DNA of 64,000 bases from an uncultured virus (IMG/VR IMGVR_UViG_3300017956_000004) (lineage: Duplodnaviria; Heunggongvirae; Uroviricota; Caudoviricetes). Both the position numbers and the translations under genes were made by a program. Shown in pieces: positions 1 to 64,000 of the stretch (position 1 is the first letter of the stretch; the number at the start of each line of letters is the position of its first letter). Below the pieces are notes generated by a model. That model did not search any database, was not told where the DNA came from, and saw nothing but the letters and a program-made list of their open reading frames with translations. The stretch lies in the IMG/VR virus record IMGVR_UViG_3300017956_000004. One strand, written 5' to 3'.

Positions 1-60
1 ATATAGGTGCGTTTATTTGCCATTCTCGATTGTTTCCCTTAATTACGGATTATATAGAAC

Positions 61-68
61 TATTTATC
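61..68 (-). promoter_or_regulatory. Late promoter variant GATAAATA, pointing out of the window to the left
   Basis: Same octamer found upstream of several structural genes; one mismatch from the T4 late consensus TATAAATA. Confidence 0.5.
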
Positions 69-97
69 ACTTTCTATAGGAAGAAATTTTACCCAAG

Positions 98-121
98 AAA
101 AAGCCCACTTACGTGGGCTTT
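98..121 (-). terminator. Rho-independent terminator after the major capsid gene
   Basis: Minus strand reads GCCCAC-GUAA-GUGGGC followed by UUUUU, about 20 nt after the stop codon. Confidence 0.85.
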
Positions 122-141
122 GACTTTCAGTAAAGTAATTC

Positions 142-1299
142 TTACTGGAATGATACGTTTGCTAATGAAATAGCGTCAACGTAGTCACCTGCGTTACCCA
201 AAGAGCTTGCAGTGTTAGTTAGTTCTTTATAACCATAACGTGTCATAAAGCTAACAACTGGCTCAAATGTAGCAGGATCCATAACTGGACCTGTGCTCAT
301 TAGAGGAACGTATGGGCAGTAGAACGCAGGAGCATCTGTTTCAGATGAACCTTTGTAACCAACTAGGATTCTAGCACTAGGATCACCTGAGCTAGCATCT
401 TGTGCGTAGTTGTCTACAAATACTTTTACTGTACCATTTAATGTACCAACAAACTTAGTGTTTGTAGGTGCTTCAAATGAACCTTCTGTTGTGCGAGCAA
501 ATGTTGATGTGCTTGCTGACTGAAGGATTGTTAGTGCTTCTGGAGAAACAACAACGTAGTTACCAGCACCGCGGCGTGTTCTTGCTGCGATTCTGTTAGC
601 TGCTCTGTTGATCTCAATAGCTAGTGCAGCGTGACGGTCACCAACATATACGCTTTGACCACTTAGGCTTGAGAAGTCTAAAGTTGTACCAGCGCCTGCT
701 AGTGTACGTAGAGAACCGATAATTTCTTGATCGATTTCAACTACGATTTCCTGTGCTAAAGCAGCCATGATTTCTGACTCAACGTCAACACCATGCATTG
801 CTTCTGCGTCTTGTGCTGCCTCAAAAGTCCAGCGAGCTGATAGACGTCTTGTCTTTGCTTCTACTGTTTCTTTCAAGATTTGAATGCTCATCTTACGACC
901 AGGTGTTCCTTCAGCAGTTGCAGTAGCATCAGGTGAACCTGAGTATGCATTTGCTAGATCAAATGGTGATAGAGCTTCTGTACCGGCAGTAACGCCTGCA
1001 GCTGATTCTGCATAACGTACACGTAAAGTGTGGATTTGGCCTACTGGACCAGTCATTGGTTGTACACCAACTAATTCGTTCGCGATAACGCTAGGCATTA
1101 CACGTCTAATTAGTGGTAACATTACCTTGTTTAATGTTGCAACGTTGCCTGCACCAGTTGCGCCTGTGGTTGCTGCCTCTGACAATTGTCTTTTTGCATT
1201 TTCGAGGACAACATCCATAGTTTTTTGACGTTGACCTGTTAGGCCTTCCATCAACGCATCTTTGGTTGCTGACCAGTTGCTTTCAAATAAGTTTGCCAT
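142..1299 (-). CDS. gp23: Major capsid protein (T4 gp23-like)
   Basis: Motifs LIRRVMP..IA.ELVGVQPMTGP.G, TVEAKTR.L.A.WT.E.AQD..A.HG, EID.EII, FYCPYVPL, TRYG; AGGAG RBS. Confidence 0.97.
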   Translation of the reverse strand: MANLFESNWSATKDALMEGLTGQRQKTMDVVLENAKRQLSEAATTGATGAGNVATLNKVMLPLIRRVMPSVIANELVGVQPMTGPVGQIHTLRVRYAESAAGVTAGTEALSPFDLANAYSGSPDATATAEGTPGRKMSIQILKETVEAKTRRLSARWTFEAAQDAEAMHGVDVESEIMAALAQEIVVEIDQEIIGSLRTLAGAGTTLDFSSLSGQSVYVGDRHAALAIEINRAANRIAARTRRGAGNYVVVSPEALTILQSASTSTFARTTEGSFEAPTNTKFVGTLNGTVKVFVDNYAQDASSGDPSARILVGYKGSSETDAPAFYCPYVPLMSTGPVMDPATFEPVVSFMTRYGYKELTNTASSLGNAGDYVDAISLANVSFQ

Positions 1300-1312
1300 G
1301 ATTAAACTCCTA

Positions 1313-2425
1313 TTATTTTGAAAGTCCGGCTAATTTACGGATCGTGTCGATCTCAACAACACTCTCCGTGTTGTCATCGGCTTCTGTCTTCACAGACGCC
1401 TTTTTATTACCAGTGTGTTCTTTAACTACTGATTCTGTCAATGCTTTCTTTACTCTTGGTGTTTCGCCATCTAAAACAGATGGAAGATACTTATTGAATT
1501 GCTTCTCTAAGTTCTCTGTCTTAACACTTTCAAGTAAGTCTTGCATAATTTCTTTCTTCTCTTTGCCTAGTGGTGCTAAAAGACTATTAAGTGTTTCCTT
1601 ACGGTTATACTTGTCTTCAGCAACTCTTAACTTTGACTCTACCAATTGCTTGGCTTCGCTTTGCTCTGCAATTGCTTGCTTCGCTTCGTTAAGTGCTTTT
1701 TCCATTTCGGCTAACTGTTTCTGTACCGTCTTAATTTCTTTCGCTTCGTTTAAGTACGATGTATTGTACTCAGTTGCGAATGCTTCAAAAATTCTACGGC
1801 CAAAGTCATTTTCGCGAGCCTTAGTGATGTCGTCTTTAAATGATTTAACTTCATTAGTAATAACTCTGTTAACAACGTTTTCAACTTTGTCAGCAGCTTT
1901 CTTAATAAAGTCTTTCTTAGATTCAGCAAGTTGTTTCTTGCCTTCTCTAATCATTTTAACTTTCTGCTCAACTAATGCTTTCTTGTCTTCGTGGAACTCT
2001 TTTAGCTCTTCAGCTAATTGCTCGCTCACAAACTCGTCGAGTTTGCCAACGTGCTCTGCTACACGATTACGGTCTGCACGTAGTTCCTTGACTTCTTTAG
2101 CAACCTGTTGAGTTACAAAAGTGTCAAGTAGTTTTGCATGCTCACTAATGGCTTTGCGATACTTAACTTGTTGCTCGGCTAAAGATTTTCTATCCTCTGC
2201 TAGTTCTGAAATTTCAGCTTCAACTTTAGTTGTGATAAAATTGTCCATTGCTTCCACAATAAGACCTTTATCATGTTCATAACGTTGAGCAAACTCCTCA
2301 CGGAGTTCTGCTGTAACTTCTTCACGTGCTTCGGCTAGTTTACCTTCCCAAGCTTCTTGAATGCCAGCTTTAACTTCTTCAGTTAACTCTGTGCCTTCAA
2401 GTAGTTCGTTAAATGTACCTGCCAT
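1313..2425 (-). CDS. gp22: Prohead core scaffold protein (gp22-like)
   Basis: Glu/Lys-rich coiled coil with RRIFEAF motif; lies between protease and major capsid genes. Confidence 0.85.
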   Translation of the reverse strand: MAGTFNELLEGTELTEEVKAGIQEAWEGKLAEAREEVTAELREEFAQRYEHDKGLIVEAMDNFITTKVEAEISELAEDRKSLAEQQVKYRKAISEHAKLLDTFVTQQVAKEVKELRADRNRVAEHVGKLDEFVSEQLAEELKEFHEDKKALVEQKVKMIREGKKQLAESKKDFIKKAADKVENVVNRVITNEVKSFKDDITKARENDFGRRIFEAFATEYNTSYLNEAKEIKTVQKQLAEMEKALNEAKQAIAEQSEAKQLVESKLRVAEDKYNRKETLNSLLAPLGKEKKEIMQDLLESVKTENLEKQFNKYLPSVLDGETPRVKKALTESVVKEHTGNKKASVKTEADDNTESVVEIDTIRKLAGLSK

Positions 2426-2434
2426 AGTAGTCTC

Positions 2435-3061
2435 CTACTTCTTAAGTTCGTTAATGAAAGCAGTTATCTGCTTCATCAGGTGTTTTTCTGCGGATTTGTC
2501 GTGTGTGACTGCAGAAGCGGTATTGTAAATTACACTACCGCCACGCATGTTAAATAAACTTTCATAAATTGTCTTTGGATATGCATCTGGTGCACTGGGC
2601 TGGGCCACAATGTCGACTGTAACTATATCAAAGTCAGAAACTTTACCGCTCTGACTTACATTACCGCTACCTCGACTACTTACGCCCAGTTTGGCTCCAG
2701 CCTTTAAAAGGCTACGAGCTATATTACCCATAGGTGTGTCTATGATTTTTAGTTTACCCATCCCGTTATTGTCTTCAGTATGCATGTCGACAATAATGTG
2801 ACTCACACGGTCTAAATTAATTTGTAATTCTTCTGGGTGATCCAGTTCTCCTAGCACAGTTTCACCTGTACTAAGTCTCTTTCGCACACTTTCCACTGCA
2901 CGTTGGATTTCTTGTTTCGGGTAAACACGACCATTCTGATTTTCAACCTCTCCCTGAATGAACAGGCCGGCCATCATCAAGTCTTTACCGTCTTCAGATT
3001 CCATGAGCTTTAGACCCGCATGATCCGAGCTCATATATTCGTATAGTTTACGTGGTCCCAT
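2435..3061 (-). CDS. gp21: Prohead protease (gp21-like)
   Basis: N.NGRVYP, LGELDHP, VSH, TPMG, LGVSSRG.G, DIVAQPSAPDA motifs. Confidence 0.95.
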   Translation of the reverse strand: MGPRKLYEYMSSDHAGLKLMESEDGKDLMMAGLFIQGEVENQNGRVYPKQEIQRAVESVRKRLSTGETVLGELDHPEELQINLDRVSHIIVDMHTEDNNGMGKLKIIDTPMGNIARSLLKAGAKLGVSSRGSGNVSQSGKVSDFDIVTVDIVAQPSAPDAYPKTIYESLFNMRGGSVIYNTASAVTHDKSAEKHLMKQITAFINELKK

Positions 3062-3080
3062 AAGTAATTACTCCTACAAT

Positions 3081-3920
3081 TTATGCCTTTTTAGGCTCAA
3101 CTTTAATGTTGTCTGTAGGTGTGTGGTCCTTCGCTGAGTCACCTTTAGCGCCTTCGCCACCGTCTTTGGCTTTTACAGGTGTACCTGCGCCTTGTACGGA
3201 TGTCTTTTTAGGTGCTTTTGTGTATGGTGATTCGTTGCTGTCTGCTTCGACGCCTTTGCCATCTAATGGCTGACGGTCAACATTGTCGCTTAACTTTGTT
3301 GCTTCCTCAATCTCTTCAGAATCTGCTTCTTCAGCTTCTTCTAAATCATACTCGACTGATTCCATTTCTTCGCCTTCGTCATCGTCATCCATGTCCATGT
3401 CCATGTCCATTGGCATGTCCATATCCATGTCGTCTTCTGGCTGGTCTTCACCGTCGTCGTCTGACATTAATTTTTCGAATTCAGCACGTAGATCTTCTAG
3501 TTCTGCTTCTAGTTCGTCAACTTTATCTTCGATATCGTCGTCGCCCATGTCAGCGTCCATTTCGTCTTCGTCTTCGTCTTCGTCTTCTTCCAAGCCTGTT
3601 TCGTCAGCGTCAATTTCTGCTTCTGCTTCTTCCTGCTCGTCATCGAACAAAGGAGCATCTTCATCAACTTCAATTTCTTCTGCTTCTTCTACGGCTTCTT
3701 CAGTGTCTTCTTCTGACTCTTCAACTGCTTCCTCTTCGGACTCTGCTGATTCGTCAACTTCTTCATCAGTCTCTTCAACTACTTCTTCGCTTTCGTCAAG
3801 AACTTTTTCGTACTCTGCACGAGCCTTGTCTACTACATATTCGTGTAGTAAGTCTTCGGCTTTTTCGTTCTCTTCTGCTAAAAGGAGCTCAAGAATTTGA
3901 TCTAATTTCTCTCTTGACAT
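3081..3920 (-). CDS. Highly acidic prohead core protein (gp67-like by position and composition)
   Basis: Very Asp/Glu-rich with VEE and DM repeats; ATG at 3920 preceded by GGAGG, preferred over the 3932 start. Confidence 0.75.
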   Translation of the reverse strand: MSREKLDQILELLLAEENEKAEDLLHEYVVDKARAEYEKVLDESEEVVEETDEEVDESAESEEEAVEESEEDTEEAVEEAEEIEVDEDAPLFDDEQEEAEAEIDADETGLEEDEDEDEDEMDADMGDDDIEDKVDELEAELEDLRAEFEKLMSDDDGEDQPEDDMDMDMPMDMDMDMDDDDEGEEMESVEYDLEEAEEADSEEIEEATKLSDNVDRQPLDGKGVEADSNESPYTKAPKKTSVQGAGTPVKAKDGGEGAKGDSAKDHTPTDNIKVEPKKA

Positions 3921-3973
3921 TGTGGCCTCCAAATAAGTTTCGTAGATAGACTCGTATAGTCTAATCTTACCAT

Positions 3974-3981
3974 TACTTATA
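3974..3981 (-). promoter_or_regulatory. Possible late promoter TATAAGTA for the core-protease-scaffold-capsid genes
   Basis: One mismatch from TATAAATA, intergenic, about 55 nt upstream of ATG 3920. Confidence 0.4.
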
Positions 3982-4068
3982 GTTTTTTAAAAAATAATGA
4001 GGAATAAGCCCAGAAATGAGCTCATTTTCGTGATTCGTAAAAGATATTTACTAGATTATGATCGGAAC

Positions 4069-4272
4069 TTATAATGTACTATTATCTGCCGCTGGTGCAG
4101 CATACATTACTCTGGCAAATTTATCGTGTTCTATCTTCTCTAGTTTCTTTATTTCTCTGTACTTACGCAGTTTATTTAGCTCTTCCAGAGTTAATTTGCT
4201 TTTTCTAGTATCGTCCTGCTCTCTTTTGTCATGCTTGTCATTTGCAGGATCGTAAAATTCTCTAAGTCTCAT
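4069..4272 (-). CDS. Small basic head-module protein of unknown function
   Basis: 67-aa ORF whose ATG overlaps the portal stop (TAATG); helical and Lys/Arg-rich. Confidence 0.75.
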   Translation of the reverse strand: MRLREFYDPANDKHDKREQDDTRKSKLTLEELNKLRKYREIKKLEKIEHDKFARVMYAAPAADNSTL

Positions 4273-5984
4273 TATACTACCTCTCCTCCAGGCGCTGGGG
4301 CCGCTGTGGGGTCTGGAGCCATTGCTGGATCAGCTGCTGGATCTGCCATGCCTGACATATCAACGTCAGCTTCTGCATCTACCATGTCGTTAGGTGCTGG
4401 CCTTACTCCCATTGCTCCTAGTCCAGGTACACCTTCCTCTTGTTGTGCTGTCTCATATTTCTCAGCACCGTTTTCCTGTCTCCACAGTTCTTCGTTTTCA
4501 CGTATTTCGTCTTCAGTTAAGCCCAGATACTTTTTAAGTTTAAACTGATTAGCCATATAAGGAATAGCCTGAATCTGTGCAAACAACTGAGCCTTTTCTG
4601 TTTCCAGTTGTATTTCCCTATATGAACTAAAGTTCATTGGCTTGTTAAATTCTAAATAATAGTTACCGCTATCAATTTCTACACCACGATGCTTGACAAA
4701 CATCTTGAATTCACGGTCTAAATCTTCCTGAATTTGCTTTTGTAAACGTTCTACATACTTGGCAAATCTATACTCTTGAATGTATGCAACGCCCACTTTG
4801 CCGTCATTATATACAGCGGAACCGTCTTCTGGCCCGGTTGGTAGGTAACTACTAGGTACCCTTAAACCACGTAGAAGTTTGTTATTGAAGTACCTTAAAT
4901 CATCTATCTGACCCAGGTTTTCACCGCCTGGTAATGTGTCTACTTTACTGCCTCTACCCTCTGCTGTTTGTGCAAAAAAGTAATCTTCCAGCATGCTCAT
5001 TGGGTTATATGCACTGTCTGCAACACTGTTACCGTCTTTGTTTTTGCCTGGAATACGCTTTTGCTGTACAGCATACTTAACTTGTTCCAGGTACTGACTT
5101 GCTTTATGAGGAGGCATATTACCTACATCAATAAAGAACACACGTCTTTCTGGTGCTCTGTGCACCCTATATATAATAATAGAGTCCTCTAATAATTCTT
5201 TTTGTTTAAATGTTTTAAAAATAGGTTCCAGGATACTGATACCAAACGGCCATGCACCGTCCATGCCTTCTGTTAAACTGATATGTACAACATGTTGTGC
5301 ATCTACTGGTATACCCTGATCCTGACCTTCTACTGAACCCGGTGCATATCCTGTTGCACTAATGTTAGTGGGGCTCATGATGCCTGTGATTCCTTGTCCG
5401 CTACCAAAAGGTCTAGCATGCATTGGTGCAACATCAGTTGCTACACGTTCTGCTGTGATGGGATCAATATTTTTAATAAAGTATGTTTCAATTTTTTTGC
5501 CTTCGCTTTCGTTTACAATAACTTTTTCCACGTTGGCTGGATCAACCCACATCATTTCATATGTTTCTGGGTCACGAATAAAAATTTGATCTCCGTACTT
5601 GATGGTGTTACGGAAAATTTTGAATGCTCTTTTATATAAGTCGTTTAAATTACACCATTGTTGTAGTGTTTTAGAAATAATTTTGCTTTCAGTATCGCTT
5701 GGGTTTTCAATATACTTGATGCTGAATGGTAAACCGTTAACTTCTTCTTCTTGAGTGCCAAATTCTGCAATGGTATCCAGTGCTGTGTTAATTTCTGAAT
5801 CCCCATCCATGTTATCATACTGCATGTATCTAAGCAGTCTGTTTGGCGAGCCAGCATATACTTCAGGTAACCAACTCTCAAAACGACTTGTTGCCGCTCC
5901 TGGCATTCCTGTAGGCTGATTACCCTGTATGTTAATGGGTAAACCACTATTGTCAACAGGTGTAAAGAACTTTTTCCAACTCAT
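4272..5984 (-). CDS. gp20: Portal vertex protein (gp20-like)
   Basis: LLEDSIIIYRVHRAPERRVFFIDVGNMP..KA.QY, MLEDYFF, G.GSKVDTLPGGENLGQIDD..YF..KL...L.VP.S.L. Confidence 0.97.
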   Translation of the reverse strand: MSWKKFFTPVDNSGLPINIQGNQPTGMPGAATSRFESWLPEVYAGSPNRLLRYMQYDNMDGDSEINTALDTIAEFGTQEEEVNGLPFSIKYIENPSDTESKIISKTLQQWCNLNDLYKRAFKIFRNTIKYGDQIFIRDPETYEMMWVDPANVEKVIVNESEGKKIETYFIKNIDPITAERVATDVAPMHARPFGSGQGITGIMSPTNISATGYAPGSVEGQDQGIPVDAQHVVHISLTEGMDGAWPFGISILEPIFKTFKQKELLEDSIIIYRVHRAPERRVFFIDVGNMPPHKASQYLEQVKYAVQQKRIPGKNKDGNSVADSAYNPMSMLEDYFFAQTAEGRGSKVDTLPGGENLGQIDDLRYFNNKLLRGLRVPSSYLPTGPEDGSAVYNDGKVGVAYIQEYRFAKYVERLQKQIQEDLDREFKMFVKHRGVEIDSGNYYLEFNKPMNFSSYREIQLETEKAQLFAQIQAIPYMANQFKLKKYLGLTEDEIRENEELWRQENGAEKYETAQQEEGVPGLGAMGVRPAPNDMVDAEADVDMSGMADPAADPAMAPDPTAAPAPGGEVV

Positions 5985-6013
5985 ATATTGTCTCTTTTAA
6001 AGTTATATGCAAC

Positions 6014-6021
6014 TATTTATC
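6014..6021 (-). promoter_or_regulatory. Late promoter GATAAATA upstream of the portal gene
   Basis: Exact octamer about 30 nt upstream of ATG 5984. Confidence 0.65.
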
Positions 6022-6056
6022 AGGAATCTGATTATTGAGAGGATTTTATCGGCGTG

Positions 6057-9000
6057 TTATAATTGTTTATTATTAATAGTAATCAATTGGTCTAATTTTT
6101 GATTTGTTTTTTTGATTAAATCTGCTAAAGATGCATTACCACCACTGCTTGGTTTAGGTGGTCCTACATCTTTGCTAGTGTTTACTTGAGGATTCACGCC
6201 TTCAACACTGTTTACATCTTCTGGATCAGGGGTAGGTGGCAAGGGACTTGGACCATTTACAGCACCCACATCATTTGTAACTGTTACATTTGTTGATGCA
6301 CTGCTTATCAGGTTGCGATTGATTTCTGCCATGGCATCACTGATAGATAACAAGTTATCAGGATTTAAGTCTGTCATATTTCTCAGTGCATCTGCATATA
6401 AGTTTATAGCGGCGGCATTTTTAACTATGCCTCCAGCACCGATATCTAACCCACCAAATTCTTTCAGACGCTCAAATGCTTTTAATGAAGAGTCGCTCAT
6501 TAAGTCTTCTGTTGCTGATTCCAGATTGTCCAGGTTCACATGTTGTAGTTCGCCCATTGCTAGTGCATAAGCCAAAATAGCATTTGAGTTAGCCATAACA
6601 CCTGCGGCATTTATGTTGGTAGCACCAAATTCTGCCATTTTTTCTAATGGAGTGTCGCCACCAAATAATCCCACTATGCCAGAACCTATATCGGATAACA
6701 ATGCACCAATAGTTGCTCCTGGGTAATCCACTGCACCCAATTGGCCCATTGCGGCACCATATGCAGTAATTGCTTCAGCATTCTTGATGATGCCGTCTTT
6801 GTTAATTGTTGCCTCACCAAACTTTTGTACTTTTTCCAGCAGTGTATCACCACCAAACAGTTTAACTAAGCCTTCACCTATACTACCTATCAGGTTACCT
6901 GCACCGCCTGCACCAGCACCGCCACCTGCAGCAGCCATTGCTTTTGCGTATGCAACTAATGCTTGTGCATTATTTTCTATGCGATCTTTGGGGAATTCAT
7001 ATTTGCCAAATTCTTCAACTTTATCAAATATGCTTGTACCGCCAAAGAATTCATTCATGCTGTCTAGCAGTCCGCCCACAATGTTACCCAGTGCGCCTAC
7101 AACACTACCAGCACCAAACGCAGCAATACCTACACCAAGTGCGGCCATACCGCCACCCACTTTGATCAGGTTCATGCCGTCTATATCACTGAACGATCTT
7201 AATCCTTCGGCCAGTGTGGGTAATGCTTTACCCAGTATCCAACTAGCGCCTGCAATACCTGCACCGATTGCAACTATTGCAGCACCTAAAATACCAGCAC
7301 CTATAAGTATAGCAGGATTAGCAAATGCAGTCAACCCTTTTGCTAAACCTTGTAGTATGGCACCAAATGCTTTGCCCAAGCCTGTTCCAATAGATTTGGC
7401 TGCTTTGCCTATGCCATCAGCAATACCTGCAACAGCATCGCCTAAACCTTTACCCAAACTCTTGAGTGCTTTACCTAAATTTTTACCTATGTCTGCAATG
7501 CTTTTACCAAAACTACCAGCACCTTTTGCGGCTGCATTTCCTGCTTGTCCGCCTGCTGTGTCACTGGCGGCATTACCGCCGCCACCAAAACCTAATTTAC
7601 CAAAGAAACTTTTGACACCTTTACCGGCACTTAAGAGCTTATTAAATGCTACAAAGCCAACAATGGCTGTACCTATGACGCCACCTAATGATGTAAAACT
7701 TTTGGCTAGTGTTTCGCCTGCTCCTGCAAAATCACCAGTCATGGCTTTTGCTATGGCCACGAATGGTCTAGTTACACCGGCAATCACACTACCCAGCAGT
7801 TTAAATGTATCTATAATTGTTTTGGCGCCACCATCTTTAAACCATTGTCCAAAACTGATAATCACTGGAACTACTTTTTGCCTTAACATATCTCCAAGAT
7901 TAGTAAATCCACCTTCAGCGTCACCAAACATTTCCGTAATTTGCTTAGATATATCTCCCATTACGGTTTTAAACACATCTGTAATGCCCATTTGATCTGT
8001 TACATTTTCTTTTATTAACTTGCCGCTAGCATCAGTGTATTCTCTAATCATTGCGCCTGAATCGTCAATATATGTCTTAGCATTTTTTGCGCCTTCAGGT
8101 AGAGCAGCCATAGTAGTGCTAAATGCTGTTGCAAAACCTGCAAGAGCAGGTCCTAATGCACCGCTCATGTCATTGAACAAACCGCTAATGCCCCCACTAA
8201 ATTTAGCCATGGCATTATCGTACTGCTTGGCACCTTCTGCCAGTTTGTTCATTTCTGCGGCTGTTGTTGTACCGTACTTTTTGGCTGCTATCCTAAGCTC
8301 ACCCAAACTCTTGGCAAATTCTACACCTGCAGTACCCATGCTACCTGCTAATAATTGTGAACTCAAATTATCAAAATCTTCTGAATCCATATTAGCCGCA
8401 GTCTCAAGCAGTGTTGCCTGGAAGTTTGCCATTTCCTCGCCTACTTTAGCCACAACTTTAGGATCATTAGATTTAGCCATGGCATTCATATTTTTAACAC
8501 TCTTGACTAATTCAGGATTAACATAGTTCAGTGTTCTAAATAATTCTTGCCCTGATTCTCCTGCAAATGCAACAGCAGCACCAATTTCATTACCAATGCC
8601 ATCTATTAAGCTCTGGCTTAAGCCGCTGGCGGCCAAGTTACCCAGACCTTTTTCCATGGTTAGTGTGAAGCCACGAGCAACATCGTCTCCCAATCTGGCA
8701 CCTATACTTTGTACTCTGAGTGCAAACTCTGCGTTTTCTTCCAGTGTTTGCCTGCTAGCACCACGAATATCATCTATGCTTTTGCCTAACAGTTTAGCAG
8801 CATTCATTTGACTGTCATATAATTCAGCACTACGCTGTGCGGCTTGTGCAGCGTTTAAATTATCCAGTATGCCTAACTTTTGTCTGATTTCCAAATCATC
8901 TGCTGCAATTTCTGCAAGTTGGTTCATGTTCAGACCAAATTTAGCACCACTGGCGGTTGCTTGTGCTAGTGCCTGAGAAACTCCCAAAAAGGAATCTTGG

Positions 9001-9539
9001 CCTATGGCTGCAATAGTAGAAGAAGACTTTGCCATCAAGTCTGATGCTTCTGTTGTTGTTAATCCCAGTCTGTTAAAACTGGCAATGGTACTCGCAGTTG
9101 AGTCGCCTACACCATCTAAACCCATACCCTTTTCACTTAGATCAGCAATAACACCACCCAAGTTTAGTGCATTTTTGCCCAGCAAACCAAATCCTGTGAT
9201 TGCTGTACCCACAGCCATGACAGATAATTTTATAAAGGAATTAGCTAACTTGTTAGCCGCGGCGCCTGCGTCGATCATGCTAGCACCGAACACACTCTTG
9301 CCCTGTTTGGCATCTTTGTGTATATCTTTAAGAGTATCTGCTTGTTCTTTTTGGTATTCTTCGCGTTTTTCGTTGTCTTTTAGTTGCTCTGCAGAGTTTT
9401 TAACCAGTTTTTCATATAATGCAAACTCTTTTTTGTTCGCTGAAACCTGAGCCATAAGCAGTTTCATGACTTCCTGCTGTGTGGTTTCCAGAGCGTACTC
9501 TGGTAACATGGTGCCGTCTGGTAATGTAATGTTGGCCAT
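6057..9539 (-). CDS. Tape measure protein (gp29-like)
   Basis: 1160 aa, Ala/Gly-rich and helical, with hydrophobic stretches and FGG(D)T..EK..(E/K)FG repeats; adjacent to the chaperone gene. Confidence 0.8.
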   Translation of the reverse strand: MANITLPDGTMLPEYALETTQQEVMKLLMAQVSANKKEFALYEKLVKNSAEQLKDNEKREEYQKEQADTLKDIHKDAKQGKSVFGASMIDAGAAANKLANSFIKLSVMAVGTAITGFGLLGKNALNLGGVIADLSEKGMGLDGVGDSTASTIASFNRLGLTTTEASDLMAKSSSTIAAIGQDSFLGVSQALAQATASGAKFGLNMNQLAEIAADDLEIRQKLGILDNLNAAQAAQRSAELYDSQMNAAKLLGKSIDDIRGASRQTLEENAEFALRVQSIGARLGDDVARGFTLTMEKGLGNLAASGLSQSLIDGIGNEIGAAVAFAGESGQELFRTLNYVNPELVKSVKNMNAMAKSNDPKVVAKVGEEMANFQATLLETAANMDSEDFDNLSSQLLAGSMGTAGVEFAKSLGELRIAAKKYGTTTAAEMNKLAEGAKQYDNAMAKFSGGISGLFNDMSGALGPALAGFATAFSTTMAALPEGAKNAKTYIDDSGAMIREYTDASGKLIKENVTDQMGITDVFKTVMGDISKQITEMFGDAEGGFTNLGDMLRQKVVPVIISFGQWFKDGGAKTIIDTFKLLGSVIAGVTRPFVAIAKAMTGDFAGAGETLAKSFTSLGGVIGTAIVGFVAFNKLLSAGKGVKSFFGKLGFGGGGNAASDTAGGQAGNAAAKGAGSFGKSIADIGKNLGKALKSLGKGLGDAVAGIADGIGKAAKSIGTGLGKAFGAILQGLAKGLTAFANPAILIGAGILGAAIVAIGAGIAGASWILGKALPTLAEGLRSFSDIDGMNLIKVGGGMAALGVGIAAFGAGSVVGALGNIVGGLLDSMNEFFGGTSIFDKVEEFGKYEFPKDRIENNAQALVAYAKAMAAAGGGAGAGGAGNLIGSIGEGLVKLFGGDTLLEKVQKFGEATINKDGIIKNAEAITAYGAAMGQLGAVDYPGATIGALLSDIGSGIVGLFGGDTPLEKMAEFGATNINAAGVMANSNAILAYALAMGELQHVNLDNLESATEDLMSDSSLKAFERLKEFGGLDIGAGGIVKNAAAINLYADALRNMTDLNPDNLLSISDAMAEINRNLISSASTNVTVTNDVGAVNGPSPLPPTPDPEDVNSVEGVNPQVNTSKDVGPPKPSSGGNASLADLIKKTNQKLDQLITINNKQL

Positions 9540-9570
9540 TCAGTTCTCTATTATATGCTGTTTTTATGGT

Positions 9571-9578
9571 GATAAATA
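9571..9578 (+). promoter_or_regulatory. Late promoter GATAAATA for the gp26-like gene
   Basis: Exact octamer 57 nt upstream of ATG 9636. Confidence 0.65.
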
Positions 9579-9604
9579 CCTTGTGGATAAATCACACTTT
9601 ACGA

Positions 9605-9635
9605 TATTTATCCATTTTATTAACAGGAGTTTTAA
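9605..9635 (-). promoter_or_regulatory. Palindromic box plus late promoter for the tape measure gene
   Basis: Minus strand reads TTAAAACTCCTGTTAA-N7-GATAAATA. Confidence 0.7.
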
Positions 9636-10490
9636 ATGGCAAACACACAAAATCCATTATCAGGTTTTTATCGTGCACCCAAGTTATATACTGGTTTACC
9701 TACCGGTGGTAAATTTTATGATGATGGTGTTATTGACTGGCCTGAAACAGATGAGCTTGCAGTATTTCCTATGACTGCTAAAGACGAAATGATCATGAAA
9801 AATCCTGACGCACTGCTTAACGGTGAGGCCGTAGCACAAGTGATTGCCAGTTGTGTACCAGCAGTAAAGAAGCCGCGTCAGTTAATCAGTAATGACGTTG
9901 ACGCATTATTAATTGCTATTCAGGGTGCGACTGCTGGAGACGAAGTTGAAGTATCTGGTAAGTGTCCTAAATGTAATGAGCAGGTAACTAGCATTGTTAG
10001 TATTGAAGGTGCATTAGACACTATGACTGTGTTAAAGGAAACATATCGTTTTAAAACAACACAGGATTTAGAGATTGAGATCAGACCTTACACTTACGAA
10101 AGCACAGTTAAAGCAGGTATTGCAAACTTCCAGAGCACACGTAGTTTACAAAGTTTACAGAATATTGAAGACGAGATGGAGCAACTTAAAGCATTTAACA
10201 ATAACTTTATGCAAATTGCTGCTCTTAACTTTGACTTGATTGTGGACAGTGTGTCTTGTGTACGCGGTAAAGATGCAGAAGGCGAAGACTTTATTGTAAC
10301 TGACCGCAAGCATATCAGAGAATTTTTGGAAAACTGTGAGAGTGCAGTTGGTCACAAAATTGAAGACAGCATTGCAGAAGTTAACAAACTGGGTGTACAG
10401 AAAACTGTGCAACTGGAATGTGAAGATTGTGAAGAAACATTTGAACAAGACATAGGATTTGATCCTGTAAATTTTTTCACAGCTTCCTAG
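9636..10490 (+). CDS. gp26: Baseplate hub / tail assembly chaperone (gp26-like)
   Basis: LPTGG.FY, V.PMTAKDE, D..ALL.AI..AT.G, CPKC...CEDC Zn motif, ends NFF; AGGAG RBS. Confidence 0.85.
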   Translation: MANTQNPLSGFYRAPKLYTGLPTGGKFYDDGVIDWPETDELAVFPMTAKDEMIMKNPDALLNGEAVAQVIASCVPAVKKPRQLISNDVDALLIAIQGATAGDEVEVSGKCPKCNEQVTSIVSIEGALDTMTVLKETYRFKTTQDLEIEIRPYTYESTVKAGIANFQSTRSLQSLQNIEDEMEQLKAFNNNFMQIAALNFDLIVDSVSCVRGKDAEGEDFIVTDRKHIREFLENCESAVGHKIEDSIAEVNKLGVQKTVQLECEDCEETFEQDIGFDPVNFFTAS

Positions 10491-10711
10491 CCAAAGCAGA
10501 ACCTGAGCAGATTTTAGAACTAATTAATCGTCTCAGAAAAGAGTCTGATACACTGGAAAAAAGCCTGATTGAAATTGCAGTGTATAGCGGAGGAAGCATA
10601 AGTTGGCAGGACGCTTTACTTATGAGTTCGCGAGAGAGAACCACCGCTGTTAAAGTTATTAATAATTATAACAAATTAAAGTCAGGCAAAGCACCTAACG
10701 AAGAACTTTAA
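10475..10711 (+). CDS. gp51-like frame, probably reached by -1 frameshift from gp26 (absent from the ORF track)
   Basis: 78-aa open -1 frame FHSFLAKAEPEQILELINRLRKE...GGSISWQDALLMSSRERTT...NEEL*; fills the gap to the next ATG; no usable start codon at its 5' end. Confidence 0.75.
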   Translation, partial: FHSFLAKAEPEQILELINRLRKESDTLEKSLIEIAVYSGGSISWQDALLMSSRERTTAVKVINNYNKLKSGKAPNEEL

Positions 10712-10712
10712 T

Positions 10713-11429
10713 ATGACAACCAAATGGTTATTCGATGTGGATGGCACACTAACACCCAGCAGAGGAACCATCCACCCAGACTTTAAAACTTTTTTTCATG
10801 ATTTTTGTAAAAACAATCATGTATATCTGGTCACGGGCAGTGACAAACCTAAAACAGTAGAGCAAATTGGTGCAGACACCTTTAACCTTTGCAAAAGGGT
10901 ATATAATTGTAGTGGCAATGAAGTGTGGGAAGGTGATGTGCAAATTAAAAGCTCTGACTGGATTTTACCTGAAGACATGCATGAGTGGCTCAGCATACAA
11001 CTAACTGACAGTCCTTATCCCAAACGTACTGGTTTGCATTTTGAACACAGAACTGGCATGGTTAATTTTAGTGTGGTAGGCCGGAATGCCCAGCATGGTG
11101 ACCGCAAACACTACTACACATGGGATTGTGTACATAATGAAAGATTAACTATTGCCGAAAAGTTTAACAGACTATTTGGTGACAGGGTGATTGCCAAAGT
11201 GGGCGGTGAAACTGGATTAGATATTTTTCCTGTTGGTTGTGATAAAGCCCAAGTTATTAAAGACTTTGAACCAGAAGATGACTTACATTTTTTTGGTGAT
11301 AGATGTGATGTTAATGGAAATGACTATAGTATATCTGTTAAAATATTAGATCACGGTGGTCGTGTATATCCTGTTACAGACTGGCAATCAACCTTTTCCT
11401 ATCTAGTAAGCTCAACTGAGAAGACCTAA
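10713..11429 (+). CDS. HAD-superfamily IIB phosphomannomutase-like enzyme (eukaryotic PMM type)
   Basis: FDVDGTLT, VTGSD..K..EQ, EHRTGMVNFS.VGR, GG.TG.DI.P.G.DK, FFGD....GNDY. Confidence 0.85.
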   Translation: MTTKWLFDVDGTLTPSRGTIHPDFKTFFHDFCKNNHVYLVTGSDKPKTVEQIGADTFNLCKRVYNCSGNEVWEGDVQIKSSDWILPEDMHEWLSIQLTDSPYPKRTGLHFEHRTGMVNFSVVGRNAQHGDRKHYYTWDCVHNERLTIAEKFNRLFGDRVIAKVGGETGLDIFPVGCDKAQVIKDFEPEDDLHFFGDRCDVNGNDYSISVKILDHGGRVYPVTDWQSTFSYLVSSTEKT

Positions 11430-11950
11430 AGGTCTTTCCAACTGCATTCATTCACTTCGCTTACGCTCAGTTCATTCATTTGTTGGAATTTTTTTACTAA
11501 GTTCATTATATTCGAACAAGTGAATTCATATTATATAAAGTACTTGCGACAGATGTTGAGGCCATACGAAGCCTGATTAAGGCTTCATATAAAAAAATGG
11601 CTTGCTATCGCTCTTGCGACTAGTGTCTTCAACCACACTGAAGGTAGGTATTTAATCTGCTACACAATGGGCTCTGACCTTTCCCAACCTACGTCGACTT
11701 GCTTTCGCAGCTGTTCTCTCGCTTCAATAGAAACAGTGTTTATGTGCATTGCAGTTGTTTGATTGACAGCATTCAACCTACACTAATACTTAACACCAGT
11801 GGGTGTGTCTCAGTGTGTACGTGTCTGGTTACATTTTCGCCAGGTTTTCCACAGCGGTATTACTATCCGGCCCGCCAACCTTGTGTGCTGTTTGTAAATG
11901 CCTTGATGTGTTTTAAAGATGTGCCATGTATGCCATGTTAGCCAATTTAT
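11430..11950 (-). ncRNA. Candidate large structured non-coding RNA, family not identified
   Basis: About 520 nt with no credible ORF in an otherwise gene-dense window; many hairpins (GNRA loop, G-U pairs that favour the minus strand) and crossing long-range pairings. Confidence 0.6.
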
Positions 11951-11952
11951 AG

Positions 11953-12378
11953 TTAGTCTTTGCTGAGTGCTTCACGTAAAATTTCTGAACCGCCAACTCT
12001 GACATTGATTATACCATTATAATACTCATCTGTCAATAGTACCTGTCTGTCAAACTGTTCTTTTGCTTCTAAGTAACTGGCCACTCCACGACTAGGACAA
12101 AAGTGTAGTATTTCGCGAGTAAAATTCTCTTCTCCAAACTCAGCAACATCTGCTTTTAGATGATCTGAACTACCCCAATACTCTCGCCAGTCACTTTCTT
12201 TAGTGCCTCGCCTTTTGTTCTTTTTGCCTTTTAGTGGTGGTTTAGTTGTTTTAAACTTTGCAAGTTTTTTGCCCACGTACTTTTTATCGTTAATTTTATT
12301 CGTGATCAAATACACGAATGCTTCGCAATCTTCTGGTAAATTGTCTATTATATTACCTTGATGTAGCCATGGACTCAT
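11953..12378 (-). CDS. Stand-alone GIY-YIG nuclease-domain protein
   Basis: FVYLITN..N.KKYVGKK, YWGSS, F.REIL..C, LE..EQ, YYN; 141 aa with no C-terminal DNA-binding extension. Confidence 0.85.
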   Translation of the reverse strand: MSPWLHQGNIIDNLPEDCEAFVYLITNKINDKKYVGKKLAKFKTTKPPLKGKKNKRRGTKESDWREYWGSSDHLKADVAEFGEENFTREILHFCPSRGVASYLEAKEQFDRQVLLTDEYYNGIINVRVGGSEILREALSKD

Positions 12379-12412
12379 AATTCCTATTTACGAGTCTGAT
12401 TTGGTATATGTA

Positions 12413-14176
12413 CTAAGAAACGAAGTCAGTGTCGGTGTTGTAACTGGTAAAGCCGCCTTCCTTGATAACTGTAAGAACACTGTTCACACGGCCAACAAGT
12501 TCTTCTTTGTGGGATACCAATAAGATATTTTTCTTGTGGTCTCTGTTCATCTTTTTGAGGATAGCAAGACTGTTTTCAACACCCATACTATCCATACCAG
12601 AGTCAATGAGTTCGTCGATGCACAACAAGTTCATTGGATGATTGAGACTTTCGTATATGTCACGGAATGCCCAACTCAAGCTCAGTATCAATCTGTTACG
12701 TTCACCTCTGCTCAAGTTGTCAAAGTCTAAGTCTCTGCCATACTCTGTGATTTCCACAGTCAAGTCACTAGCAAATTTAACTTCGTGTGGTAATCCAATT
12801 TTGTCTAAGTAATAACTTAATCTATGATTTAAGTATGCAATATTCTGATCAATAATACGCTTACGTATAAAACTGTCTTTGTTTGTTAATAACTTGTATA
12901 AAAATTCCTGATGCTCTCTGAGGTCATTTAAATCGTTAATGTAGTCCCAACTTATCTCTTCTAATCCTGTATCCTTGAGACCTTGTATTTGGTCTGTATA
13001 CGGATTTTCTTCGTTCATTTTTTCAGCCATCTGCTCTGCAAGGCTTTCTAAGTTGTGTTTGTGTTCGTATGCCTCTTCCACAGTTTTATAAAAGGTGCTC
13101 ACTGTATCAGGAACCTTGATAAACTCTAGTGCCTCACCTAGCTCTGAAATTTCAGCTGCCTTTTGATTATAGTAATCATCCTCTTCTTGTATCTTTACTT
13201 CTAAATCTTTTGTGTACTGCTCATGTGTGTCTAAATGTGCAGTAGGTTGCTCACATGCGGGACACACACCTTCTTTTGCACTTTGCAAATCACTTTGTAA
13301 ACCCTCTAATCGCTCCTTACTGCGAGCAAAACTGGTTTTAGCAGTATTGTAGTCTTTCTCAATAGTGTTTAAAATGTCTTGTTGTTCTTTTGCTTCAGTA
13401 TTTTGTTTATGCCCAGCAATCTCAGCATCAACATCTAGCTCTGCTAATGTTGTTATAGCCTGCTCCATGTTCTGTAATTTTTCATTATGTGAAACAGACC
13501 AAGCCTTGCTACGGCTTTCAATCTCTTTGATGTTTTTACCAATACGTTCATTACTTGCTTGTACAGCATTAATGCGTATTTCTTCTTCTTTGATACTATC
13601 TTTGGTATCTTTAAGTAACTCTTTGAGTATGTCTGCTTTAGAGCTCAAATCTGTAATACCCAACAATTGCTCAATCATAGCACGTTGATCGTTATTACGC
13701 ATGCTCAAGAAAGGTTCGGTGTAAGTGTTCAGTGCAACAATGTGCTTAAACATCTCATGTGGGAAACCAATAATTCGTTCTATGGCTTTTTGTGTTTCTC
13801 TGCTGTCACCCTGTGCGTCGTCATCTTCACGCTCAACACCGTTGATTAACAGTTTAAGTACATTAGGCTTACGCCCACGTTCAATACGATATTCTACTCC
13901 AGCAATCTCAAACTCTACTGTGACCATCATGCCCTTACCATTTGTTTTGTTGATAAGGTTGTCACGTTTGATATTGGTTAGTGCTTCGCCATACAAACCG
14001 TAGCTCAATGCATTAATAATAGTGGTCTTACCAGTACCATTTCTGCTACCATCACCACCCATATCCAGGTTATGCCCTAGTACAAGTGTGAGCTGGTTAT
14101 TGTCAAAATTAACCGCTTGTGTTTGTGCACCAATACTCATAAAGTTTCGTGCACTTACGTTTTTAATCTTTAACAT
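12413..14176 (-). CDS. gp46: Recombination endonuclease ATPase subunit (gp46/SbcC/Rad50-like)
   Basis: Walker A NGTGKTT, CPAC zinc hook, LSRGE signature, LLCIDE Walker B, VSH. Confidence 0.95.
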   Translation of the reverse strand: MLKIKNVSARNFMSIGAQTQAVNFDNNQLTLVLGHNLDMGGDGSRNGTGKTTIINALSYGLYGEALTNIKRDNLINKTNGKGMMVTVEFEIAGVEYRIERGRKPNVLKLLINGVEREDDDAQGDSRETQKAIERIIGFPHEMFKHIVALNTYTEPFLSMRNNDQRAMIEQLLGITDLSSKADILKELLKDTKDSIKEEEIRINAVQASNERIGKNIKEIESRSKAWSVSHNEKLQNMEQAITTLAELDVDAEIAGHKQNTEAKEQQDILNTIEKDYNTAKTSFARSKERLEGLQSDLQSAKEGVCPACEQPTAHLDTHEQYTKDLEVKIQEEDDYYNQKAAEISELGEALEFIKVPDTVSTFYKTVEEAYEHKHNLESLAEQMAEKMNEENPYTDQIQGLKDTGLEEISWDYINDLNDLREHQEFLYKLLTNKDSFIRKRIIDQNIAYLNHRLSYYLDKIGLPHEVKFASDLTVEITEYGRDLDFDNLSRGERNRLILSLSWAFRDIYESLNHPMNLLCIDELIDSGMDSMGVENSLAILKKMNRDHKKNILLVSHKEELVGRVNSVLTVIKEGGFTSYNTDTDFVS

Positions 14177-14179
14177 AAA

Positions 14180-15196
14180 TTAGATTTCTAATCCGTTATA
14201 AATCTCAATAAGTTTATTCTTGTCAACTGTATCACTTTCCAGTTGATCTAATTGTGCAACCACAATCTGGTCCACACTTTCAAAACTTATATCACCACCT
14301 TCGTATTCTTCCTGCTCTTCTTTTACTGGCAACAAATGCAGTTCACGCACTTGATATTGCTCAGCCATCTTCTCTCTAATAAAGTTCGCTTCTTCGTAAC
14401 TTATAGGTATATCTAATTTTACACGAGCATGGGTATATCTGTCAAGTAGTTCATGATGCTTGTCTAACATATCACTCAGAGAAATAACCATGTACTTGGG
14501 ACAATCAGCCCAGTTTACATATTGAGGTTCTTTACCCCACTCTAAAAACATAGCACCGCGTTCATTGTCGCCAGCATCAGCGTAGTTGTGTGGGAAAGCA
14601 TTACCAATATAATGTATGTTGTCTTTGTATTGACGTTTGTGAAAGTGGCCACTAAACACATACTCAGGACCGCTCAGCATATCAGATTTAATACCGCCAT
14701 GATCCGGCATCTCTACCATAGCATTCATTTTGAAGTAAGGTAATTCAAAATGTCCAAACATATATTTGGCTTTGATCTTTTTGATCTTTTTGTGCTCATC
14801 ACCTACTAGCCAAGGAATAATTGCAACATCATCTTGTACAAACCATTCGTCCACCATAACAAAGTTAGATAAGTCACGAGCATACTCAATGCTGTTTAGC
14901 TCACGTTTATCCCTGTAATACAAGTCATGGTTACCAGTAATAAAGTATACTTTCTCAAAAGCATCATTAAGCCGTTTAAAGTCTTTGATACTGGCATTCA
15001 TTGTAGCAATGTTCACACTCGCTCTGTGATGACTCCAATCTCCCAAAAAGATACAGGTCTCACACTCGCGAGTTTTTGCTTCTGCAATAAACCAGTCAAT
15101 ATAACGATGGCAATCGTCTAAATGTAGACGGCTATTCTGCTTTAGTCCATAATGTATGTCCGTAAAGCAAGCCGCTTTCTTGAACAGTTGGGGCAT
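14180..15196 (-). CDS. gp47: Recombination endonuclease nuclease subunit (gp47/SbcD/Mre11-like)
   Basis: Metallophosphoesterase motifs DIH, LGD, GNHD, GH, SGHFH. Confidence 0.95.
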   Translation of the reverse strand: MPQLFKKAACFTDIHYGLKQNSRLHLDDCHRYIDWFIAEAKTRECETCIFLGDWSHHRASVNIATMNASIKDFKRLNDAFEKVYFITGNHDLYYRDKRELNSIEYARDLSNFVMVDEWFVQDDVAIIPWLVGDEHKKIKKIKAKYMFGHFELPYFKMNAMVEMPDHGGIKSDMLSGPEYVFSGHFHKRQYKDNIHYIGNAFPHNYADAGDNERGAMFLEWGKEPQYVNWADCPKYMVISLSDMLDKHHELLDRYTHARVKLDIPISYEEANFIREKMAEQYQVRELHLLPVKEEQEEYEGGDISFESVDQIVVAQLDQLESDTVDKNKLIEIYNGLEI

Positions 15197-16077
15197 TAAC
15201 TATCTCCGTATGACTCTACACTGTCGGAAATATCTGATTCTACATTTTCTCTAAGTCTACGCATCTCTTCTTCATGTGCAATCTGTCTGCCAAAACTGGG
15301 CAAATGTCCAGTATCAATCAGGATATCATCACGAATAGTTTGATTACGTTTTTCTAGATTAAGCACTCTGGTAAAACTATTTGTAATAGCTGCTGTGTAG
15401 TATGCAAACGGATTATCCGACTTTGCTTCATTAAATTTAAGTCCTACTTCACTTAATTGCAGTAGGGCTTGTCCACGCATCTCATCTACGTATGTATAAC
15501 CACGCCAGTTACTTCTGTGACTATACCTTTCAACTAGTTTTAAAAACATTGTGCCTAACTTGTTTGTTAGTTTGCCGTGTGTGGTACTAAATTCTCCGTT
15601 CACCAAATCACCAATCCAGTGACTTCTGGCTACTTCTTTTAAGTTACCACTCTGGTAAGCATAATGTTTGAAAGGAGGGAAATTAACCTTGCTGTGTTCG
15701 TCTGCTACAGTCTTAGGATTCTTCTTCCTTTCTGGATCTTCTGGAATGTGCTCGTATGTCATAACACGAAAAACAACTTCATCATCTGCAATAGTGTCAA
15801 TATCTATTGCAAAATCTTTCTGTTTGGGCTTGTTACGATAGTCTTTTTTATCGTGTGTGCTCATTGCTTCTGCATAGGCTTCACTCTGCCTACGACTAGA
15901 CTGATTCTGTTTTGCTTCTTGTACTGTCTTTTTTGTTATTTGTTTTACATCGTCCAGAATAATATCATAATTGTAGTATCTTTCATCTTCCACGTAGCAA
16001 TGTGTCATTTTACTTTTGTGGATTTCTTTTAGGATATCTTTATTATTCAGGTAATTTTGTTTCTTTACTGCTGCCAT
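15196..16077 (-). CDS. gp55: Late-transcription sigma factor (gp55-like)
   Basis: YLNNKD.L.EI, SNWRGYTY.DEM, KFNE.KS.NPFAYYT..I.NSF.R.LN.EK; T4-like 55-47-46 gene order. Confidence 0.85.
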   Translation of the reverse strand: MAAVKKQNYLNNKDILKEIHKSKMTHCYVEDERYYNYDIILDDVKQITKKTVQEAKQNQSSRRQSEAYAEAMSTHDKKDYRNKPKQKDFAIDIDTIADDEVVFRVMTYEHIPEDPERKKNPKTVADEHSKVNFPPFKHYAYQSGNLKEVARSHWIGDLVNGEFSTTHGKLTNKLGTMFLKLVERYSHRSNWRGYTYVDEMRGQALLQLSEVGLKFNEAKSDNPFAYYTAAITNSFTRVLNLEKRNQTIRDDILIDTGHLPSFGRQIAHEEEMRRLRENVESDISDSVESYGDS

Positions 16078-16110
16078 AATCCAATGTTTCTCCTATAGAT
16101 TTATACTACT

Positions 16111-16138
16111 ATTATACATATATCTATCTAAAAGTCAA
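16111..16138 (-). promoter_or_regulatory. Sigma70-type promoter for the gp55-gp47-gp46 operon
   Basis: TTGACT-16 nt-TATAAT on the minus strand; AGGAG RBS downstream. Confidence 0.7.
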
Positions 16139-16165
16139 CGTATTTCGTCCAGAATCTGAGTTTTG

Positions 16166-16196
16166 TTAAAACTAGTTTTAATGATACTGATAAATA
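16166..16196 (+). promoter_or_regulatory. Perfect 16-bp palindrome plus late promoter
   Basis: TTAAAACTAGTTTTAA-N7-GATAAATA upstream of ATG 16216. Confidence 0.75.
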
Positions 16197-16215
16197 TTGC
16201 TATAGGAGATATTTT

Positions 16216-17163
16216 ATGGCAGACTTTTCCAGATCTAAAGTAGCCCTAGGCAGTGCAGGCGACAATTTTCTTGCTAAACAATTAAACAAGATTAGTGATC
16301 CTCTACTGCGTGATGCTTTAGGTGCACTAGGTAATGCGTTTTTCCCTGGCTTGGCTGGTGGCATACCAGATATGTCAGACAATACGTATGCTAAACTGAT
16401 TGCAGAAAAATATGCACAATCAGAAGCAGAAGAAACGGCTATCAGAAACAGCAGAACAGCCGGCTCAGGTGTGTTGCAAGCATCTAAAGATTGGAGAGCA
16501 AGACTACGACCTAAGAGGGGCGGTGCCGATCAATTTTATTCTGCAGACGGCGCTGATTATTTGCTAAGACCTATTCAGGAAACAGGCGGACTTGTTTGGC
16601 AATACACTCCTACAATTTTTATGAGTGGTACAGCAAACTACAACTCGTTTGAACCACAAGGTTCTAATTATCCTATTAACACGTTTATTAATGGCAGAGC
16701 TCCAGACATTCCAGTAACCGCAGACTTCACAGCCAACGACACCTATGAAGCCAGATATTTGCTTGCAGTCATTGTTTTCCTACGAATATGTACCAAAGCA
16801 TATTATGGTGATAGTGCAGTTGCTAGTGGACGTTACGGTACGCCTCCTCCAGTACTTTTATTCGAATACTTGGGCGACCACGGTTTTGATAAAGTACCAG
16901 TAGTTGTTAGTAACTATACTATGCAGCTACCAGATGATGTGGATTATGTTCCAGTTGTTACAGGTGTTAATCAGGATGCACAGGCGGCCGCGGCAACGCC
17001 AGGATCTGATACAGGCACAGAGGTAACTTATGTGCCCACTAGATCTAACATTACAATTAACTTAACGCCAACATATACACCACACAAACTTCGCAGAAGA
17101 TTTAATTTGGAAGAATTAACTACAGGTAAGTTATATACTGATGGAAATGGTGGATTTATCTAA
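16216..17163 (+). CDS. Baseplate tail-tube initiator/cap (gp48/gp54-like)
   Basis: DWRARL, YTP.I, GTPPPVL, F..VPVVV..Y...LPDDVDY; followed by gp53-like, hub and gp5-like genes. Confidence 0.65.
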   Translation: MADFSRSKVALGSAGDNFLAKQLNKISDPLLRDALGALGNAFFPGLAGGIPDMSDNTYAKLIAEKYAQSEAEETAIRNSRTAGSGVLQASKDWRARLRPKRGGADQFYSADGADYLLRPIQETGGLVWQYTPTIFMSGTANYNSFEPQGSNYPINTFINGRAPDIPVTADFTANDTYEARYLLAVIVFLRICTKAYYGDSAVASGRYGTPPPVLLFEYLGDHGFDKVPVVVSNYTMQLPDDVDYVPVVTGVNQDAQAAAATPGSDTGTEVTYVPTRSNITINLTPTYTPHKLRRRFNLEELTTGKLYTDGNGGFI

Positions 17164-17471
17164 TGGCTAAGATACACAGAAGAGATAGTTTTTTAAAGAA
17201 CGCACCAACAAGTGCTGATGGTTTGTTTCTGGGTTTAAATAAATTACCCAAAATTCCCAGATCAGTAAATGACGAAGTTTATGAAATAAGCCATGCTTTT
17301 GACGAACGACCAGACTTGTTAGCACACAAAATGTATGGTAATAGCAGACTTTGGTGGGTGTTTAGTATGAGGAATCCTGATGTCCTCAAAGATCCTATCA
17401 GGGATTTTAAAGCAGGCAAAAAAATTATATTACCGTCTCGTGGAGCACTTGGTAATATCACACAACAGTAA
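17163..17471 (+). CDS. gp53: Baseplate wedge protein with LysM-like fold (gp53-like)
   Basis: RPDLLAH..YG...LWWVF..RNP....DP..DF..G..I..P. Confidence 0.85.
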   Translation: MAKIHRRDSFLKNAPTSADGLFLGLNKLPKIPRSVNDEVYEISHAFDERPDLLAHKMYGNSRLWWVFSMRNPDVLKDPIRDFKAGKKIILPSRGALGNITQQ

Positions 17472-17483
17472 GTAGCATAAATT

Positions 17484-19856
17484 ATGGCACTCGGCGCAGG
17501 TTCAGAAAAAATCCCAGTAGAATATAATGAGTACGTTGGCGGCAACGTATACGGTAACATACTGGACAGATACGCCAATCCCTCTTATAATCTTAAATTG
17601 TACATGATTAAAAAGATGGATAACGATACTCTTTATGACGATCCAAAAAACACCGTAGTACTTGCACAAACAGGTGTAACTGGTGCTAGTATAGATGATT
17701 TAGTTATAGACTTTCAGTACGATACCTCAAATACAACTGCACAAAAAATAACCTTTTCAGTCACCCAACCCGGAGCGGCAGATTTTCTAGACCAAATACA
17801 GTTAGCAAAAGCATATTTAGGTTTAGAAATGCAAGCACAAACATTGCTATGGCTTGAAATCAGATTTCAGGGATATACTGCGTTTGCTGACGACGAAGAC
17901 GAGGGTGGCGAAGTTGACATTATTGCTGGGCCTTACAGATATAGACTGCAATTGAATTCTATAGAAGTCGAAATAAATGAAACAGGCAGCATATACAACA
18001 TGGAATGCCTGATGGATTCACCTGGTGCTATGACCGCCTACAAAGATACTTCTTACACTTTGCCCAGAAGTATAGACACTGTGGGTAAAACATTAACAGA
18101 ACACATTCAGGATTTAGAAAAAAAATTAAATGATTGGCACAGTGGTGAAGCAGCGGCAGGTATGGATGTTCCTGATGAATACAAATTTGATTTATCCAAG
18201 TTAGTGGCAACCAGCACTGGCAGTGGAGGTACTAACAGTCAGGACACACTAAGTGACGACTCCATGCTTACCAGCGAAAGTGTGGAAATAGAAGATTTAA
18301 ACAGACTACAGAGTGAGATCTGGAAGGCTGGTAGCATTATAGACAGACAACAGGAATTGGAGAATGCTCCTGTGTATACTGGTACAGGTGCTGAGCCAGT
18401 TTACGATCAGGATGCTATCAAACATCGCGAAGGTGCAACTTACGATAGGGTTTTTGCTACTTTATTAAGTATGTGTCCGCAGTTTTACAGCAAAGTTAGC
18501 AGAAAGGAAGATCCGCTGGATCCTGAATCACCAGTTAAAAAAGACCAAGCATTTGTTAGTTGGTTCAGAATATTAGCCGAATCAGAAATTTTAGGCTACG
18601 ATAAAAAACGTGGAGTAATGGCCAGAAGATATATCTACACTCCGGTGTTATACAAAACCCCTAGGGAGGATATTGCCCTTACTCCTGAAGAACTAGATTT
18701 TTCACCTGAAGATGCAGAAGCCAGAATGAAGCAACTGATTGCAAACAAAAGTATATTAAAAGCATACAGTTATTTGTTTACAGGTTTAAACGATCAAATA
18801 TTGGGATTAGATATCAGATACAAGCAATCAGCCGCTATCCTACAGCCGCCAGCAGGTGGTACGGTGGGTGATATTTCTCTGGTTGCCAGTAATCAACTTT
18901 CTGCCCAAGTAAGTGAAGACACAGATCCGTCACTGGAAGGCGCAGTGGACTTTTTTAATGAATTAAAAGATGTTGTGGACAAAGGTAAAGTGGGATCGTT
19001 ATTTGACGATCTCAAAGATTTAGGCAACAAACTAACTGACGGTGTTTTAGGACAATTATCTGATGTAATAGGTTTAGATTCTGGTACTATTAAAAATGCA
19101 ATAACTGACGCAACAGGACAACAAGCACAACAACTTATAGATGCACTGGATAAAAAACAAATAGCGGCATTGGCTGGTAAGCAAGAAACAGAACAGCCGG
19201 CATCAAAACGTCCTACAGAAGACCCTGCCACATTACTGTCTGTGGATAGAGAAAATTATAAACCTGAATTTAGTGGTTTTGTGTACAGCAAAGATATATT
19301 AAATCCTGATGATGGAGAGACATTTGCAGCAGACCTGGTTGACAGACTGGGCTATGCAACTGCTGGCGGTGTAACAAGGGTAAAACAACAAGTAGATTCC
19401 ACAAAAGACATTCCAAACAAGGCAGGCGCGGCGTCATACAAATCCGGTAGTGCCAGAAATAAACTGTTTGGTTTTTTGGTAGAACAGCAAAATGCAAACC
19501 AATTTTTACAAACTGTAGATTTACAACTGCGCGGTGATCCTTGGTACCTAAGCGGACCAATATCTACAGAGCAAAGCACAGAAGAACAAGTAAATTATTT
19601 TAAAGATACAAATGTTTTTTGGTTAGAAATCAGAGCACCCATTACATACGATCCTGATTGGCAAGACGAAGATAGTGATCTTAACAGTGGGTATTGGCAG
19701 TATAAGGGTGTAAGTAAAACATTTACAGCCGCATACACCATAGCAACCACCAAATGCAGTTTTAGTAAAGGGGCATTTACTGTGGACTTACACGGCCAAA
19801 GAACAGGTTTAGATGCTACATTAATAGAACCCAAGCCTTCAGGAGGCACTGAATAA
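17484..19856 (+). CDS. Baseplate hub protein (gp27-like, inferred)
   Basis: Lies between gp53-like and gp5-like genes; Y.YLFTG.N, LRGDP.YL and C-terminal F..G.FT..L motifs. Confidence 0.55.
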   Translation: MALGAGSEKIPVEYNEYVGGNVYGNILDRYANPSYNLKLYMIKKMDNDTLYDDPKNTVVLAQTGVTGASIDDLVIDFQYDTSNTTAQKITFSVTQPGAADFLDQIQLAKAYLGLEMQAQTLLWLEIRFQGYTAFADDEDEGGEVDIIAGPYRYRLQLNSIEVEINETGSIYNMECLMDSPGAMTAYKDTSYTLPRSIDTVGKTLTEHIQDLEKKLNDWHSGEAAAGMDVPDEYKFDLSKLVATSTGSGGTNSQDTLSDDSMLTSESVEIEDLNRLQSEIWKAGSIIDRQQELENAPVYTGTGAEPVYDQDAIKHREGATYDRVFATLLSMCPQFYSKVSRKEDPLDPESPVKKDQAFVSWFRILAESEILGYDKKRGVMARRYIYTPVLYKTPREDIALTPEELDFSPEDAEARMKQLIANKSILKAYSYLFTGLNDQILGLDIRYKQSAAILQPPAGGTVGDISLVASNQLSAQVSEDTDPSLEGAVDFFNELKDVVDKGKVGSLFDDLKDLGNKLTDGVLGQLSDVIGLDSGTIKNAITDATGQQAQQLIDALDKKQIAALAGKQETEQPASKRPTEDPATLLSVDRENYKPEFSGFVYSKDILNPDDGETFAADLVDRLGYATAGGVTRVKQQVDSTKDIPNKAGAASYKSGSARNKLFGFLVEQQNANQFLQTVDLQLRGDPWYLSGPISTEQSTEEQVNYFKDTNVFWLEIRAPITYDPDWQDEDSDLNSGYWQYKGVSKTFTAAYTIATTKCSFSKGAFTVDLHGQRTGLDATLIEPKPSGGTE

Positions 19857-22558
19857 TGATATCCAACAACGATGTAGGTGGTAGATACTACAGTAATAGG
19901 AGCCAGAAAGCGGCTGACTCAGCTCACCCGCTAATGGGCATCTATGTGGGTATCATCAGGTCGCCATTAGACCAACATCGTTCAGGCAGATACGAAGTAG
20001 AAATTCCATCACTTAACAAAGGCGGAGAAGACAGTACAACATATCCTTGCTTTTGGACTTCTCCATTTGCAGGCAGTACAAACCCTAACAAAGTTGGTAA
20101 AAATATTGAAAGTTATACTGACACATTAAAAAGTTACGGGTTGTGGATGCCACCCCCAGATGAGGGTAATTTGGTTTTGGTTGCATTTGGTGATGGCAAC
20201 AGCAAACTGGGTTACATTATAAGTTGTATTTTCCCTGACAGAATGACCCACATGGTGCCTGGCATGCCTGCTGGTAAAAGTTACAGCGACCCAAGTATGC
20301 TAATGCCGGTTGCAGAAAAGAACAAATTTGACGAACGTGTAACACACAATGACGCAACTCGTCCACTGCATGTTGACATAGCAGAAGGTATCGTAACACA
20401 AGGATTAATTAATGATCCGTTGCGTGGTGCAGGAACATCAGGTATGCGTAGAGGAGACATAAATGATGTTTATGGAATCCTGACACCTGGTCCTAAAGAT
20501 CCAGACAATAAAGAAACTGGACACCGCCTAGGCGGACACCAATTAATCATGGACGATAAACTGGACAGCAGGTTGGTTAGATTAAGAACTGCTGGCGGTA
20601 ATCAACTTTTAATGGACGATACCAGTGGTATTGTTTATATTATAAACCGCAAAGGTACAGCATGGCTTGAATTAAATACTTACGGCGACATATACATGCA
20701 CAGTGAAGGAACCATTGCTATGAGAGCAAAAGGTAATTTTGACCTACGTGCAGATAAAAACATTAATATAGAAGCAGGACAAAATGTACACATCAAAGCC
20801 GCTGGAGATAACTCAGGAGATCAATATTTAGGCATACCAGATGTTGGTGCTTTAGGTATCCCACCACTAGGTAACGGCGGTGATGTCAGAATAGAAGGTA
20901 CTGCTGATTTAAGTTTATATGCAGGATTGAACACCCAACTGACAGCAAACGGTGGTGATGTGGATATCAGTGCAGGTAGCAGAGTTGCAGCCACAGCCAG
21001 TGGACCACTGGGCATGGACTTACTTGCAGCAACTGGTCCTATCAAAATGCAAAGCACATTGCCAACCAGTGTGTTAAGTGCCGCAGGGTTTAATGTTACT
21101 AGTGGCGCACCTACCAGTATTATAGCACCCTTGATATTATTAAACAGTGGCGGACCACCTGCAATTCCAGCATTGCCAGCCATTGCGGCTCCGCAAATTG
21201 GTACTAACGAACACGAAGACAATCCCAAAGACCCGCCAAAATTTGATCGTGATGCGGCTATGGAAGGAAAAACATCCGCACCTACTGCTGGTGAAAGAAC
21301 TGGCAAAAAAGACAAAATAAAAACCATTGTGAGTAAGTTGATCACAACAGAGCCGTTTAAGGGACATGCCAAATATGACCCTGTTGCTGAAAGTGGAAAA
21401 GCGCCAGCACCAGATCCCAAACTGATAGAACAACTGCCAGCCGCGGCTGTGGACATGAGCGGAAAGCCTGTAAATGTAAACACTCCTAACGGTTACCTTA
21501 AAGGCACCGGCTACACAGATGAGAATGGAAACCCTATCACTGGTGGTGCATCACAGGCAGTAGACCAAGTACAAGGACTTTACGACAAAGCACAAGGTGT
21601 AGCACAAGGTGCAGTGGATGCCGCAACTGGTGCAGTAAAAGATGCGGCAGGCGATCTTGCGGCAGGCATTCCCAACTTTGAAGCCATGGGAGATATCGCC
21701 GGCAACCTTAAAGCATTATCAGAATTTGATTTAGCGGCAATCAGTGGATTGGCAGGACTTGTTGCAGGTATACAAATAGCATTACCTCCTATCAGATTCC
21801 CAACCACAAATGCATTAGCACAAAAAGTAATTGGTGTTGCCAAGCAATTAAAAGAAATGGAAGCACAACTAAAACAGTTTGCACTTGATTCATTGAATCT
21901 GCCAATGGATTTAGACTTCCCTAAAATTGCTAACATGAAAAACAAAATACAGCAAGCAGTGGCACAAGCACAAAATGGTGCACAACTAGGACAACTGTTA
22001 AGCGAGTCAGGTATACAAATGATACAGGATGGTCCAGGTACTATATTCCAGGATGCTGCAGGTAACAAACTGGTAGACTTTGCTGGTGGTTTAGGACCTG
22101 CAGGAGCAACACTGGGACTTGTGGGTGATTTAACACAAAGTTTTAATGATATTTCAAGTGCAGTAAAAACACCGTTAACTGCAAACGAAACACTGGCAAT
22201 GTCAAATTTTGCCAGACAAATTGGTACAGAAAACTTTTTAAAGAGTGATGTGTTATCAAAACTAAATGGTTTAAGTAATATAGACGCAAGCAACACTATT
22301 GGATATGCTGTAGCAAAAGGTAATGTCCTAAGGGAAATGCAATCCTGGAAGACAGCACCAAATGCACCAGGAGAGTCACCAGTTATTCAGCCTGGCTTGG
22401 CTGGCATGAGAAGATTTGAATCTATTTTGTTCCAATGCCCAGATGATATGGATGTAACCAGTTATATCACTGATGCAGGTTACTTGCCGGGCAGTGCTAA
22501 CTTTGACGATTTGGCAGACCGATTGCAGGCCGCCCTGGACGCACACACTGCTGCATAA
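19856..22558 (+). CDS. gp5: Baseplate central spike (gp5/VgrG-like) with a C-terminal lysozyme-like domain
   Basis: N-terminal OB fold (D...SGR..V.IP, YG.WM.PPD.G..VLVAF), beta-helix repeats (GGHQLIMDD, LRTAGGNQLLMDD), C-terminal GH24-like motifs. Confidence 0.85.
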   Translation: MISNNDVGGRYYSNRSQKAADSAHPLMGIYVGIIRSPLDQHRSGRYEVEIPSLNKGGEDSTTYPCFWTSPFAGSTNPNKVGKNIESYTDTLKSYGLWMPPPDEGNLVLVAFGDGNSKLGYIISCIFPDRMTHMVPGMPAGKSYSDPSMLMPVAEKNKFDERVTHNDATRPLHVDIAEGIVTQGLINDPLRGAGTSGMRRGDINDVYGILTPGPKDPDNKETGHRLGGHQLIMDDKLDSRLVRLRTAGGNQLLMDDTSGIVYIINRKGTAWLELNTYGDIYMHSEGTIAMRAKGNFDLRADKNINIEAGQNVHIKAAGDNSGDQYLGIPDVGALGIPPLGNGGDVRIEGTADLSLYAGLNTQLTANGGDVDISAGSRVAATASGPLGMDLLAATGPIKMQSTLPTSVLSAAGFNVTSGAPTSIIAPLILLNSGGPPAIPALPAIAAPQIGTNEHEDNPKDPPKFDRDAAMEGKTSAPTAGERTGKKDKIKTIVSKLITTEPFKGHAKYDPVAESGKAPAPDPKLIEQLPAAAVDMSGKPVNVNTPNGYLKGTGYTDENGNPITGGASQAVDQVQGLYDKAQGVAQGAVDAATGAVKDAAGDLAAGIPNFEAMGDIAGNLKALSEFDLAAISGLAGLVAGIQIALPPIRFPTTNALAQKVIGVAKQLKEMEAQLKQFALDSLNLPMDLDFPKIANMKNKIQQAVAQAQNGAQLGQLLSESGIQMIQDGPGTIFQDAAGNKLVDFAGGLGPAGATLGLVGDLTQSFNDISSAVKTPLTANETLAMSNFARQIGTENFLKSDVLSKLNGLSNIDASNTIGYAVAKGNVLREMQSWKTAPNAPGESPVIQPGLAGMRRFESILFQCPDDMDVTSYITDAGYLPGSANFDDLADRLQAALDAHTAA

Positions 22559-22583
22559 AAAAATCCCGGACAAGCCGGGATTC
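22557..22583 (-). terminator. Rho-independent terminator for the antisense small gene, possibly bidirectional
   Basis: AAUCCCGG-CUUGU-CCGGGAUU hairpin running into a U tract on the minus strand. Confidence 0.8.
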
Positions 22584-22585
22584 AA

Positions 22586-22846
22586 TTAGTCGATCAATTT
22601 TTCCATCTCGTTAAACTCTGCAGGAACTTCTTTAGAATTATATCTAAAGTTACCTGCAAGGTTGATGGTATCAAACAACACATACTTTTTAGTTTCTGAG
22701 TCATAAATGCCCATACTCACATATCGCTTGTACTGATTGTAGCACTTAAAGTATCGCTGCCCGTATTGACCGTTACGTTCTTCTGCCTTAGCCCAAATTT
22801 CTTCGAACTTCCTAGCAATTTTACGCATTGTGTCGTACCTTTGCAC
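22586..22846 (-). CDS. Hypothetical protein; start uncertain (GTG 22846 or the downstream ATG)
   Basis: 86-aa ORF filling the gap between gp5 and gp25, followed by its own terminator. Confidence 0.65.
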   Translation of the reverse strand: MQRYDTMRKIARKFEEIWAKAEERNGQYGQRYFKCYNQYKRYVSMGIYDSETKKYVLFDTINLAGNFRYNSKEVPAEFNEMEKLID

Positions 22847-22956
22847 GTTAACGTTGAGAATTTCATGGCAATGAAATCCGGCTTCACATTTATTTCTAAA
22901 TGCTTAATAGTATTTAAGCACACTTTGTATCAAATGTCAACAATTTTGGACCCTAA

Positions 22957-22987
22957 TTAAAACTATTGTTAATAGTTACGATAAATA
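22957..22987 (+). promoter_or_regulatory. Palindromic box plus late promoter for gp25
   Basis: TTAAAACTATTGTTAA-N7-GATAAATA, then 5 nt to the ATG. Confidence 0.75.
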
Positions 22988-22992
22988 ACAGT

Positions 22993-23367
22993 ATGGCAAA
23001 GTTCAAGGGTTTTAGTACTATAAACAGAGTAAGAGCTCCATATACATTGGTGGACAGTGAATTAGTGAAACGTGATTTGCTGAATGAGTTTTATACCAAG
23101 CGTGGCGAGCGTGTGATGAGACCAGAATATGGTAGCATTATTTGGGATATTGTTATGGATCCTAGTACACCCATGCTGGAAGGTCAAATACGTGATGATG
23201 TAGTCAAAATACTTGGCCGCGACCCTAGAGTGGAGCATAAAAATACATCTATATATGTTTTAGACCATGCTATAAGAATTGAGATCAATATAGAAATTCT
23301 ACCACAGGGCGATGTAGAACAACTTTACTTAGAATATACAAGGGAAATTACTGAAGGGTTACAATAA
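22993..23367 (+). CDS. gp25: Baseplate wedge / sheath initiator (gp25-like)
   Basis: LVKRDLLN.FYT.RGERVMRPEYGS.IW, DPRV; ATG 22993 preferred over the TTG start. Confidence 0.92.
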   Translation: MAKFKGFSTINRVRAPYTLVDSELVKRDLLNEFYTKRGERVMRPEYGSIIWDIVMDPSTPMLEGQIRDDVVKILGRDPRVEHKNTSIYVLDHAIRIEINIEILPQGDVEQLYLEYTREITEGLQ

Positions 23368-26300
23368 TGGCTAGTAGACAGCAAAACTTATTCGCGGCAG
23401 AAGATTGGAAAATTGCCTATAAAGCATACAGTGAAATAAATTTCCAGGCCTACGATTTTGACACCATCCGTGGTGCATTAGTGGAGTATGTAAGAGCCAA
23501 CTTCCCAGAAAACTTCAACGACTACATTGAAAGTTCAGAGTTTATCGCAATCATTGAATTGTTAGCATACCTAAGTCAAAGTTTAGCATTCAGAATGGAT
23601 GTCAATACCAGGGAAAACTTCCTAGAGACAGCAGAGAGTCGTGAAAGTGTATTTAAACTAGCACGTATGTTGGGTTACAATCCTAAGAGAAATATACCAG
23701 CAAGCGGATTAATGAAGATTACTAGTATTAAAACAAGCGAGCCCCTAACAGACAGTTTGGGTACTGACCTAAGTAACAAAACAATTTACTGGGACGATGC
23801 AAACAACAATCAAAGTTACGAACAATTCATTACTGTAATGAACGCTGCAATGAGTAAGACTAACCGATTCAGTTCCCCTATCAAACAGGGCATCGTGGGT
23901 GGTATTAGAACAGAACTATATCAACTTAATACACCACAAGCAGCACCGATTGTTTATAATTTTAATTTAAAAGTAAACGGCAGAGACAAGCCGTTCAATG
24001 TTGTAAACCCTGAATTCAAAGACAACAGTCATTTTTATGAGCGCCATCCAGATCCTACGAACCTGTTAAACATGATTTACAGAAACGATGGTGGTGGACT
24101 CAGCAGTGATGATACTGGATTTTTTGTATTTTTCCGTCAGGGTGTATTAGAGTTTGAAGATTTTAATTATACAAACCCTATAGAAAATCGTTTGGAAGAT
24201 ATTGACAAACCAAATATCACAGAGAATGATGTTTACCTACAAGAAATAAACAGCTCAGGTATTCCATTAAACAAATGGAGCCGTGTGCCTAACACTGTGG
24301 GCCAAACAATTAATTACAACAGCACCAGTTTAAATACCAGAAACCTATACGCAATAGAAAATACAGGAACAACTGGTGTTAGATTAAGATTTACAGACGG
24401 TAATTTTGGTAATGTACCAGTGGGTATATACAGATTTTGGCATCGCATTAGCGACCCTTCACGTTACACAATACAACCAGAAGATGCCAGAAACGTCAGT
24501 ATACAAATTCCTTATCAAAATGCACAAGGCAGAGATTATTCATTAACTGTTCGCTTTAGTTTAACTTACAGCGTGGGCAATAGTTTACCACCTGAGACAG
24601 TGGCCGCAATCAAAGAACGTGCTCCTAACACTTACTATACACAAAACAGAATGGTAAGTGCACAGGATTATAATGTTTTCCCACAAAGTCAGAACAGCAA
24701 TATTACCAAATTAAAAGCAGTTAATAAAACACATGCAGGTCATAGTCGCTATATTGATTTGAACGATCCCACAGGAACTTATCAAAATGTAGATACATTT
24801 GCTGATGATGCTTTTTTATATGTCGAAGACAAAAAGCAAACAGACAACGTTATTTTAAACAGTAATACTACTGCACTGGATGTAGTTGCAAGTGTATTAC
24901 CTAACAGACTTAAATCTCTAGGAATGTCAAACTTTGCTTATTATGGCGCCAGAAACGTATGGACCAATCCAGTTTACGGTGGTAGTGTTAATAACTTTAA
25001 GTTTACACCACAAGATAATGTAACCTGGAATTGTTTACCTATTAAAGAGATTAGTAATACTGGTTACATGAAAGAAGAATTTAGTACAGGTAGTAAAAAC
25101 GTACTTGTAACAAATAATATCAGAAGCAGACAATTTAAACCAAACACCTTCATGAAATGGAGAGATCCTGAAGATCCATCAATTTATAAATGGGTTAGAA
25201 TTATTAGTGTGGAAAACGGTGGGCAACTTAATGCAGGTATTTCTACAAGTAACGGTCCATGGACTCTAAGTGAAGAAGTAGAAGCCGGCTGGCAGTTAGC
25301 AGAAACCATTGTGACTATACGTTCACTGTATACAAAAATAGAAGCACAATTAATAGAAGCGGCAATTAAAAACAGAGAAACATTTGGTTTAGGATATGAT
25401 TTTATTGCAGACGCATGGTACATTATACCAAGTTCAGATCTTACCACTGTGGTCAAAGAGGGACATTATAAATTAGATTCTTCTAATCGAGGTGCACACA
25501 GTTGGATATTATTAATGGAATATTCACCCATAGATCAAAATAGCTATCGTTATACATTAACAAGCAGAAGTCAGGATTATGTGGTACAAAGTGTTGCAGA
25601 CTTAAAATTTTATAATGTTAAAAATGTAAAAGTTGTAGACAGAACTAACAAGAGTTCACAGGATACAATCACATTCACCACAGCAAATGCTAGACCTGCT
25701 GATACTGAAACATTTAGTTGGGACGGCTCTACACAAACTTGGCAAAACGAAGCAACTAATACATTCCATCGCCCACAAGCAAACAGGGTAAACCTACCAC
25801 TACGTTCCAGAGATACAACCTGGAAAGACGTTAATGCTACATGGGTAAGTAATTTTGGTATTTTAAGACCCAGTCAAGTAAGTCCACAGTTGATTGCAGA
25901 GGACAACAACTATGTTAAAGACGCTAGTATTACACTCAATACATATAAAGAGGTAGGTGCTATCACACAAGACAGTAATGTGGTTATTGGCTCTAACATA
26001 GGACAAGTTACCAGTTTACCTAACAAATTCAGAATTAGATTTAACAACACAACCTTTGGTGAAAATATTGTGAAGGTTGCTGGTGGTAATACTTTTGTTA
26101 CATACCGACAGATACCCACCGGAAGCACATACGGCACAGAAGAAATATTTGTGGCCAAGGTTGGACAAAGCTCAGCATACAGTTGGGGTGTAAATGGTTC
26201 AATGGAAAACACCAGTGTAACAGGACGTTTAACATTACTTGATTATGATGCTACTAAGCAAGCAGGTAATTTATTATATTCCAATATACAAGAAAACGAC

Positions 26301-27533
26301 ATGCACTGGAGTAAAGACGGTTCAGGTATAATAAGTCAGGACAAACTGAATATCACTTACTTGACAAACAAGAGTAATTTAGAACAACCTGTTAAGTGGC
26401 ATGTTACAGACGTTTATCGTGAAAGTGATGGCTATACAGATCCACGTAAAGTAAAAGTTGCTCCTTATGACTCGGACAGTGATTTGGTTCCTGATGATCC
26501 ACGCCAATTTGCAAAGTTTGTGGGTGTAAATGATTTAATACTGTTTGAATACTATCAGGATTTAAATGGCTACACTTACGATCGTCCAGTAATGGGGCAC
26601 ATACTAGATTACCGCGGCGAGTCCACAATATCAGTAGATAATCCACGTAACCTGATATCACGTGGCTCTGATATTCTTAATACAACCCAATTGCGTTCAG
26701 TGGATTGGATATTGGTTGACACGTTAAGTATAGCGAGAGCATTAGAAAACAAGAGTTATGCATCAGGTATGGTGGTATATGTAGCAGATGAAGAAAAAGT
26801 ATACCAGTTAAAACCTAGTAGCACAGCAATTAATTCAGAAATTTTATTAGTGCCCAGCAAAGAACATTTTGTAAAGCATGGACGAGGTAAAACACAAAAT
26901 ACACAAGCAAAATTAATTAACGATTGTTTTATCAGATGGCAACACGTGGCACCAAATGATGTACGTATTGATCCAAGTATTTCTAACATTGTAGAGATGC
27001 TGGTGTTAACATCAAGTTACTATAGTGACGTGGTTAAATGGCAAGCACAACCTACTGTAGATTTCCCATTGGAGCCTACCAGCAATGAGCTGGCAACAGA
27101 ATTCCAGGGACTAAATACATACAAGAGTGCTAGTGATTCTTTAGTGTTCCGCAGTGCTAAGTTTAAATTACTGTTTGGTGATTATGCAAAAAGTCAGTAC
27201 AAAGCAAGATTCCGTGTCGTTAAACTGAGTGATCAACTAAGTGATAACGAACTTAAAACACAAATTATTTCCACAATTAACAGTTACTTTGATGTTAACA
27301 ACTGGGAGTTTGGAGAAACGTTCTATTTTACAGAATTAAGCACCTATATACATCAGCGTTTAGGCTCAAGTATAGGTAGTATTGTTATTCTACCTAAAAC
27401 CACAACAGGTAAATTTGGAGAAATGTTCCAGGTGCAGGCAGAAGCAAATGAGTTATTCATTAGCACAGCAACAGTAGATGATATAGAAATTATTAGCAGA
27501 TTGGATAACCAAACACTGCGAACTGATCGTTAA
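23367..27533 (+). CDS. gp6: Baseplate wedge subunit (gp6-like, enlarged)
   Basis: YDFDTIR..L..Y, FNDYIESS, RENFLETA, LARMLGYNPKRN.PA.G, F.DGNFG..P, TQNRMV.A.DY. Confidence 0.9.
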   Translation: MASRQQNLFAAEDWKIAYKAYSEINFQAYDFDTIRGALVEYVRANFPENFNDYIESSEFIAIIELLAYLSQSLAFRMDVNTRENFLETAESRESVFKLARMLGYNPKRNIPASGLMKITSIKTSEPLTDSLGTDLSNKTIYWDDANNNQSYEQFITVMNAAMSKTNRFSSPIKQGIVGGIRTELYQLNTPQAAPIVYNFNLKVNGRDKPFNVVNPEFKDNSHFYERHPDPTNLLNMIYRNDGGGLSSDDTGFFVFFRQGVLEFEDFNYTNPIENRLEDIDKPNITENDVYLQEINSSGIPLNKWSRVPNTVGQTINYNSTSLNTRNLYAIENTGTTGVRLRFTDGNFGNVPVGIYRFWHRISDPSRYTIQPEDARNVSIQIPYQNAQGRDYSLTVRFSLTYSVGNSLPPETVAAIKERAPNTYYTQNRMVSAQDYNVFPQSQNSNITKLKAVNKTHAGHSRYIDLNDPTGTYQNVDTFADDAFLYVEDKKQTDNVILNSNTTALDVVASVLPNRLKSLGMSNFAYYGARNVWTNPVYGGSVNNFKFTPQDNVTWNCLPIKEISNTGYMKEEFSTGSKNVLVTNNIRSRQFKPNTFMKWRDPEDPSIYKWVRIISVENGGQLNAGISTSNGPWTLSEEVEAGWQLAETIVTIRSLYTKIEAQLIEAAIKNRETFGLGYDFIADAWYIIPSSDLTTVVKEGHYKLDSSNRGAHSWILLMEYSPIDQNSYRYTLTSRSQDYVVQSVADLKFYNVKNVKVVDRTNKSSQDTITFTTANARPADTETFSWDGSTQTWQNEATNTFHRPQANRVNLPLRSRDTTWKDVNATWVSNFGILRPSQVSPQLIAEDNNYVKDASITLNTYKEVGAITQDSNVVIGSNIGQVTSLPNKFRIRFNNTTFGENIVKVAGGNTFVTYRQIPTGSTYGTEEIFVAKVGQSSAYSWGVNGSMENTSVTGRLTLLDYDATKQAGNLLYSNIQENDMHWSKDGSGIISQDKLNITYLTNKSNLEQPVKWHVTDVYRESDGYTDPRKVKVAPYDSDSDLVPDDPRQFAKFVGVNDLILFEYYQDLNGYTYDRPVMGHILDYRGESTISVDNPRNLISRGSDILNTTQLRSVDWILVDTLSIARALENKSYASGMVVYVADEEKVYQLKPSSTAINSEILLVPSKEHFVKHGRGKTQNTQAKLINDCFIRWQHVAPNDVRIDPSISNIVEMLVLTSSYYSDVVKWQAQPTVDFPLEPTSNELATEFQGLNTYKSASDSLVFRSAKFKLLFGDYAKSQYKARFRVVKLSDQLSDNELKTQIISTINSYFDVNNWEFGETFYFTELSTYIHQRLGSSIGSIVILPKTTTGKFGEMFQVQAEANELFISTATVDDIEIISRLDNQTLRTDR

Positions 27534-27546
27534 GGGTTATAATTAA

Positions 27547-30500
27547 ATGTCAGACAAAAAGTTATATAAAAAGTTACCAGTAGTACATCAAACTACTGCT
27601 ATTAAAAACTTTTTTGAGAGCACAGTCGAACAACTGTTTAGTAAATCTAATACAGAATCTATTCAGGGTTATATTGGTTCCAGAAGCAGTGATGACATAA
27701 ACCTTAGCGGACAGTACCTTCAAGAGCCCACAGTAACTAAAAGATTTTATGGACTGAGTCCTACAGTCAACACTATCAATCCAGATACTGGGGATAGTGA
27801 AAATTTAATATTTTATGATGAATTAGTAGATACTCTAAAAACATATGGTGTAGATGTAAGTGATCATAACAAACTGTTCGGTGATAGATACAGTGCATTT
27901 TTACCACCAATAGATCCTGATAAGTTACTAAATTATTCAGAATACTATTGGTATCCTGAAGGCCCTTCAACTATTAATGTGCGTGGTACAGCAACCAATC
28001 CTATTGACATACATACTGATGTAATTGGTAAAGCACATTTTACACCACCATCCGGCAAACCTTTCCGTAATGGTATGATTGTTAGATTTGACGGTGAGTA
28101 TGTTACACCACAAACATTAACTATTAGCGAATATATTGTTACAGGTGTTGGCGAAAACATTCAACTGGTAAACAAAAAAGATAACTTTAGCACTAGATTT
28201 ACAGACGTAAAAGAAGCAGAGTTTGACTATTTTACTAACGATTTATCAGAAGCAGTTCATAGTGCGGCTTATGTACAAGAGTTACACATAACTTCTCACG
28301 GTAGAGGTTATGTAGACCCAGAGATTTTAATTTATGATAATGTTTATGTGTACGAAGATGACACTGGTTCTGATTATGCGAATTTAGCCCTAGCATATCC
28401 AGAAGGCAGAATAGAATATACTAATGAATTTGAACAAACAACAAACGTTATCTCATTAGCCAAAACAATAGAGTCTAATCTGGGTGAACAGAGTTTAACA
28501 GATTATAGTAATATTGTTACAATTATAAATGCATTTGGCAGAACATATATAGATTCATCTGGCACTGAGCAACCAGCCACACTAGCTCAGGCTAATATAA
28601 CACTGAATACTTTTAATGGTATAGAAGCAACTGTAAGCGGTGGGGCAGGCTATACTGGCGAAACAGATATTTTAGTATTTGATACCATTGTACAAGCAAC
28701 AGCAAACGTCACTGAAATGGTAGCCCAGCATGGAAACGCTATTGTTACTGATACAATTTTGGTTGACACTACCACAAACATAAAAGTAGGGCAAAGTGTT
28801 ACTGGTTATGATTTTACTAGCACAGTAAAACAAGTTATACCTGTTGATGTACCTGCCGGCATTGCTGCACAAGTTGTTTTAAATGATAATATAGATTTCA
28901 ATTCTACTCTGTTTGCAGCTAACCCTACACTTACATTTAAAGGTGTAGACTTTAGTGCAGTGGCCAGAATGAGCAATGCTGTATATGGTGACGGCACAGT
29001 TAATTTACAAAGTACCCAGGCTAAAGTAGGTGTCAATCCTAATAACCCCAAGGATTACTATTTTGTAGGCGGCACTCGTAGTTATGACGTAGACCTAGAC
29101 GGCGACGGCACTGGTGATGGTTTTTGGGGAGGTACTGTAGCAAACAGTTCAGCAGATTATATAATACAGCAACGCGGAGCAAAAAATAAAAACGTCTGGA
29201 GTAGAGTTAATTTCTGGTACCACAGAGATAACTTCCTAGATGCAGGTGACAGTTTACCTAACAGAGAGTATCGTGCAGAACGTCCTATTATTGAATTTGA
29301 TAGAAATCTAGAACTTTATAACCATGCTGATACCACAGCAGGTACAGTCACTATGGCTGTAACTGGTGCACTTATTGCAGACATTGAAGGGCAGAAACCT
29401 GGCTTTACACTAGACAGTGTACCGCTGGAAAACTCCACATTTATTGTAACTAACGAAAGTAAAGATGCAAACAAATACATCTATACAGCAAAATTAAATA
29501 TTAATACAGGTGTTTTAGAAGTTATACGTGCTGGTGATCCGTTGTTGAATCCAGCAAATACTGTTGATGGCGATTCTGGCTTTATACCTTTTGAGATCAA
29601 GAAAAATCAAAGTGTACAAATATTATCTGGTGGTGAAAACATAGGTAAGGAGTTTGTATACAACGGTGTTGAATGGATGATTGGACAGGAAAAAGTAAAA
29701 GCCAATCAAGCACCGTTATTTAAACTATATGATGACAGTGGCGTTTTGCTTGACGACGATACAAAATATCCTTCTAGCACATTTAAAGGAAACAAGATAT
29801 TTGGTTATGCTACGTCTGCAACATCAGATAGTATTTTAAGCACTGTAAAAGACAAAGTGTTAGGCTTCCCGTTGGTATATCAACAATATAAGTCCTCAAG
29901 CGAAATAGTTTTTGAAAATTTCCAGGACACAACAACTTATAAGTTTACGCCACTAAATGCATCAAGTGCGTCAGTTATAAATGGTTACAGGTACTACAAA
30001 AATTTAAGTGATAATAAATTTTACTCTGCATGGAAAAATGCAACTGATGTGAATGAACAGCGTGTATATACAACGTATACACTGACACAGGTCGATATTG
30101 ATCGTTCACTAACCAGATACAGTATAGGATGCGTACCCAGACGCAACACTAATAAAAATAGCGGCTATGACATTGAAGTAAAAATTAATGGTAATAACTT
30201 TGAAAATTTTGTATACAGTAATACTCTTGAAGGTTATATTGAACTAACTGGAGGTAGTATTAGTGCAGGCGACTTTATAGAAATATCAGCAGGTACTGAT
30301 ACAGGTTTATTAAGAATTAACAGTAACAGCAAATATGAATTACCATTAAGTTGGGGACATAACTATACAAAACAAGACATACGCCAAATCAGTGAACCAG
30401 AATATTTAGAACATTTTTCTAAGTACATGTCTAATCAGGACGGATTTGCAGGCGAACCGCTGGGCAGTAATAATTTTTCCAACGGACCTAAAAACGTAAA

Positions 30501-33500
30501 CAAAGCCAGAACCATAGTACAAACCAATCATGATTTAGTATTGGGTGCATTCCTGGTAGACGACCAACCACATAATTTGGTAGATGCTTTAAGATTTTGT
30601 GGACACGAATATGTAAAATACAAACATAGATTGCGAAACGAAATACAAAAACTGTACGAGTCAGATTATGGTGAAGGTCCAAGTGTTGAGCAGATGCTTG
30701 AAACCACTTTGCGTAACCTAATAAGTTTTAAAATAGGTACAGATGTATTCAACAGAACATACATTGTGCCATTTGGTGATAATTTCCTGGAAGAAACTTT
30801 TGTAGCTGCACTAAATCAAACACAGTTTGTGCTAAAAAATTCTGCAGACTTGGATAAAATTGAAAACAGTTTATTAATTTATCTGAATGACAATTTGTTG
30901 TGCATTGACAAAGATTATGAAATAAGCAGTTTCTCACCAATCAGCATTAACATTTTAAGTAATGCAAACTTGAAAGCTGGCGATAAAATTGTTGCTAAAT
31001 TATATGATGCAGAAAGAGATAGTGCTCAATGTCCTCCTACGCCTAGTACTATGGGACTGCTACCATTACATCAACCAGAAAAAGTTTTAGACTCAACATT
31101 CCAAACTCCTATAGAAGTAATTATAGGACATGATGGCAGTAAAACTCCAGCATATGGCGATTATCGCGATGATGTATTAATGAATTTTGAAACCAGAATT
31201 TATAACAGTGCTAAAGGAGAGTTTAGAGAAAGAAATAGCATACTGGATTACAGTACAGTTGATGTCAGAGGTGGCGCCTTCCGCGATAATAATTACAAGT
31301 ATACAGAATGGCAGGATCTATTACGTCATGGATTTAGTGTTTGGACAAATATAAACCCTGTAAACCCTATTATTAATGAGTTTTATGACGAGGACAACGA
31401 GTGGACCTGGAACTATGGAGATGATTCCTTCCCAGGACACTGGAGAGGCATTTACGAATTTTATTATGATACTGATCGCCCTAATAGCCATCCATGGGAA
31501 ATGTTGGGCTTTACAGAAAAACCACTATGGTGGGATGAGCAATATGGTAGCGACTACTCAGTTACCAATGTTGCCATGTGGGACGATTTAGAAGAGGGTA
31601 TTATTCGTCGAGGTCCTAGAGAAAATTTACAAAATGAAAATTATCTGTATAACAACCCATTCCGCAGAAAAGGATTAAAAGCAATTATACCTGTAGATGC
31701 TAACGGTAACTTGATCTCACCATATAGATTGTTTACAACAGGCACAACAAGAAAAACTGTAGAGTGGGTCAATACCGATACTGGAAATCATTCAGGATTT
31801 AAAACAAGCAGTTTCTTAAATGTTGACGGATTAAATGTCAGTTACGATTCAAGCAATGTATATGTACAAAGCAGTGCGATAGTTAATCATTCCTTGCCTA
31901 TTGATCAAAATGTGTTAACTCAGTATACTACTTTATATGGAGAGCCACTTAAAGAACAGCCTATATCATATGTGATTGGTACGACGCCACTAAACACTGT
32001 TCTATCGAATCCCACGCCAATGGCTAAAAACGGTGCTGTTGCTGTTGCTGTAAACGGATTACCTCTGTATGGAGTTGACTATGGAAACAGTTGGCAAAAT
32101 GAAGGTGTGTGGTATGAGGACAGAGTACGTCGTGAAAGACGCAGGGACCTAAATTACGAATCTGATAACAAGGGTTTATTCCACTATCACGTATTAATAC
32201 CTGAAATAGTAGGCTTACAAGAATGGAGTACAACTGAGCATTCTCCTATAGTGGCTTGGGCATTTGATGGACTACCAGTTTATGGTCCATATGGTTATAG
32301 TGATCCTACAGACAACACAAGTGAGATTGTCAGAATAAAATCACCATGGGTACTACGTGAAGGATTAAGAACTTCAGGCCCTGGCGGTGCACACACTGGT
32401 GTGTACATACAAGACTATCGATTAGACGCTACCCTGGAAGCAGCATCAGGTTATACAAATAGATTTAATGTACGTTATAGTGTAACACCAGATAGTCCTA
32501 CAGCACCAATTTGGCATTATGTTTGTACGTTGGACGAAAATTTACAACCGGCATTCCCTTATCATGTGGGTGGTGGCATAGAAAATGTTGACCACTGGGC
32601 TGGTAATTACTATGCTAGTTCAACTGCACTGGGCAGAATCGGCAATATCGAAGTTTTAGATGAAGGTGGTTTATATACTACAGCAAACATCACAATTAGT
32701 GGAGATGGATTTGGTGCAACAGCAAATGCTGTTATAGAGGACGGAAAAATTACCAGTGTGGTTATTACCAATCCCGGAAGTAACTATACTCAGGCAACTG
32801 TGGCAATTAGTGGTGATGGTGTACGTGCTAAATTAAAAATTAATTTAAGTGACGTAGACAATGCACGAAATAGTGCGACCGTTAACTCAGAAGCAACCCC
32901 CGCATATACTAGTACAAAAGAAGTAGAGTTACGTATTATCGGAGATATCAGTAAAGAATGGAAATTTGGTGATACTAGCCCAGTAGAATATGCATGGAAA
33001 AAATCAGAAAACTTTGGCTTTGTACAATCTGAAGCATTGCTATTAGCCAAGCCAGGTAGATTTGCCAGTGTGTTTAGTGACCCCACAAACTTGTATAAGC
33101 CAGTCGTTGGCGGATACTTACTGTCCAACGTGGACAAAAAACGTTGGAAGTTTACAAATAAAAATCACTTTAGGATACACGGTGATAGAGATAGTGACGG
33201 AAAGTTTATAACAAATGTTGGATACACTCAATTCATCAACAGTTGGTTGAAATTCCAGGGTCTTAACATAGACACTGATTTTGCGCCACAACTACGTACA
33301 CTGAATATGAAACTGGCTCATCGCATGAATGGCTATGTCGATAAAGACACCATGATTGTTAGAACTGATCAATATAGTAATGACGGTAAAGCAACCAGTT
33401 TAATTATACCTAACAATAATGTGGACGTGACTGTACATAGCAGTAACTACAAGGACAGACATTTTTATACTGGTGTATTAATAGAAAAGACCGCTACTGG

Positions 33501-36500
33501 CTATCGTTTACGCGGTTATGATAGAACTAAAAATTATTTTGAAATTTTAGAAAGCAAAGTTGTTGGTGGTAGAAGGCAATCCGTAGAAGTAGGTGGTGAA
33601 GGTGTAGATTTTATACAATGGCGACCTAATGAAACTTATACTAAAGGAACTATCGTTAAATATAGGGACGGTTTCTATCAATCAGAAGCAAATTTAACAG
33701 TGGGAGATACTTTTGATCCTACTGGTTGGGCTAACTTACCTAGTCTACCACAGCAAAATGGTGCAAAAGGTGTGCTGTATCAGGAAACCACAGGCAAGAT
33801 ACTGCGTGTTAATTATAATACAGTATATGAAACAGTCCAAGAAGTTTATGACTTTTTAATCAGTTTAGGAAGACACCAAGAAAGTCATGGTTATGACTTT
33901 GGCGAATACGATCCTGTAATTGGTGAGGTTCGCAATTGGCAGTATGCAGCTAAACAATTCTTATTCTGGACTGTGGGTAAATGGGAAATAGGTAATACTA
34001 TATTACTAAGTCCGTTAGCCAATAAAGCAAATTTTGAAGTACCACGTGGATTTATTGCAAAAATAAATCGTAGTGAACGCGAGCAGTTTAGTATCCTGGA
34101 TCAGGACGGTGGAGTTATCCCTCCAGAAGAATGTGAAATTATCAGAGAAAACAACAAGATAGAAATTAAACCGCCAACAGGAAGCCAAATTTATGCAGTG
34201 ATGCTGTTCACCAAAGAAGTAGAACATGCTTTAATTTTAGATAACAAAACAGATTTTAATGATGTGATATATGATGATTTATTATATCAGAAACACTCAC
34301 GTATTAAAGTTAAAGCAACAAGAACAAAAAATTGGACTGGTAAATTATTTACAGAAGGCTTCCTGGTTAATGATGATGAGCTGTTGCCTAACCTAGATAA
34401 TTTAGCAGAAACAATGGGCCGCTATACTGAACTTGGCTTTATTCCGGTTGAAAAACAAATATACGATATAAGCAGACAGCAATACGGATTTAATCAGAGA
34501 GATTATTTGCGTGATTTAGATGTTGCTGATGAAGAACAATTTGACTTTTATCGTGGAATGATACAAAGTAAAGGTACTGCTGAAAGTTTAACACGTATCG
34601 CACGTAGTAGTGCAGTTGTACAGGGTAATGTAACAGTATATGACGAGTGGGCACTCAAGGCGGGTGAATTTGGTGATCTGGATAACTCACAGAGTGTTGA
34701 GCTAAAATTAACAAAATCAGAAATTGTACAAGAGCCACAATTAATAACAACCAGAACACCAGTAGATATCACTTACTCAGTAACAGGAGTAGAAGTATTA
34801 CAAGCCAGATATACTTATGATACTCCACCACAGATTGTGATAAGCAGTCCTGCAGACAAAACTGGTGTACAAGCAGAAGCCAAGGCTAATCTTAACAGTG
34901 AAGGAAAAATTGAAAGTGTAACAGTCACAAATGCAGGTAATGGCTATAGATTAAATGAAGCCTGTGCAATGGTTATAGGTGCAGAGGTTCAGTCAAATAA
35001 TACTGATACATTATTAAATAATGCAGTCGCAGATATTGATACCAGCAACAGTTTTATAGACACCAATAAAACTAATGTAACAGTTACACTGGCTGATAAT
35101 ATTTCAGGTTCAGGTAATATTACATTATTGGTAGACACTGCTCCTGCAAACATCACTGTGGCAGATATTGTGGATGCAATTAATAGTAATGCATCTTTGA
35201 ATGTGAATATAACAGCCAAAGAAATAAGTAGCCACCAAGGAAGTACTGTTGGTAGTCATATTATACTAAGTGGTAAAGATTTTACTGTTGTTGATGGAGC
35301 AAATATTTCCCTGGTTAATGGTACGTATCAACCTAAACAACGATTCCCACTAGTAACTACTGTTTATACTAATGATTATAACACAAGTGTGGAAGATGTC
35401 AAGGTTTATATAGATGGAGTATCGATACCAAATCAGGCAACAATAGACAATGTTACAACAACAAACTGGGTATATGTTCCTGGTAATGTAAACACCATTA
35501 CAACAAGTGTAAACCACCCTACTATAGACACTAACTCTCCTAGAGGCAATGCTGATCAATTTGATTTAATCAATAACAGTGTAACATTTAATTTGAGTTC
35601 TCCACTAGATGCTAACAATATTAATTTAAGCAAAGACGGAGTATACGAGTTTGTAGAAGTTTATATTAATGGTACCAGAGTTAAAAACTTAACTGATTCA
35701 GAAAGATTACCAGTTGTTGCCACTTATGCAAACTTACCTCCATTGGCAAGTGCATTAGGACAGGCTTATGTGGTACGTGATGAATTAAAAATATATCTAG
35801 CACAAGAACTAACAAACAATAATACATGGACTCATGTGGGTACTGTTTTGGCTTCTGACATACAAGCAGAAACCAGTCAGCATATTACATTCAAGTGGAA
35901 TAGTACTAGGTTTATTTTAACTCAAAATACTATCACGTTCCCAGACGTTAAGAACTTACCACAAGAGCTACTAACAGCATTTAAAAATCCTCCTGAAAAT
36001 TATAGTTTATCAGGACAACGCGAAACAGTTTATGCACTGCCAGCCGGCAGCAAGATAGAAGTTATAGAGCGTGGCGCAATTGAGTTTGATGATTCACTAA
36101 AGAAAGATCTTCCAGGTAGCACTGTTAAAGGTGTGGTACTTGTGCAGGAAGGTCTGTCAGTAAAAATTGCACCACAAAGAACGTTTGAAATAACACCTGA
36201 TCTAAAGAGTGATCGTGTTATTACTATAGACATTGACGACAAAAATAGATTTGTCAAGAAGCCCACAGGACAGATAGGATACAGTATTTGGCCAGTAACT
36301 GGCAAAGTAGATCATACTGGTATTACTGATAAGGATTATCCAACAATACCAAATGCAGGTTACGTGCACCCAGAAGATGTTAAGTATCGTGCATTTGATC
36401 TAGCAAGTTTACCAGATTTATTTGACGAAAACGTCTTGCTTAAACCGCAACAGGGCGATTTAATTCATGTTGCAAAAAGTGAAAACAATGATTGGAACGT

Positions 36501-39500
36501 ATACAGACTAGAGAATACAGCAGCCCAAACAGAATTCCTGATGAGGGAAGAAGGTGGTAATGTATCACTTTACACTGACTACAGTTTGTTTAATTATTTG
36601 GACACCAACCAGATCGGAGAGCCGAACACTGGCAGATACCTGGATTATTTCTTAACACTAAACAACGCCACATTGTCAGATAAAGTTGTTGTTTGGAACA
36701 ATGAATCTGTTATACAAAGCAAGCAGACCACAATCACTGCGTTTGATGCTCCGCAAATGGTGGAAGCCAGAATCGCCAGTATCAGACCACGTAATCTAAG
36801 AACAATTTCAAATGTAGAACCTGAAACTGGAAGATATTATAATGGTCTGCAAATTACAAATGTAAATGATACCACAAACCAAATTACCATAGCAGGTAAT
36901 AACTTTAGTGAAATTGAAGTGGGCGATTATATTCGTTTATTAGACAATGCTGGTGTAGTATCACAATATGATGCCAACATGACTGCTTCAGGAAATGTGT
37001 TGACTATCAATGCCAGAGGTATTGCAAACGTTGAAATCACAAATGGTGGTCAGGGATACCAGAGTGTACCTATAGTGACATTCAGCAGCCCAAGCAATGG
37101 TGGTAATTTAGATGTTGCAGCAGGCACTGCGTACATTTTGGGTAACGTTGCAAGCATCAGTATTACTGACACAGGTAATGTTCAAACACCAGCACCAGAA
37201 ATAACAATACAAGCACCAGACAGTGGTAACACCGCAACAGCAACTGGTGAGATTACCGGTGCCGAAATTGTGGGATTTGAAATAATTAATCCTGGATCAG
37301 ATTATGCAAAAGATAATCAAAATATAGCGGTTACAATTACTGGTGCAAACACTACTCTAGCAGTTGCACATGGACACACTGACTCCGAAGGCAGAATTGA
37401 TTACATAGATATAGAAGACCGTGGTGCAGGATATTCAGAATTAGATATACAAGTAACTGTGGGCTCTTCCGGTAACCCAGCAGTGGTGAGACCTATACTA
37501 CGTGGTAACCTTTCAGTAACAATGACCAGTGTGGGTGACGGATACGACTTTGTGCCAGAAGTTACCATAGACAACGGTGAGGTAACTGGTGCTACAGCAA
37601 TACTGAATGCAGAAGTTACACATATAGGTTTAATACGTAAGGGTGCAGGATATGCGACCACTGACACTGTGACAATGACCCTGGATGCAGCCAATACATC
37701 GCCAGCAACAGCAACCATTAACATGCAAAGTGGTGTTGATGAAGTAGCAGCTCGATTTGCTCAAGTAGGAGCAGGCAATGTATCAATCAAATTATCAGCA
37801 CAATATCAAACAGACTTTTTGTATCTTAATAATGTGGATTTAACTGCCGAGCAAAAAGCCACAGCGGCTAATATAACTGCACTGTTTGGCAGAGCACAAA
37901 AAGTACAAAGTGTAGATGCTGTATCCGGCAACATCACAATCGTTAATGATGCAGTAACTGATGTAACAGTGTTGGGTAATAATATAATCAGAAGTAATGT
38001 GTACGGCACAGGTTATTCTATCAATGTTTATGAAACTTTTGATAATCAAGACTATGAAGTACTAACACGTACTCCTACCACTATTACTATCAACAGACCT
38101 AATTCAGTAAAGAGCTATGCAGTGTCAATGAGACACTACAACCAGAGTAAAATTACAAGTGCTAATCATGGGTATCAGGAAGGCGATGTTGTCAGAATAC
38201 GTACTAATAAGATTTCTGGCATGTTTAAAATTGATCATGCTACTCAGAACAAATTTACTATTCCTGCAAAATATGTTCCTGGATTTACAGACGGTGAAAT
38301 AATCAGCGAAGGTTTAGAAATTAAAACTGTGGGTAACCATGGTATAAGTCCACTATATGCCGCATCAGGCAAACGAATAGCAGTACACTTTGCTGAACCA
38401 CTATACTATAATAAAGTATATCCAATTAGCAGTTTAACTGCTGATAAATTATTTGTGGATGACTACTGGCCAAGAGATGCCAGAACACATGTTTACTATG
38501 AGCATAAACAAAAATTACTAAACGGATCCTCTCCATATCAGGAAGGTGTAGTAAGTTTGGCGAATGCCACAAACACCATTGCTGTAACAGAAAATATCAG
38601 AATGGCTGACCATTTGATTCAATATACTTCAAATAGCGATGTGGTTTCTTCTGCACATCTAACATGGCACGGAAATTATCTGGAAGTTTCACCAACAGCA
38701 TTGCCTGGAAACACCAGTATTAGTACAGAAGTTTCAGTGCAAAGACAAATGTATAGAGGTGGTAATCGCTATGCTATGCTTACCACAATAGACCATGATA
38801 AAGTCACATTAAACGGAAGCACAGTTAGCGTACCAAGTTACAATAATCCACAGGCAGTGGCATCAAGTTTAAATCGCGAAATGGAAAAACGCAGACAGTT
38901 TACCAACACCGACAATGGTAACTTTGGTTTACGTTTTGCTATGTTAAAAAATCCAAATACTGCAATTTATGAAGATTTTAGTGCTGGTGAAATCAGTGAC
39001 TACGGTCCTTATATTCGCGACAAGAACATAATTGAGTTACTTAGTGGCGGTAAACTATCTGCTACTGGTGAAATGTCAATAGGTAATACTGATGAAGAAA
39101 GAATAGATCCTAACTTTAGTAAAGCCAATAAGCAAGTGGGTCCACACAAGGGATTGACTTATACTGATGAGAATACTGGTGTAGAATATTGTTGGAGCCC
39201 GGCATTACAAAGATATAAAGTTAAGTATATACCGCCCGATGTAGGCGACGTTGATGAGCGTGAAGATGACAGAGCAGAAGATCACGAATATCAAACGAGA
39301 AATAAAGAGTATGAGTATAAAGAAGGTGATCAAAGCAATACCACCATTGTTGATCCAGATATCTTGACATCGATTCCTGGATCCAGGGAAGGTGTAATTA
39401 TTGGTGCTCCTGGATATACACAGCCTGTATACGATATGCAAGCCAATGTTTCCTACACAGTCAATAGTAATGTAAGTGTTATACCTAAATATCGTTTAGC

Positions 39501-42500
39501 ACCCAACAACTATAATGTGTACGAAGTATATGAGGGTGTGCAAAATGATGATGAAGATTTATACTACATTTTGGTAGATAAAGTACCGCCACCATTAGTA
39601 GAACATGATTTTTATGCAACTGTGAGTTTTTGGAGCGACTTTAATACATTACCACTCACAAATTATTATTACGATAATGAAATCATTCCAACTGTTAATG
39701 TTAGCAATCAGATTACTAATGCAGACGATCCTATCAGATTACAGAATACTGGTTATGTTCTTTCACTAGGAGAAGTAGAGCCAGCGGCTTATATAGGTTT
39801 ACAAAAAGTAACAGAGCCGTTTGCTGTATCTGGTGGTAACGGAACTGATGCACAACAAAATATTTTAGCGGCGGCTCAGATGAGAGTGTCTAGTCCAGAC
39901 TTAAATACTGGCGCCACGATAGAAGTAGAAACAAACGGATACGACAGTTTCTTGTTATGGACAGGAGGTTTAAAACCAGCCACCCGTATTCCAGATGCCG
40001 CAGGTCCAGGCAGACTGCCAGGTTATGATGGCACACCAAGCACACTAGGGTTTGGTAGAGGATATTATCAACCAGGTGTAAATGACTTCCCAGCAGATTA
40101 TCCTGAAACTGCCACATTAACTTATGATAGACCTATACAGCGATTGGCATACAGCAGAAATGTTCCGGTATATCCTGAATCACGTAACTACGTATTTGAT
40201 ATGTGGGAACATTTTGGTAATGTTGTAGCCAATATCGATGTTGTGTCAGGAGAAAGTAATGTCACAATTACTGATGATACCGTGGCAAATGTACAAGTAG
40301 ACGATTGGGTAATCATTAGTGGAACAGAAATAGGTACAATAACAGAAGTAAACGGAAATGTTATAACACTAAGCCAACCACTAACAGCTGATTTAGCAAG
40401 GAATGAATCGTTTGCAGTTGAAGGTGACGGCACCAGATTTACACAAGAACAATACCAAGATGCAGTTGATAATGGACTTACATCAATTGGTGCTTACCCA
40501 TTAGATGAACTGATACTACGCACAATTAATCCTGAATTTGGCGTACAGGGTGCAGGTGATGGTAAACTGGTAGCAGAAAATATTTTTGTTGCCTGCTTCT
40601 GGACAGAAGACTTTACATACGTGGATCAGATTGTGGGTTGGGACTATAACAACCTGTATGCTGATGGCACACCTAAAGAAATTATAGAAGATTATGACGG
40701 CACCGTAGTAAGATTTAAATACATCAGATTAACTGAGTTACCTGAGACAGCAGTAACCAGAAGACTTATACCAGATACCGGATATGCTGGTAAAGGTTGG
40801 ACAAACAGACAGGTTGATACAGTTACTCTAGATTTTACTGACGCCAACGAAGATGAGATTTGGGAACTGTTTAATCCTGACAACTACACTGCTGGTAGCA
40901 CCGGCGGAGAAGGAGGTCCTAGAACAGTTAATGTGGGAGATAGAGGTAATACCACACAGCCTACCGACGCTGGTACTACAGTAACAAATGACGGTACTCT
41001 AATTGTGGACGATCCGTTTAAAAATGATGATTTGGTACCTACTACACCTGTAGGACCTATTTTAACAGGCTCTATATTTGATGGACTACCTGGACCTTGT
41101 GTACCACCAGATGATCCAAGTAAAAACACAGTGCCCAATGTGAACGGTGATATTGCATGTGGTGAAGTAGACGTTGTTACAAAATATGTTCAATTGAGCG
41201 CCGCACAAATTAATGATGAAAATACCGGCAGAGTTATACTGGGTCCAGATGAATCCTGGGGATATCACAGTTTTAAAGTGTTTGGTGAAGGTGATGTGAG
41301 TTTATTCTTTAACACAGTACAACACATACCTGGTGTTGCTACTAGCGAATATACACAATCGGATACACCTTTAGGTTTTGTTCTTGTACAACATCAAGAT
41401 CAGTACCCCGCTGATGGAACTGATGAAGATAAAGCTGCGTGGGTAAGCGATATTAGAAATATTCTGTTCAGTACAGAACATAGCGGCAGTAACGACAGCA
41501 ACGATGGTGATCAGATAATTTATTACGGCTTTGAAAACTTTGATCAAAGAACAGAAGAAAGCAGAGATTTATTTGTGGAAGACCAATTGGGATTGGCTGT
41601 AGACCATCCATGGTTTACACATACTCCTATACCAGGTGATGGCTCACAGTACTGGAATGGTTCACACTTACCTAGTGGTGCATATTTTTCAGATGAAGTA
41701 CCTTTGAAAGACATTTTAAAAACTGGTGGCGGCGCCAAGCAAAATGTAATAGTGGAAGGTATTGGTGCATTAACCAAATACGGTGTAGATTGTAGCCAAG
41801 GTCAATGGTTAACATTGTTCATCATGACACAATGTACCGATACCAGTGGTGGAGTCAGAGGTCCAGCGGATGGTGAAACAATTAAAGGTGATCCCGATAA
41901 AGTTTGGAGTGCTGTTATCAAGTATCAAACAGAAAAAATTATCTTAGACAACACTGATGATCCAGAGGATGGTACTGATGACAACGGTGAAGTTGTGTGT
42001 GCATATGAAAACGCCAGCAGTAGAGCTTACCAGCAGGGCATGTTTATAACAGAATACCAAGCAAGTTCTGATAATGGCTACTTTGGACAACATGATGACA
42101 ACGGTGAATACGACAAAGGAACTGGACGTAATAACCTGGATAACATTTACTTTGATCACAGTCCTCCTAGCACTGTGTTGTCCTGGCACCCAGATACTCC
42201 TTACAAGTCAGGTACGCCTAAAGAAGTTACAGGAAACTTTAGTCCTTACTCTAAACAGGCCACCTACACATCTAAAATCAAGTCAGGATGGTATTCATCG
42301 TTCAGCAGTTGGAACTTTAATTACGATGCCTATAACAGAGAACGCAGGACTCTAGTAGGTAAAGGATACTGGCTATGCCCGTCTGATGGCTTATACGAAG
42401 TCTCAGGTTATAGTGACGATGGTTTGCATGTATGGATCTCCAGTGCATGGGGCGGATTCCAAAATCACCCATATGGAGGCAAATATGCTCACAGAATTGG

Positions 42501-44163
42501 CGTTAACGATCTGGGAGAGATAACTAAATGGGGTACTACTGCAGGCCCAATCACATATGAAGATGGTCAAGAAGTTGGTGAATATTTCACTGAAGATAAG
42601 CCCTTGGATAAGAATACATTAACATCAGAATCTGCGACTGGTGGTTATAATTGGAAAACTTATGCAAAAGGTGGCAACCACAGATACAACGGCAAACCAG
42701 GTTATGGAACCTGGACAACCTATGAGGCTAACAACTCATACATGGATTCCAAATTTTACCACCATGAAAACTCTGTTTTACGCACAGGCTGGTTAACAAC
42801 TGACCACGAAAGTTCATCCAGTAATCAGACAGGTATTGATTATCCTAATAGATGTCGTGCTAATCCGTTTAGTTGTAGAGTGTTAACAGAATTAAAAGGT
42901 GGTGAATATTATCTGGTCAGAGTCATTGCCGGTAACAACAGAGGTCCTGGTTATGGTAGATTTACTTGGCGTAATATCACAAACGGTACACAAGGTGCTA
43001 TGACATTTGGAGGCAGATATTGTCCAGATGATAACCCAAGCGAAGTTGATGAAACTCAAACTGGAAATGGTGCTGAAACAACTACAGATACATCATTGAC
43101 AGTAGATCCGGGTTGGAGATTTGTCGCGGAGAGAGAAGGCGATGTCACATGGACGTATAGTGTTACCTATGGCACTACGTTAATAGAGTCTGGACAAAGA
43201 ACACAAAAGCCATACGTCTTAGGTCAAACAGGACCAGGCACAGGCGCACGTAGAGTTTATTCGTTTAGTTTGAATACAAACACTGTACAGGCAGGTTTAT
43301 TGGGGTCAGTAAAGGGCGCCGATGATAAAGAAACATCTGGTGACCCCGATGATGGCGGTGATGATAACACAGCATCAGCACAAGACAAGGCTTATCAGAA
43401 ATGTATTGCAGACAATGGTGCTAACGATGCCAAACAAAAAGCAAATGATGCAATGGCTGGAATTGCAGTTGACTGGACTGAAGATGACATTCCTGGTTTG
43501 GTTTGCTACTATAAATCATATGGTAGACATGCACGTGATGTAACTGGCAGTTTAGCAGAACAGGTAGAGGAAGCAGCCGCGGCTGATACCGCACCACCTG
43601 CAGAGGCAGGTACTATTCTTGAGGAAGGTTGTGCTACCACCATGAGCTTTGATAAAGATCCAGAAACTGGTGAAAACCTATATTATTATACAGGCAAATA
43701 CTATTACAAGGTAGCAGATGGTGAAGGAGGGTACACCAGACAAGAAGAGGATTCAGGTGACAGATGTCCCCCCAAGGACACTATAGTGGGTTCACAAGAT
43801 GAGGAAGATTGGTTTAACGGCGGTGGCACCCCTGACAATGATGATTCTGATGAGGGTGATACTCAAATTGACGGTGCAGATGATGGTACCGATGATGATG
43901 GTGGAGATTCGGGCGATGACGGCACAGTGAATGACACAGATGATGGTACTGGTACTGGTTCTGGCACTGGTTCTGGCTATCCAGCTGCAGGCACAGTGCT
44001 TGCACAGATATGTGAAACCAAAGTTATTAATGTTCTGGGTACAAATTTTGTGATAAATACAGGTATGTTAATACAACAAGTTGCCGACGGTAATGGCGGA
44101 TCAAGTGAAATTAAAGTAGTTAATTTAGGCGAATGTCCTATTGGAACAACAGGTTTCGCCTAA
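27547..44163 (+). CDS. Giant baseplate wedge protein, N-terminal part (gp7-like), with YHYH, PA14-like and beta-repeat modules
   Basis: Follows gp6; NY.EYYW.P.GP, WSRVNFWYH, AERPIIEF, YYDTDRP..HPWEMLGF.EKP.WW, WKFGD.SP.E.AW, FYRGMIQSKGT, EWA.K.GEFG, PNAGYV. Confidence 0.75.
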   Translation: MSDKKLYKKLPVVHQTTAIKNFFESTVEQLFSKSNTESIQGYIGSRSSDDINLSGQYLQEPTVTKRFYGLSPTVNTINPDTGDSENLIFYDELVDTLKTYGVDVSDHNKLFGDRYSAFLPPIDPDKLLNYSEYYWYPEGPSTINVRGTATNPIDIHTDVIGKAHFTPPSGKPFRNGMIVRFDGEYVTPQTLTISEYIVTGVGENIQLVNKKDNFSTRFTDVKEAEFDYFTNDLSEAVHSAAYVQELHITSHGRGYVDPEILIYDNVYVYEDDTGSDYANLALAYPEGRIEYTNEFEQTTNVISLAKTIESNLGEQSLTDYSNIVTIINAFGRTYIDSSGTEQPATLAQANITLNTFNGIEATVSGGAGYTGETDILVFDTIVQATANVTEMVAQHGNAIVTDTILVDTTTNIKVGQSVTGYDFTSTVKQVIPVDVPAGIAAQVVLNDNIDFNSTLFAANPTLTFKGVDFSAVARMSNAVYGDGTVNLQSTQAKVGVNPNNPKDYYFVGGTRSYDVDLDGDGTGDGFWGGTVANSSADYIIQQRGAKNKNVWSRVNFWYHRDNFLDAGDSLPNREYRAERPIIEFDRNLELYNHADTTAGTVTMAVTGALIADIEGQKPGFTLDSVPLENSTFIVTNESKDANKYIYTAKLNINTGVLEVIRAGDPLLNPANTVDGDSGFIPFEIKKNQSVQILSGGENIGKEFVYNGVEWMIGQEKVKANQAPLFKLYDDSGVLLDDDTKYPSSTFKGNKIFGYATSATSDSILSTVKDKVLGFPLVYQQYKSSSEIVFENFQDTTTYKFTPLNASSASVINGYRYYKNLSDNKFYSAWKNATDVNEQRVYTTYTLTQVDIDRSLTRYSIGCVPRRNTNKNSGYDIEVKINGNNFENFVYSNTLEGYIELTGGSISAGDFIEISAGTDTGLLRINSNSKYELPLSWGHNYTKQDIRQISEPEYLEHFSKYMSNQDGFAGEPLGSNNFSNGPKNVNKARTIVQTNHDLVLGAFLVDDQPHNLVDALRFCGHEYVKYKHRLRNEIQKLYESDYGEGPSVEQMLETTLRNLISFKIGTDVFNRTYIVPFGDNFLEETFVAALNQTQFVLKNSADLDKIENSLLIYLNDNLLCIDKDYEISSFSPISINILSNANLKAGDKIVAKLYDAERDSAQCPPTPSTMGLLPLHQPEKVLDSTFQTPIEVIIGHDGSKTPAYGDYRDDVLMNFETRIYNSAKGEFRERNSILDYSTVDVRGGAFRDNNYKYTEWQDLLRHGFSVWTNINPVNPIINEFYDEDNEWTWNYGDDSFPGHWRGIYEFYYDTDRPNSHPWEMLGFTEKPLWWDEQYGSDYSVTNVAMWDDLEEGIIRRGPRENLQNENYLYNNPFRRKGLKAIIPVDANGNLISPYRLFTTGTTRKTVEWVNTDTGNHSGFKTSSFLNVDGLNVSYDSSNVYVQSSAIVNHSLPIDQNVLTQYTTLYGEPLKEQPISYVIGTTPLNTVLSNPTPMAKNGAVAVAVNGLPLYGVDYGNSWQNEGVWYEDRVRRERRRDLNYESDNKGLFHYHVLIPEIVGLQEWSTTEHSPIVAWAFDGLPVYGPYGYSDPTDNTSEIVRIKSPWVLREGLRTSGPGGAHTGVYIQDYRLDATLEAASGYTNRFNVRYSVTPDSPTAPIWHYVCTLDENLQPAFPYHVGGGIENVDHWAGNYYASSTALGRIGNIEVLDEGGLYTTANITISGDGFGATANAVIEDGKITSVVITNPGSNYTQATVAISGDGVRAKLKINLSDVDNARNSATVNSEATPAYTSTKEVELRIIGDISKEWKFGDTSPVEYAWKKSENFGFVQSEALLLAKPGRFASVFSDPTNLYKPVVGGYLLSNVDKKRWKFTNKNHFRIHGDRDSDGKFITNVGYTQFINSWLKFQGLNIDTDFAPQLRTLNMKLAHRMNGYVDKDTMIVRTDQYSNDGKATSLIIPNNNVDVTVHSSNYKDRHFYTGVLIEKTATGYRLRGYDRTKNYFEILESKVVGGRRQSVEVGGEGVDFIQWRPNETYTKGTIVKYRDGFYQSEANLTVGDTFDPTGWANLPSLPQQNGAKGVLYQETTGKILRVNYNTVYETVQEVYDFLISLGRHQESHGYDFGEYDPVIGEVRNWQYAAKQFLFWTVGKWEIGNTILLSPLANKANFEVPRGFIAKINRSEREQFSILDQDGGVIPPEECEIIRENNKIEIKPPTGSQIYAVMLFTKEVEHALILDNKTDFNDVIYDDLLYQKHSRIKVKATRTKNWTGKLFTEGFLVNDDELLPNLDNLAETMGRYTELGFIPVEKQIYDISRQQYGFNQRDYLRDLDVADEEQFDFYRGMIQSKGTAESLTRIARSSAVVQGNVTVYDEWALKAGEFGDLDNSQSVELKLTKSEIVQEPQLITTRTPVDITYSVTGVEVLQARYTYDTPPQIVISSPADKTGVQAEAKANLNSEGKIESVTVTNAGNGYRLNEACAMVIGAEVQSNNTDTLLNNAVADIDTSNSFIDTNKTNVTVTLADNISGSGNITLLVDTAPANITVADIVDAINSNASLNVNITAKEISSHQGSTVGSHIILSGKDFTVVDGANISLVNGTYQPKQRFPLVTTVYTNDYNTSVEDVKVYIDGVSIPNQATIDNVTTTNWVYVPGNVNTITTSVNHPTIDTNSPRGNADQFDLINNSVTFNLSSPLDANNINLSKDGVYEFVEVYINGTRVKNLTDSERLPVVATYANLPPLASALGQAYVVRDELKIYLAQELTNNNTWTHVGTVLASDIQAETSQHITFKWNSTRFILTQNTITFPDVKNLPQELLTAFKNPPENYSLSGQRETVYALPAGSKIEVIERGAIEFDDSLKKDLPGSTVKGVVLVQEGLSVKIAPQRTFEITPDLKSDRVITIDIDDKNRFVKKPTGQIGYSIWPVTGKVDHTGITDKDYPTIPNAGYVHPEDVKYRAFDLASLPDLFDENVLLKPQQGDLIHVAKSENNDWNVYRLENTAAQTEFLMREEGGNVSLYTDYSLFNYLDTNQIGEPNTGRYLDYFLTLNNATLSDKVVVWNNESVIQSKQTTITAFDAPQMVEARIASIRPRNLRTISNVEPETGRYYNGLQITNVNDTTNQITIAGNNFSEIEVGDYIRLLDNAGVVSQYDANMTASGNVLTINARGIANVEITNGGQGYQSVPIVTFSSPSNGGNLDVAAGTAYILGNVASISITDTGNVQTPAPEITIQAPDSGNTATATGEITGAEIVGFEIINPGSDYAKDNQNIAVTITGANTTLAVAHGHTDSEGRIDYIDIEDRGAGYSELDIQVTVGSSGNPAVVRPILRGNLSVTMTSVGDGYDFVPEVTIDNGEVTGATAILNAEVTHIGLIRKGAGYATTDTVTMTLDAANTSPATATINMQSGVDEVAARFAQVGAGNVSIKLSAQYQTDFLYLNNVDLTAEQKATAANITALFGRAQKVQSVDAVSGNITIVNDAVTDVTVLGNNIIRSNVYGTGYSINVYETFDNQDYEVLTRTPTTITINRPNSVKSYAVSMRHYNQSKITSANHGYQEGDVVRIRTNKISGMFKIDHATQNKFTIPAKYVPGFTDGEIISEGLEIKTVGNHGISPLYAASGKRIAVHFAEPLYYNKVYPISSLTADKLFVDDYWPRDARTHVYYEHKQKLLNGSSPYQEGVVSLANATNTIAVTENIRMADHLIQYTSNSDVVSSAHLTWHGNYLEVSPTALPGNTSISTEVSVQRQMYRGGNRYAMLTTIDHDKVTLNGSTVSVPSYNNPQAVASSLNREMEKRRQFTNTDNGNFGLRFAMLKNPNTAIYEDFSAGEISDYGPYIRDKNIIELLSGGKLSATGEMSIGNTDEERIDPNFSKANKQVGPHKGLTYTDENTGVEYCWSPALQRYKVKYIPPDVGDVDEREDDRAEDHEYQTRNKEYEYKEGDQSNTTIVDPDILTSIPGSREGVIIGAPGYTQPVYDMQANVSYTVNSNVSVIPKYRLAPNNYNVYEVYEGVQNDDEDLYYILVDKVPPPLVEHDFYATVSFWSDFNTLPLTNYYYDNEIIPTVNVSNQITNADDPIRLQNTGYVLSLGEVEPAAYIGLQKVTEPFAVSGGNGTDAQQNILAAAQMRVSSPDLNTGATIEVETNGYDSFLLWTGGLKPATRIPDAAGPGRLPGYDGTPSTLGFGRGYYQPGVNDFPADYPETATLTYDRPIQRLAYSRNVPVYPESRNYVFDMWEHFGNVVANIDVVSGESNVTITDDTVANVQVDDWVIISGTEIGTITEVNGNVITLSQPLTADLARNESFAVEGDGTRFTQEQYQDAVDNGLTSIGAYPLDELILRTINPEFGVQGAGDGKLVAENIFVACFWTEDFTYVDQIVGWDYNNLYADGTPKEIIEDYDGTVVRFKYIRLTELPETAVTRRLIPDTGYAGKGWTNRQVDTVTLDFTDANEDEIWELFNPDNYTAGSTGGEGGPRTVNVGDRGNTTQPTDAGTTVTNDGTLIVDDPFKNDDLVPTTPVGPILTGSIFDGLPGPCVPPDDPSKNTVPNVNGDIACGEVDVVTKYVQLSAAQINDENTGRVILGPDESWGYHSFKVFGEGDVSLFFNTVQHIPGVATSEYTQSDTPLGFVLVQHQDQYPADGTDEDKAAWVSDIRNILFSTEHSGSNDSNDGDQIIYYGFENFDQRTEESRDLFVEDQLGLAVDHPWFTHTPIPGDGSQYWNGSHLPSGAYFSDEVPLKDILKTGGGAKQNVIVEGIGALTKYGVDCSQGQWLTLFIMTQCTDTSGGVRGPADGETIKGDPDKVWSAVIKYQTEKIILDNTDDPEDGTDDNGEVVCAYENASSRAYQQGMFITEYQASSDNGYFGQHDDNGEYDKGTGRNNLDNIYFDHSPPSTVLSWHPDTPYKSGTPKEVTGNFSPYSKQATYTSKIKSGWYSSFSSWNFNYDAYNRERRTLVGKGYWLCPSDGLYEVSGYSDDGLHVWISSAWGGFQNHPYGGKYAHRIGVNDLGEITKWGTTAGPITYEDGQEVGEYFTEDKPLDKNTLTSESATGGYNWKTYAKGGNHRYNGKPGYGTWTTYEANNSYMDSKFYHHENSVLRTGWLTTDHESSSSNQTGIDYPNRCRANPFSCRVLTELKGGEYYLVRVIAGNNRGPGYGRFTWRNITNGTQGAMTFGGRYCPDDNPSEVDETQTGNGAETTTDTSLTVDPGWRFVAEREGDVTWTYSVTYGTTLIESGQRTQKPYVLGQTGPGTGARRVYSFSLNTNTVQAGLLGSVKGADDKETSGDPDDGGDDNTASAQDKAYQKCIADNGANDAKQKANDAMAGIAVDWTEDDIPGLVCYYKSYGRHARDVTGSLAEQVEEAAAADTAPPAEAGTILEEGCATTMSFDKDPETGENLYYYTGKYYYKVADGEGGYTRQEEDSGDRCPPKDTIVGSQDEEDWFNGGGTPDNDDSDEGDTQIDGADDGTDDDGGDSGDDGTVNDTDDGTGTGSGTGSGYPAAGTVLAQICETKVINVLGTNFVINTGMLIQQVADGNGGSSEIKVVNLGECPIGTTGFA

Positions 44164-44186
44164 AATTTAAGGAGTAATATCAGTTA

Positions 44187-47100
44187 ATGAAGATCAAACC
44201 CACAGTTGTTACTGCTCCACCACTTCCAGGAGTTCCAGACTATATTGCACCTTGGCAATATAGAAGATACCAAAATCTGTTGGCTCAGGAAAAAGTTTCT
44301 GCGTATACAACTTCTGGTGGTTACACTAATGAACAATTAAGATTAGCAGCCCGTGCAATGGGCAAATGTCCTCCTGGGTACGAAAACAAATGCAGAGTTT
44401 TGAGTTTGGACTATGGCAGTGATACACCTTTTATTAGTCCTGCTCCTGGCATCTCACCAATGGCCAGTTTAAATAATAAACAAGTAAAAGTATCTAAAAA
44501 TAGAACACTAAATGCAAGAGCCACAAACGAAAGAGTTTGGAATGGTACAAAATATATTACCACATATGGTAACAATAGCGGTGCCGGCACACCTGAAATG
44601 GCAGTGTGGAGAAGCATGCCTAGCTCATTTGCACAACCTAAAAAACAAACAGTCTCACCTGAACTATATGGCTACGCTACTGATGGTACCAACGGTATAA
44701 GCGAAAATCGATTCATTAGTGTAACACACCAGCGAGTATCTGGTGGTAATATTGTAGAAAACAGGAGAAAGCTCACTGTTGTACCCAGAGTACCAAAAAC
44801 ACTTAATTACATTGTACTACAAGAAGGTGACCAAAGCAAGACTTTAAAAAATCTTTCAGGATTAAATCAGACTACAAAATTTTATACTCAACCTCCTAAA
44901 GTAGGCACAACAGTAAGTGTTAATGGACAAACATTCCAAAACATTCAGTTGCCCGGCGGAAGCGGCTTCGAAGGCGTACCACCTGTTAAAGGTCCTGGTG
45001 ACCCCATTGGTAATGGCGGCGGCGGAGGCGGCGGAGGCGGAGATGGCGGTGGCGGCGGTGGCGGCGGTGGCGGCGGCCCCAATATTGTTGATCCTGACGC
45101 ACCACAATTTAATCTGCTGGATATTAATGGTGTAAGATTTAATCAAAAGCCTGCTATAGATATTACTCCCCTGGAAATTGATAGCCAGGGTAATTATTTT
45201 GCTGGTGGTCCTAAAGCCAGAGCATATATGAGTAGTCCTACCCCGGAAGTCAGTTTCCCGGCAAACGATTTGTTTGGCATAGCAGAAAATACAGAACTAT
45301 TAATTAATGGTAGAAAAGTAATCATACGCGGTGGTGGTTTGTCTGATATCAAAACGCAAGTAAACTGCGGCAGTATGGGTGTTGAGGCATTTATAGAAAA
45401 AGGCGATAGTGAAGAACAAGATACAATCACACTGGTAAGTTGTAATGGCAATCCGTTTACTATTGCTAATGGTTGCGGTGGTGGAACTTATCAGCAAGTA
45501 GGTGACTTCCATATTAACAGAGGTTTTGAACAACAGCGAAATAAAACAGTAAACTCTAATGCACATTTAATATCATCCAGTTTAAGCACATACAAAGATG
45601 AGGACGGCAGTCTAAATAAAACAAACTTTGGATATTTTGGCCCAGGCGGCAACGCCAAGGATTTAAATCCAGAAATTGGTAAACAAGAATACTTAAAGTT
45701 TTATCCTGTTCCTGCAAGTACTAACGACATTTCTGGAATAGGCAGTAAAGCAAATCCGTTTTTTATAGATACTGAGAGTACAACAACTACATTTACTACA
45801 TCAGGTAGTGGATACAGAGTGGGTGACAGATTGAGATTGGTTGGTGGTACTCCTGTAACAAACAGTAAAGGACCAATTACAAAAGTTTGTATAGAAAATG
45901 CAGGTAGTGGATATAAAAATCCAGCCAACCTACAAATATTATTTGACTCTTCAGATAACTCAGGTATAGGTGCAGTTGCAGTTGTAACAGCGTTAGATGA
46001 AAATGGCGGTATTGCAGAAATTGTAATGCGTAATGGTGGCGCTGGATATGATTTTAAAAAACCACCAAAAGTATCAATTTACGATGCAACACCCACAACA
46101 ACAGAATATACCAGTATAGATGCAGCATGGCCAGCACAACCTTACGGTGCTAATATAGAAGTAACTGCAAATCAGTATGTTAGAATTGATGCACAAACAG
46201 AAGTTTTAGATGCATTAGGTAAAGTAGTGGGCAACGAAGTTCAGAGCAGATACTTACTGGCAACCGGCGATCATGCATTTGGTGAGATGGTTGAAGTGGC
46301 TAAAAAAGAACTATTCACTGGCACGAACAATGTAACTAATATAGAACGTATAGAGGATAACAAGTATAAGAATCGTGTTAAGTTTACACTTGCTAATACA
46401 ACAGACTTAGTTACTCCTGGCACTGGTAAAGGTATGAGACCAAATAGTTATGTAATGGTTACTCACTATCCAGTGGGTGCAATTACTGGTCCATTAGAAA
46501 TTTTAGGGCATACAGGAAATGCTACAGTAAATTTTGAATACAGTGTTGAGTACAATCCACAACTGGAACAAACTTATTTAAACCAAAACAGTAGGACCAC
46601 ATCTCCTATAACAGATATTCAAGTTTCTAGACGAGAAGTAGCACTGTATGCAAATGTTTCTGGTAATATAGAATGTGTTGGCCACTCTTATATGTATAAC
46701 CCTAATGACAGTAGTGATGGTGGTAATATCACATTAAGCCAAATTTATGATACATCAGGTAATCCGGTACTGGCTAATGCTACAAACAGTTTAGCAGATG
46801 GTGGCAACGTGTGGATTTGCCCTAGCACTGTGAGCAAATTTTGGATACCAGAACATTATGATGACGGTTCTGTTTTTGGAGACACTGATACAAGTACTCC
46901 TTATTTTGTGATTAATCATCCTGACTTTTCCACTGATGCGGCAGTATCTCAGGCTTTCCCAGCTAACACAGATGTGAAAGTTTATAATATACAACCATGG
47001 TGGAATGGTATCAGAAACGTTAGTAACCCTCCGTTTATAGACAGTATTGATCCACGTACACCTAAAAATGAACCAGTACTAAGTGCTAAAATCGGTATAG

Positions 47101-50100
47101 ATGGTGATACAGGCGAGTTTTTAGATGATAGTGAGGGTGGCAGAAACTACAAAACTTTTGCAGGCCCCATAAGAGCGGCCAAGTTTATTGTAACAGGTGT
47201 AGATAGTCAAGGTGCTATCACCAGTTTACGTGTGATCGACCGCGGTTTATACGCAAACTTCCCTAGTGATTTAACATATGGTATCCCACTAGAATACGAC
47301 TATGCTACTGATGGCTCTGTGAGTATCCCAGAAGGTAAAGCAGGCACTTCTGTAGGGCAAGACATCAGGGGTAATACCCTGGGTGTGGTAGACCCCTCCA
47401 GGAACAATATAGCATACGGTACCAAAGAACATCCAGAGTATACCAGATACAGTAACTTTAAATCGGGCAGAGGCATATTTGTCAATGACAGTGACTTGGT
47501 TATTGATGGTATGGACGATCCAGAGGAGTGGGAGGGCCGCAAAGACTGGATTGTGGGCAAAGTGGAAGACAATGGACAGGGCCCTGCTAACTCAGCCGGT
47601 CTTGCAGCCCTGTTGGCTGCAACACAAGATCAATGGGGCAACAAGGTTGTTATCTGGTACATGAGATGGTTGGCCGCCGGCAGACCTAAAACACAGTACC
47701 GTTTACAGTTTCCTGTGGAATCATCTTACCTGGCAGATTTGTTAAACAGAACAGAAGAATCTTTAGAAGATTCAGAGACAGTTGGTGGCATCACGTACAA
47801 TCCAAAAGAAATTCTTGCTTCCTACAGAGAGAGCCAAGCAGCACTAGCCAATAGATCAGATCTCATACCATACAAACACGGAGATTGGGCATCTTATCAG
47901 GAGTTCTTTTACGACGGTAAATCGTTCCAGCCTTATACTGGTTCACCTGGTGCGTATGACCCTAGCACTTATGTTGCTCTTAATCCCACAGAGTTAAGAC
48001 TTAAAGGTCCGGCAAAAATGTTTGCAGAGGGCAAACTACTTAGAAAAGACAGACTGATAGAACTGGATCCTAAAAGTATTGAATACGGACTGTACAAAGG
48101 TACCAGAACAACAGGTGAATATCAACTTGCAGGTGGTACAGGTGCTAGGGTATTCTTAACAGCACAAGAAGTGCCTAACTGTAGTGAAAAAGGAACTGCT
48201 AAAGAATCTCTTAACTTGCCAGACGAAGTTGTAGAAGTAAATACACCCAGAGCGTTTACCAGAGCATTAAACAATGCATTAACTGGTGCAGGCTATAGTC
48301 CAACTGATATTAAATTTAAATTTACAGATTTAGGTGACATTGGACAGATAGATTTAGTTAGTACTTATCCTGGTTTTGAAATTGATGAACCAAACCCAGG
48401 CTTCATAGAAAAACTTGGATTACCAAAAGGCACATACAATACAGCAATGCTTTGTATAGAAGCCACTCTGAATGATCCCACATTAACAAACGACTCTGCT
48501 AATGCCATAATAGATCAGTTTTATGATTCAGAATATTTTGGTGCACTGACAGGAAGTGATTTAGCAAATGTAACAGGACTGCCGTCAGACTTACAAAGTC
48601 TGGAAAACACCGCGGTGCTAAGTTTACTTTGTGTGGACAAAGTTGGCCCTGCTAATAATCCTCCACTATATTTGAGTCCAGGTGCTACAGGTGCTCCATA
48701 TACTGGAATGCCGCCTGCAGTTCCATTAAATGATAATAACAGTATTTTTAATGGTGGTTACAAAACGGTTATTACAGAGCTTTTCAAATACGATCTAACA
48801 AACATTTATGGTGATAAATTAAGGCTGGGTTCTACAGAACCCAAGCAAACTACTGATGTATCTATTTTCAGCAGTAAACGATTTAACGACTTTAATAGTA
48901 TAAGTTTATATGCAACTCCTATTGAAGATACCATAGTAATACCAGAAGTACACAACCAAGCAAATGCATGGGTAGACAATTATAATGGTGGTTGGGCGTA
49001 TTTAGAAAATGGTAAAACAATCAGGTCCCAGAGTAATTTAACAGACACTAAATTTATAACTAATGTTTTAGCATATGATAGAGACACTGGAATCAAGAAC
49101 AGTGATCTAAATTTATGGGATCCATTCAAAGGTGTACTGCCTGGCGTGATACAAAATGAAATACATCACATCAATGAAATTGATCCTGTTGCATACACAA
49201 ATACCAGAAGTAGTTTTGGTAGAACCAAGGTAGGTCAAGTTTGGTGGGATACTAGTACTATTAGGTACGAGTGGTACGAACAAGGCACCAATGAGGAACG
49301 TCACAGACATTGGGGTAGAACATTCCCAGGATCATCTGTTACAGTATGTGAATGGGTAGAGAGTAAAGCATTACCACAAAACTGGAACGGCAACGGCTCT
49401 CCAAGATGGAGAGACAGATATATCACAGAGCGCCATCATGATCCTGTTACAGGTGAATACGAACAATATTACTATTACTGGGTACAAAACCGCACAATAC
49501 TGGATGACAGAGTAAAGAGAAATTGGAACAGGCAGTTTGATGTAGAAACTATTGCGAAGTATATTAGTAATCCTGTGGGCTATGGCTTAAATGTTGTTGC
49601 ATTTGTAAGTCCAGAAAGTTTTAATTTATATAACACTAATCAGTATATCACTGATAACGATACTCATATACAAATTAATTATAGCAGTAATTTAAATCCA
49701 GACGGCTTAAAGCATACCGCATGGAAATTAATGCGTGAGAATGATGATGCTAGCGACGTGCCACAGCACTTGTCAGATAAACTGATAGACAGTTTAGCAT
49801 CACAAGATGCTATAGGACAAACTGTACCTGATTTCACTTTAAGTTATGCTGAGAAATACGGTATAGGGTTCCGTCCACGACAAACCATGTTTGTAGACAT
49901 TCGCGAAGCACGTAGAGTGATGGCAAATGTACTGAATGAATTACTTGCAGACATAAAACTGGAAACGCAATATCCTGAATGGGATTCAGACGTAGAGCAT
50001 TATGGCTATACCTGGTCAAGAACAAACTGGTATGAAAAACTCAGAACTGATAATCAAACAAATAAAGTTATTAGATATGACGACAGTTACAAGCCTGTTT

Positions 50101-53100
50101 ATAAAACTTCAAGTGTAGCAGAGCTATACAAATTTAAAGACTTACCTGACGGTACAGTGATACAGGTTGATAATGAACAAAACAACTCCAGCGAGTTGTG
50201 GATTTATATTTCTAATACAGCAGATTTTAAACAAATTAGTATTAGTGACGAAACACTACAATTTAATGATGCAGTGTTTACTGATAGCACAACTCCTCTA
50301 CTGAGTGCTGAACTCAGAAGTGTATTGATCGCTCTCAGAGACAAAGTGTTTGTAAACACTAACAAGTGGAACAAATTGTTCTTTGCTATGTTAAAGCATG
50401 CATATATGGAACAAAATCAGTTAGATTGGGCATTTAAGACTTCTTATTTGTATGTAGAAAAAGAAGAAGACGACTTAATAGCAGTGTCTGGATTTAAACC
50501 AGATAACTTCCAGAAAGTATTGGATTACATGAATGAGGTCAAGCCTTATACAAGTAAAATCAGAGAATACAAAGATGGTAAGAAAACTCCTATAGAATAT
50601 ATAGGTGAGAGCTCATTAAGCGATTTTGATAATCCACCATATGTGGATAATATCAGTAACACTGTGATTATACTGGATGAAACCAATCCAGAAGATTTAA
50701 AAATAATGCAAAACAGTATTGCACACAGTGATTATATTACAGTCACAGATAAAAGTCAATCTCCAATACGTACAGCAAATACCAAATTAGTGTTTGACCG
50801 CACTAACTGGTTACCAACCATGAGAAACTGGAACAAGGAAACTACTCCAGTTAATATGAGTATTGCAGAAAACTTTGCTAACATTGTTCCTCTATATACA
50901 TCTAATATATCGCTACAAGCAGATGCTCAAGGGTATCTACAAGTGGCGAATGAAATTCGTGCTGTTGACAGAATTTTGGCATACTCACCAGATGCTAAGG
51001 CTACATTTATTGCTGAAATTAATACGTATTTTGATGATGTCACTGCTTACAATAACGCAGATATCATAACAAACAGCACTGTACTTTACAACATGATAGA
51101 AGATGGTGGACTGGATAGGACTCTTGCTCTGCTTAAGAAAGAAGTGGGTGGTAACTTCCGTGGCGAAACACTGGATGCACAAAAATTTCAAACCATAATT
51201 GATGATGTAAATTACATAAATCAAATTATCAAAGAGTTTGGATTTGATAGCCAAGGCTTTGACAGCATGTTAAGCATCAATGATACCACATATACTGACG
51301 ACCGTAATGCAAATAATTACGGTATAGTAACAACAATAGGTGTTGGTGATACGTCATGGGACAGCACAAAAGAATTAGTAAATTACCAAGGCGTTTTTGA
51401 TACTGATAAGCAAGGCAATGTAACACTACGTAGAAATGAAGAAAATTACGAAGGTTTTGATGGAGTAACATTCCAGAGAGTATTGTACGGCGAAGAACGT
51501 CCAGAAGAAATGGCGCTGATTGATCCACTAGAAAGTTTAGTTATGACCGTTACTACCTCAGAATTTGCACTGGGTGAAAATGTTATTACTACACAATACG
51601 ATCCGCATGATGTTGCAAATGCAAATGTAATTCACAGTGGAATTTCACTTAGTGATATAGAAATTGTTAATCCAGGTATAGGCTATGTAAATCCAACATT
51701 ACGTATTACAGACAGCACAGGGTATGGCCCAACCACACCAGCAAGTGCAAATGTAATAGTTAATTCAAGTGGTAGTATAACTGGGTTTGCTAACGTTGTT
51801 AGTGGTAGCGGATATAATTCCTTTAGATTTACATTAACAGATGACATAAGATTAACAACATTTGGTGATAAATCAATTACTGAAAACACCATAGAACTAT
51901 TAAGTAATGTAAATGCTAGAGTTGGGCAGATACTATATTATAATTCAAATCTGCTGGGTGAAATTTTAGATATTAATAATAACACCATAACATTAAGCTC
52001 TCCGTTAAGTTTGTTTATACCAACAGGCAGCACATTATCAGCATCAGGCAAGGATTTTTATGCAAGGGCTGTTGTGCCAACAACCACACAAACAGTGTTA
52101 GTGGACAAAGACTATGTCATACAGTCCTGGGAAAATGTTTCATATACATTTAGCAGTGTGTCCGGTAATAACGATTATGTGTCCGTTGCAAATGTGGAAT
52201 TCAGACATTTTAATGATGGCACAATAACAAATATTATTTCAGGCAGTGACCCTGATGAAACAGATGCTGTATATTATGTAGACACTGTTAACGGTTGGGA
52301 CACAGCAAATGTAGACGCAGCTCAGGGCTCTTTTGATGTTCAAACAAATGATGCAACAGCACTAGTGGTTGAAAAGATTCCTTATGGTGCAGAAGTTAAG
52401 CACAGGGTTCATCTAAATTTATTTGGTTCTACAGATTACTTAAGAATCAGACCAGAAACCACTACACATATTGTGGGCAATGTTTATTCGTATAGTGAAA
52501 AGATAACACTGGACAATGACAATTTCCTAATTGATCCTACAACCAGAGACCCTGGTGTTATTTGGGTAGGCAGTGAGCAGATAAAATATGCAAGGCGCAG
52601 TGGAAAAACAATTAGTTTGCTAACACGCGGTGTTGCAGGCACCACAATACAGGATCACGTAGATGGTACAGAGGTATACAGTGGAGAGTTTACTGAACTG
52701 TTTAACCACTTGAACCCAGCAGCAAATATATGGTTGGATACAGGTACCAGATACGAGCTGCCTGCAAGTTGGGACGAAGCGATAGACTTGACACCAAGTA
52801 ATCCTAACGATAACCTTTGGAACGTACAAGTTGCATGGGACGAAATATCCAACAGTAATATCACAATCAGTAATGTATCTGCTAATGTTACAACGGTAAC
52901 AACAGCAAATGGTAATGTTACATCAGCAGTATTAGAATTAAGTGGTAATGCTAATCTTGCAGTGGACGAAGGTGTCAGAATAACAAATGGCAGTAACGCA
53001 CAAGTTGTATTAGTGGATCAAATTAGCGGTTCTAATGTAACACTGGTTGCTGATCACAGAGATGTAATGTTTAGTAATGTGTTTGTACAAAGTGCTACAG

Positions 53101-53255
53101 TTACATTGTCGTCGTTCAATTATGCTGGCCAAGAAGCAGGAGATACTTGGGACAACGCAGTTATTGCTGGACAGTCTGCACAAAGTTTGGCTGACAGAGC
53201 TAACGCAGACTACACAACACTTAACAGTATTATGAGGTTCTTGCATAACTTATAA
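44187..53255 (+). CDS. Giant baseplate wedge protein, C-terminal part
   Basis: AAGGAG RBS; LWDPFKG, VGQVWWD, FPGSS..V.EWVES, YYYWV, KYGI..RPRQTMF, DWAFKTS, EVKPY..KIREY, RPEE. Confidence 0.75.
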   Translation: MKIKPTVVTAPPLPGVPDYIAPWQYRRYQNLLAQEKVSAYTTSGGYTNEQLRLAARAMGKCPPGYENKCRVLSLDYGSDTPFISPAPGISPMASLNNKQVKVSKNRTLNARATNERVWNGTKYITTYGNNSGAGTPEMAVWRSMPSSFAQPKKQTVSPELYGYATDGTNGISENRFISVTHQRVSGGNIVENRRKLTVVPRVPKTLNYIVLQEGDQSKTLKNLSGLNQTTKFYTQPPKVGTTVSVNGQTFQNIQLPGGSGFEGVPPVKGPGDPIGNGGGGGGGGGDGGGGGGGGGGGPNIVDPDAPQFNLLDINGVRFNQKPAIDITPLEIDSQGNYFAGGPKARAYMSSPTPEVSFPANDLFGIAENTELLINGRKVIIRGGGLSDIKTQVNCGSMGVEAFIEKGDSEEQDTITLVSCNGNPFTIANGCGGGTYQQVGDFHINRGFEQQRNKTVNSNAHLISSSLSTYKDEDGSLNKTNFGYFGPGGNAKDLNPEIGKQEYLKFYPVPASTNDISGIGSKANPFFIDTESTTTTFTTSGSGYRVGDRLRLVGGTPVTNSKGPITKVCIENAGSGYKNPANLQILFDSSDNSGIGAVAVVTALDENGGIAEIVMRNGGAGYDFKKPPKVSIYDATPTTTEYTSIDAAWPAQPYGANIEVTANQYVRIDAQTEVLDALGKVVGNEVQSRYLLATGDHAFGEMVEVAKKELFTGTNNVTNIERIEDNKYKNRVKFTLANTTDLVTPGTGKGMRPNSYVMVTHYPVGAITGPLEILGHTGNATVNFEYSVEYNPQLEQTYLNQNSRTTSPITDIQVSRREVALYANVSGNIECVGHSYMYNPNDSSDGGNITLSQIYDTSGNPVLANATNSLADGGNVWICPSTVSKFWIPEHYDDGSVFGDTDTSTPYFVINHPDFSTDAAVSQAFPANTDVKVYNIQPWWNGIRNVSNPPFIDSIDPRTPKNEPVLSAKIGIDGDTGEFLDDSEGGRNYKTFAGPIRAAKFIVTGVDSQGAITSLRVIDRGLYANFPSDLTYGIPLEYDYATDGSVSIPEGKAGTSVGQDIRGNTLGVVDPSRNNIAYGTKEHPEYTRYSNFKSGRGIFVNDSDLVIDGMDDPEEWEGRKDWIVGKVEDNGQGPANSAGLAALLAATQDQWGNKVVIWYMRWLAAGRPKTQYRLQFPVESSYLADLLNRTEESLEDSETVGGITYNPKEILASYRESQAALANRSDLIPYKHGDWASYQEFFYDGKSFQPYTGSPGAYDPSTYVALNPTELRLKGPAKMFAEGKLLRKDRLIELDPKSIEYGLYKGTRTTGEYQLAGGTGARVFLTAQEVPNCSEKGTAKESLNLPDEVVEVNTPRAFTRALNNALTGAGYSPTDIKFKFTDLGDIGQIDLVSTYPGFEIDEPNPGFIEKLGLPKGTYNTAMLCIEATLNDPTLTNDSANAIIDQFYDSEYFGALTGSDLANVTGLPSDLQSLENTAVLSLLCVDKVGPANNPPLYLSPGATGAPYTGMPPAVPLNDNNSIFNGGYKTVITELFKYDLTNIYGDKLRLGSTEPKQTTDVSIFSSKRFNDFNSISLYATPIEDTIVIPEVHNQANAWVDNYNGGWAYLENGKTIRSQSNLTDTKFITNVLAYDRDTGIKNSDLNLWDPFKGVLPGVIQNEIHHINEIDPVAYTNTRSSFGRTKVGQVWWDTSTIRYEWYEQGTNEERHRHWGRTFPGSSVTVCEWVESKALPQNWNGNGSPRWRDRYITERHHDPVTGEYEQYYYYWVQNRTILDDRVKRNWNRQFDVETIAKYISNPVGYGLNVVAFVSPESFNLYNTNQYITDNDTHIQINYSSNLNPDGLKHTAWKLMRENDDASDVPQHLSDKLIDSLASQDAIGQTVPDFTLSYAEKYGIGFRPRQTMFVDIREARRVMANVLNELLADIKLETQYPEWDSDVEHYGYTWSRTNWYEKLRTDNQTNKVIRYDDSYKPVYKTSSVAELYKFKDLPDGTVIQVDNEQNNSSELWIYISNTADFKQISISDETLQFNDAVFTDSTTPLLSAELRSVLIALRDKVFVNTNKWNKLFFAMLKHAYMEQNQLDWAFKTSYLYVEKEEDDLIAVSGFKPDNFQKVLDYMNEVKPYTSKIREYKDGKKTPIEYIGESSLSDFDNPPYVDNISNTVIILDETNPEDLKIMQNSIAHSDYITVTDKSQSPIRTANTKLVFDRTNWLPTMRNWNKETTPVNMSIAENFANIVPLYTSNISLQADAQGYLQVANEIRAVDRILAYSPDAKATFIAEINTYFDDVTAYNNADIITNSTVLYNMIEDGGLDRTLALLKKEVGGNFRGETLDAQKFQTIIDDVNYINQIIKEFGFDSQGFDSMLSINDTTYTDDRNANNYGIVTTIGVGDTSWDSTKELVNYQGVFDTDKQGNVTLRRNEENYEGFDGVTFQRVLYGEERPEEMALIDPLESLVMTVTTSEFALGENVITTQYDPHDVANANVIHSGISLSDIEIVNPGIGYVNPTLRITDSTGYGPTTPASANVIVNSSGSITGFANVVSGSGYNSFRFTLTDDIRLTTFGDKSITENTIELLSNVNARVGQILYYNSNLLGEILDINNNTITLSSPLSLFIPTGSTLSASGKDFYARAVVPTTTQTVLVDKDYVIQSWENVSYTFSSVSGNNDYVSVANVEFRHFNDGTITNIISGSDPDETDAVYYVDTVNGWDTANVDAAQGSFDVQTNDATALVVEKIPYGAEVKHRVHLNLFGSTDYLRIRPETTTHIVGNVYSYSEKITLDNDNFLIDPTTRDPGVIWVGSEQIKYARRSGKTISLLTRGVAGTTIQDHVDGTEVYSGEFTELFNHLNPAANIWLDTGTRYELPASWDEAIDLTPSNPNDNLWNVQVAWDEISNSNITISNVSANVTTVTTANGNVTSAVLELSGNANLAVDEGVRITNGSNAQVVLVDQISGSNVTLVADHRDVMFSNVFVQSATVTLSSFNYAGQEAGDTWDNAVIAGQSAQSLADRANADYTTLNSIMRFLHNL
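45015..45077 (+). repeat. (GGN)n low-complexity tract encoding G9-D-G11
   Basis: GGC/GGA/GGT triplet run seen directly. Confidence 0.95.
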
Positions 53256-53286
53256 TTAACATTGTATTTAATAAAAGCGATAAATA
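53256..53286 (+). promoter_or_regulatory. Degenerate palindromic box plus late promoter
   Basis: TTAACATTGTATTTAA-N7-GATAAATA, then 5 nt to ATG 53292. Confidence 0.6.
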
Positions 53287-53291
53287 AGAGT

Positions 53292-53963
53292 ATGAGCAAC
53301 AATCAAAAAGAACAGGAACTAAAAGAAATGAAATCCAGCACAAGCAAGCCTGATGATAAAATGGGCGTCAATGTAAGCGGTCATATTCTAATCAGAGATA
53401 AAGAAACCGGAGAAGAGTTAGTAAACAAGAGAAATGCTATCCACTACGGTAACATGGCGTACATGGTTGCACAGGCATTGAACAACCAATCAGGTGCATA
53501 CATTCATTACATGGTGTTTGGTAATGGTGCAACAAGTGTTGACACTGCTGGTAAAGTTTCCTACAAAGCACCCAGGGTAACAGAAGCATACGAATCAGGT
53601 GCTAACTTATATAGTAGAACATACTGGAAGCCAGTAAGTGCAAGCTCTGTAAATACAGACCAAGATAATAACAGAATTGATATCATACCAGGAAGTAGTT
53701 ATACTGACATCAAAGTTACTTGTACATTATCATATGGCGAGCCTTCCGGGCAAAGTAAATTTGATAACAGTTTAACGAACGAAGGTGAATATGTTTTCGA
53801 TGAATTAGCACTGTTTAGTTACCCAAGTGATGATACCTTGGCAACAGAAGAAGAAAGAATTAATACAAGCACTATGTTGACACATGTGATATTCCACCCT
53901 GTGCAAAAAAGTGCTAACCGTGTGATAGAAGTTATCTACACAGTAAGAGTACAGTTAAGTTAA
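53292..53963 (+). CDS. Virion structural protein (baseplate periphery / fibre connector, inferred)
   Basis: GHILIRD, KRNAIHY.NM, FGNG, YGEP.GQ, FDELAL, LTHVIFHPVQKS.NR; lies between wedge and fibre genes. Confidence 0.6.
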   Translation: MSNNQKEQELKEMKSSTSKPDDKMGVNVSGHILIRDKETGEELVNKRNAIHYGNMAYMVAQALNNQSGAYIHYMVFGNGATSVDTAGKVSYKAPRVTEAYESGANLYSRTYWKPVSASSVNTDQDNNRIDIIPGSSYTDIKVTCTLSYGEPSGQSKFDNSLTNEGEYVFDELALFSYPSDDTLATEEERINTSTMLTHVIFHPVQKSANRVIEVIYTVRVQLS

Positions 53964-53974
53964 GAGGATAAAAC

Positions 53975-55969
53975 GTGCCATATGTAATTAATAACAGAAG
54001 CGGCGATTCCATAATTATACCTGATGGCGATCTTAATCAGGACTACAGTGTTGATTTAATAGGTCGTAATTATGAAAATTATGGTGCAGTTGTGGCGTCC
54101 ACAACTGTGGACATGTTAGACAATTTTGCACACAGTAGTCCTCCAAATAAAGCAGTTGACGGCCAATTATGGTACGATAACGTATATAAAAAAATTCGTG
54201 TTAAAGATGGCACATCAGGTGCATGGATACCCACAGGTATTATAGTATCGGCTACTGCACCCAATAATGATTTTAGCCAAAAACAGCCTGGTACAGCATA
54301 TTTTAATACAACAGAAAACTTATTTTATATTCATGATGGAACAGATTTTAGACAATCTTCATTAGCTGCAGGTGTAATTGATACACAGTCTACATACTCA
54401 GGCGCCAGTATTGGTGGCACACCCACAGAGTATGGTAGCAGAATAAGACATATATTTTTATTAGACACTGATGGTGTATCACGCAGTGTATTAGCATTGG
54501 TGTATACAAACCAGCAGTTATATCAGAGTGCTGACTATTACAATAACGAAAAAATAATTGCGATTTTTAGTGGACACTCAGACATTTTCACAGCCGCAGA
54601 TGGTAATAGTGGGGTAAGTGGTACAGCACACAATTTTTATAACCAACTAAGTCAATCAGGTGGAATAGGCATAACTATACGTCCGGGTATCAATATAAGA
54701 ACAGATGATCAGGGCCGTGTTAATTTTGCAGAAGTATCCGAACGTGCAAATGCCAGTTACAATTTAAACACTGGTGAGTTTGGTGCTGATGGTGCCAATA
54801 TCACAGCAAGCAATGTTTATCATAAAAATGCACACCTGATTTCCAATCAACATGACACTTACGATTTAGGTAATGCAACAACTACATTTAATGATGGTTA
54901 TATCACAAATTTATTTTTAGGTAATGGTACATCTGGCGGTATACAAAATAATGGTAGTAGTGTAGTTGATATTGGTACAGCACTGTCTCCGCTAAACAAT
55001 GCATACATCACAAATGTTGTTGTGTATGGAGACCTAGAAACACGAGGCGGTGGCAACATTGGTAATGCGGACAACAGAATTGAAAATCTATACGCAAACA
55101 CTATAAATGCTAATACTGTAATAATAGACGGTTATACTCTACCAACAAGTGCCGGTAATGATGACGACATGCTAGTACTGGGTAGCACAGGCAATGTGGT
55201 GTTCAAACCTCAACCCAAACGCATTGCTAATCTCACAAGCACTACCAACAGTATAGATTTTACTGAAACCACAACTACTGTGGAAGACGCAGTTAACGGA
55301 GTTACACTTGTAACATACGATTATGATTACAGAGCAAATGTACCATATATGCGTGGTCAATTTGGTGTGGCTAACACTTCAAACTTATCTTATAACTCTG
55401 TGTCAGGTGAGTTTGACATAACCCGTGTTACACCACTGGACGGATTTGAGCCAGGGGATTTTGTGCGTACCGGAAACTATAATCAAACTGTGCTAGGTGA
55501 AAAAACTTTTCAGGGTCACACAACAATAAATGCTAATATTACACTGGGCGGTACGAGAATTAACCATACTGGTACATTGGATTTTGTGGACTCTGAGGGA
55601 CAAACAATCAGGTTCAACACAACTGGTGGCATCACAGCAGATGGTGACATCACAGCATTCAGTGATTTAAGATTAAAGAAAAATTTAAGTGCTATACCGC
55701 ATGCACTTGATAAAGTAAAAGAATTAACAGGTTATACATACAATAGATCAGATAAACCACAAGATACTAAACGTTACACCGGCTTAGTAGCACAAGAAGT
55801 GCAACAAGTACTGCCTGAAGCAGTAACACAGGACGACAGTACACCAGATGGTATGTTGGGAGTAGCATACGGCAACATGGTGGGACTGCTTGTGGAAGCC
55901 GTCAAAGAACTAAGTGGTACAGTGGAGGAATTGCAGGCTAAGATAGATGAGCTAGAGCGTTCCAAATAA
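53975..55969 (+). CDS. Tail fibre with a C-terminal peptidase S74 intramolecular chaperone
   Basis: GTG start with GAGGA RBS; C-terminal FSD.RLK.N......ALDKV..L.GYTY...G..AQEVQ.VLPEAV...V.YGNMV.LLVEA.KEL. Confidence 0.85.
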   Translation: MPYVINNRSGDSIIIPDGDLNQDYSVDLIGRNYENYGAVVASTTVDMLDNFAHSSPPNKAVDGQLWYDNVYKKIRVKDGTSGAWIPTGIIVSATAPNNDFSQKQPGTAYFNTTENLFYIHDGTDFRQSSLAAGVIDTQSTYSGASIGGTPTEYGSRIRHIFLLDTDGVSRSVLALVYTNQQLYQSADYYNNEKIIAIFSGHSDIFTAADGNSGVSGTAHNFYNQLSQSGGIGITIRPGINIRTDDQGRVNFAEVSERANASYNLNTGEFGADGANITASNVYHKNAHLISNQHDTYDLGNATTTFNDGYITNLFLGNGTSGGIQNNGSSVVDIGTALSPLNNAYITNVVVYGDLETRGGGNIGNADNRIENLYANTINANTVIIDGYTLPTSAGNDDDMLVLGSTGNVVFKPQPKRIANLTSTTNSIDFTETTTTVEDAVNGVTLVTYDYDYRANVPYMRGQFGVANTSNLSYNSVSGEFDITRVTPLDGFEPGDFVRTGNYNQTVLGEKTFQGHTTINANITLGGTRINHTGTLDFVDSEGQTIRFNTTGGITADGDITAFSDLRLKKNLSAIPHALDKVKELTGYTYNRSDKPQDTKRYTGLVAQEVQQVLPEAVTQDDSTPDGMLGVAYGNMVGLLVEAVKELSGTVEELQAKIDELERSK

Positions 55970-55993
55970 TAGGTAAAGGTAGGAATTGTTTTA

Positions 55994-58900
55994 ATGGCCA
56001 TTGAAATCCCAATAAGAGCCAGCGATATAAGAGATGAGTTCAGTTACTTTTTAACTGACAATCCCAACGAAGCGCCAATCGATGTCTTTCAGATATCGGA
56101 TTACTATGGCATGCCCATATATTATCCCAATGGTCGTCGCAGACCTGACGGAACTCCCATACTAACACCCAGTGGTGAGATACAACTTGCCAGAGTACTA
56201 CCAGAAAACGGACCACTATCATTTAGCGACTTTTTGGGTTCTGTGGGATATTTTGCCGCATATCCTGATCCAACAATTACGCTTGCCTTAGGCAATGATA
56301 CATTTAATGGTTGGAGCAATTACACCCTGATTAATATGGATGTGGTGGTTAATGTAGATTCACGTAATAGCGAGATTGTTCCTTGGCGTCCAGACATCAC
56401 CAGAAGAGAAATTATTGTGGAGTGGCAAGAACTGAACACCGGTAATAATACTTGGAGCACATCGCAAACTCGTACTTTTACTGATGTAGGTCAAGCTGCA
56501 GACAGTTTCGGCTTGTCTACAAGGGCTGAAAATACATATTATTTCAGAGTTAAAACCACAGCAATATCATATGCTTTAAACGATGACCTGGTACCGTACG
56601 GTGGTGAATTAGGAGCACTAAGAGAAGTTTCCAGAAGTGAAAAAATTAGTGATACTATTACAGTAGATTATACACCTTATCAACCAGCGGATCCAATAGT
56701 AACACCATCTGCAGAAGATGCGTTTTGGAATGACTATAGGGGGGATGACGGAGCCCGTGTAGGTACTTATAGTATAGCTAAGTACACCTTTGACAATAGT
56801 TTTCCTGTTCCTCCAGACCCAATGCTAAGGTGGCGAGGAACTCAATATAATCCAAATAAACTTGGATTAAAAGTTGTGTTTGATCCAGCATACGGTAGAA
56901 GCCCACAAGAAACTGTAGTATATGATTGGGAATACTATGATCCGGCTATAGATACAAAGTACGATGATCTCACAGTAGGAGATGTGGGCTGGAGATCTAT
57001 TAATGATTCCGAGTATCCAATAGTTCCTTATCCTGATGACGTGGAGTACGGAACCGGTGGGCATCACAGGATACAATGGAACAGTGTTACTGATACCTCA
57101 CTGGATCAGATTAAATTTCGTATGAAATGTACAGCAACACAAGCACTGTACGACCCACAGGAAACGAACATCACAGTAAATTATACTTATGATGATTACC
57201 TGATTAATGTGGATATAATGCCCTTGACACCCGATTATACTTTAACTGGTACTAGTGGTGTAGTTAACGGGGGTGTTTTCACTGAGAAGTTTAGAGCAGT
57301 CAATATGCCAGATGACCACCATTACTACTGGCGAGTGATTGCAGACCCTACTTCCAGCGGCAACCCTACTAGCGGTGATTTTGTATCTGATAGTGGTGAC
57401 TTTGAACTGCCTATGGAATTTACTAATCCCAGGAACATAGGTGAAAAGGTGTTTCAGATAACAACTCGATTCGATGGCGATACAGCCACAGAAAAATTTA
57501 TCCTACAAATGTTCACAGAGAATCCAACCAGCACTTCGACTCCTGCGGTTTCTAAAAATCTAACCATTGTATATGGCCCACCGGCTTATAAAATTTTTGT
57601 CCAAACCCGGGTACCCGAGGTGGACTACATAGGTTACATTGATGGAGTAAAGACCTGGAGTACTAATGAAGACACAGCATTTACGGTGGAAACCATAATA
57701 GATAATCTGGGGGACGTAGGATACCAGTGGCGGTACACCAGAACTTATGCTGGTAATGATGGTACTGGTGAAGCCGATTTTTCTTATATTGGTAATTTTA
57801 ACTCGATACCTACTAACACCACATATAATCGTGACGCTACAGTTACTGAATCAACAGATACAAAGATTAGGGCCGGAGATAAATTTACCATGTATGCTCG
57901 CAAGGACTCACCATATGGTGGTGTTGCGACAAACTTTGAGCAATTTAAAATTGAATTACTGGTTGGTGGTGTAGTTCGTGACCAGTTTAATCTAAGAGTT
58001 TACGATTTTACAACTTATGAGATTAATGAGTGGGGCACATCGTATGGCTTCAGTTCACAATGGACATATACCGAAAACATTGATGGCGGTAGTGTAACTG
58101 CCGCCGCCCCTACAAAAAGTATTACTCACTCTAATACACCACATGTGAGTTGGCACACGTATGGTGAAGGCACACTTTATTATAGATGGGTTGTATATAA
58201 TCCATATTGGGGTAACAAGGCGGCTTTTAATGATGGTTATAATTGGTTTTGGGCCACCAGTGCTTTCAGCGGTAGTTCTAAAGATGGTTGGGCGCCGGTT
58301 GGCTCTAGACCGAATACAACCTTTGGGACAAACAATAGTCAGAATGTAATCACTAACCAAGGGTATAATAACCTGGTATTCAGTAACTGGAAAAGTGGGT
58401 GGCGAAGCGATTTACAAAACTATATTCAAAATGTTACCTGGGGTCTACAGTTCCTTGCCATTGCAGCCAATGGCTATGGCAAAGCAGTTAACACTACTTC
58501 TAAGGTTAAAGCCAACATTACAGAAAATCGTGTATACGTTCCCACAGGTATAGTAAGTGTAACAAACGGCAGAAGATACAAAGAAGGTGAGGATATGAAC
58601 CTCATAATAGGAATACGTACTTCCAGAATGAATCAGAGAAAGGTTAAAATTATGCTGGATGAGGGTGGCCCTGGAAGTTATAGACTGGTAGGCTGGCCAC
58701 AGTTTGGTCCACAGCATCCAGATTATAGTCACCCTGTGAGTGAGTATACGGATCCCACTACTGATAAGCAGGAACTCATAATTACAAAGGACTACATGGA
58801 GGTAAACATGGGTTCAGTGTTCACCCAGTATAACTTCAGAGAAGATACAGGCTATGAAATGATAGGCGGACTGAGTACACCAGATCGAACTTATATTAGA

Positions 58901-60811
58901 GGCAGGGTATACATAGCACCAAATCAACCTGGTTTTAGATATGACCCTGAGAATTATGAAAGATCTGGCAATCACTATGTAAAAGACGCCACTCCTCAAG
59001 TATACATGCGTTCACCAACTTCTTTGGATCCTAACAGGATAGAGCTATATGCACCTAATGCAAACCAGCCATACCCTAAGTGGCCGCTGAAACTTTATTT
59101 TACAGGCACAAACGTACAGGAAAGAGGCATACTTCATGGCCATGGCGGCACCATACAAGCTGGTGCAGGTTGGTATATTGTAAGACAAAATGATCAACCA
59201 GCAGTAGACGAAACGGGGATCAGTAACAATCCTGAACACTGGTTTGAACCTCACACTTCCATGGTATATGCTGAGGAAGCCGGGGTACCGGTACCCAGTG
59301 AGCTAGTTTTTTATGCTTCAAACTGGCATAAGTTTAGTTTTAATGTAGTTGGATCTCCTAATGACGGCACCAATGATTATGCACGCTCACTGAGAGATAA
59401 TAACTATTACGCAGGTACTGCTAATAATCCAGCAGCAACAATACCTATTCTGAATCCCACAATAAGTGCAGATAAGCCTAATGGTAAATGGTTCCCAACT
59501 AAGTGGTTTACTATTTACAGCACTTCACAAGGGTCACCCAGCAGAACGAAAACACTATATATAAAAAGCAGACAGCCCAAGCCTCCAACTTGGAGAATTG
59601 CTTTTGATGCACCAGGAGATCAAACACCACCTGGAACAGTAAAGATAACATGGACTATACGAGATAAAGATACCTGGCAAGTGATACCAGACGCTGAGTT
59701 GCTGAAACATTATGACAAAGAAGATTTTATTGGAGATTTCGAAGTAAGAAGTAATCTAAACAGCACAGGTACCCAGGAAAGAAACTTGTTGTATATCGAC
59801 CTGCCGGGACAACCTAGAAAAGTTACTGGCAATTTTTTTAATAACAGATACGCTATTCTTAGATTTAGTGATGATGCAGCAACCATATCTGAAGATGGCA
59901 CTGGCGGTGTTTATGCATTCTACCCTGCAGGAACACTGGGCGGTAAAGGCTCAAAATTATTTAATATCAAGAAAGCATACGAAGACATAAAAATAACGCT
60001 GACTGATGCAAATAAGACACAGGGCGATCCAGACGGTTTGGTCCAAGGTGTAACGGCATTAACAACCGCAACAGTTACAGGTGGTAAATCAGATTCGAGA
60101 TGGACTTACAACTGGAGTCTTTCACCTGTTAGCGGTTCAGGACCATGTAGCATTTCTGCACTAGATGATCCAAGTACGGCACGAGTTTTTGCCGCCGAAT
60201 GTGGAGCAGGTAAGATCAATCTCACTGTTACAGATCAATACGGATTGTCAAAATCAGCCACAGCATCATTTGCACTATACACAGTTGGAAAATGTATGCA
60301 TATTGGTGGCCCTAATACCCCACTGAAAGCATACAACGGTGTGGGCGCCGCCACCTACTCCGGAAAGATAGAAGAAATCAGCGGGCCCGATGAAACAAAT
60401 ATTACAGCGTCAGGCGGTATAGGAGTATCAGGCGGTAGTGGTAATTATAAGGTATCCTGGACCACAACAAAATCAGGCGCCGGCACCAGATCTGGTACAA
60501 CTGCAAGTGGCAAGAACTTGTCATGCAGCATGAAATTGTTAAATGTTCTCTCATTTGGACAAGGCGAGTACAACGGCACTATTACTGGTACAGCCACAGT
60601 AACTGATACAGAGACTGGAGAAACAGCAACAGCCACATGTACGTTAAGTTTTAGCTGGGTGATCGGTGGTGCTACTCTTCCAGATACAGATCCAACTCCG
60701 GATGGTTGTCCACAAGGATATGTATATGACTTCATACAGAAAAAATGTGTGCCGGATCTTGATGGCGACCCTTGGGATCCTAAGGATATATATGATACGG
60801 ATCCGAAATAG
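55994..60811 (+). CDS. Large putative adhesin / receptor-binding protein
   Basis: N-terminal I.ASDI..EF...ISDYYG...LP.NGP.SFSDF.G motif; beta-rich Ig/Calx-like segments; directly follows the fibre gene. Confidence 0.55.
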   Translation: MAIEIPIRASDIRDEFSYFLTDNPNEAPIDVFQISDYYGMPIYYPNGRRRPDGTPILTPSGEIQLARVLPENGPLSFSDFLGSVGYFAAYPDPTITLALGNDTFNGWSNYTLINMDVVVNVDSRNSEIVPWRPDITRREIIVEWQELNTGNNTWSTSQTRTFTDVGQAADSFGLSTRAENTYYFRVKTTAISYALNDDLVPYGGELGALREVSRSEKISDTITVDYTPYQPADPIVTPSAEDAFWNDYRGDDGARVGTYSIAKYTFDNSFPVPPDPMLRWRGTQYNPNKLGLKVVFDPAYGRSPQETVVYDWEYYDPAIDTKYDDLTVGDVGWRSINDSEYPIVPYPDDVEYGTGGHHRIQWNSVTDTSLDQIKFRMKCTATQALYDPQETNITVNYTYDDYLINVDIMPLTPDYTLTGTSGVVNGGVFTEKFRAVNMPDDHHYYWRVIADPTSSGNPTSGDFVSDSGDFELPMEFTNPRNIGEKVFQITTRFDGDTATEKFILQMFTENPTSTSTPAVSKNLTIVYGPPAYKIFVQTRVPEVDYIGYIDGVKTWSTNEDTAFTVETIIDNLGDVGYQWRYTRTYAGNDGTGEADFSYIGNFNSIPTNTTYNRDATVTESTDTKIRAGDKFTMYARKDSPYGGVATNFEQFKIELLVGGVVRDQFNLRVYDFTTYEINEWGTSYGFSSQWTYTENIDGGSVTAAAPTKSITHSNTPHVSWHTYGEGTLYYRWVVYNPYWGNKAAFNDGYNWFWATSAFSGSSKDGWAPVGSRPNTTFGTNNSQNVITNQGYNNLVFSNWKSGWRSDLQNYIQNVTWGLQFLAIAANGYGKAVNTTSKVKANITENRVYVPTGIVSVTNGRRYKEGEDMNLIIGIRTSRMNQRKVKIMLDEGGPGSYRLVGWPQFGPQHPDYSHPVSEYTDPTTDKQELIITKDYMEVNMGSVFTQYNFREDTGYEMIGGLSTPDRTYIRGRVYIAPNQPGFRYDPENYERSGNHYVKDATPQVYMRSPTSLDPNRIELYAPNANQPYPKWPLKLYFTGTNVQERGILHGHGGTIQAGAGWYIVRQNDQPAVDETGISNNPEHWFEPHTSMVYAEEAGVPVPSELVFYASNWHKFSFNVVGSPNDGTNDYARSLRDNNYYAGTANNPAATIPILNPTISADKPNGKWFPTKWFTIYSTSQGSPSRTKTLYIKSRQPKPPTWRIAFDAPGDQTPPGTVKITWTIRDKDTWQVIPDAELLKHYDKEDFIGDFEVRSNLNSTGTQERNLLYIDLPGQPRKVTGNFFNNRYAILRFSDDAATISEDGTGGVYAFYPAGTLGGKGSKLFNIKKAYEDIKITLTDANKTQGDPDGLVQGVTALTTATVTGGKSDSRWTYNWSLSPVSGSGPCSISALDDPSTARVFAAECGAGKINLTVTDQYGLSKSATASFALYTVGKCMHIGGPNTPLKAYNGVGAATYSGKIEEISGPDETNITASGGIGVSGGSGNYKVSWTTTKSGAGTRSGTTASGKNLSCSMKLLNVLSFGQGEYNGTITGTATVTDTETGETATATCTLSFSWVIGGATLPDTDPTPDGCPQGYVYDFIQKKCVPDLDGDPWDPKDIYDTDPK

Positions 60812-60818
60812 TATCAGA

Positions 60819-60849
60819 TTAAAACTATTTTTAACGAAACAGATAAATA
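60819..60849 (+). promoter_or_regulatory. Palindromic box plus late promoter
   Basis: TTAAAACTATTTTTAA-N7-GATAAATA upstream of ATG 60880. Confidence 0.75.
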
Positions 60850-60879
60850 ATAACATATACGAGATTTGAGGAAACATAA

Positions 60880-63048
60880 ATGCCATATATAGTTAATAAC
60901 AGTGACGGTACCTTAACGGTAACAGTTGCGGATAGTGTTGTAGACACTAGCAGTTATTCCTTGGCCCTTATTGGTCGTAACGTTTCTAACTACGGTCAAT
61001 ATTTTGCACAGAATACTATTAGGCACTTGGAAAATTTTGCAAGTCCTAATCCGCCAACACCAGGTACTCGTTTAGAAGGTCAACTTTGGTACGATAAGGA
61101 CGAAAGTTTGCTACGTGTATGGGACGGTTCTGTTTGGAAACGTGCCACAAATATCATGGTTGGTACATCAAGACCAACATCAGATCTAACAGGTGGTGGC
61201 ACAGCATTTTTTGACACCAGCAAAAATAAGTTAGAAGTACATAATGGAACAGGCTGGAAAGATGCAGCTTATGCTGGTGAAGTAACCAGCAGATACTCAA
61301 GTGATACACTTGTAAACAGTCCAACATTTTATGGTACCAGAATCAGAAGCGTATTCCTCAAAGACTCTTCAGGTATTAGTTACCCAGTACTTGCATTAAA
61401 TTATGTAAAAAGCAGTAGCTCTAGCGGTGCATCAGTTAATTTAGGTAGCACAGTTATCGATGGTCAACGTGAAACCATGATGGCTATCTTCTCAGATTTC
61501 CAATTTACTATTGATACAGCTCAACCAGCAATTGTGGATGGTGTTACAGTCAATAACCTGGCTGATGAGCTTATCGCAGCTGGTGGTATTGCATACGCAA
61601 GAGACGGTAGAACAGAAGGTCAAATACTAAAAGGTTTGAACCAACGTGCAGAATTTGAAAGTACAAGTATTACAAGATTTTCTACTTTATATGCAGACAA
61701 CATTGGTTCAGCAAGTGATGAAGTAGGAAATATTTGGGTAGACGATTTTACAGTTAACGGTTCTATCACAGTTGGTGCAGGTGTTCCTGTACAACTTGGT
61801 GGTGACCTGAACGTAGACGATGATGTCACAGTGGGTGGCACACTGGCAGTAACAGATCAAATAACATGCGATAGTATTGTAGTATCTAGTTCGTCTACAT
61901 TTAATGGCACAACAACGTTAAATGACAATACCACTATTAATGGAAACCTTACAGTTAATGGTGTTAATACACAAAGTTTGGGTACAGACGCTCAAAAAAT
62001 TGAAAACATTTACGGTGCAGACGTTGATGCACAAAACATAGTAGTAGACGTATTGGCAACAATTAACAGTGCTAATATCACATCTAGTTTAATCAGTTCA
62101 GGAACAACCAACCTGGAGGGTGCATTAACCGCAAATGGCGCTATAATATTCAACAACACATTTTCTGCCAATAACCCAGTTACTATCAATACAACCCTGA
62201 ACACCACTGGTGTATTAACATCAGATGCAAACATTGTAATGGGTGCCGGCGCAAACATCATACTGAACGGTGGTGAAGTTGTAGGATTACAATCAGTATC
62301 ACAGTTTGATGTAACAGAAGAAACAAGTGGTAACAATAATAGACGATTAGTATTTGTTAATGGTGCTGGTGCAGCTTCAGGTAAAATTGATCCTGCATTA
62401 ACATATAATCCAGATAGTGGTAAATTAACAACAACAGAATTAGATGTAAACGGTGATTTAACGATTGGTGGTGCGTCAAGTAGTTTAACAATAACAAGTG
62501 GTGCTATTAGTGTTACAGGAACTATAGGTGCAACCGGAATAATCGAGGGTGGTACATTAACTGACGGTACTTTAAGTACTACTGCTGGTACCATTACAGG
62601 CGGTGTTGCTGCATCATTCAGTGGTACAGTAACAGCAAACCTATTTAGTGGTACAGCAACAGCGGCACAATACGCTGACTTGGCTGAGATATACGCAAGT
62701 GATGAACAATATGAACCAGGCACAGTTGTGAAACTGGGCGGTAGTGCAGAAATTACTCAGACTGACTCACATGCTGACACTGACGTGTTTGGTGTTATCT
62801 CAACAGATCCAGCATACTTAATGAATAAAGATGCAGACGGATTACCAGTTGCAATGACAGGTAGAGTACCAGTTAAAGTAATTGGTAAAGTTGCCAAAGG
62901 TGAGAGACTTGTTAGTTCAGATGTTCCTGGTGTTGCATGGGCATTAGGTAATGACGCATACGATCCTAGAGCAGTGATTGGCAGAAGTTTACAGAATAAA
63001 GATGACGGTGACCCTGGTATTATAGAAGCAGTAATAGGTGTCAAGTAG
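60880..63048 (+). CDS. Tail fibre/spike with a C-terminal peptidase G2-type intramolecular chaperone
   Basis: N-terminus paralogous to the 53975 gene (LIGRN..NYG, NFA...PP, GQLWYD); C-terminal YADLAE.Y, GTVV, VFGVIST.PAYLMN, VAMTGRVPVKV. Confidence 0.8.
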   Translation: MPYIVNNSDGTLTVTVADSVVDTSSYSLALIGRNVSNYGQYFAQNTIRHLENFASPNPPTPGTRLEGQLWYDKDESLLRVWDGSVWKRATNIMVGTSRPTSDLTGGGTAFFDTSKNKLEVHNGTGWKDAAYAGEVTSRYSSDTLVNSPTFYGTRIRSVFLKDSSGISYPVLALNYVKSSSSSGASVNLGSTVIDGQRETMMAIFSDFQFTIDTAQPAIVDGVTVNNLADELIAAGGIAYARDGRTEGQILKGLNQRAEFESTSITRFSTLYADNIGSASDEVGNIWVDDFTVNGSITVGAGVPVQLGGDLNVDDDVTVGGTLAVTDQITCDSIVVSSSSTFNGTTTLNDNTTINGNLTVNGVNTQSLGTDAQKIENIYGADVDAQNIVVDVLATINSANITSSLISSGTTNLEGALTANGAIIFNNTFSANNPVTINTTLNTTGVLTSDANIVMGAGANIILNGGEVVGLQSVSQFDVTEETSGNNNRRLVFVNGAGAASGKIDPALTYNPDSGKLTTTELDVNGDLTIGGASSSLTITSGAISVTGTIGATGIIEGGTLTDGTLSTTAGTITGGVAASFSGTVTANLFSGTATAAQYADLAEIYASDEQYEPGTVVKLGGSAEITQTDSHADTDVFGVISTDPAYLMNKDADGLPVAMTGRVPVKVIGKVAKGERLVSSDVPGVAWALGNDAYDPRAVIGRSLQNKDDGDPGIIEAVIGVK

Positions 63049-63055
63049 ATAAATA
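63048..63055 (+). promoter_or_regulatory. Late promoter GATAAATA
   Basis: Exact octamer 27 nt upstream of ATG 63083. Confidence 0.6.
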
Positions 63056-63082
63056 TTAAATATAAATTGTAGGGGATTTTAA

Positions 63083-64000
63083 ATGGCAAGTGGCTCAACA
63101 GTAACAGCAGACGGGTTAACCACAATGACACAAGTCGTTGCTGGTACAGACTTGGTGGATGCTGATGACTTCAATAATGCTAGAACTAATGTAGATAAAT
63201 TATTAGGTGCCGCTTATGATGTCACCTTAGGCACATATGATGCAACCTTCTCATATGGTTGGGGTCAAGGTGGTGCCGGCGTAAGTTCTGCAACAGTAGG
63301 CAACACTGTACAAGATACAGGTGCTGGTGGTTTTAAAGATTTACAGGATGACGTACAGGCAATGTGTGCATTCCTAGGCGTCACAGTTAGAAGTGGTGTT
63401 GAAACTGATGTAACCACGTCAGATACAATCACTGCAGCAACCTGGAATAACTTGATGTTAAATATTCAGGATTGCTGGAACGCACGATTTTCACCAAATG
63501 GTCGCACAGCGAGTACAGACGCTAGTACTGCTAGAACAACAGCATGGACTAATACATTAACACAAGAAACAACCTGGACATTCGCCAGTGAAGCAGATTG
63601 TAGAGCATTTTTTAACGGTGGTGGTGCAGTAGGTGTTAGTGCTAGCAGAAGTGGCGGTGGTACAAACACTCAGAATACCCAGTGGACAAATAAATTATCC
63701 AATTTGGGTGATGTTTGGTTATACCACAATAACACAGTAAGTGGTGCAGGTACTCCAGACGGTATTGGTTTTTACGAACTAACAACTTCATATCAGCAGT
63801 TGGTTATTTACTACGGTGGTGCAGCTCCATATTCAAATGACTATGCTCAAGTATCAGCAAAAGTAAACAGTACAACTAACCCAACTGTGGTAACAATTAA
63901 AATGACATTGCTTGACGATGGCGATAACGTTATCGACGCAAGTCCAGACGGTACATTAACTATTAACGCAAGACGTAACCAACCAGACGCAAGTGGTTCA
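63083..64000 (+). CDS. Virion structural protein, truncated by the window end
   Basis: Open frame MASGSTVTADG...ADDFNNAR...YGWGQ...RAFFNGGG continuing to the window edge; AGGGG RBS. Confidence 0.75.
   Translation, partial: MASGSTVTADGLTTMTQVVAGTDLVDADDFNNARTNVDKLLGAAYDVTLGTYDATFSYGWGQGGAGVSSATVGNTVQDTGAGGFKDLQDDVQAMCAFLGVTVRSGVETDVTTSDTITAATWNNLMLNIQDCWNARFSPNGRTASTDASTARTTAWTNTLTQETTWTFASEADCRAFFNGGGAVGVSASRSGGGTNTQNTQWTNKLSNLGDVWLYHNNTVSGAGTPDGIGFYELTTSYQQLVIYYGGAAPYSNDYAQVSAKVNSTTNPTVVTIKMTLLDDGDNVIDASPDGTLTINARRNQPDASGS

What the first reader, a model, noticed from the sequence alone, without database searches (positions are those of the whole stretch)
11644..11888. Multi-pseudoknot core within the candidate RNA
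Minus-strand pairings found by eye. A: GCACACAA (11888-11881) with UUGUGU-A-GC (11667-11659). C: GGGCC (11873-11869) with G-A-GCCC (11674-11669), with a bulged A reminiscent of the group I P7 guanosine site. B: the looped-out GGUUGGC (11880-11874) with GUCAAUC (11767-11761). D: GUAGGU (11692-11687) with ACCUAC (11649-11644). The order A B C B' D C' A' D' implies two crossing pairings. Peripheral hairpins include CUGG/CCAG, CACUGGUG/UAUUAGUG, CUGUU/AACAG and UGC-GAAA-GCA. This density resembles ribozymes or large structured RNAs more than a UTR.
Basis: partly seen in the sequence, partly recalled or inferred. Interest (0 to 1): 0.8.

Follow-up and report, generated by a model that had tools for sequence, protein, structure and literature searches.

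The report
Pseudoknotted phage RNA, probable replication primer
This stretch is the core of a real, heavily knotted non-coding RNA of about 350 bases in marine jumbo phages; three of the four long-range pairings first proposed are wrong, and the RNA most likely pairs back onto its own DNA to start genome replication, which is untested.

Summary
Real RNA, mostly wrong pairings. The window is a PA5oct/RaK2-like jumbo phage. Bases 11892-11543 (minus strand), behind a SegE-type GIY-YIG gene and a 12/12 sigma-70 promoter, form a conserved structured RNA (113 homologues under 95% identity). A revised 61-pair model is 96% paired, with 43 compensated pairs and three crossing pairings. The 3' end has two direct repeats that change together by identity (21 joint against 5 other changes) with no partner in the RNA. 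DNA-type GNA and tandem-GA hairpins follow. The window has no Rfam hit, but its 3' module is homologous to a sister element whose 5' part is the orphan Polynucleobacter-1 motif. The element also occurs without the nuclease. Cultured jumbo phages hold a same-architecture element (no sequence homology shown) in 2-5 copies; one is PA5oct ncRNA004. Best model (0.45): a ColE1-like R-loop preprimer at a replication origin; skew tests gave no support. The scan found this family before on other DNA (e1-5735907).

The parts
12008..12036 (-). sigma-70 promoter, 12/12 with extended -10 TG, inside the 3' end of the GIY-YIG gene; predicted start near 12001
   Evidence: at this site only 3 of 121 distinct type-1 sequences score >=10/12, so not a family feature
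11953..12378 (-). SegE-type GIY-YIG nuclease gene (141 aa) after gp47/gp46; usual but not obligatory neighbour
   Evidence: Pfam PF19835 E 2.8e-33; upstream of the RNA in 74 of 80 motif-found loci; absent in L117 and L125
11543..11892 (-). structured non-coding RNA, conserved core (type 1, long form)
   Evidence: 113 homologues, 341 to >435 nt, mean identity 72%
11766..11891 (-). P1 / pseudoknot 1: 11891-11886 pairs with 11771-11766, in the loop of P5
   Evidence: 99% paired, 5 of 6 pairs compensated; 35 double changes, 1 break
11821..11876 (-). P2 (11876-11872 / 11857-11853), P3 (11852-11850 / 11823-11821), P3a hairpin (11843-11840 / 11828-11825)
   Evidence: 99%, 94%, 84% paired; 8, 7, 51 double changes
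11761..11816 (-). P4 (11816-11810 / 11786-11780) and P5 (11778-11774 / 11765-11761)
   Evidence: 96% and 99% paired; 48 and 20 double changes
11657..11754 (-). P6 (11747-11743 / 11666-11662, extended by 11754-11751 / 11660-11657 in this sequence); crosses helix D = pseudoknot 2
   Evidence: inner 5 pairs 95% paired, 39 double changes; the outer extension aligned poorly and was left out of the count
11711..11736 (-). P7 hairpin with conserved purine loop; the loop (11726-11722) pairs with 11643-11639 = pseudoknot 3, contiguous with D
   Evidence: stem 97% paired, 46 double changes; pseudoknot 3 95.5% paired but 0 double changes in the automatic alignment; a register-shifted compensation is visible by eye in the window, L007, L013, L336
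11644..11692 (-). helix D (11692-11687 / 11649-11644) enclosing P9 (11686-11683 / 11671-11668) with a conserved 11-nt loop
   Evidence: 98.5% and 96% paired; 3 and 5 double changes
11613..11620 (-). direct repeat copy 1 (8 nt), followed by a U-run at 11597-11591
   Evidence: identity covariation with copy 2
11563..11591 (-). hairpin P12 between the repeats
   Evidence: 98% paired, 5 of 9 pairs compensated
11543..11550 (-). direct repeat copy 2; predicted RNA end / primer site (inference)
   Evidence: the PA5oct ncRNA004 3' end falls at the equivalent place
11436..11489 (-). long hairpin arm with three tandem G.A pairs (11479-11446); probably folds as displaced single-stranded DNA (inference)
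   Evidence: only such hairpin of >=9 pairs in the 64 kb; in type-1 tails 61 of 89 on this strand, 0 of 89 on the other
11421..11436 (-). terminal hairpin; overlaps the stop codon of the convergent phosphomannomutase-like gene
   Evidence: in homologues the loop is mostly a GNA triloop

Best explanation
A transcription-primed replication origin that works like ColE1 RNA II. SHOWN: a conserved RNA fold with three crossing pairings; a promoter in this genome; a 3' module of repeat 1 - hairpin - repeat 2 whose copies change together; a tail whose hairpins have DNA-type loops; independence from the nuclease. INFERRED: the nascent RNA folds so that repeat 1 is presented and pairs with the template DNA strand at repeat 2 while P12 is looped out, which starts a persistent RNA-DNA hybrid. 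The RNA ends or is cut near repeat 2 and primes leading-strand synthesis. The displaced DNA strand folds into the tandem-GA and GNA hairpins that load primase or helicase.
For: (1) Repeat copies are identical in 105 of 110 scored homologues, with 21 joint and 5 other changes on the tree, and no column of the aligned RNA covaries as their complement. So the partner is outside the RNA; the template strand fits. The same identity covariation appears in type 2 and in cultured-phage elements. (2) The core is enriched in GNRA tetraloops (43 vs 23 shuffled) but not GNA triloops. The tail is enriched in GNA triloops on both strands (90 vs 26, 58 vs 20; type 2 55 vs 11), and loops of its GA arm do not follow the GNRA rule. 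Such mini-hairpins are much more stable in DNA and occur at primase and polymerase start sites (PMC13037366, passages). (3) ColE1 needs an rG stretch to pair with the template dC stretch and exposes helicase/primase sites on the displaced strand; T4 has several R-loop origins (PMC4412123, passages). (4) Same-slot, same-architecture elements in cultured jumbo phages have sigma-70 promoters and 2-5 copies per record. The four PBECO4 copies are spread round the genome on one strand. A PA5oct paralogue is ncRNA004: 0.08/0.03/0.02% of reads early/middle/late, ending at repeat 2 just before the tail. (5) The element occurs in unrelated terminase-adjacent contexts without the nuclease, and an RNase HI gene follows it in phage Phosso.
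Against: There is no direct evidence of replication. GC skew follows gene direction, with no replication-linked signal at four-fold sites in 4 of 4 genomes. The link to cultured phages rests on position and architecture only; HMM and covariance models of type 1 find nothing in PBECO4, PA5oct or Phosso. Marine genomes show one detectable copy, cultured ones several. RNase H (PF00075) was found in only 2 of 5 records, neither beside the element. No antisense control RNA was looked for or seen. The repeats are 7-12 nt and not G-rich in type 1, unlike ColE1. Paired protein-binding sites or gene conversion would also give identity covariation. Tail counts come from related sequences and are not independent. 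The reason for so many conserved unpaired bases is unexplained.
Confidence: 0.45

Rival explanations
1. A trans-acting RNA (scaffold or decoy for a host or phage protein); the repeats are paired protein-binding sites and the tail is a terminator or unrelated DNA signal.
For: Elaborate fold with invariant loops; multiple copies in cultured phages; identity covariation fits two sites for one protein.
Against: PA5oct ncRNA004 is rare (0.02-0.08% of reads vs 1-5% for ncRNA001/002). No terminator-like site was found. A fixed one-base offset between the copies and a DNA-type tail at a fixed distance point to action in cis.
Confidence: 0.2
2. A ribozyme of a new class that processes itself out of the gp46-nuclease transcript or acts on nucleic acid at the repeats.
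For: Three crossing pairings and many invariant unpaired bases; in many homologues the 5' end overlaps the nuclease stop codon with no clear promoter; possible alternative pairings.
Against: No Rfam ribozyme match; 5' domains are interchangeable between types while the 3' module is kept; no joint shared across the RNA runs marks a clean excision.
Confidence: 0.14
3. RNA partner or guide of the GIY-YIG nuclease, with repeat 1 guiding a nick at repeat 2.
For: The gene lies directly upstream on the same strand in 74 of 80 motif-found loci; 56 of 80 nuclease-found loci carry type 1 or 2.
Against: The element occurs without the gene (L117, L125). The gene occurs without the element (24 of 80 hit neither profile, several of them in other contexts; Melnitz). 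Cultured phages lack PF19835 (0 of 3) and have Endo VII or a resolvase there instead. The repeat is almost invariant, unlike a guide.
Confidence: 0.11
4. A cis-regulatory leader or antiterminator for downstream genes.
For: Weinberg 2010 scored Polynucleobacter-1 as probably cis-regulatory; several cultured copies precede same-strand genes.
Against: In the window the next gene is convergent; the first downstream ORF is on the opposite strand in 30 of 73 loci.
Confidence: 0.07
5. A group I intron-like ribozyme with a P7 guanosine site, or the RNA of a retron-like system.
For: A G-A-G-C-C-C motif is nearly invariant.
Against: Helix C has 0 double changes and 13 breaks; its strands pair in P2 and P9; no interrupted gene; no group I hit; no RVT_1 match in 5 of 5 records, two of them complete genomes.
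Confidence: 0.03

Closest known systems
Polynucleobacter-1 RNA motif (Rfam RF01718; Weinberg 2010, PMC2864571)
   Same: L078 holds RF01718 (107.8 bits) in the same slot directly behind the GIY-YIG gene. Its 3' part matches the model of the window's 3' half (33.8 bits, E 4.5e-6), including repeat-hairpin-repeat.
   Different: The window does not match RF01718. RF01718 covers only a 141-nt 5' domain with another fold, no 3' module and no known function.
ColE1 RNA II preprimer / phage T4 oriF, oriG R-loop origins
   Same: Promoter, long folded RNA, an upstream RNA stretch that repeats a downstream DNA stretch, structured signals downstream (PMC4412123).
   Different: No sequence similarity (no plasmid hit); multi-pseudoknot fold; mixed-sequence repeats rather than a G run; no antisense RNA I seen; T4 origins lack a large folded RNA (recalled).
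PA5oct ncRNA004 (Lood 2020, PMC7318152) and unannotated gaps of RaK2-like jumbo phages
   Same: Paralogue of the element in the gp46-to-baseplate slot; promoter, folded RNA, repeat-hairpin-repeat, tandem-GA tail.
   Different: No detectable sequence homology to the window's type; multi-copy; no function proposed in the passages read.
Group I introns (Rfam RF00028 recalled)
   Same: Size and pseudoknot density.
   Different: No P3-P7 core, no exons, no Rfam match.

Membership tests
Group I intron | P7 helix with bulged A and G-C guanosine site (feature recalled) | tested here: not met
   Helix C: 0 double changes, 13 breaks; strands pair in P2 and P9
Group I intron | Interrupts a gene, with P1 5' splice site and terminal G | tested here: not met
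   Lies between a complete GIY-YIG ORF and a convergent gene
Group I intron | Match to the Rfam model | tested here: not met
   No hit at gathering or E<=10
Group I intron | GTP-dependent self-splicing | not testable with these tools
   Needs an in vitro assay
Polynucleobacter-1 (RF01718) | Score above gathering (37 bits) | tested here: not met
   No match in the window; the sister locus L078 scores 107.8
Polynucleobacter-1 (RF01718) | Shared 3' module and genomic slot with an RF01718-bearing element | tested here: met
   Model R1 hits L078 1779-1902 at E 4.5e-6; E-values of this model are rough
ColE1-type origin | Promoter-driven long structured preprimer | tested here: met
   Promoter 12/12, fold; promoter not conserved at that site in the family
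ColE1-type origin | Sequence homology to RNA II / RNA I | tested here: not met
   No plasmid match, no Rfam hit
ColE1-type origin | RNA stretch pairing with a downstream template stretch | tested here: inconclusive
   Identity-covarying repeats without an RNA partner fit, but pairing with DNA is inferred
ColE1-type origin | Persistent hybrid, RNase H cut, replication start | not testable with these tools
   The skew test gave no signal
Retron / RT-associated RNA | Cognate reverse transcriptase nearby | tested here: not met
   None among the flanking genes scanned; PF00078 in 0 of 5 records
Nuclease-guide systems (OMEGA-like) | Obligate nuclease gene plus variable guide | tested here: not met
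   Element without nuclease; repeats nearly invariant

The most novel reading that the evidence does not exclude
A superfamily of large pseudoknotted phage RNAs with swappable 5' domains that target their own DNA: repeat 1 acts as an internal guide to repeat 2, and the folded RNA itself, without an initiator protein, opens or chemically primes the origin. This would be an RNA-built initiator shared by marine, freshwater and cultured jumbo phages, with Polynucleobacter-1 and PA5oct ncRNA004 as unrecognised members.
Probability: 0.15. Interest if true: 0.92.

Novelty: new variant of a known kind. Interest (0 to 1): 0.72.

Why it matters
No replication origin for RaK2/PA5oct-like jumbo phages turned up in the searches made, and large orphan RNAs of this complexity are rare. 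The element gives a concrete candidate origin and a base-pair-level test (matched changes in the two repeats). It points to culturable models (PBECO4-like phages, PA5oct) and could give a function to the orphan Polynucleobacter-1 motif. Even if the origin model fails, this is a well-supported triple-pseudoknot RNA fold that is absent from Rfam.

Tried and rejected
Single-sequence folding and helix counts: no better than shuffles. A long-range pairing of the P9 loop (11680-11675) with 11564-11559: it competes with P12, which is compensated, so it is left as a possible alternative state; not counted in the model. Two candidate partners for the conserved 11634-11630 loop (11872-11867 or 11698-11694): both are highly paired, neither is compensated, undecided. 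GC-skew origin test: uninformative; the element lies within about 5-15 kb of a strand switch in each genome, but other switches exist. RNA runs: four metatranscriptomes hold contigs matching 11669-11956, 11669-12041, 11751-11901 and 11450-11678 exactly, but neighbouring genes are covered as well and contigs show neither strand nor level, so this is not evidence of a discrete RNA. blastn of the element against phages and plasmids: nothing. Motif scan for more Polynucleobacter-1 loci: 0; blastn of L078: 0. PDB search of the nuclease: nothing useful. PA5oct supplement searches for read counts at the syntenic copy: nothing relevant. The recalled name 'Arisong' is a ciliate RNA, unrelated. The window's own genome is not held, so copy number there is unknown beyond one copy in 64 kb.

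Full report
Setting. The window is a large T4-like myovirus: portal 4272-5984, gp26-like baseplate gene 9636-10490, phosphomannomutase-like gene 10713-11429 (+), and on the minus strand a late sigma factor, gp47, gp46 and a 141-aa SegE-type GIY-YIG gene at 11953-12378. Portal and gp46 are closest to PA5oct, Phosso, Atu_ph07 and RaK2-like jumbo phages (52-54% identity at best). The finding lies in the 523-base gap between the convergent GIY-YIG and phosphomannomutase genes. Rfam, ARAGORN and blastn found nothing there.

Checking the observation. The strands exist as quoted, but helices of this size are as common in shuffles and the folding energy is ordinary, so only homologues can decide. A profile found 173 full-length long-form hits. 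171 could be cut whole, and 113 remained below 95% identity. Short-form and truncated hits were left out. Most of the 113 rows were selected by a motif covering D's 5' strand and P9, which lowers variation there. Tree counts of double changes, one-sided keeps and breaks are A 1/35/48, B 0/38/35, C 0/4/13, D 3/16/7, against 0.24 double changes for a random complementary column pair.

The real fold. Mutual information and inspection gave 12 helices and 61 pairs: 96.4% paired, 43 pairs compensated, 772 compensated cells vs 213 shuffled, and slid controls 36-44% paired. The model was derived from these sequences, so the controls flatter it; the tree counts (35, 8, 7, 51, 48, 20, 39, 46 double changes for P1, P2, P3, P3a, P4, P5, P6, P7) are the stronger evidence. 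The 5' strand of A pairs with 11771-11766 in the loop of P5 (pseudoknot 1). The 3' strand of A pairs with 11747-11743 (P6), which crosses D (pseudoknot 2). The 3' strand of B closes the local hairpin P5. The strands of C belong to P2 and P9. The P7 loop pairs with 11643-11639 next to D (pseudoknot 3; conserved, compensation seen only by eye). The RNA is on the minus strand, as G-U wobbles show. A 12/12 sigma-70 promoter with extended -10 lies at 12036-12008, but only 3 of 121 distinct type-1 sequences score 10 or more at that site; many start at the nuclease stop codon.

The 3' module. In 105 of 110 scored rows the two 7-mers are identical; on the tree 21 changes hit both copies alike and 5 do not; no column acts as their complement. 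The three unscored rows (window, L336, L117) carry their own variants in both copies. After repeat 2 the loop statistics switch from RNA-type (GNRA 43 vs 23 shuffled in the core) to DNA-type (GNA triloops 90 vs 26 and 58 vs 20 on the two strands). A tandem-G.A arm folds on the RNA-like strand in 61 of 89 tails and on the other strand in 0 of 89. The window's own arm loop is GNRA-compatible, so this single case does not discriminate.

Relatives. The nuclease lies directly upstream in 74 of 80 motif-found loci; 4 of the other 6 are truncated, and 2 (L117, L125) sit in unrelated phages upstream of terminase genes. Of 80 nuclease-found loci, 23 hit the type-1 profile, 33 a second, differently folded type with its own covariation and repeats, and 24 neither. 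These 24 include a third type with its own promoter and repeats (L029, L041, L069, L073) and L078, whose 5' part is Rfam Polynucleobacter-1 (107.8 bits) and whose 3' part matches my model R1 of the window's 3' half (E 4.5e-6; L079 and L080 weaker). In cultured jumbo phages the gp46-to-baseplate slot holds a promoter-driven gap with the same architecture in PBECO4, PA5oct and Phosso, but not visibly in Atu_ph07. The PBECO4 element has matches in 72 records, with 2-5 places in 39 of the 40 records listed and 1 in a 22-kb record. It has four same-strand copies in PBECO4 and 38 of 70 predicted pairs compensated among 11 copies. The PA5oct element has paralogues at 12.9 and 246 kb; the latter coincides with ncRNA004 (246116-246734, low and highest early), whose annotated end falls at repeat 2, about 50 bases before a 32-base tail identical in both copies. 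No profile links type 1 to these cultured elements; the link is position and architecture.

Mechanism. Identity covariation with no RNA partner means the repeats share an outside partner. The template strand is the simplest one, and ColE1 is the precedent: an RNA stretch pairs with a template stretch, a persistent hybrid forms, RNase H or polymerase supplies the primer end, and the displaced strand exposes helicase and primase sites (PMC4412123). DNA mini-hairpins are known from primase and N4 polymerase start sites (PMC13037366). I therefore favour an R-loop preprimer origin (0.45). I wrote this idea down before seeing that an earlier agent reached it on another genome (e1-5735907); that note is not independent support, and another (e1-5739744) argues against priming at a Polynucleobacter-1 locus. 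Against the model: no skew signal, RNase H in 2 of 5 records and not beside the element, one copy in marine genomes, and no account of the invariant loops. Rivals are a trans-acting RNA (0.2), a new ribozyme (0.14), a nuclease partner (0.11), a cis-regulator (0.07) and group I or retron (0.03).

Literature. Ten searches (listings only unless named) showed no description of this fold or system. Read as passages: PMC7318152 (supplement searches), bioRxiv 10.1101/406421, PMC2864571 (supplement searches), PMC13037366 and PMC4412123. PMC10690425 (ten thousand viral RNA candidates): abstract start and supplement searches only; the motifs were absent from the files searched, but files 1 and 2 could not be read and may hold this family. 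The commentary files of PMC2864571 (S1.DOC, S3.PDF, S4, S7) were unreadable and may say more on Polynucleobacter-1. Subscription journals are mostly outside the library. Group I features and the RF00028 label are recalled.

Verdict. A real, strongly supported multi-pseudoknot phage RNA absent from Rfam, related through its 3' module to an orphan motif. Interest 0.72.

Noticed in passing
L078:1465-1902: Rfam Polynucleobacter-1 is only the 5' third of a roughly 450-nt element that ends in the same repeat-hairpin-repeat module and tail.
   Followed up: partly
L002, L004, L017 and 44 non-redundant loci: A second RNA type in the same slot with its own pseudoknots, a switch-like alternative pairing and 10-12 nt repeats in which copy 1 is one base longer; no Rfam hit.
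   Followed up: partly
L029, L041, L069, L073: A third type with a sigma-70-like promoter overlapping the nuclease stop codon and jointly changing repeats.
   Followed up: no
L046, L062, L071, L072, L087: Short form of type 1: the P1-P5 domain is replaced by a smaller domain while P6 onward is kept.
   Followed up: no
L205:6740-7420; L467, L470, L475; L531-L537: Unannotated roughly 500-nt structured RNA gene family with 2-5 copies in cultured RaK2-like jumbo phages, often mis-annotated as tiny ORFs.
   Followed up: partly
L496:6116-6817 and L484:12850-13500: PA5oct ncRNA004 and an unannotated third paralogue of the element at 76 kb.
   Followed up: partly
L117, L125: Type-1 element in unrelated phages, upstream of terminase genes and without nuclease or gp46, suggesting transfer between phage groups.
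   Followed up: partly
window:10713-11429: Eukaryote-type phosphomannomutase gene (PF03332) inserted between the element and the baseplate genes; its stop codon lies in the terminal hairpin loop.
   Followed up: no
window:11953-12378: PHROG 447 and many records label this GIY-YIG family 'NAD synthetase', apparently a propagated mis-annotation.
   Followed up: no
window:27547-44163 and 44187-53255: Very long ORFs of 5538 and 3022 aa in the structural block.
   Followed up: no
L322-L324: The element occurs in contigs binned into bacterial MAGs; two copies with the nuclease lie on two contigs of one bin, probably mis-binned phage DNA.
   Followed up: no
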